Source: Octopus bimaculoides (taxonomy: Eukaryota). Taken from it: a stretch of 38,885 nucleotides of DNA. This document shows, piece after piece, positions 1-38,885 of this stretch. Location of the stretch: assembly GCF_001194135.2 (NCBI RefSeq), contig NC_068982.1:64037956-64076840 (forward strand), read 5' to 3'. Under the pieces are notes generated by a model that had not been told where the DNA came from, ran no database searches, and saw nothing but the letters and a program-made list of their open reading frames with translations. Positions within the stretch are counted from its first letter, which is position 1, and each line of letters begins with the position of its first letter. Both the position numbers and the translations under genes were made by a program.

Positions 1-372
1 AATGCAAGCGTACCATCATCCATGCGAACACATTTCTCTCCTACAACATCACTATTCTCTCTCCTACACTGTCTTGCAACACGAAATACCTCGAGTCTTT
101 GGTCCTCACGGCGCAGAACATTGGCAAATCTTTCCTTATCTGCTTCCCCTCTGGCTAAATAAACCTGTCGCCTAGCCTCCCTTCTGGCACATTGGTACAA
201 TTCCCTGCTACCACCGTTCTTCCAGTCCTTCCAAGCCTGTTTCTTTTGTCTAATAGCCCTGTCTACCTCCTTGTTCCACCACCACGTTACTCTGGGTCGG
301 GAGGGGACCTTACACCACCCACAAATCTGGTCGGTGGCTTTCAACAGGTTGTCCCGCAGAAATCTCCAATTG
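1..372 (-). mobile_element. RTE-clade LINE fragment (linker between endonuclease and RT), 5'-truncated, runs off the window start
   Basis: Open minus-strand frame with no ATG: NWRFLRDNLLKATDQICGWCKVPSRPRVTWWWNKEVDRAIRQKKQAWKDWK...FRVARQCRRENSDVVGEKCVRMDDG. TWWWN.EV is typical of RTE ORFs. Confidence 0.8.
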
Positions 373-456
373 TGTATGTATATATATATATACACACACA
401 CACATACATTTATATATACACATTTATACACATATATATATATATACACACACATA

Positions 457-2826
457 CAGCGGTGCTGTGTCTTACAAGTTTAATTTGTTCCTTGACAGAG
501 CTCGTAACTCAAACTACTCAAATGTCAAATCAATTTTCTCTATTGAAATGAATTGAAATGGCATTAATCCATTCCAGGCCCCACCAAAGACACTGCAATT
601 CTTTTGTTACATGTTTTTAAATAAGAAAAATGTACTCATAAATGACAAATATTGTATAAAAAAAAAACAATACAATAGAATGGACTACAATAAACTGGTT
701 TATTTGGAGATCAGACAACTTGAGGATGCTGATGAGGTGGAGGAGAAAGGCTGAACTGAATAACTGAAGCTTATTTGCTGATTTTTGCCCTTTTCACAAC
801 ACTTTCCTCACTTTCATCTGCAGCAGTTTTCAATAAAAACCCATCCAATGAGGTCTGTTTTACTCTCCCTTTCAGAATGCTTCTGAAATGAGTTAGGCAA
901 GGTCCTTAAATAGCACTGTTGCATACCCAGTTGCAACTTTTTCTGGGTGTTTCTTTTGAATAAAGCCTGAAAGTTTCTCGCACATTCCCAACATTTCTTT
1001 TATCACACTTGTAGAGATAACCTCCTCCACGTCACCTATTTCCTGCAAAACCTCCATATGCTACTGCATCTGTAGCTCCTCAATTGTCAGTTCCTCGCAG
1101 TGCTCCTCAATGAGCTTTTTAAAAATCACCTTAATCCATGTCTAGGCCCATGGACTTGCTGAGGGATACAATCTCTTCCACCACTGCCACTTCAGGTTTG
1201 AGTCTTTCAAAGTTCATTTCAGACACAAGCTCAGGCTACAGCTTCTTCCACGCAGAGGTCAAGGTCTTCTTTGTAACACCCTGCCAGACCATATCGATAA
1301 TTCTGAGGCATATCACAATGTTATAGTGGTCCTTCCAGAACTCTTGAAGGGTGAGGTTTGTGCTCTCCCTCATCACAAAGCAGTGGCAGAACAGGTGCTT
1401 GGAGAAGAGTTCCTTGAAATTAGAAATCACCATCCCTATTCTGCACCATGGGCTGCAGGATAAGAGTGGTGTTTGGTGGAAGGTAGATAACTTTTATAAA
1501 CTTGAACTTTTCAAGGATGTCATCTTTGAGGTTAGGTGGGTGTGCAAATGCATTGTCCAAGACGAGAAAGGCTTGCAGGGATAGGTTATTTTCCTGGAGA
1601 TATTTCTTAATGTCAGGATCAAAGACCAAATTCATCCACTCCACAAAGAACTGCCTGGTGACCCATGCCCTCTACATAACCTGCAGTTTTTCTTTCAGAA
1701 TCTTATGTGACTTGAAGGCTCTGGAGTTTTGTGAATGATAAACAAGCAGCAGCTTAAACCTGCAGTCACTGCTTGCATTGGTGCACAGTGCGAGAGTTAG
1801 CCTATCCTTCATAGGTTTGTGGCTTGGGATCCTCTTCTCCTCTGCTCTTATATAAGTCCTCCTTGGCATCTTCTGCCAAAAACGTCCTGTCTTGTCACAG
1901 CTGAAGACTTCTTGAGGAGATGTATCCTTTGGCTGTAATCCTCAGCTGCTTTCATATCCACACTCGCTGCCTCACCATGCCTGACAAGGGAGTGAATGCC
2001 AGTCTTCTTTTTAAGATTCTTGAACCAGCCCTGATTGGCTTTAAACAGATTGCCCAATGCCTCTTCTGTACAAGTGTTTGGGGTCTGCTGCAGCAAATCA
2101 GTGTAAATAGCTCGTGCCTTCTTGCAGATTATAGCCTCAATCACAGTATCTCCTGCAAGCTTCTTCTCTGTCAACCACACCATCAGCAGCTTCTCTGTAT
2201 TTTCATAGACAGATGTACACTATTTAAAAATTATTTTAATGCCCTTGGCTGGCATTAGTCTTTATCGACTCCTTCTGCTTCAGCATGGTGCAGATCGTAG
2301 AAGTGCTAGACTCATACTATTTCGCCAAGTCAACTACATGCACACCTTGGTCGTGCTTATCGATAATTTCTTTCTTTAATTCAATGCACATCATCCGTTT
2401 CTTCTTCTCAGCAGTCCTTCACACTCACTTTATTTGGACCCATGATTGGAAAAAGGAAGTTTTGCAAAATAACTGCAAAGCATAACACTGATGCTTCTGT
2501 AGCCTGCAATAACTAAGTAAGCATTTTACCACTTGTCTAGCTAACAATCCACTAGCAGTCTTTGCATTTGCCAACACGTCTGTCTAGCTATCGATCTACT
2601 AATGATCTTCGCACTTGCTAACGTGCATGTCTGTCTAGCTATCGAGTGAGACTCAGGATGCTGGGCAGGTGTTACAGCATTCACTACACCAACTAGTGGT
2701 GGGGTATCTGAAGTTGGCTTGTAACCTGAATTTTAGCTTGCAACTCAAAGTAAAAAATCAACTGAGAGATGGCTCATGTCTCAAAAAATTCCTTAGTTGG
2801 GACACTTGTAAGTCAAGGTACCACTG
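457..2826 (-). mobile_element. Near full-length Tigger/pogo-type DNA transposon with a pseudogenised transposase
   Basis: TIRs cagcggtgctgtgtcttacaagt (457) and, reverse-complemented, cagtggtaccttgacttacaagt (2826), 18/23 identical. TA on the left flank, TG on the right. Broken ORF from ATG 2443 to about 700: HTH/CENP-B part (IELKKEIIDKH, LLMVWLTEKK, FKANQGWF) and DDE_1 part (KDRLTLALCTNA, LVLDNAFAHP, LPPNTT..LQPM). Confidence 0.88.
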
Positions 2827-2839
2827 TGTATATAAATTT

Positions 2840-3152
2840 TTTACCTTTTACTCATTTCAGTCACTAGACTGTGGCCATGCTGGAGCACCACCTTGTAGGA
2901 ATTTAGTCAAATGAATTGACCCAAGTACTTTTCTTTAAAGCCTGATACTCATTCTACTGGTCTCTTCTGCTAAGCTGTTTAGTTACAGGGACATAAACAC
3001 ACCTTCACCAGTTCTCAAGCTAAGATGGGACAGGGGGCAAATATACACAAACACACACACACATATATATATATAAAACAGATTTCTTTCAGTTTCCATC
3101 TACCAAATCCACTCACAAGGCTTTCGTTGAGCTGAGGCTATAATAGAAGACT
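2840..3152 (-). mobile_element. SINE family A (central CA/TA microsatellite), decayed, head missing
   Basis: Shares ggccatgctggagcacc and ttctttcagtttccatctaccaaatccactcacaaggc with the other copies. Confidence 0.75.
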
Positions 3153-4543
3153 TGTTCGCAACATTTTAACAGCATAGCAGAAAAATATCATTAGATTCTT
3201 GTCTGTTTGATATACAGAGGCTTCTGACTATATTGCATCCCATTGGACATTCTCCAGTAATCCAAGTATAAAGCATTTCTCTACTGGCAGAGAAAACACT
3301 ATCACTAACTCATTAAATAATTTTAAAATGGATTTGAACATTTTACATGATGGAAGAAGCAGTACTGTTGACTAGTGTGTGCAGGATACATTCCTCCAAT
3401 GATACTATCAAAGCTTATATCAGACTTGCCTTTCACAGAGGCACTTTGCATTTTTCATCTCCATTGTTTATTGTCCATACAAAATAGAATGGAACTGATA
3501 ATCCAGCAATTATTTTGTGAAGGGAACAAATTAGCACATGAAAAAGGCTGGAAGTATTTAACTAAGAGACTGATTAAGTCAATTCGCTTAATAAAAACCT
3601 GGCTGATTGAAAAGATTTATAATATTACTATTCTAGCAGAAACGTACTTTACTGATACTTGGTTTTCGAAAAGTTTTTCATCATGTGTGACATGGAATGT
3701 GGTTTATTACAAGAAAATATAAAATTAGCTTACCAATAGTAAATGCAATAAAAATAGTACAAAAAGTTTAGTTTTCATTAAAAATTTTATCATGTAACTG
3801 ATTTAAAACAAGTTCATGCCTGCTGGCAGTGTATTCGTTCACCAAAACTTTTCAATCTTTATAGAAAATACGATAGAATCCCATGAATTTCTTGGAGTAA
3901 ATATTGACATAGGATAAGGGGAGAGTTATCTCCGCTTCACTACTGATATTAATTGAAATAAGTGTTGAAAAAAAAAAAGGCCAAATAATTAACTGATTAA
4001 AACAATTTCCACTTCAATTGCAAAATAACAGATCAAACCAGCTGGACTGAAGAAACCTCAGAGATGTTAACAAAATTAAACCTGTATAACTTACAGAAAT
4101 GTGCTACTGTCGACTTTCCTCACAACTCTTTTTAAGATGTAATGAAATTTTCCAGACAAATATTTTTCGATGGTATAGATTACGATTATGTTGGGGAAAA
4201 GTTGCATAGAAAGAATTTTGGTGGAGATTCATTTAACTCCCCGTCCCCTGTCATTTTCCATATTTTGCTCAGGAAAGAAATGTTGACAGGTGAGTACAAA
4301 GTTAACACTTTAATTATTGAATAGATATTTGCAGGCAAATTTGTTGAGGAAAAAAAAAATCAAACACTGAAGGAAGGATAAATGGAAATTTGCCTCCCAC
4401 TTTTGTTTTTTTGTTTTTTAATTTTACCAATTCCACTCTTAGAAAAAAACCAAAAAAACATTAAAACCAATATGCCTACAATTTTTGGTAAATAATCTAA
4501 ACCATCTAAAATTTTCTTGAAACTCCACCAATCAAAAAACTTT

Positions 4544-4726
4544 NNNNNNNNNNNNNNNNNNNNNNNNNNNNNNNNNNNNNNNNNNNNNNNNNNNNNNNNN
4601 NNNNNNNNNNNNNNNNNNNNNNNNNNNNNNNNNNNNNNNNNNNNNNNNNNNNNNNNNNNNNNNNNNNNNNNNNNNNNNNNNNNNNNNNNNNNNNNNNNNN
4701 NNNNNNNNNNNNNNNNNNNNNNNNNN
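4544..4726. other. Assembly gap (further gaps at 22247-22544, 30049-30300 and 33565-33828)
   Basis: Runs of N. Confidence 1.
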
Positions 4727-4990
4727 TGTAGGAAGTGAATATGAAAACAAAAATGCGCGGAAAGCAACGGGCGGGGGGAGGATTTCGGAAAATTCACAGG
4801 ATCCGAGTTATTCCCTTGTAACTTTAAGGAAAATGGATATCTTTTAATGAAATTGTATAATATAATATACACACACACGTACCTTTCAAACGGCATGCAT
4901 TACGGATACCTTGTGTCGCAAACCCCGTATTTTTGTTCGGAAAAAGGGTGGAGGAAGAAACCGGATTTATTGGAAATGTTCTTTTTTTTC
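4727..4990. promoter_or_regulatory. CpG-rich candidate promoter / first-exon region of NELFE
   Basis: About 13 CpGs in ~250 bp including gcgcgg and gggcggggggagg. CpGs stay frequent up to about 6500, in contrast to the CpG-poor unique intronic DNA. About 1 kb upstream of the ATG. No TSS evidence. Confidence 0.45.
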
Positions 4991-5976
4991 TTTTTTGTTT
5001 TGCGATGAATGAATTACAGTGACCTAATATGCCACAATATTTTTTTAGAACTTTTTCTAACATAATTGTAATCTACACCATACCATCTGAAATGTATGTC
5101 TGAAAATTTTGATTATTGTATTTCACAGAAAGTTAAGTGGAAACAAAGCCGATGGGGTGCAACACTTCTGTAGTTCATACTACTACTACATTGTTTTTGA
5201 AAATTCAAGGTTTTACATTTTTTTTAAACGATAATAGTAATTTCACGAGAACTCTGGGTACGAATGATGGATGCAAGATGCTGAAAACGAGAATATTATA
5301 CATAAACTGAAGATCGAAGTAATGAGAGTAATAAGAACGAAATAGTTGAAAATACTGTAAACGACATTTACTCTTCAGTCAGTTATTTTGTATAACGGAA
5401 AATAAAGTTGGTCTGGTAAGCCCACATCCTAGCTCTAACATGATCAACAACAATCCTTTAATAAAAGAAGTACATGAAGACAACATGAAAATAATAGTGG
5501 TCATAAAGTACGAGATCGGTTGATGACCAGAGAAAAAGGAAGTTGTGTTTCTTGCTATACACTTTATGGATTTTCTCTGAGTGAGACACTTTTCTCACCA
5601 CTTCCCTTCCCTAGAAACAGGAAGAAAAGTGGTATAATTATAACCAAAAATAACAGTAAGAGGAAATGTAAAAACCTGAAAGTAAACAAGCCGGGCTTGA
5701 TACAGACATTGAAGTAACTCATGCCTCATAGTTCCTTCCAGTCTTTATCTCAAATTCTGTATAAGTCTTAATAATTAAAATATAATAATTTCTCATAAAA
5801 TTATTTTATCAGAAATAACTTCAAGTAAACAGACTGAGAGGACTTAACAACGGGATGAATATGCTGAATATGCTTTGCTTTTACTGAAGAGCGCTAAAAT
5901 AACCCATCTTCTCTCTCTCCCTGAAAGAAGAGTTATTATTAAACAGTGACGATTTCTTGTTCGAAATAAATTTAAA

Positions 5977-6051
5977 ATGATTAATTTTCCGTCTGCACTT
6001 ACTGACGAAGAAGAGTTTCTGAAACAAAAATATGCAAAACTTCGAAAGAAG
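5977..6051 (+). CDS. NELFE: NELFE coding exon 1 (MINFPSALTDEEEFLKQKYAKLRKK)
   Basis: ATG at 5977, 25 codons, donor GTTAGT at 6052, phase 0. A pyrimidine tract and AG near 5905-5930 suggest an upstream non-coding exon. Confidence 0.92.
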
Positions 6052-8714
6052 GTTAGTTATTATGTGACTACGAATATTCTGTATCTTTTGTGACTGAATG
6101 TTTATAAAATTATGATAAGAAAGACTGTCTAATATTCGTTAAATCTAAAATAAACTTTAAAATGTATGTATTTAATAATCATTGTGAATATATATTTATT
6201 GGCATGATATTTGTTATTGTCTTCGACAAATTCATGCTCTTCTTGTTAAACCGTATCACTTTATTAAGATTAATCATTTTAATTGGTAGAGATTGCGGAA
6301 TCTGAAACACTACATGGCTCAATTATTGAACAAAAAAATTAATTTCAACTATACAATACTCTATATTACCGATACGTTGAAATTATAAAGTGAAATGTCA
6401 AATAATTTGAGTCTCATGTTTCAATATCAATAGATGATTACTCTTTACGAACCAGTTCTTAAGGATGTCTCGGGACTTCTATCTTACATGCTAGTTGTTT
6501 GTCAGTCTCCATGTGGACGTAACAATTAACCTACTTTTTCACTTGCCAACTGTGCTGTGTTTTTCTTTCTACGGAGATTACATTTAATGTCTGTGCTTGT
6601 TTTATATGCTAGACTTTATTAAATGTTCCTATCCTACTCATACTTCAGCAGTTCTGATGTTAAAGTATTATTAACGTATGTAGCAGACACAACACTTGGA
6701 TTACAGAGGCCACAGACATAGTAATAGACAGACGGAGCCTCAATAGAAAACACGAATGGAACAATAAAACCCACCACACTATGCAACAAGACGACTAAAG
6801 AAAGAATGGGAGAAAAAGTCAGACATAGTTGTTGGCACTCCGTCGCTTACGACATCGAGGGTTCCAGTTGATCCGATCAACGGAACAGCCTGCTCGTGAA
6901 ATTAACGTGCAAGTGGCTGAGCACTCCACAGACACGTGTACCCTTAACGTAGTTTCGGGGATATTCAGCGTGACACAGTGTGACAAGGCTGACCTTTTGA
7001 ATTACAGGCACAACAGAAATAGAAAGTAAGAGAAAGTTGTGGTGGAAGAGTACAGCAGGGTTCGCCACCATCCCCTGCCGGAGCCTCGTGGAGTTTTAGG
7101 TGTTTTCGCTCAATAAACACTCACAACGCCCTGTCTGGGAATCGAAACCGCGAGTCCGCTGCCCTAACCACTCGGCCATTGCGCCTCCACCAGTGAGACA
7201 TAGATACAAACGACATAATACATTTTTCCAGTTGCAAAAATCAGTTGCTCCAAATTAGTGAAAATGGGCTAAATAGTAACAGGGAAATGGCATTTTTGCC
7301 TCTATACATAGAGTAGATGATGGAATGTTTAAAGTCTTGTTTATGCTGTTACAATTTGTACTTTTGCGTCGATGTCACCAGGAACAAAACCTATTACATA
7401 TAGAGAGCTGTTGTATAATACATTTGTTTTTATTCTATACAGAAAAAAGCTTTGCAGGCCATGAGGATTGCCAAACCAGAAAGCCAAACTGTTAACACTC
7501 CACCTGTAAAACGACGTAAGTTAGCATTAAAAACTATTTTACATTTACAGCATATTTGGGCTAAATTTGATGATTCTTTGTCTCCTTTGTGCAGGAACAG
7601 CTTGATATATTGGTGCATAGTCAATGGCATTAGAGAGCATAAACATTAAGTTTGTAGTTGACAAAAAGTTAGCTGACATGGAGGACTTGAAGCCATCTGA
7701 ATATTGGAAGAAAGTTACCTGTATCGTAATGATTCACTCTAGGTATCAAAATGTTGACATCATGACTGCTGCTCAATGTTCCATGAACACTTAATGGCTG
7801 TAAGACATGATATGGACGTCATGAAAACCTAGTTCTCCAAAACAGAGATGGCCTTTGGTTGTGTCTCCAGTGAAGGTGATGTCATGCAATCTTTGAACAG
7901 GGCCTTACACTCAATTAAGAATGTGAAACTGCTGGAGACTGTGGTTAAACCCTGGCTGGAGAGGGTTTCTGCTAGTAGGCCATATGTGTGTGGCAGCAGG
8001 ATTCAGCTTCTTGCCATATCTCTGGAAAGAATCAGAATTTCTATGACTTCATCAGCCCCAATTTCTGGCCTCTTAATTCCCCAACTGTAATCTCATGGAT
8101 TATTATGTGTAGTGTGCTGTTGAGAAAGACACCAACAACACTACCTGCAGCACTAAGGCCAAGCTAGTGACCAAGGTGAAGGAGATGCTCAAAAATCTTC
8201 CCAGGGACACAGGAACATGTGCACCAGGTTCTGAGGGCTGTCTTGTGGCTGTGGTGGAAGCTGAGGGTGGCTTGTTTGAGTAAACCAGCCAGAGTCTAGT
8301 TGATTAAAAAATTTTTTTTTAGATACTTTAATTTTTGGATGGGATGTTGTGCTTTCTTTTCCTTTACTGCAAAATGTCAAATTTAGCCTGAACACTGTAT
8401 TTTCTCATATTATCAAAAGTGGGATAGCTTTGTTAAAACAATAATAATATTTAGATGTTCGATGAATTTGTTGTGAAGTAAAAGGGATTGGTTTGTTTGT
8501 TTCATAAACTGTAACTAGTCGCTACCTTTACCAGAAAACCCATACTTCAACTATGAATATTAACAGTATTCAAACACTGAAAAAAAACTTCATTTCCCTA
8601 TTCATTTTGGGAAAATTTTATAAAGAGAAAAATGTAATAAGTTATTTTTTCTCAGGAATAGTCTCTGGAGTTAAATTTTATTTTATATTCTGACAAATTC
8701 TCAAAGCTGGACAT

Positions 8715-8785
<71 letters not shown>

Positions 8786-9036
8786 CATACACATACATGC
8801 ATGCACACACACTCATTGTTTTTTTTTCTAAAAATTGCTTTATAGCTGGCTGAAGCAAAAAATATCTTTTGAATTCTTTTATTCTTTTACTTGTTTCAGT
8901 CATTTGACTGCAGCCATGACTCCGGGACTTATTCTTTGTAAGCCTAGTACTTATTCTATCAGTCTCCTTTGCCGAACTGCTAAGTTACGGGGATGTAAAC
9001 ACACCATCAGCTGTCAAGCGATGTCGGTGGGGATAA

Positions 9037-9088
<52 letters not shown>

Positions 9089-12000
9089 GACAGGCTTCTT
9101 TCAGTTTCCGTCTACCAAATCCACTCACAAGGCTCTGGTCGGCCTGAGGCTATAGTAGAAGACACTTGCTCAAGGTGCCATGCAGTGGGATTGAACCTGG
9201 AACCATGTGGTTGGTAAGCAAGCTACTTAGCACACAGCCACTCCTGTACCTACATTGGAAATGTTTTGATAAATATCTTACTATCACAGTTCAATTGTTG
9301 CAATTCTATATATCTTACTAGTACTTACTTAAGTTTATTTTTATCAGTTTGTGTTTTGTAAGAAACAAACTCTTCTGTTGAATAAATTTCCATATTCATT
9401 ACTGATTTACTATGTACAACAGATGAAAGGTAAGCTTTTGGTGAGCTAAATTCACTATTGCTAGAATGTTTATTTCATTTTATTGGCATTGTTAAATCCC
9501 TTGGAAGGTCTATGAATGTTTCAGGTCATATTTCTCTGAGTGAAGTAAATCACCATTACCATAAAACTTTCAGCATATAAAGTCAAACAATAGACTCTTT
9601 AGTGTATATGCATTAGATGAATAAAATTTTGATTAATTGATTTTAGAATAACTATTGTTTAATTTCATTATGTATTTTCAGCTTCAGAATCTTCTGCTGA
9701 TGCCTTGGAACATGCTAAAAGACTTTTAAAATCTGGTGTAAGAGAAATTATTATTGCGTGTTTTCAACTTAATTAGGTCATTTCTGCTAGTAGTACTGCT
9801 ATCACTTTCATTGTATGCTTTCAAATATACAAGACTCTCCAGTTGTCTTTTTTTTTTCTCACAATGTGTATCAACCTTACCTTATTAAAACATATGACTG
9901 TTCCATCCTCAGAACATTTCAGACCTTATATTTAACATTTCAAAAATGCTAGATATAGTTGTGAGCAATCACTTCTTTTCTCATTTTAAGTCTCTTAAAG
10001 ACTTTACTGAAAGCATTGATTGGGCTTGAGCCATTTCTTATTTCTTGAATTGAATGTTTCCTGTCAGATTGCTGCTCAACTGTAACGTGGATTGATAGCC
10101 TTTCACCAGCCTGTATTTTATTAACATTGAACCTCAAGGTTCAGTTATGATACAATCTGGTCGCTGTTACCTCTAACCATATACACTTTTATGCAGAGGA
10201 TGCCACCATTAACCTTCAATATTTTTCTGAATACCCTAGATTTAGGGGAACTTTTTATAATAGAGTTAATGCCCCTAGAACTTGAACATTTTGTACAGGT
10301 AAAGGGTAAAGACCCCCTTTGGTCATAAATGACTATGGGATTGCACCTAGAAAGTTCCCCTTTGAGGCACAAGTCCAGGCATGGTTGTTTATGGAAGACT
10401 AGCAGTCACCCATGCATACCAGCCTTCCCTCTGCATGCCACTTATGTCATCCAAGGGAAAGGGAAAGGCAAAGGCTGATACAGCTTGGTACTAGTAATGT
10501 TGCAACTCGTTTCTACAGCTGAGTAAACTGGAGCAACGTGAAATAAAGTGTCTTGCTCAAGAACACAACATACAGCCTTGTCTTGGAGTTGAACTCACTA
10601 CCTCATGATTGTAAGCCTGACACTCTAACCACTGAGCCATGCATTTTCACAATATTTTGTAAAGAGCAAATATATGGACATGTTAAAACTTCAAAATCCT
10701 AAATATTGCAAACTGGTTGAATGAGTCAACTTGCACCATAGGAATGTGATTTTGTTGGTTAAGCACATTAGCCCTCTCTGAAGTCATTTTTCTTGGTAAT
10801 CCTGGTGTTCACAAAGCTTCTTTGTTGTCCCACTTCCCTTGCACTGACACTGCTGGAACTGAAACCAAATGTTTTAGCATTTTAAAAGCTTCACAACAGA
10901 TGATATCATCAAGAGTGTTTTGAGTGTGTTGTTGCTGCTGCTTATCACACTCAAAACCCTCTTGATCTATTTTTTTAACTTCAAAGCTTTTACCAAAATA
11001 TTTCTGTTGAAATGTATTGGATTATCCACCCTTTGCCTAATCATGGCACTTTGACTTCACTCACAACTCATCTGAAACAGCTAAGGTGACCAAAGCTATT
11101 CTTTTATGTCTCTTCCTTCACATCCATCACACAACTAAAACCTATACCCTGAATATAGGCTTTAGTTTAATTACAGCTGTATAAGGTGAAGTACTCTTCC
11201 TCCAACATGTCTCTACCAGGCACTTTTTATCCACCTTGATTCCTTTGTGTATTGAACAATCTACAAGCTCTTCCATCTAAATTGCAGCTAGCCCTTCATT
11301 TCTCTTCATCATCTTCCTTTGACCAACTTATAGTTGGTTGGAACTCTACTGACAATCCCTTTCCACACCACATGGTCCTGCATTGCTATGTTCAGATCTC
11401 TAATATCCAGCCCTGAGTCCCAAGATATAGTATTTGGAAATGTCAGTTTCCTGGAGAAAACACTTCCAGAGGGATGCCATAGGAGCAGGGATGAGATAAC
11501 CTCTTTCTCTGCTTGATGACAGTGGTCAGCAAATTGTAGCCATTTCTGCTTTAGCTTGAGGAATATTGGTATCAGATTTCCATAGATGTTAATAAGTGTT
11601 GGGTGTGATCTCCAACTGATGTTCTGTATCTTTCTGAGCAGGTTGGTATATGTTCCATCTAGTTGTTTTTCTAAGAGAGCCGATAAGGTCCAGGTATCTG
11701 ATCCATAGAAGAGGACTGGCTCAGTCAGTGTTCTAAATATTTTAACTTTTAAAGTGGGTGGAAGGCTTGAGTGTCAGATCTTATCAAATCTGTTACATGC
11801 ATCTCAAGCAAGAGCTTGGAAAGCTCATTTCCCTTAGCAAGAGGATTTGTACCAATTTTATAGAATACTCTTACCTACCACTACTCAATGAAAACTTATC
11901 AGTACTCTTGCAGAAAAATCTCCCACATTTACTCTCTTTACTCTTTTACTTGTTTCAGTCATTTGACTGCGGCCATACTGGAGTACTGCCTTTAGTCGAA

Positions 12001-15000
12001 GAAATCGACCCCAGGACTTATTCTTTGTAAGCCTAGTACTTATTCTATCGGTCTCTTTTGCCGAACCGCTAAGTGACTGGGACGTAAACACACCAGCATC
12101 GGTTGTGAAGTGATGTTGGGGGACAAACACAGACACACAAACATACATATACATTTATATATATATGACGCGTAATCACAGAGGTGTGAGTTCGAGTCCC
12201 ACAGTTAACCACCTACACGTTTTTCTGCAAAATAGGGGTAGTTTATCCTGTTCAGGCTATATTATTAGCATTATCCTGCATTTGAGAATTTAAAATCACT
12301 TTAACTTTCTAAGACATCTCAACGCTTCTAAAGCAAACTTCGTTTGTCGTAATTTGAATTTATATATATATATATATATACATATATATATACGACGGGC
12401 TTCTTTCAGTTTCCATCTACCAAATCCACTCACAAGGCTTTGGTCGGCCCGAAGCTATAGTAGAAGACACTTGCCCAAGGTGCCACACAGTGGGACTGAA
12501 CCTGGAACCATGTGGTTGGTAGTCAAGCTACTTACCACGCAGCCACTCCTGCGCCTATACTCTCCACTTCTTAGTGCAGACACTCATCAAGACTCCTACA
12601 AAATTTTGTTCTCCACTCCAGCCATACTTATGTACACATACACACCAGTGGCTTCAAACCAGTTAGTTCCTCTGTGTATCGCCATTTTTTCAATTACCCT
12701 CAAACATTATATTCCAGAATTAGACCTTCATTAATCTTTCTCTTTACAAGGACCCATTCATACTAAAGTGTCTCCTGATGACCCTGCCAGCTCCTGACCT
12801 ATTGCCTTTACTTTCAATATCTCTGAGATAGAAAGGGTCATAACAAGCCTATATCTTTCACCAGCGGTTCCACAACCTTGAGAAATCTGGCAAAAGTAGT
12901 ATTATACTTGATATCAGCAAGCCATTTAAGTTTGGCATGAGAATCTCTTAGCTAAGCTGCCTACATAATAAGCTCTTTCTGCCTCTCATGTTTTGCATTA
13001 AAAGCTTCATATCATTACCACTGCAGCATGTGCTGATGAGTCTTTCTCTCTGGTATACACTATCAACCTTCACGTGCTTAGGTATATCGTTAACAATATT
13101 CACTTCTCTGCAGATAATGTGCTCATCACTCCTCACTAGCCTTCTACACGCACAGAAGTCATCCTCATGCAACCTAGACCCTACCTCCATTAACAGGAGA
13201 TACCTCAATAATTTTCTAAAGGAACCTGAGTCTTGTCTTTTTCAACAGTAAACAGTAACAATTACATATCAAAGGTTATCTTGTTCGTCGTCCTCTGCAT
13301 ATTGTTCAACTCTAGTGCCTTGGAAACTTCCTTTTAACATCCTTAGAGTGCTACGAATGCTACACCTGCCAATTATCAATGGTCTCTCTCTTAAATTCAA
13401 TGTAGAAATGAATCACACCCTGTTGATTATCCATCCTTTTTTAAAGACATAAAACACTTCATTCCTGGCTCTGGCTCTCTAAAATGTTCAAGTGAGACCA
13501 ACAATGGAATATAGCTTCCACATGTGGAATGATGATGCTTCTTCATATGCTAACAACAGCTGGATAGCTTTCTTTGGACTGCATCCAAAAGAAGTTATCC
13601 AGCTGATTGAACAAGGACTCATCAACCCACTACAATCTCTATCTTACAGACATGCTGTCTGTAATTGTTCTAATTTGCAAAAGTTATTTATTTATGTTAG
13701 CGTAGGAAAGTGTATAAGAAAGAGTAAGCAAAAATGAAAACAAATGCAAAACCCTAAACGAGAATATTTTTTAATGATATTCTGTCAAAAACCAATTACA
13801 AATTTGATATTATCTTTTTTTTGTAGGCAATTAAGTTAAACAATGAAAACAAAGACAAACAAAGTTTTAAACGTTCAAAAAACTTTGAAAAAAAGCTCAA
13901 GGTAAGTAAAGTTCACTTGTATTTATTTTTTTGTTGTTTTTATTTTGTAATTTGAGTCCAGAAACTTGGTGAATGATTATCTGAGTACTGACATTCATTT
14001 GTTCTGATTTTACATTTAACTCATTTTACCTTGGCAATTTCATGGTCCATTCAAAATAATTGTTGCTTATTATTTTTCTATTTATATGTCAATCCAATGA
14101 CAAAGGCAAAATATAGTAAATAGTTTTTATTCAAATATTTTTGGTGTCAAAAATAATCCATTAAATCTCAAAGCTATGAGATAATGTATGGTTGATTCTA
14201 AACAATGGGAATAAATAAGCATTAGATTTGACTGAGTGGAGGCGCAATAGCCCAGTGGTTAGGGCAGCGGACTCGCGGTTTCAATTCCCAGACCGGGCGT
14301 TGTAAGTGTTTATTGAGCAAAAAACACCTAAAGCTCCACGAGGCTCCGGCAGGGGATGGTGGCGAACCCTGCTGTACTCTTTCACCACAATTTTCTCTTA
14401 CTCTTTCTTCCTGTTTCTGTTGTACCTGTAATTCAAAGGGTCAGCCTTGTCACGCTGAATCTCCCCCGAGAACTACGTTAAGGGTACACGTGTCTGTGGA
14501 GTGCTCAGCCACTTGCATGTTAATTTCACAAGCAGGCTGTTCCATTGATTGGATCAACTGGAACCCTCGACGTCGTAAGCGACAGAGTGCCAACAACAAC
14601 AGATTTGACTGAGTAATCTGAATACTGCAGGGTCAAAAGGAAGCAAGGCAATCAACATTTATTGCATGCAAAATTAGGAAGTAATTGTTACATATCTTGA
14701 CTTATACTATTTTAAATGTCTAACACACATTGGTTTTCTTTTTATGTCCTGTACCTTACCATTACCATCTCTTTCCCATCAGATAGTGTAATACCACAAG
14801 GCAGCGATTTCAATAGCTATCTTCAAGGTACTTCAGAGTAGCTATTTTGTTGGAACGCTATACTAACTCAATACTGACTACCTTTGACTTCATACTTGAG
14901 CTATCTAAGCAGGTGACTGAAACCATCCTTCGAGATATATATATGTCCACACTCTCTATAGGAGTAAAATCCAACCTTGGTAATAAATATCAGATTGGAG

Positions 15001-18000
15001 CCTGGTGTAGCCATCTGGTTCACCAATCCTCAGTCAAATTGTCCAACCCATGCAAGCATGGAAAGCGGACGTTAAACGATGATGATGATGAAATAGAAAT
15101 ATTTCTGTGTGAAAGGTTTCTATTACTTATAGTATACAAATCAATTGTTTTTACCAGAGAATTTTGCATAAAAATGAGAATGAATATACTCGAGATTTGG
15201 CTGAGTTGCTGCATCAGCACACAGACTTTAAAATGAAAATTTATTTCAGTTTTAGTTAAGTTTCAAATTACCTTAATTTTAGGGATGGATTGTCACTTAA
15301 CAGATACTGCAAAATCTTGTAACCTACATGAAAATCATTCATTCAATAATTCTTTCAAAATATTCTGTCAGTATTTATCAAATAATTATAAAATATTACT
15401 AAATACCCTAATTTTTAAAAAACTTATCTAGGATCCTGACAAAACACCAAGTACTGTTGGCTTTCAACCATTTTCTGCTACACATCCTGATAGTCAAGAG
15501 AAAGAAGAAGAAAAAGAAGTGAGTCACATTTCAAAACAATGTTCTATTGTATGTAATCTTGCAGCCAGCAAAAGCAAAATATACATGAAGTACAGAAACA
15601 TTAGTTTTCTCTTCAAATTCTTTTATAGATCACCTGTTGTATAATAGTAAGAAATAAACTGTTTCTATAAAATTCGATATTGTTTAGTATGTTATTCTGT
15701 GTTAGTCTGAGATCAGTTATTTGACTGAACATAACAAATATGCCATCTTATAGCTTCTTTGGGAGCATAGGATGACGTCCATGTTAATCTTGTTTGAACT
15801 TCATTGCTCTAGGTATTGTTGACTTTGTATTATGAAAACTTTAATCTCTTAAACATATTAAGAAATTTGAATCAAGTGATTACTTAAACATTCTCTTGTT
15901 GCTTCTCAGAATTGTATATCACTATTCTAAAAGTTGAAAAACAAGTTATTAAACCCTACTATTGTTTGTGTATTACATTTCATGCCAAGTTAGGGTATAA
16001 ACATTATTTCAATTGTTCTGACTTCAGATCCCACTCTGGTCAGCTCTGATTCTCATTTATCAGTAGTCAATGAAATAAAATACCAGTAAATTTGTTGTGG
16101 TCAATTTAATTGACCTCCTCCAAACACACACATTTTACCCATATTAGAAGTTAATATAAAAAAAAATGAATTTAACAAAGATTTTTACTTTTTAATTTTC
16201 ACTAACTTCAGCACTGTAATAGCATCTTTAAAAAATGCTTCTTTATCTACATTCCTCCAGGTTGTAAAACCTCGACGAAAAGGACTTTCTGAAAGTTTTG
16301 TAATGGAAGGTGGCATGAGAGACACAAGTTAGTATATTCTCATTTTATAATTGAATTTGGTTTTATCTTTTGTGTGCTGTTTAAATGATTATGTAGGCTA
16401 AATTGAAAGCACCAGCTTTTTAATTTAGCATGGTTTGTGTGTAAAATTCACATGATTTAGGGATTTTGAACATGAGGAACTCTTGTCAGATGTTTGAATT
16501 GATATCTTATTAACTCTGTTTGATAAAGACATCATCTCACATTGAAAAAGCTGGGCTCTACCAAGCTTGCCAAAAATAGTTATAATTGCAACATTATTTT
16601 GCTATAAGACATTTAGACTGTATTTTGTGCTGAGAACCTTTTGTAACAAAAGTGCTAGCCAGTATATAAACTTCATACAGACACAAATGTCTAACATTTG
16701 CTATCATAATCCTACTTTCAGTGCTAAACTTATTTCCTCTTTTTCTTTTTCAGGGTATGATCGTGATAGAGAAGAACGATCGGATAACCCAAGGAAAGGT
16801 AACACAATATATGTTTATGGTCACAAAGTTACAGAAGAATTGCTGCGGAAGGCATTTGAAAATATTGGTCCTATTGTAAATGTAACGATGGAACTAGAAA
16901 GAAAGTAGGTTTTTGAATACTCTTAATCTTAATTTGTTGTATTCACATTCTAAATCGAAAATACATTAAAGAACATAATTTCCCAGGTTTACAAACATTT
17001 ATGTAATATTGAAATCATAAAATACTAAGTTATTGACTTACTGTTCATTACATCTAGTTTATAGTATTGTATAGATAACTGTATTTGGTCTATTCTGAGA
17101 CAACAGTATCATTGACACTAGATGAAATATTGCTTGGCTTTAATAAACGGATTTAGACCAAAAAATATGATATTAGTACTCATGCAAACGATTACATTTG
17201 CAAACACAGCCCTTTCATATCAAATTTGAACAACTTTACTCTTAGAAATCTGTTTAAGAAAAAAATCGTAAAATACATAAATGAACTAATATAATTAAAT
17301 ATTTGCCCACACCTACTAAATATATCATTTTATGTCAATAAACATTTGATGTAGCAGCTTATGCTTGGCATAACCCAAACTGCACTTCATCTTGGCTATT
17401 TCTCTTCCTAATCAATTGTGATATAACTCTTTCAGTAATTTTCGTAACCTGGTTCAACTTAGTGCTTTTTTAAATTCCCTCTCTTATGCATATTTGCTGT
17501 TATAGTAGTTAATGATGATGACACCACTATGCTAATCATTGTGTGGAGGCGCAATGGCCCAGTGGTTAGGGCAGCGAACTCGCGGTTTCAATTCCCAGAC
17601 CGGGCATTGTGAGTGTTTATTGAGCAAAAACACCTAAAGCTCCACGAGGCTCTGGCAGAGGATGGTGGCGAACCCTGCTGTACTCATCCACCACAACTTT
17701 CTCTCACTCTTCCTTCCTGTTTCTGTTGTGCCTGTATTTCAAAGGGTCAGCCTTGTCACACAGTGTCACGCTGAATATCTCCGAGAACTACGTTAAGGGT
17801 AGACCTGTCTGTGGAGTGCTCAGCCATTTGCACGTTAATTTCACGAGCAGGCTGTTCTGTTGATCGGATCAACTGGAACCCTCGACATCGTAAGCGATGG
17901 AGTGCCAACAACAACAAAGCTAATCATTGTGTATGACACCTTCCTATACTGAGTGACATTCAATTGTTCACCTGCCTTCCTTGTTGCCATGTACTTTACA

Positions 18001-20877
18001 GCTAGTCTCTCTGTTGAGTTTACTTGGAGTTGGTTTCTTTTCTATCCCATGCATTCTAATTATTCATCATCCTCTCATAATAGCAATTCTATACTTCCCT
18101 TTATTCTATCATATGTAAGGATAGGTTCATTGCTACCATTCCTTACATGTTTCTCTCAACATCTTGATTTTTCTCTAGCAGCTTCAATGTAGGACACCTC
18201 AGTGGCAGACATTTTACTTCTTTCCCTTTGGGAAAGCAGTTAAGTAAGAGGTCTTTTCATGATGAACATTTATATATATATGCATGAGAAAGCGAAAGCG
18301 AAACCGTCAATGGCACCTGTGCCCAGCATCGCCTTCCTGGCACTTGTGTCAGATGGCACATGTAAAGACATTCAAGCGAGATCGTTGCCAGTGCCACTGA
18401 ACTGGCTCCTATGCAGGTGGCACGTAAAATACACCATTTTGAGCCTGACTGGCCTTCGTGCCGGTGGCACGTAAAAACACCCACTACACTCTCAGAGTGG
18501 TTGGCGTTAGGAAGGGCATCCAGTTGTAGAAACTCTGTCAAATCAGATTGGAGCTTGGTGTAGCCATCTGGTTTCACCAATCCTCAGTCAAATCGTCCAA
18601 CCCATGCTAGCATGGAAAGCGGACGTTAAATGACGATGATGATATATATATATATTCATTTCTTTTTATTGATACCCACCATCTCTTGCTCATTTTTCTG
18701 CATGTGTGCAAAATAATGATTTTCCTAAATATCTTTTCAGTCATCAATTATTTCTTTCTTTGCACACATTAAATTTCTTATTTACTTTTATAATTATTAA
18801 CATTTTTGCTTTCACAACATTTCAAAAAGAATATCTATTTTCCATCACTAATTTGTCAGTCAATCAGTATAATGTTATTTATTCATGTGAAATTGCCAAA
18901 ACAATGTAAAATGGGTAATGCACAAAACTGAAATTACTTCAAGTATTTTGAACCAGACAATCAATAAGAAGAATTACAAAGGCTTGTGCAAAGGAATCTT
19001 CAGGAAAAACGCTTACGAGTCATCCTTCACACATTCTTGTGTTGTTGTTGTTGTTGTTGGCACTCTATCGCGGGTTCCAGTTGATCCGATCAACGGAACA
19101 GCCTGCTCGTGAAATTAACGTGCAAGTGGTTGAGCACTCCACAGACACGTGTACCCTTAACGTAGTTCTCGGGGATATTCAGCATGACACAGTGTGACAG
19201 GGCTGACCCTTTGAATTACAGGCACAACAGAAACAGGAAGTAAGAGTGAGAGAAAGTTGTGGTGAAAGAGTACAGCAGGGTTCGCCACCATCCCCTGCCG
19301 GAACCTCGTGGAGCTTTAGGTGTTTTCATTCAATAAACACTCACAACGCCTGGTCTGTGAATCGAAACCTCGAGTCCACTGCCCTAACCACTGGGCCATT
19401 GCGCCTCCACTCACACATGCACACACCAACAAAAGAAACACCACAATATAGCTCACATGTGAAGATTGAGAGATCAAAACACTGACTACAGCATTAAGTG
19501 GAGGGTTCTCAAAACAGCAAAGCCATATATAAATGCCTTGAGGAAATGTAGTTTTACATACCCTGTTTAAAACGAGTTCTGATAAATATCTAAATACAAC
19601 AAAGGAGATATTCACCTGGTGTATCATGCAAATAAATTCATCATGTCTTACTGGAAAATACCACCACATAGATCTGGCTGGGCATGTCATACATTTTATA
19701 TTTTTTTACAATACTTGTACTAACACTTCTATAAACTTTCATCTCACAATTTTCTTCCAGTTGTGCTTGAACATACACCAGCACACTTCCGATATGAACC
19801 TTCATAAATACTCCATCTTATTAAAAAATATTACAGACACTATCAAGAAGTAACTTCAACTTTTTTAATAATCCAGTGGACTCAACCTCAATCTCTGTAG
19901 ATCTGAGTTAGCATGCCTACTACAATACTTACTTTTATTTGCGGCTACTGTTTTCTCATGCATTATCACTGGCCATTATGAGGTATGTAGTGAGACAGCC
20001 AGATGATTGCAATAAGCAGAGATGTTCTAATTTTATATCAAATCAACCAAATATCTTCAGGAAACTTAAATTGCTTTTCAAAACTTTTAAGTTACTGTAT
20101 ATAAGACACATACACAAATATGTTTATTTTGTCTAATTTTTATTTTTTATTTTGGTAGTTGTGGTTTTGTTACTTTTGAAAAAGTTGAATTTGCTGAGCA
20201 AGCTATTGCTATGGTATGTATATACTAATTTTAAATAATGTTTGTGGGAGGTATTTTTAAATAAAATAGAAACATAGATTGTAAACAAATTAAAACCTTA
20301 TGACATTGACTGCAATGTGATTTTTAGATTATTTATGAATGTTTATTTCATGAGTAATGGATAAATAACACTCATCCCAACTTTCTTTGCTATTGTATTC
20401 AGGTAAATGGCTGTATGATATCCGATGTTCAGTTAAAAGTATCTATGGCAAGGCGACAACCTTCTTTTAATCAACCTCAGGAGCAAGCTTCATCACAATC
20501 ACCATCATGGGGAACAATAGGTAAACTTTTAATGTCAAAATATATATTCATTTATCGACAAAATTCAGTCAAATGGCTGATGAAATGCTTTGCAGTATTG
20601 GTTACTTCCCTTTACACTTTCTTCAAATTCCGCTGGCATCATCTTAGCTTATCATCTTCCTGGAGTTTATACTCTTTTACTTGTTTCAGTCATTTGACTT
20701 TGGCCATGCTGGAGCACCGCCTTTAGTCGAGCAAATCGACCCCAGGACTTATTCTTTGGAGGCCTAGTACTTATTCTATCGGTTTCTTTTGCTGAACCGC
20801 TAAGTTATGAGGACGTAAACACCCCAGCATCGGTTGTCAGGCGATGTTGGGAGACAAACACAGACACACAAACATAT

Positions 20878-20908
<31 letters not shown>

Positions 20909-23835
20909 CGATGGGCTTCTTTTCAGTTTTCGTCTACCAAATTCACTCACAAGGCTTTGGTCGGCCCAAGGCTATAGTAGAAGACACTTGCCCAAGGTGC
21001 CACGCAGTGGGACTGAACCCAGAACCATGTGGTTTGTAAGCAAGCTACTTACCACACAGCCACTCCTACGCCTGATAAAGTATTGTAACAGTTAGGTTCT
21101 GGGCTTAATTAAATCAGCTTACCTCTCCCATGAAATTTCTGCTTTTAAAATTATGATCCCTAAAAAAGATATTCATGTCACCATTCCCATTTCTCTTCCC
21201 CTAAAGTCAGTTTAGGACTTAAGTATTTTGATTAAATACAAGGGTTCTCAAACGTTTTCTTTCTGTGTACCCCTTCATCATATCTGACAGTATTGGCATA
21301 CTCTGTGTGAAGAATATGTAAAACAGTTGGATACATTTCAGGTCATCTCATAAGTTTTGTCCGAATTTTAAATAAAGAAAACAAGTGATCAAATGTTATA
21401 TTTACTTGAAATCTAATCATCAATGTACTTTCCCTGATTGTCTATGACTTCTTTCCGTCTATCTACAAGCTTTTTAATCCCATCAATGTAAAACTCTTTT
21501 GGTTTCAAAGCGAAGAACTCTGAAATGTCAGTTTCGACCTCCTCCTGGCTTGCGAAAGTTGTCCCCTAAATGATTCTGTAATCAACGAAACAAATGGTAG
21601 TCTGAAGGAGCAAGGTCAAGAGAATAAGGTGGATGAGGAATTTTTTCCCAACTAAGCTCTTCGATCTTCTATGACGTGATCTTTGCAGTGTGGGGTCGCG
21701 CATTGCCCTGATGAAACATCACTCCTTTTCGATTCACTAAAGTGGGTTTTTTTTTCTTCAAAGCTTGATTCAAACGCTCTAATTGCTGACAGTAGACCTG
21801 AGCATTGACTGTTGCATTATGTGGTAACAATTCAAAGTGAATTATACCTTTGCAGTCCCACCAGATAGAGAGAGGAACCTTTTTTCCATGAAGTTCCCTT
21901 CTTGGTTGTGGTTGAGCTTTTTCTATTTTATCATGCCACTTTCTGACGTTTAACATTTCGATAGAAGATCCATTTTTCGTCACCAGTCACAAGTCTGAAA
22001 AGGGTGAAATGAGTTCGCGAGAACAAAGAGAAGAGTAGATGTCAACTCGGGATTTGCAGTTGCTTTCGGACAATTCATGAGGCACCCATTTTCCAAGTTT
22101 AGGAACCTTTCCAAGTTGTTGAAGATGACGATGAACAGTTGTATAGTTTGAACTAAGCTTTATTGCCAATTCTTCAACTGATAATGCAGGATTTTCTTCA
22201 AGTAATGCCTCAAGGAGTTTATCATCAAATTCAACTGGACGTCCTGNNNNNNNNNNNNNNNNNNNNNNNNNNNNNNNNNNNNNNNNNNNNNNNNNNNNNN
22301 NNNNNNNNNNNNNNNNNNNNNNNNNNNNNNNNNNNNNNNNNNNNNNNNNNNNNNNNNNNNNNNNNNNNNNNNNNNNNNNNNNNNNNNNNNNNNNNNNNNN
22401 NNNNNNNNNNNNNNNNNNNNNNNNNNNNNNNNNNNNNNNNNNNNNNNNNNNNNNNNNNNNNNNNNNNNNNNNNNNNNNNNNNNNNNNNNNNNNNNNNNNN
22501 NNNNNNNNNNNNNNNNNNNNNNNNNNNNNNNNNNNNNNNNNNNNATGTATACAAATGCAAATAAAATAATCTTTAATTCCATTAGACATTCTAAAATACT
22601 ATTAAATTTCATTCAATTTTAAAAAAGGTAAAATCGGACAGAACTTATGGGATGACCTGATAGATATGCATTCTTTATTTTTAATTTAGTTTCACATCCT
22701 ACCATGATAAACTTTCCTGCGTTTATAAAGTACCAACAAACTCAGTTGACATTCATCATCATCATCGTTTAACGTCCGCTTTCAATGCTAGCATGGGTTG
22801 GACGATTTGACTGAAGACTGGTGAAACCAGATGGCTACACCAAGCTCCAATCTGATTTGGCAGAGTTTCTACAGCTGGATGCCCTTCCTAACGCCAACCA
22901 CTCCGAGAGTGTAGTAGGTGCTTTTACGTGCCACCGGCATGAAGGCCAGTTAAGCAGTACTCTTGCACAAAATTTGTTTCTGATTGAAACATTGCTGGAG
23001 AACAGAAAAAGCTCACCACACATTTTCTATATATACAAGTTATGTTTAGTTAGTTGTGATTACTTTAAAATGCCACTGTTTTTACAACCTTTATGTCAAT
23101 GAAGTATGATAATTATCATTCAGTCAATTAAGGAATAAGACGTCAGTTAACAAATAACTTTTTATTTTTCGTATTGTGCATTGCATGTGACCTGTTAATG
23201 TTGATTTTGACCAAAAGCAAAGTACTCACAGTATTCTGGTTTGAATAAGGTAGGAATGTAAAGGTTGCTGTGATAAAAACATGATTGAAATATTAAACAA
23301 AGAACGTAGGTTAGCTAAGCTCTGGTTCTTGAACTTTTAACTAACCAGCTAGCTTATAAATTAAGACTTGGTCAAAGCATTTCAATTCAGTTCTGTGCTC
23401 TTTGGCATCCTGGTAGTCAGAGAAAGATAGAGATCGCATCCACACAGCCACTGGAATATATACACCTAATAGGCATGCACTATCACGCCACCTAGTGGGA
23501 CTTGTAAATCGGATGTTGACATAAGAATCTGGTACACCGCAGAAACTAGAGAAGGGACGTAATTCAGCTGAAATCCCCTATACTACGGTGAACTACTACA
23601 TCAATTTCTCGTGTACTTCTGAAGTACACAAAAGATACAGTACCACTTTGTTTCCTTTTATTTATTCTAGTTATTAATAAAATGAAAAAAATGTAATGAT
23701 TTTAATTATATCTGCAAAATTGATCAATAAATTAAACTTCGCATTTTATTTGTTCTTTCAGCTGCAAGTTCCACAGTGTCACTAGCCAACTATAAAGAAA
23801 AAAGAGGACTTGTTTCCTATGAAGATCTCTTCTAA
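5977..23835 (+). CDS. NELFE: Negative elongation factor E (RD RNA-binding protein), complete spliced CDS of 10 exons, 831 nt / 276 aa
   Basis: join(5977-6051,7443-7515,9682-9737,13827-13901,15432-15518,16261-16327,16754-16904,20159-20213,20403-20520,23762-23835). All introns are GT-AG with consistent phases. The N-terminus MINFPSALTDEEEFLKQKYAKLRKKKKAL, the FKRSK..EKKLKDP segment, the RRM (RKGNTIYVYG, CGFVTFEK, LKVSMARRQP) and the C-terminal KRGLVSYEDLF match the NELF-E family as I know it. Confidence 0.95.
6829..7190 (-). mobile_element. tRNA-derived SINE, family B (CAA tail), copy 1
   Basis: A box tggccgagtggttag, B box ggtttcgattccc; TSD agt(c/g)agacatag at 6817-6828 and 7192-7203. Confidence 0.88.
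7443..7515 (+). CDS. NELFE: NELFE coding exon 2 (KKALQAMRIAKPESQTVNTPPVKR)
   Basis: Acceptor tctatacAG at 7441-7442, donor GTAAGT at 7516, phase 1. Confidence 0.9.
7548..8397 (+). mobile_element. Internally deleted Tc1/mariner-superfamily DNA transposon
   Basis: TA on both flanks; degenerate TIRs share cag...ggctaaatttga. An N-terminal remnant (MEDLKPSEYWKK..., ATG 7678) is fused to DDE remnants (AFGCVSSEGDVM, LETVVKPW, WQQDSA, FWP.NSP..N.MDYYV, VVEAEGGLFE*). Confidence 0.8.
8716..8783. repeat. (CA)n microsatellite, about 34 units
   Basis: Direct reading. Shorter CA/TA tracts lie at about 376-455, 9043-9087, 12357-12391 and 38584-38620. Confidence 0.95.
8872..9254 (-). mobile_element. tRNA-derived SINE family A
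   Basis: Head ggagtggctgtgtgctaag...ggttcaatccc on the minus strand, central microsatellite, tail ending gactgaaacaagtaaaaga. Confidence 0.88.
9682..9737 (+). CDS. NELFE: NELFE coding exon 3 (PSESSADALEHAKRLLKSG)
   Basis: Acceptor ttttcAG at 9680-9681, with an in-frame alternative AG 6 nt downstream. Donor GTAAGA at 9738. Confidence 0.88.
9980..10160 (+). mobile_element. Possible CR1/L2-like RT scrap
   Basis: Frameshifted KA.D.A*, WIDS.S and PQGSV remnants only. Confidence 0.35.
10296..10650 (-). mobile_element. tRNA-derived SINE of a third family, ending in taccttt-like repeats
   Basis: Minus strand: tggctcagtggttagag (A box), gagttcaactcc (B box), gtgttcttgagcaagacact core, tail ggggtctttaccctttacc. 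Confidence 0.78.
11305..11830 (-). mobile_element. RTE-clade LINE 3' end (RT C-terminus plus (GAT)n tail), decayed
   Basis: LKVKIFRTLTEPVLFYGSDTWTLSALLEKQLDGTYTNLLRKIQNISW...LQFADHC...LLLWHP...RKLTFP.TI..DSGL...AMQDHVVWK. Confidence 0.8.
11931..12558 (-). mobile_element. SINE family A, interrupted at its microsatellite by about 190 bp of other sequence
   Basis: Tail half at 11931-12168, head half at about 12356-12558. Confidence 0.82.
12660..13720 (+). mobile_element. CR1/L2-like LINE reverse-transcriptase remnant, heavily decayed
   Basis: Remnants LKHYIPEL, S*PIAFT, LDISKPF..WHENLLAKLP, IHFSADN (YADD position), VQVRPTMEY..HMW and LQSLSYRHAV. Confidence 0.65.
13827..13901 (+). CDS. NELFE: NELFE coding exon 4 (AIKLNNENKDKQSFKRSKNFEKKLK)
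   Basis: Acceptor ttttgtAG, donor GTAAGT at 13902, phase 0-0. Confidence 0.92.
14238..14600 (+). mobile_element. tRNA-derived SINE, family B, copy 2
   Basis: Perfect 14-bp TSD agatttgactgagt at 14224-14237 and 14601-14614; (caa)n tail. Confidence 0.92.
14985..15090 (+). mobile_element. RTE-type 3' tail fragment (family C)
   Basis: atcagattggagcctggtgtagcc...ccaacccatgcaagcatggaaagcggacgttaaacgatgatgatgatg. Confidence 0.8.
15432..15518 (+). CDS. NELFE: NELFE coding exon 5 (DPDKTPSTVGFQPFSATHPDSQEKEEEKE)
   Basis: Acceptor atctAG, donor GTGAGT at 15519; contains the FQPF motif. Confidence 0.9.
16261..16327 (+). CDS. NELFE: NELFE coding exon 6 (VVKPRRKGLSESFVMEGGMRDT)
   Basis: Acceptor cctccAG, donor GTTAGT at 16328; P.RK.L.ESFV motif. 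Confidence 0.9.
16754..16904 (+). CDS. NELFE: NELFE coding exon 7 (short RD stretch and first half of the RRM)
   Basis: RYDRDREERSDNPRKGNTIYVYGHKVTEELLRKAFENIGPIVNVTMELER; acceptor tttcAG, donor GTAGGT at 16905. Confidence 0.95.
17545..17918 (+). mobile_element. tRNA-derived SINE, family B, copy 3
   Basis: Perfect 14-bp TSD gctaatcattgtgt at 17531-17544 and 17919-17932. Confidence 0.92.
17935..18240 (-). mobile_element. Decayed RTE LINE fragment
   Basis: RENQDV...VRNG...YYERMMN..NAWD, homologous to the region at and following the end of the RTE fragment at 1-372. Confidence 0.45.
18305..18643 (+). mobile_element. RTE 3'UTR / RTE-tailed SINE (family C)
   Basis: ggcgttaggaagggcatccag...ggacgttaaatgacgatgatga. 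Confidence 0.85.
18910..19680 (+). mobile_element. Penelope-like element, GIY-YIG endonuclease / C-terminal remnant, split by a SINE
   Basis: Before the SINE: VMHKTEIT...KNYKGLCKGIFRK..SSFTH. After it: AHM*RLRDQNTDYSIKWRVLKTAKPY...RKC...YLNTTKEIF..C..ANKF. Confidence 0.6.
19035..19410 (-). mobile_element. tRNA-derived SINE, family B, copy 4, nested in a Penelope-like remnant
   Basis: (gtt)n tail; probable TSD tcacacat at 19027-19034 and 19411-19418. Confidence 0.88.
20159..20213 (+). CDS. NELFE: NELFE coding exon 8 (RNP1: NCGFVTFEKVEFAEQAIAM)
   Basis: 55 nt, phase 2 to phase 0, donor GTATGT at 20214. Confidence 0.93.
20403..20520 (+). CDS. NELFE: NELFE coding exon 9 (VNGCMISDVQLKVSMARRQP...SWGTI)
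   Basis: Acceptor tattcAG, donor GTAAAC at 20521. Confidence 0.93.
20669..21073 (-). mobile_element. tRNA-derived SINE family A, full length
   Basis: Complete head, microsatellite and tail. Confidence 0.9.
21338..22660 (-). mobile_element. Mariner (DD34D) element, ~1.3 kb, defective, spans an N-gap, antisense in the last NELFE intron
   Basis: TIRs tcaggtcatctcataagttttgtccgaattt and tcaggtcatcccataagttctgtccgatttt (28/31); TA at 22661. Motifs WVPHEL, VTGDEKW, HQGNARPH, HPPYSLDLAPSDYHLF, with frameshifts and stops. Confidence 0.92.
22753..22950 (-). mobile_element. RTE 3'UTR / RTE-tailed SINE (family C)
   Basis: (cat)n followed by cgtttaacgtccgc...gatgcccttcctaacgcc. Confidence 0.85.
23762..23835 (+). 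CDS. NELFE: NELFE last coding exon (AASSTVSLANYKEKRGLVSYEDLF*)
   Basis: Acceptor ttctttcAG, TAA at 23833-23835, followed by AATAAA at 23843, 23868 and 23929. Confidence 0.88.
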
Positions 23836-23842
23836 ATTGAAA

Positions 23843-23981
23843 AATAAATGAAATGTTATTTTGAGAAAATAAATTTATAGATATGCTGAATCAGCAATTA
23901 AGAAAGAAACCACATAAAAATTATTGTAAATAAATTTATAACAAAATATTCGAGTTTTCTTCTGTGAGATACCTTTTTATT
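23843..23981. terminator. Bidirectional polyadenylation-signal cluster
   Basis: AATAAA on + at 23843, 23868 and 23929; AATAAA on - at 23981-23976. Confidence 0.5.
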
Positions 23982-24003
23982 TTTACATTTTTTGCAATTC
24001 CTA

Positions 24004-24701
24004 TGATGTTGGATTGAGAAGTTCATTGGCCGACTATGAAGGAGTGATGCTAAAGCTGTGAAATCTTGCTTGCATTAATTACAACTTTTCTCATTAATAA
24101 TTGCATTGCTTCTTTCCAGGTAAACTGACATCTGACTGTTCAATTGAAAAGTAACTAGTAGTGACTTCTCTTGAAAATGGATAAAATTTGGCATCATGGT
24201 ATCGTTTAGCTCCATAATGTAGTTTCTCTGCAGGGAATGTGATAACCTTAGGGGGATGCAAAAGGCATTGTGTTTACTATCTTCAAAAGCCACACTATCA
24301 ATGGAGAATACTATGCCAACTTGCTGAGGCAGTTATGAAAGGCTGATAAGACCAAATGCTCAGAAAAACTGATGAAAGGGGTCTTGTTTCATAAGGACAA
24401 TGCTCCAGCTTTAATTTCAATGGCTGCTGTGTGTGACTATGGCCCCGTCTAACTACCATCTGTTCCCCAATATGAAAAAACACTTGGCTGGAAACCACTA
24501 TCGTGGTGATTATGACCTCATATCTGCTGTTGATGACTTTTTTAACCAACAACATGAAAGCTTCACTAATGGGATCCAAGCATTGCAATACTGATAGAAG
24601 TATGTGGACCATAAGGGGGACTATGTTGAAAAATAAACCTCATTTGATTACATTCCATGAGAGTATCTTGGTCAGCCTATGAACTTTCCAACCGACCCAC
24701 A
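24004..24701 (+). mobile_element. Internally deleted, decayed mariner (irritans-like) between the two convergent genes
   Basis: TA at 24002 and 24702; degenerate TIRs share aagttcat.ggc.gac. Remnants MDKIWHH (ATG 24177), TINGEYYANLLRQL, GVLFHKDNAP, YHLFPNMKKHLAG and terminal GDYVEK*. Confidence 0.8.
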
Positions 24702-24958
24702 TAGTTGTCATACATCACATTCTCATTTTCTATCACTCAAAAATTTCATATTTTTTAGTAAAAAGATATGTTTGAAAAAGTAAATGGTGCAAGAATTTGT
24801 TGGTATCAAAAGGAGCCAGCAAATGGTGAATCTCGTTTAAACTTGTAATTATGAATTTACTTTAAAATATCATTCTTAATTCTGTAATTATAAACTAGAT
24901 TAATAACCTTATTGATCTGAATTAGTCGTTAAATGATATTAGTAAGCAACAAGTCATG

Positions 24959-25024
24959 TCAATGCTTCAGGGTCTGTTTCCATTCCTTCAGTATCTTAAT
25001 TGCTGCTTCCAATGTTTCATCCTC
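24959..25024 (-). CDS. KYAT3: KYAT last coding exon (EDETLEAAIKILKEWKQTLKH*)
   Basis: Acceptor gatttAG; TGA at 24961-24959. Confidence 0.88.
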   Translation of the reverse strand, partial: EDETLEAAIKILKEWKQTLKH

Positions 25025-28000
25025 CTAAATCGAAAATAAAATTTGTTTCATTTTATTTGTAAGACACATTTGTATAAAAATCTTAATGTTGTTAAATAAT
25101 CATAAATTTTTTTATTAAAAAAAAATTGTTTAGATCTTAAATCTCCAAAAATGAAATACTAAGAAAATTACACTTTGATTTAGTATAAATAAACCAGATT
25201 CCTATTTTTGTCTTTTAAATCATCTTTCTCCAAGACAGGTAGGTAAATTACTAAACTACTTGGTTTTAACAAATTTAAAATAACTACTAACCTTCATAAA
25301 ACACAAGCGAATATATTTCTCTCCCAGATGTTTGTGGTCAAAACTGTAAAATGCTGAGGGGGGAATTGCAGCAAAACGCTGAAATCATGGCAAACCAAAT
25401 GAGAAAACAATAATAAGATTTTAATAAATATAGTTAAACCAGACAGGTTCTTCACAACAAAATTTACAGTAATATACTATTTCCTTTTACTAAACAAATT
25501 AATCTTCAGTTTGACCACTAAAAATAGATGTTAAAACAAAATAGATGACATTTTGTTTTAAGTTATGTTTATTCCTTTTCTTTTCCTTTTAAAATGAATT
25601 ATTTCATATTTGAATGGGTGGAATGTGTTTTTTTTTTAAATTGAAGTTTCTTTTTAGTGTAAATAAAGCACGTAATTTGCTCGCAAATATTTTAAGATGT
25701 GACAATATGGTCTGTAGTCCAGCACATTAAACGCACAGCTGATGTAATCCTTACAACACTACCTCTATTTACAATTGTTAATGTCAGCATAAATGTTTTA
25801 TACTTTTATACATTTCAGTCATGTGACTATGGCCATGCTGGAGCACCACCTTTTAGTCAAACAAATTGACCCTAGGATTTGTTTTTTTTATAAGCCTGGT
25901 ACTTATTCTATTAGTCTCTTTTGCTGAACCGCTAAGATACAGGAACATAAACATACCAACACTGGTTGTCAAGCAGTAATGTGGGGATAAGGACACACAC
26001 ATAGATACACATACACATATGTATGGGCTTCTTTCAGTTTTCATCTACTAAATACACTCACAAGGCTTTGGTTGATCTGAGGCTATAGTAAAAGACACTT
26101 GCCCAGGTGCTGTACAGTGTGACTGAACCCGGAACCATGTAGTTGAAAAGCAAGCTTCTTACCACACATCCACAACTGTGCCTATAGAATTTCCATAGAT
26201 GTTAAATCATGATAATGAGTGTCATTGATTTCTAAGTTAAGGACTTTTAACTTTCTGAATTGATAAAATAAGTACCAAGTTCCAGCAATTAGTTGATAAT
26301 ATAATTCTCTCTATGAAAATTCACCTTATAACTATTTTAAATAAGTTCACAACATAGTCATATGAAACGAAACTTAGTAAACAGGAAATAGGAACACAAT
26401 GGCTTAGAGGTTAAATAAGTAGACATTAAAATTTCATGTTGCTGTGGAATATAACAATATCTTTTGATAGTTACTTAATTTTATGTTGCCTCATTAGTTG
26501 TGGAAGGGTAGAATTCTATCTAGAATGTTTGACACTGCCAAAACAAGGCTGAAATTATTAAGCACCATCTTTATATATACTCTTATGAAAAAAAAGATAA
26601 ATCTAAATTACAAAACTTTATCTCTTTATACTTATGTTTTATTGTATTTTATTTTGATGTTACTTAGGGCAAACAGGGTCAATGTAATATAATGTAGATT
26701 TCAAAGAAATAATTTAATTAGGAATTTGTTGTATTCTATACACTATCAATTTTTGTATGATGGAATAGGTTTTAGTAAGGCTCATAGAACCGAAATCTCT
26801 TCCACAGGACCTGCATTGTGAATTCAAGCCTTACTACAAAGTCAACAAAGCTTGAATTAATGCTCTTGGGGCCATTGCAGAAAATATTAATATGGAAAAT
26901 GCTCAGCAAAAATATTCTAACCTTCTCTTTTATCAGCCATCGCACAAACTTGAAATCTTTCGGATCATCAGTACCATCCTCAGGAATAGTGATACCTGAT
27001 CAATAAAAATGAAAAATATATTTATCAAAAAGCAATCACCCTTCCTTTCTCCCAATGTGTCATGCACTGAGCATTTGAGAGCTTTATCCACACTTAGTCT
27101 CTGACCTGTACAGATGCGACAACTTCCGCCTCTGGCTGGTATGCAGCTCTGAAGAAGTATCTTATTTTCCACATTTTCAAGCATTTCTCTCAGCTGTTTT
27201 GAACAAAAAACTGTGTTGTTGTCTATCAACAGCTCATCTACAGGCCCACTTTCCAAGAACACTGCATTTAGCACATCTATGATTTTGGTTGCAATTTCCG
27301 CCTTGATCTCTCTCCATAAAACCATCTACCCAAGCCCACAGTTGACCACTGAGAGATATACCTTTCCCTGATAGTGCATCACATCTATTGCTAGCCTCTT
27401 CCAGTTTTCCTCCACTCAAATCTTTCCTGTTTTATGCACATTCAGTGAAGGGTTGACTGTCCTGGCCAAAAACAATGTCCCCAGGATTCCCAGGTGATGC
27501 TTAATCACCATTTCTGCAACCCCTTTTGTGCAAATCTTATTCTGGTTGGTGATCACCAATGCCACCCACCCCTGCACTATGGCAGAATCAGTTTGAACCT
27601 CAGCAGCTCACATCCCCAACTCTGTGCTAGGGTCATGCCCTTTAATACAGCATCCAGTTCAGCTACATTGATGCGGTTGTCATCATCCTTTCTAAGACAC
27701 GCCGCATCTTCCACCGCAACACCTATTTTCAGAATGACTGACAATGCTATACTGCTTGCATCGCACCACACGATCCCTTTCTTTGTATCAGGCACATACC
27801 AACTGTCCTTCACTGGATCTTCTGCTTGCACTCTCTCTCTCTAAGGTATCTCACATCATTGCAATCATCTTCTCTTCCACTTTATCACCCCAGTTCACTT
27901 CCTCTGCTTGCTTTTTGATGTAGCTACATGCTATTTTGAGTCATCCTGCAACAGAGTAGTGATCCACCAGCTTCCTACACATTGAGAACAGCCTTTGTCT

Positions 28001-29295
28001 ATTCATATCCTGATAGATATCCTCTGCAAAACAGAAGCATTTCACTGTGACTAACAGCTTAGATGTAGTCAAATTATGAGATGATAGAAGTAATTGTGAA
28101 ATAAAAATCTATTATGTTCATATACTAGATACACTCTTGCACAATAGGTATACTTTCCACTCTAGATTAGATGATACTAATATGAACACAATATGTCACA
28201 ATTGAAAAAGCAAAACAGAACCATTGTTGCTTCAATAATTGTAGTTTCAGAAATATTAGCTCATCAGGTCAATACAAAATTCTATTCACATCCTTTGAAT
28301 TCCACTTTGAATACTTTTTTCTTTGAGGCAGCCACTGTTTAAAGTTTCAGAGTACATTCTCAGAATTGACATTTTGGCACCATCCTGAATATGTACTTTC
28401 ATAAATTCCAATTTCTATTTGGATCAAAAGGCTGAATGCTATATTGCCTAACTTGTGTAATTTTTGCATTATCTTCCTTTATAAGAAAACAATTTTTAAA
28501 TTAACACAAGTAAAATGCGTGAGGCAGTGACGAAAGACCTTTGACCTTTGACTAATAATATTGACCAATATGTGTTTTATTGGCAGAATAATCCTTCCAA
28601 AGTAAAACAATTATTTTCAAAAGTAGTTGCTTAAAATCATACTAATTATACCAAATTAATGGTCAGTGCTAAATGTTTGAGAGACTGTATGCATTATAAA
28701 TCATTTTAAGGGCGCATCTCAAAATAAACACAGCTGTAAATAACAGCATGTAATATTTTGGGTTGAAAACATTTTGATGGAAGACAGTTGAAGTCTATTT
28801 GTGGGTGTACAAAATCATACATTTTGCCACTGTAAAGTTCATCTAACTTATGTTAACAAAACAGCTTTCAAAATATATCTCTCTTTACTCTTTTACATCT
28901 GAATGTGGCCATGCTGGAGCACCGCCTTTAGTTGAGCAAATCGACTTATTCTTTGTAAGCCTAGTACTTATTCTATCGGTCTCTTTTGCCGAACCGTTAA
29001 GTTACGGGGACGTAAACACACCAGCATCAGTTGTCAAGCAATGCTAGGGGGACAAACACAGACACACACACACATATACATATATACGACAGGCTTCTTT
29101 CAGTTTCCGTCTACCAAATCCACTCACAAGGCTTTGGTCGGCCCGAGGCTATAGTAGAAGACACTTGCCCAAGATACCATGCAGTGGGACTGAACCCGGA
29201 ACCATGTGGTTCGTAAGCAAGCTACTTACCACACAGCCACTCCTGCGCCTATCTTTCTATCATTTTAAAACTTTTTCTAGTTGAGAAGTCAACCA

Positions 29296-29331
<36 letters not shown>

Positions 29332-32300
29332 CATAAAAGGAAATTTAAAATAAATGCAAATGAAGTGTATGGAATATGAAAATTTACCGAGAGAACTGAT
29401 GTCAGCCAACATAAAGAATCCACCTTCTGGAATGGTTGGTTGCATACCAAGATCAAGTAATACATCTGCTAAAGCATCACGTTTCCTTGTAATTTCAAGA
29501 GGTAGTGACTGAAAATAGGACTTGGGTGTGTTTAAATGCTGTAGTTCCTTCTCAAAAGCTATTGCCACAGCTTCCTAAAAAAAAGATAAAAGTAGAAAAA
29601 TCTCAGAATGGTTTGAAGAAGTATACATATATAATAAGCATCTGAAGCAAGATGATCCATTTAATTTATTTCAAGTTTCAGGATTTTGTACATTCCACCT
29701 CAAATTGGGATGGCACCTGTGCCCAGCGTCGCCTAATCGGGATGGCGCCTGTGCCCAGCGTCGCCTTTCTGGCACTTGTGCCCATGACATGTGTAAGGAT
29801 TTTCAAGCGAGATTGTTGCCAGTGCCCCTGGACTGGCTCTTGTGCGGGTGGCACATGAAATACACCATTTTGAGCGTGGCCATTGCCAATACTGCCTGAC
29901 TGGCCTTTGTGTGGGTGACACGTAAAAGCACCCACTACACTCTCTGAGTGGTTGGCGTTAGGAAGGGCATCCAGCTGCAGAAACTTTGCCAAATCAGATT
30001 GGAGCCTGGCGTAACCATCTGGTTTCACCAGTCCTCAGTCAAATCGTCNNNNNNNNNNNNNNNNNNNNNNNNNNNNNNNNNNNNNNNNNNNNNNNNNNNN
30101 NNNNNNNNNNNNNNNNNNNNNNNNNNNNNNNNNNNNNNNNNNNNNNNNNNNNNNNNNNNNNNNNNNNNNNNNNNNNNNNNNNNNNNNNNNNNNNNNNNNN
30201 NNNNNNNNNNNNNNNNNNNNNNNNNNNNNNNNNNNNNNNNNNNNNNNNNNNNNNNNNNNNNNNNNNNNNNNNNNNNNNNNNNNNNNNNNNNNNNNNNNNN
30301 ATATATATACTCTTTGTACTATTAAATAAATTAATATATTTTTATGTATGCATATATGTATCTATGTTTAGTTATTTTATTTTAGTAAAGTAATCATTTT
30401 ATTATAAAATTACTTCATAATTCACTTCCACTTCCTTTTAGAATAAAACTGCAAATTTTTTTTTTCTAAATTTTATAAGTTCATATATAGGAAAACGTGG
30501 ATCATTAAAGGTTGCTGATGTATTTGTGACTGGGTCTTTACCAGTTACAGGAGGCCTTCTTTTGGATATGGTCAGGTTGTTTATGTAGCCACAATACCAT
30601 TTCAGATATAGGAGGGGCAGGAGAGAGATGATATATTATTAACAACCACTTCCACTATTTAGAAATATTAAAGCAACCAAGATATGTTCACCCTAGGTAT
30701 GTGTGTGTATGGTGGAGACTGTGGATTACAGAATGAATTTTTTTTAACTGTTTTGTTGAATGTGTATATTGTTGAGTTGGAAGTAAAACAGGCAGAAAAA
30801 CTATTCTCAGCAATAGTTTTGCTTATGGAGCCATCTTGGTTGAGGAGTGTGTGACAGAGCACTAGTGCATTGAGAGAAACGTTAGGCATAAAAGGAATTA
30901 GATGCAGTGTGCTAGTTTGGTCATGTGATGCATATGGATGAGGACATAAAGAAGTGTTGATTACCAAAAATAGATGGAAGTTGTGGAAGAAGGAACACAT
31001 GGAACAAAGTACTGAAGATCTCAAAACGTAGAGCCTTACAAAAGAGATGACAAAAGACTAAGGTATATAGTGCATTCCTGCATTCGAGATGACCCACTCA
31101 CCACAACAGAACAGAATAGAACTGATATCTTAAAACCACCTTGGTAATGCATGCCCATTAAGGGCACTGGTGGCGGCGCCACATAAAATGCACTGGTGCC
31201 AGTACCACATAGAAAGAACTGGTGCTGGTACCAAATAGAAAGCAACCAGTATACTTCATAAAGTGATTGGCATTAGGAAGGGCATCTAGCTGTAGAAACC
31301 AAGCCAAAACAGAATATGGAACCCGGTGCAACTCTTGACATTGTCATCTCCTGTCAAGCTGTCCAACCCATGCCAGCAAGGTGATGATGATGATGAAAGT
31401 TGGTAGAGATACTGTTGGCATGGAAGCAAAAGAATAGCTATAATTTGAGAGTTTGTAGGTGTGTGTTGCAAAAAGACATCTTTTGTATTTTGGATGATAG
31501 TCTTGCAGAATTTAAATCACTGGGTAACAGCTGCAGTGGAGGAGCATTTCTTCAAGGGTTACAATTCGTGTCCTTCACTTGTACTGTTGCAGCTCAGCTG
31601 TGCTTAAATTACTTGGAAGAGTTGGGGTTATTTGTATTAGTTGCATGAGGGATTTGAAGAGATATGAATAAGGTGATGCTTTTGGTCACATGTTTAGCTC
31701 TCTTGGATAGTTGGCATAAAATTGGAAGAACTCCAACATGAAGTACCATAGGGTTTAGGGAGGTGAGGACTTGATCAGACAGAGAAGTTATCAAGTTATA
31801 AAACAAATACTTCTCTTTATATAGTCTAAAATTAGCATATAAAACAGCAAAAAAATTCCTGTGATACACAGAATGTGTGCATAAGATGCTACAATAAATG
31901 ACAAATTCAGCTACAGCCATTGTATGATTTTACTAAGACAACATACAATAGTTATACACAACTAATGCTGCTTCAGTCTGAGTGATGAAAGGTTACACTA
32001 TAGTTAAACATTTTTAGTATAAAGTTCTTGCTTTGTGTGGTAAAATGGATCTAAAACAGTCAAAACAAAGATTATTATATTCATGTATTTTTCATTTTGG
32101 AAACCAAATTTTTACCGCCATAAACAAATAAATGTTATAGTTACTTGTGTAATAGTTGGTACATGATAAACACTGTTCTGGTGTACAACCATAGCAGAAG
32201 TAATAAGTTCAGCAGGTCCAATTGTCCAGCCAGTCTTCCAGCCAGTTGCACAAAATGTTTTTCCAGCACTGCCAACGGTTAGAGTTCTCTCCCACATTCC

Positions 32301-35300
32301 AGGAATTGTGGCTGATAAAATGAAATAAAAAGTAAATTTTATCAGACTTTTAATATTAATTTCTTACATCTAAGTAGAAACATAATTTAATAGGTGAGCA
32401 GTGTAACCATGTTGCTTGGTATCCCAAGAAGAATGACAGGCAAAAAAAAAACATCTACCAAATTGGAACAAAATGAAAAATTGATTTCTAACATTTGCAC
32501 TGAAAGAGAACAATCACAAAGATAAGTGGCCAAAATGGAGTTCCTTCAGAGAATAACTTCAGTAACAACACTCAACAGAGTGCACAGATTCAGAGATCAA
32601 AGAGTCATTCCAGGTCTTGCGTCTAGCCACTATTTTGCATTGAGATTGAGAAATCAATTTCAGTACTACACACGTCTGAGGAAAGAACTGTAGAGATATT
32701 TTATGGACAAGGTCAACCAACAGATCTAAGAGTAGACCACAAGGAAATGGTCAAATAATATCCTCGTCTGGTCTCACTTGGGGATCCAACTGGAACATTT
32801 GCTGACAGTTGCTTCTGATAGTGCTCTATGAAGGATGTGTCTGAGGACTCTGCTCCCACAGCCTTGACGTGAACAGTGAGCTATGAAGGTGGATGGATAA
32901 ATGGACAAACATGTGTACAGGGCCACAGATTTTGGTGGTAAGACTATTGGGAATTAAATTGCTATCATTACTTGATCGGCACTTTATATTATGTAGCATG
33001 GAAGGGTAAAAGACGAAATTGAATTTGAACTGTGAACATAAAAGACCATAATTAAATGCTGCAAAGCATTTCATTTCATGCTCCAACCATTCTATGAATT
33101 TACCAAAACAAAGAAAGAACCTGTATATGGTTGCTCGACCTGCTAGAAATAGTAGCCAAATATTTTTCAAATAACTTACCATCATAACCTATCCACATAC
33201 CTAGGGTGAACATATCTTGGTTGCTTTAATATTTCTAAATAGTGGAAGTGGTTGTTAATAATATATCATCTCTCTCCTGCCCCTCCTATATCTGAAATGG
33301 TATTGTGGCTACATAAACAACCTGACCATATCCAAAAGAAGGCCTCCTGTAACTGGTAAAGACCCAGTCACAAATACATCAGCAACCTTTAATGATCCAC
33401 GTTTTCCTATATATGAACTTATAAAATTTAGAAAAAAAAAATTTGCAGTTTTATTCTAAAAGGAAGTGGAAGTGAATTATGAAGTAATTTTATAATAAAA
33501 TGATTACTTTACTAAAATAAAATAACTAAACATAGATACATATATGCATACATAAAAATATATTNNNNNNNNNNNNNNNNNNNNNNNNNNNNNNNNNNNN
33601 NNNNNNNNNNNNNNNNNNNNNNNNNNNNNNNNNNNNNNNNNNNNNNNNNNNNNNNNNNNNNNNNNNNNNNNNNNNNNNNNNNNNNNNNNNNNNNNNNNNN
33701 NNNNNNNNNNNNNNNNNNNNNNNNNNNNNNNNNNNNNNNNNNNNNNNNNNNNNNNNNNNNNNNNNNNNNNNNNNNNNNNNNNNNNNNNNNNNNNNNNNNN
33801 NNNNNNNNNNNNNNNNNNNNNNNNNNNNTCATCATCATCATCATCATCGTTTAACGTCTGCTTTCCATGCTAGCATGGGTTGGACGATTTGACTGAGGAC
33901 TGGTGAAACCAGATGGTTACGCCAGGCTCCAATCTGATTTGGCAAAGTTTCTACAGCTGGATGCCCTTCCTAACGCCAACCACTCAGAGAGTGTAGTGGG
34001 TGCTTTTACGTGTCACCCACACGAAGGCCAGTCAGGCGGTATTGGCAATGGCCACGCTCAAAATGGTGTATTTCATGTGCCACCCGCACAAGAGCCAGTC
34101 CAGGGGCACTGGCAACGATCTCGCTCGGAAATCCTTACACATGTCATGGGCACAAGTGCCAGCAAAGGACACTTTGGACAATGCAACGTGAGACATACTA
34201 AAAAAAAAATACCATGGATGGTTACAACTACAACAGTATTTAACATAAGTTTTACTGACCAGGGCTGACTTGGGGCTAAATAAAGCAAATTTTGGTTTCA
34301 AATTTTGGCACAAGACCAGCAAGCTTCAGGGAGGGGGTAAGTTGATTACAGAGACCCCAGAACTAAACTGGTACTTATTTTATTGACTCCAAAAGAATGA
34401 AAGTCAAAGTCCACCTTGGTGGAATTTGAACTCAGAACTTAAGGACAGACAAAATGCCACTAAGTATTTTGCTTAGCATGGTAACAATTCTTCCAGCTCA
34501 CCACCCTAATAACAAATATTGCACAAAAGGGTTTACAGTGTCAATCTGGGCACAAATGTTCTTACTACCATTCTGTTGTCATACCCATCATCATCATTAC
34601 ATTCAAACACTTACCAATTTTGAGATGCTTATTTCCATCGTAAGTGAGCCATTCATAAACTTCATCAGAAATACATAATACATCATGCTTTATACATAAG
34701 GCAGCTATCATCTCCAGCTCAGATCGACTGAAAACCTAATGGGATTGTATAAAAGTAATTTAAATTCAAATCAGCAAGTCATATGCAGGTTTTATTTAAG
34801 ATAATTGCAAATAATCCAATATTGAATTTAAAAATATAATCAGTAAGATATAAAAAGATGTGAACAGAGTCAAAGCAGCTTTTGTCAAATCTATTTCAAC
34901 TGATGTTTTTGTATCATGGTATTTTATAATAACGGGTATAATATTTGCAGGATCTCATTAGAAAAAGCTTTCAAACATTTATTCAAACAGCTCTTGATGT
35001 TCATTGTATTTGCTATTTTAGTCCTACAACACTGCTTAAGGTCACAGTTGAATATGGTTTTAGAAGGTTAACCTACTTGCTGAACAGCAGTTCACAGAAT
35101 TCTTTACTAAGTATTCCATTTAAGACCATCCAGTGTTTTTTCCTGTGTGCAGAGAACCTAGAATACCATATTATCAGATGTGTTCAGGAAGACATAGCTG
35201 CTAATTCTAACCAGTGTACCTACCATGTAAGCTCACATAAATTTTGATCCAACTTTTTACAAGTACTGGTAATGTTGTTAGAGAGGAACCTATAATAAAG

Positions 35301-38300
35301 GTCCCTGTCAACAGCATAAGGGTTTTTGGTCCTGCCACATGGAACAAATGTCTCGTCTGAATTTTGCACATATAAACTTTCTTTCAGAGACCTTTGAAAG
35401 TTGTTGTTCACATAGCAAAAGTATATCTTTCTTATTAGTTCAAAAATATCCCTTTCAAAAGGTTTTAAGTCCTTAATCACAAAAGAATTTTTTGTTTTTT
35501 TTCTCCAAGATTTAAATCAGTACTTGGAACCAATATTGTCCTGCCATAATCTCATATCGAAAAAATAAGTGCACTGTCTCATTTTCTGAATAAAATCTTC
35601 AATTTTCTCAATCAAATTCTTTAGCTATTGCTTATCTGATGGGATGGGAGTGTTCTTAGGTGAAAAATTCCACTATTATATTTCCATTTTTCAGCTGTTG
35701 CATTTTCCTCTTGTAGAATTGTGCTTGAACTTATAAAAGGAGTGATATACACACAGCAAGAACATAGATGCCAAACAAGGTGGATAATATAGCATTCAAA
35801 TACCAAAGGAAGAGCAAAATAGTATTTAATCGAAACTGGAAAACCTTCACAAACTGTTACTGATTATCAGACAATCATAAATATTTAGAGCAATACTGTG
35901 ATTTATAAATATTCAGAAGTATTTATAAACAATGTAATTTAGTAACTCATCAAATAAACATTCAAAGCTGGTTGAACAGGGCACTGTTACCATTAAAATT
36001 TATTGGATAAAAAACAATTGACTGTAACAGAAAAAACAAGCATTAAGAGCAAATTGAAATTAGTTTAAAACCTCGATAATATAAATCATCTATACTTATT
36101 GATACAGGCATAAAAATATAGCAAATGAAAAAGGCCCTATTAAAGATTAAAGATGTAAAAAGATATGTTAAAAAGATACTATAGAGTAATCAACAAACCT
36201 GTTTCTAATAAAACCCTACCATTTTTAGTAACATTAAAAGTATATTTTTAAATATATAAATAAAACATAAAATGATTTTGCATAGCCGTCATGAAAAGGA
36301 TGATAGTTTTTTTTTTTTTATGTAATCCTTTCCAATGGCCTCACTAACCTGAATAGTGCATTCTCAATAATGAACTAATTCATTCCATTCCTAAGAACTT
36401 TTATTCTCTTCTTTGTAAATAGTGTATCATACTTTTTTTATGCAACTTTTTTATATTCTAATTTTATACACAGCTAGTGAAATAAAAAGGAAAAAATATG
36501 TTTTAAGCAATAAAAATTGAAGTCAAAGGTACATCTATTAAGATCTCCAACCTCTCAGCTAATTAGAACATTTTCAATAATCATGCATCTTACTATAACC
36601 AGGCCTACATCACTAGTGGCTTCTCAGAGAAAATCACCTGTGTTCCCAACACTATGCTGAAAAACAAGTAAGATATGTTGACCCCACATAAAAATCCTAC
36701 TACACCTAAAACTATCTATTCCACTAGCTTGTTTAACACTAAACTCACTATTTACTGTAATAACTGCATATCTACTAAATATGAAACCAGGCCAGTGTCT
36801 AGGAGGTGCATATAAACCACATCTCATGTAAACCACAATCATCTAATATATAGAAGATAAAATATGGAAAATAAGAGGCATGAGATCCTATTGTTCACAT
36901 CTCCATCCTCCTTACAATTTGAAACTCTACCTAAGCTCTTCAACATTAACGACTTCAAATCAAACTTCCCACCCCAACATAAATATTACTCCATTTTTAA
37001 CAGATCCATTATAAGACTTTCTAACCTTGGTTCTGTTTACATATATGTGTGTTGTTTATATATTTGTACATTTCTAGGTTCAGTCCCACTACAAGATACC
37101 TTAACAAGTGTTAGCCTCAGGCTGACTAAAGCCTTGCGAGTGGATTTGGTAGACAGAAACTGAAAGGAGCCCATTATGTTTGTGTGTGTGTTATATATCT
37201 CAGTCCTCTGTCATCTCCTTTGTAATGTTCAGTGTTTTGAGATCAGCCTTCATCCTATGTTTTCCTGGGTCTCTCTCTTCCACAACTTCCCTCCACTTTA
37301 AGTAATCAGTACTTTCTGCAACTATCCTCATCCATCCACATCACATGACCAAACCAGCACAGTCTCCTCTCTTGCACACTGCATATAATTCCTCTTATGC
37401 CCTCACAACACACCAATGCTCTGTCACACTAATAAATATTATTAAATAAGAATGGTATGTATATCTTTTTATTCATATAGTATGTTATTGGTTGCTGGGT
37501 TTCAGTCGTGCTCGGGCACCACCTTTAAGGGATTAGTCTGATTTAGTCAAGCATATTAATTAATCATTGACCATACTTTTAAGTTTGATACTTATTTAGA
37601 CAATGTGTATTTGTTGAACTGTTATATTATGGTACAAAAACAATAACATCAGTTTTATGTGGCATAAACCTGTTTATTGAAAATACAATGCTGCCAGAAG
37701 TAGCACACTACTTAGTATTAAGATGGTTACAATGGAAATGCCATTGGAATTAACCATAAATGATATAAAATAGTATACATTTAAACACAAGAGAAACTGC
37801 AAAAAGAAGTAGTCAAAACGACCAAAACCACATTTAAGAGCAATTCTGAAGGGAATGAAAAATAAAAACTCATACCTGGGTTTCAAATTTTTTTAGCAAA
37901 TAAAATAATTTGCTAGGCAAAATTCTCATCAGTGACCGCGCCATAACACTAACATATAATTAAGAGACAAATAACACATGTTTCATTGTTACATATTATA
38001 ATTCTTCAAATTCACCATGCAAACACAGTTTCAGTTGGCAGTAAATTAATAAATGCTGAACTAATCTTATGTTTTTCTCAATTTTTAGAAGATTAGTTCA
38101 GCATATAGGTATGACCATAATAAAATAATAAGGTAAAAGTTTTTATTTTTCATTCCTTTCAGAATTGCTCTTAAATGTGGTTTTGGTCGTTTTGACTACT
38201 TCTAGCATGTAAAGCTGCTTGTTGAAGGCAGTTTCTCTTGTGTTTAAATGCACACTATTTTATATTGAGAATATGTTGTCTATTGACTTTTTATACAAGC

Positions 38301-38520
38301 TGGGCCACTGGTAGTGAAATTTCTAAAAAAAACTCGCTACCCTATATTTTATATATAATGATATAGACAGACAGACCAAAAAATAACTTACCTTCCCAAC
38401 AGGGTTGCTTGGAGTGTTTAAGATTAATAATTTTGTGTTCTCAGTGAATTTACTAGCAAATTCTTTTTCATCAAGTTTCCATTGGGCACTTGACATCTTG
38501 CCATCAGATGCAGAATCTTT
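24959..38520 (-). CDS. KYAT3: Kynurenine--oxoglutarate transaminase 1/3-like (KAT I/III, glutamine transaminase K / cysteine conjugate beta-lyase family), 5'-partial, last 7 coding exons
   Basis: complement join(38520-38392,34735-34615,32311-32145,29574-29388,26995-26922,25378-25292,25024-24959). GT-AG introns with consistent phases. Fold-type I PLP motifs: LNTPSNPVGK, ISDEVYEW, GSAGKTFCATGWKTGW (PLP lysine), IPEGGFF, YIRLCFMK. KYAT1 versus KYAT3 cannot be decided by eye; it is probably a co-ortholog of both. Confidence 0.93.
25292..25378 (-). CDS. KYAT3: KYAT exon (RFAAIPPSAFYSFDHKHLGEKYIRLCFMK)
   Basis: 87 nt; AIP.S.FY and YIR.CF motifs (substrate carboxylate-binding Arg). Confidence 0.93.
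25800..26185 (-). mobile_element. SINE family A, older copy
   Basis: Same layout as the other copies, more substitutions. Confidence 0.82.
26922..26995 (-). CDS. KYAT3: KYAT exon (GITIPEDGTDDPKDFKFVRWLIKEK)
   Basis: 74 nt, phase 1 to phase 0; D..FV.W.IK motif; donor GTTAGA. Confidence 0.88.
27030..28020 (-). mobile_element. Decayed Ty3/Gypsy-like LTR-retrotransposon pol fragment (RT end, RNase H, integrase)
   Basis: RLFSMCRKLVDHYSVAG*LKIACSYIK; RNase H VWCDASS...RINVAELDAVLKG; integrase WKRLAIDVMHY...GPVDELLIDNNTVFCS. The RH-INT order fits Gypsy/BEL rather than Copia. No LTRs seen. Confidence 0.75.
28880..29252 (-). mobile_element. tRNA-derived SINE family A
   Basis: Head ataggcgcaggagtggctgtgtggtaag...ggttcagtccc on the minus strand. 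Confidence 0.9.
29297..29330. repeat. A34 homopolymer (U34 in the KYAT pre-mRNA)
   Basis: Direct reading; 57 nt into the intron after the exon that ends at 29388. Confidence 0.95.
29388..29574 (-). CDS. KYAT3: KYAT exon (EAVAIAFEKELQHL...IPEGGFFMLADISSL)
   Basis: 187 nt, acceptor ttttAG, donor GTAAAT. Confidence 0.93.
29705..30048 (+). mobile_element. Family C repeat, tail hidden in the N-gap; outer part of the left arm of the inverted duplication
   Basis: Same body as 18305-18643, with a 32-nt internal tandem duplication near 29709-29772. Confidence 0.85.
30333..30703. repeat. Left 371-bp arm of an inverted repeat (partner 33194-33564)
   Basis: Read base by base; I found no mismatch to the reverse complement of 33194-33564. 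Confidence 0.93.
30845..31398 (+). mobile_element. RTE LINE 3' end: ORF terminus, 3'UTR and (GAT)n tail
   Basis: LGIKGIRCSV...FGHVMHMDED...GSCGR...DLKT..LTKEMT.D, then ggcattaggaagggcatc...ccaacccatgccagc...gatgatgatgatg. Confidence 0.72.
32145..32311 (-). CDS. KYAT3: KYAT catalytic exon with PLP-binding lysine (ATIPGMWERTLTVGSAGKTFCATGWKTGW...HQNSVYHVPTITQ)
   Basis: 167 nt, acceptor ttatcAG, donor GTAACT. Confidence 0.95.
32520..32845 (+). mobile_element. Decayed RTE-like LINE 3' fragment
   Basis: MEFLQRITSVTTLNRV...SRP.GKWSNNILVWSHLGIQ.EHL..VASD remnants. Confidence 0.45.
33194..33564. repeat. Right 371-bp arm of an inverted repeat (partner 30333-30703)
   Basis: Exact reverse complement of the left arm; ends at an N-gap. 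Confidence 0.93.
33829..34168 (-). mobile_element. Family C repeat; outer part of the right arm of the inverted duplication
   Basis: 6 differences over 280 nt from the reverse complement of 29769-30048. Confidence 0.85.
34250..34506 (-). mobile_element. tRNA-derived SINE of a fourth family (decayed relatives near 16020-16130 on + and 33000-33100 on -)
   Basis: Minus strand: ggtgagctggaagaa...gagttcaaattccacc...ctttcattcttttggagtcaataaaataagtaccagt. Confidence 0.7.
34615..34735 (-). CDS. KYAT3: KYAT exon (VFSRSELEMIAALCIKHDVLCISDEVYEWLTYDGNKHLKI)
   Basis: 121 nt, DEVY motif, donor GTAAGT. Not in the supplied ORF track. Confidence 0.93.
34850..35700 (-). mobile_element. Penelope-like element, N-terminal ORF remnant
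   Basis: Decayed frames S.KNTPIPSDKQ*LKNLIEKIEDFIQKMR..YFF...FKS...KDLKPFERDIFELIRKIYF...NNFQ..LK...TKN.Y...Y...NNIT..KK resemble the N-terminal region of aquatic-invertebrate PLE ORFs. Confidence 0.68.
37073..37195 (+). mobile_element. SINE family A fragment (B box to microsatellite)
   Basis: ggttcagtcccact...gagtggatttggtagacagaaactgaaagg. Confidence 0.7.
37200..37425 (-). mobile_element. RTE LINE ORF terminus fragment
   Basis: GIRGIICSVQERRLCWFGHVMWMDEDSC...VEGSCGRERPRKT*...DLKTLNITKEMTED. Confidence 0.7.
37763..38265. repeat. Fold-back element: inverted arms 37763-37877 and 38107-38265 with two ~20-24 nt indels
   Basis: For example agaagtagtcaaaacgaccaaaaccacatttaagagcaattctgaa pairs with ttcagaattgctcttaaatgtggttttggtcgttttgactacttct. 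Confidence 0.9.
38392..38520 (-). CDS. KYAT3: KYAT exon (KDSASDGKMSSAQWKLDEKEFASKFTENTKLLILNTPSNPVGK)
   Basis: 129 nt, acceptor tttccAG, donor GTAAGT; NTP.NP motif. Confidence 0.93.
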
Positions 38521-38581
38521 CTGGAAAAATGAAAAAAAGATGTTAGCACAGTACATATATGTTTGCCTATGAATGTTTGCT

Positions 38582-38620
<39 letters not shown>

Positions 38621-38624
<4 letters not shown>

Positions 38625-38840
38625 AAATAATAAGGTACTCAGATATATGAATGGTTGTACATTTACAGATTTTTATTAATATTAGCGCTTCCACCTATTC
38701 TTGTAGGTTCTTCAAATATGATATATTTGAAGAACCTACAAGAATAGGTGCAAGCACTAATATTTATAAACCATGTGACATATTAATAAAAATTTGTAAA
38801 TGTACAACCAGCCAGATATCTGAGTACCTTACTATTTTTC
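38621..38840. repeat. 220-bp imperfect palindrome with a 3-nt loop at 38720-38722
   Basis: Inner 41-bp stem with 2 mismatches, a ~20-nt bulge, a 30-bp stem with 1 mismatch, then a 15-bp stem. Confidence 0.93.
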
Positions 38841-38885
38841 CTAATATATAATTCCTGTACATCACCTCCAAACCTCCAAATATAT

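What the first reader, a model, noticed from the sequence alone, without database searches (positions are those of the whole stretch)
29765..34168. ~1 kb inverted duplication brackets the catalytic PLP-lysine exon of KYAT
Seen: 30333-30703 is the exact reverse complement of 33194-33564. Beyond two similar-sized gaps (252 and 264 N) the symmetry continues, because 29769-30048 matches 33883-34162 with only 6 transitions, 4 of them at CpG. These two repeat copies share variants absent from the other family C copies. The 2.5 kb loop holds exactly one KYAT exon, 32145-32311, which encodes GSAGK. Established: long intronic inverted repeats drive back-splicing or exon skipping and are ADAR substrates, and coleoid cephalopods edit RNA heavily. 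Inference: the stem could loop out this 167-nt frame-shifting exon, giving a circRNA plus an inactive or NMD-targeted mRNA. It could also let recombination flip the exon and create a null allele. Caveat: both arms abut gaps, so an assembly artefact is possible.
Basis: partly seen in the sequence, partly recalled or inferred. Interest (0 to 1): 0.75.

Follow-up and report, generated by a model that had tools for sequence, protein, structure and literature searches.

The report
Real inverted intron duplication around KYAT exon
A roughly 0.95 kb piece of intron was copied in reverse into the next intron of a kynurenine aminotransferase gene; the copy is real and present in every animal checked, but mature mRNA shows no change in how the enclosed catalytic exon is spliced.

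Summary

- **Copy number.** In 8 DNA samples from 4 studies, one 579-581 nt unitig covers 30301-30703 and runs 178 nt into the left gap. Its depth is 1.9-2.5x that of the single-copy loop. Both inner junctions sit at about 1x.
- **Which copy is older.** Related species B, C and E carry the arm once, at the left position.
- **Empty site.** A single-copy contig of species B joins 33196 directly to 34162. So 33194-34165 is a derived, inverted copy of 29766-30703.
- **How it formed.** The junctions show 3 nt (CAC) and 1 nt (G) of microhomology, no target-site duplication, and a likely loss of CCCC. This fits a templated insertion made by DNA repair or replication template switching, not transposition.
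- **What lies inside.** The loop holds one expressed exon, 32145-32311 on the minus strand (167 nt). It carries the PLP-binding lysine of a KYAT1/KYAT3-type aminotransferase.
- **Effect on RNA.** All 303 reads leaving the downstream exon enter this exon. None of about 610 reads on the exon shows a back-splice or an edited base.

Caveats: the RNA libraries look poly(A)-selected, so circular RNA and editing of the arms remain untested. The orientation of the loop in DNA cannot be read from short reads.

The parts
29766..30048 (+). Left arm, outer part: a 5'-truncated SINE copy. This is part of the ancestral (source) block.
   Evidence: 98% reverse-complementary to 33883-34165. It is the sister copy of the right-arm SINE in alignment A1.
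30049..30300 (.). Assembly gap inside the left arm. It should hold the SINE 3' end with its (TGA)n tail and about 178 nt of AT-rich sequence.
   Evidence: The reverse complement of 33829-33882 supplies 54 nt. The 579-581 nt unitig runs 178 nt leftwards from 30301 in 8 samples.
30301..30703 (+). Left arm, inner low-copy part (28% GC). This is the ancestral copy.
   Evidence: Unitig depth is 1.9-2.5x that of the loop. Contigs of species B, C and E cross 30703/30704 at 1x depth.
30704..33193 (.). Loop of 2,490 nt between the arms: intron sequence, SINE fragments and one exon.
   Evidence: Contiguous in the assembly. Single-copy contigs cover 31352-33163 and other parts.
32145..32311 (-). KYAT exon of 167 nt that encodes GSAGK, the PLP-binding lysine.
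   Evidence: Splice junctions 29574/32145 and 32311/34615, both CT..AC on the + strand. Translation. PDB match to KYAT3 (2zjg) at 1.5e-59.
33194..33564 (-). Right arm, inner part: the derived inverted copy of 30333-30703.
   Evidence: 100% reverse complement. Arm-matching contigs of species B, C and E all stop exactly at 33194.
33565..33828 (.). Assembly gap inside the right arm, at the same part of the repeat as the left gap.
   Evidence: The arithmetic of the known flanks gives an arm length of about 940-970 nt.
33829..34165 (-). Right arm, outer part: SINE 3' end with (TGA)n tail (33829-33882) and SINE body (33883-34165). Derived copy.
   Evidence: Absent from the species B empty site.
33194..33196 (.). 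Inner breakpoint: 3 nt of microhomology (CAC) shared by the donor end and the target.
   Evidence: The species B contig reads ...CCTATCCACCCCC directly before 34162. Comparison.
34162..34169 (.). Outer breakpoint: 1 nt of microhomology (G). An AAAGG string is shared by donor and target, offset by one base. There is no target-site duplication.
   Evidence: donor GTGCCAGAAAGGCG, product GTGCCAGCAAAGGAC, species B CCCCCGCAAAGGAC.
29386..29574 (-). Next KYAT exon downstream in the mRNA. The left boundary is approximate.
   Evidence: RNA junction. tblastn matches.
34615..34735 (-). Next KYAT exon upstream in the mRNA. The right boundary is approximate.
   Evidence: RNA junction. tblastn matches.

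Best explanation
A block of about 0.95 kb was copied once, in inverted orientation, into the next intron upstream in the gene, 2.5 kb away. The block lies in the intron downstream (in the mRNA) of the PLP-lysine exon. It consists of a 5'-truncated SINE with its tail, plus about 600 nt of adjacent low-copy, AT-rich intron (29766-30703). The copy now occupies 33194-34165.

The event happened in the lineage of this species, after it split from its sampled relatives. The allele is fixed or nearly fixed.

The junctions point to a DNA-templated insertion. The likely mechanisms are break repair or replication template switching of the MMBIR/FoSTeS or polymerase-theta type (inferred from the junctions).

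As a result, the pre-mRNA can form a duplex of about 0.95 kb, perfect over at least 581 nt, around the 167 nt catalytic exon (inferred). In the mature mRNA that could be examined, the exon is spliced in normally. The insertion therefore behaves as a neutral or nearly neutral structural change.
For: **Two real copies.** The arm unitig (579-581 nt) compared with the loop contig gives these depths: 30.4/16, 101.7/51, 185.3/85.2; 22.3/11.4; 165.2/85.4, 98.9/48.4, 127.8/51.9, 49.8/23.6. The junction unitigs 30674-30910 and 33135-33223 are present at about 1x in all 8 samples.

**Polarity.** In species B, C and E the arm is at 1x. Their contigs cross the left junction and stop exactly at 33194 on the right.

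**Empty site.** A 214 nt single-copy contig of species B aligns to 34162-34300. It is preceded by ATAAGTTACCATCATAACCTATCCACCCCC, which matches window 33171-33196.

**Junction anatomy.** CAC and G microhomology, no target-site duplication, and no tail at the copy's end.

**Sister SINE copies.**

**Normal splicing.** Junction reads number 147/59/104 and 83/70/69. All 303 reads leaving 29574 enter exon B. There are no back-splice joints and no variant letters in the exon. The exon's depth is at least that of its neighbours.

**Duplex potential.** -630 and -587 kcal/mol for the two read parts.
Against: - No read or contig spans a whole arm. The link between the SINE part and the low-copy part across each gap, and the orientation of the loop relative to the outer flanks, therefore rest on scaffolding, on the species B empty site and on sense splicing of the exon.
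- The empty site was seen in one contig of one run only. Species C and E gave no contig there.
- The SINE part shows 6 differences in 283 nt, against 0 in at least 581 nt of the low-copy part. Four of the six are CpG-type, and the two non-CpG differences are not significantly clustered (p about 0.1). Even so, mis-assembly of the high-copy SINE or gene conversion of the inner part cannot be excluded.
- An RNA-templated origin cannot be ruled out from the junctions alone.
- The RNA libraries show almost no intron signal, so they are blind to circular RNA and to editing of the arms.
Confidence: 0.78

Rival explanations
1. Assembly artefact: a single-copy contig was placed twice, in opposite orientations next to gaps, or two haplotypes were merged.
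For: Both arms abut gaps, and the identity is a suspicious 100%.
Against: The arm's depth is 1.9-2.5x that of the loop in 8 samples from 4 studies. Two different inner junctions each sit at about 1x, not 0.5x. Sister species show 1x depth, and one shows an empty site.
Confidence: 0.02
2. RNA-mediated copy: a transcript covering the SINE and its flank, or a piece of KYAT intron RNA, was reverse-transcribed into the neighbouring intron by a LINE enzyme (3' transduction or template switch).
For: The copy starts inside the SINE (5' truncated). Microhomology at a junction is also typical of 5' ends of LINE-mediated insertions (general knowledge). The copy's other end lies in a short (TG)n run at 30694-30712.
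Against: There is no target-site duplication and no poly(A) or microsatellite tail at either end. A T10 run at about 30457-30468 would stop a Pol III SINE transcript. The donor lies only 2.5 kb away in cis and is inverted, as expected for template switching.
Confidence: 0.1
3. One reading: the stem loops out the exon often enough to matter. This would give a circular RNA, a frame-shifted NMD target, heavy A-to-I editing, or exon inversion by arm-to-arm recombination.
For: Both arms lie in introns of one transcript and could form a duplex of about 0.95 kb. Intronic inverted repeats promote back-splicing in animals (Ivanov et al. 2015, cited in PMC9699675).
Against: 0 of 303 reads skip the exon. 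There is no back-splice and no edited base in about 610 exon reads. No RNA contigs hold the arms. Circular RNAs are reported as low overall in octopus (PMC9699675). The allele appears homozygous in 8 of 8 samples, which argues against a strongly harmful effect.
Confidence: 0.1

Closest known systems
Templated insertions and inverted duplications made by template switching (MMBIR/FoSTeS, fold-back or polymerase-theta repair), e.g. PMC8421209, PMC11724301, PMC3907307
   Same: The donor lies nearby in cis and the copy is inverted. Both junctions show 1-3 nt of microhomology. There is no target-site duplication. A few bases appear to be lost at the target.
   Different: At about 0.95 kb it is far longer than the 5-34 bp fold-back insertions described at yeast breaks, and far smaller than the human inverted duplications. 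It is a germline event, fixed in a wild species, and lies inside a gene's introns. The enzymes involved are unknown.
Inverted Alu-type repeat pairs in the introns flanking circularised exons
   Same: Reverse-complementary sequences sit in the two introns that flank a single exon of one transcript. Part of each arm is a SINE.
   Different: The arms come from a single duplication, not from two independent SINE insertions, and are therefore far longer and nearly perfect. No back-splice product was found, although only in poly(A)-type data.
Sex-chromosome palindromes whose arms stay identical through gene conversion
   Same: Two inverted arms with a spacer. The inner arms are identical in all samples, even on a haplotype with 8 SNPs right next to the arm.
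   Different: The scale is a thousand times smaller. Identity may simply reflect youth. Gene conversion was not shown.

Membership tests
Templated insertion by template switching (MMBIR/FoSTeS-like) | The inserted sequence is copied from a donor elsewhere in the genome, and the donor is kept | tested here: met
   33194-34165 is the inverted copy of 29766-30703. Depth is 2x, and the donor is retained.
Templated insertion by template switching (MMBIR/FoSTeS-like) | Pre-insertion (empty) site exists in a relative | tested here: met
   A species B contig joins 33196 to 34162. Seen in one contig of one run.
Templated insertion by template switching (MMBIR/FoSTeS-like) | Microhomology at both junctions and no target-site duplication | tested here: met
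   CAC (3 nt) and G (1 nt, plus an offset AAAGG). No direct repeat flanks the insert. CCCC of species B is missing.
Templated insertion by template switching (MMBIR/FoSTeS-like) | DNA rather than RNA template | not testable with these tools
   The junctions alone cannot tell the two apart. The absence of a tail and of a target-site duplication favours DNA.
Retrotransposed SINE with 3' transduction | Target-site duplication and a 3' tail at the insertion end | tested here: not met
   Neither is present at 33193/33194 or at 34165/34166.
Exon-flanking intronic inverted repeats that drive circular RNA | Complementary repeats in both flanking introns of one transcript | tested here: met
   The arms lie in the introns defined by junctions 29574/32145 and 32311/34615.
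Exon-flanking intronic inverted repeats that drive circular RNA | Back-splice junction reads (32145 joined behind 32311) | tested here: not met
   No 'goes back' joint among about 610 reads in 3 runs. The libraries appear poly(A)-selected, so this is a weak test.
ADAR-edited long dsRNA | Clusters of A-to-G changes (T-to-C on the + strand here) in the arms | not testable with these tools
   RNA depth over the low-copy arms is 0-0.4. No RNA run holds the arm's words. The SINE parts are swamped by reads from other copies.
Assembly artefact (duplicated contig) | Single-copy read depth over the repeated sequence | tested here: not met
   Depth is 1.9-2.5x in 8 samples.
Kynurenine aminotransferase (KYAT1/KYAT3, class I aminotransferase fold) | Sequence match that includes the PLP-binding lysine motif SxGK | tested here: met
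   2zjg (KYAT3) at 1.5e-59 and 3fvs (KYAT1) at 2.6e-57. GSAGKTF aligns, and K57 falls on residue 247 of KAT I. Hits carry Pfam PF00155. The best named hit is from Lottia gigantea, 65% identical.

The most novel reading that the evidence does not exclude
The near-perfect hairpin of about 0.95 kb is not inert. In tissues or RNA fractions not sampled here (neural, total, nuclear) it could produce a circular KYAT exon RNA, hairpin-derived small RNAs, or a hyper-edited intron that tunes KYAT output. Its arms could also be kept identical by arm-to-arm gene conversion, as in a miniature palindrome.
Probability: 0.12. Interest if true: 0.55.

Novelty: new member of a known kind. Interest (0 to 1): 0.3.

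Why it matters
- **For the assembly.** Two gaps that looked suspicious are explained. They sit at the same spot in two real copies of one repeat, and most of their content can be inferred.
- **For genome evolution.** This is a clean germline example of a kilobase-scale inverted templated insertion, with donor, product and empty site all in hand.
- **For RNA biology.** It offers a natural test case. A dated, nearly perfect inverted repeat flanks a single frame-shifting, catalytically essential exon, in an animal group said to edit RNA heavily and to make few circular RNAs. Relatives without the insertion serve as controls.
- **So far.** The mature mRNA looks unaffected, so the practical importance is modest.

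Tried and rejected
- **Long reads.** A search for PacBio runs returned none, so no read spans an arm.
- **RNA runs holding the arm.** None found, so editing of the arms could not be examined.
- **Skip junction on the full 5.3 kb stretch.** The joints table keeps only the 15 best-supported joints, and SINE-derived joints fill it. I replaced this with loose-end tests on single exons.
- **Polarising the six SINE differences.** I tried to use family consensus letters from mapped contigs. The family is too heterogeneous: at 29803/34128 the right arm looks derived, and the other positions are unclear.
- **Rfam scan of 29400-34700.** No family matched.
- **Literature search for the SINE sequence.** No paper found.
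- **Naming the species.** The protein search returned no protein from the organism itself.
- **Two independent SINE insertions as the outer arms.** Rejected, because the two copies share private variants and the species B empty site lacks the whole block.
- **A heterozygous structural variant.** Rejected, because the junctions sit at 1x rather than 0.5x.
Full report
**1. Observation**

- 30333-30703 and 33194-33564 are exact reverse complements (371 nt).
- 29766-30048 and 33883-34165 are 98% complementary over 283 nt.
- The six mismatches are all transitions, at 29803, 29805, 29814, 29893, 29908 and 29978. Four of them are CpG versus TpG/CpA.
- The outer parts are copies of a SINE that occurs elsewhere in the window (18310-18643, 22753-22959, 14989-15091, 31239-31381). 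The two arm copies are 97.6% alike, against 82-92% to the other copies. They share a roughly 20 nt insertion and several private variants.
- The window has four gaps. Two of them, 30049-30300 and 33565-33828, lie inside the arms.

**2. The gaps**

Both gaps fall on the same part of the repeat.
- On the right, the SINE reads 54 nt further (33829-33882: 3' end and (TGA)n tail) than on the left.
- On the left, the low-copy part reads 32 nt further (30301-30332) than on the right.
- Public DNA runs of the same species give a single unitig of 579-581 nt. It covers 30301-30703 and continues 178 nt into the left gap.
- Adding these pieces leaves about 20-54 unread bases per arm and gives an arm length of about 940-970 nt.
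- No contig crosses either gap, so continuity is inferred, not read. It is supported by the empty site described in section 4.

**3. Artefact or real**

The arm unitig was compared with the single-copy loop contig (31352-33157/33163) in eight samples from four studies.

| Sample | Arm depth | Loop depth | Ratio |
|---|---|---|---|
| X1 | 30.4 | 16 | 1.9 |
| X2 | 101.7 | 51 | 2.0 |
| X3 | 185.3 | 85.2 | 2.2 |
| X19 | 22.3 | 11.4 | 2.0 |
| X4 | 165.2 | 85.4 | 1.9 |
| X6 | 98.9 | 48.4 | 2.0 |
| X9 | 127.8 | 51.9 | 2.5 |
| X10 | 49.8 | 23.6 | 2.1 |

- The arm's inner end forks into two unitigs, 30674-30910 and 33135-33223. Each sits at about the loop's depth in every sample. The right junction is 0.77-1.19x the loop.
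- Two copies per haploid genome, homozygous, explain these numbers.
- A contig placed twice would give 1x depth over the arm.
- A heterozygous rearrangement would give 0.5x junctions.
- The artefact reading is therefore rejected.

**4. Origin**

Runs of related species were laid at lower stringency.
- In species B, C and E the arm is present at single-copy depth: 45.5 against 47.7-58.8, 46.5 against 59-63, and 4.6-5.4 against 5.6-7.2.
- Their contigs cross the left junction (30634-30940). When laid on the right arm, they stop exactly at 33194.
- Species D is the closest by identity in the loop and shows no arm at all.
- A 214 nt single-copy contig of species B aligns to 34162-34300. The 30 letters before that are ATAAGTTACCATCATAACCTATCCACCCCC, which is window 33171-33196 with one substitution, followed by CCCC.
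- Species B therefore has the empty site. The block 33197-34161 is an insertion in the lineage of the window's species, and the left block is the donor.

The breakpoints read as follows.
- **Inner end.** The donor reads ACACA|CACATACC. The target reads TATC|CAC|CCCC. That gives 3 nt of microhomology.
- **Outer end.** The donor reads GTGCCAG|AAAGGCG. The target reads CCCCC|G|CAAAGGAC. The product reads GTGCCAGCAAAGGAC. That gives 1 nt of microhomology, with an AAAGG string offset by one base.
- There is no target-site duplication, no tail, and four target bases are missing.

This is the signature of a templated insertion by template switching or break repair. PMC8421209 and PMC11724301 describe the class. 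It is not the signature of transposition.

An RNA-templated copy cannot be excluded, but it lacks its usual marks. In addition, a T10 run inside the block would stop a Pol III transcript.

**5. Age and arm identity**

- The low-copy part shows no difference in at least 581 nt. The SINE part shows 6 differences in 283 nt.
- The SINE is 51% GC with 7-11 CpG. The low-copy part is 28% GC with one CpG. The four CpG changes are therefore expected to fall in the SINE.
- Two non-CpG changes both falling in the SINE has a chance of about 0.1. The pattern fits a recent event.
- Samples X9 and X10 are homozygous for 8 SNPs between 32521 and 33175. The last of these is 19 nt from the right junction. Yet their arms remain one identical 2x unitig.
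- This may mean that gene conversion keeps the arms alike, or that a converted tract ended at the insertion. I could not decide between these.

**6. The gene**

- RNA-seq junctions 29574/32145 and 32311/34615 (CT..AC on the + strand, so GT..AG on the minus strand) define the 167 nt exon.
- The three exons together translate to a sequence that matches KYAT3 (2zjg, 1.5e-59) and KYAT1 (3fvs, 2.6e-57) over 156-158 residues without gaps.
- The lysine of GSAGK falls on residue 247 of KAT I. From my own knowledge, that is the PLP Schiff-base lysine.
- Further exons lie at about 38505-38389, 26975-26922 and 25378-25283.
- The best named relative is from the mollusc Lottia gigantea, at 65% identity.
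- I could not confirm that the organism is a cephalopod.

**7. Consequences for RNA**

Both arms lie in introns of one transcript. They could pair with -630 and -587 kcal/mol for the two read parts. This is inference.

Three raw RNA-seq runs were examined.
- The two inclusion junctions have 147/59/104 and 83/70/69 reads. The exon's depth is at least that of its neighbours.
- All 303 reads that leave exon 29386-29574 continue into 32145 (agreement 1.0). Skipping is therefore below about 1% of steady-state mRNA.
- Of about 610 reads on the exon, none goes back from 32311 to 32145. No base differs at the 1% level. All 246 reads leaving at 32311 continue into 34615.
- Intron depth is near zero, so the libraries behave as poly(A)-selected. 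Circular RNA and NMD targets would be under-represented.
- The low-copy arms have 0-0.4x RNA depth, and no RNA run's contigs hold them. Editing of the arms is therefore untested.
- A survey of octopus tissues reported low overall circular RNA levels (PMC9699675).

**8. Inversion**

With perfect inverted arms, both loop orientations give the same junction sequences. Short reads therefore cannot see a flip. What can be said is that every RNA read shows the exon in sense and spliced in.

**9. Verdict**

This is a real, recent, lineage-specific and apparently fixed inverted templated insertion. It brackets the catalytic exon of KYAT with a near-perfect inverted repeat of about 0.95 kb. Its functional proposals have no support in the data at hand and remain open only for RNA fractions that were not sampled.

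Noticed in passing
window 32521-33175: Samples X9 and X10 are homozygous for 8 SNPs clustered here: 32521, 32697, 32789, 32907, 32928, 33059, 33061 and 33175. The last lies 19 nt from the right arm. There are none in 30704-32520, and the arms are unchanged. This may be a haplotype block or a conversion tract that ends at the insertion.
   Followed up: partly
window 30480-30508 (equivalent to 33389-33417): The arm ortholog in species B and C carries 323 extra letters at this point, inside a 1251-1253 nt contig. Either they gained an insertion or the window's species lost sequence before the duplication.
   Followed up: no
window 33114-33176: A short element of about 50 nt is present in roughly thousands of copies in all five species. 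Contigs show 'goes back 33-48' joints, so it is often tandem. Unitigs of every species break here, just before the insertion site.
   Followed up: no
window 29860 and 34131 (SINE positions): RNA reads (27+26 in X43, 59+58 in X45) and one DNA contig join these two SINE positions on opposite strands. This most likely reflects a head-to-head SINE pair at another locus, not this hairpin.
   Followed up: no
window 17540-17885 and 19068-19413: A second long inverted pair (346 nt, 92%) comes from another, tRNA-like SINE family. Further copies are at 14233-14601 and 6828-7190. Inverted SINE pairs are common in this gene's introns.
   Followed up: no
window 30674-30910: In run X1 only, the left junction unitig has depth 26.6, against 13-16 for the other single-copy pieces. 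In the other seven samples it is at 1x.
   Followed up: no
window 30749 leftwards, species D (X20): The contig of species D that covers 30749-30910 continues 210 nt to the left with sequence unlike the window. No arm sequence is found in that run. Species D may have a deletion or another insertion at the donor site.
   Followed up: no
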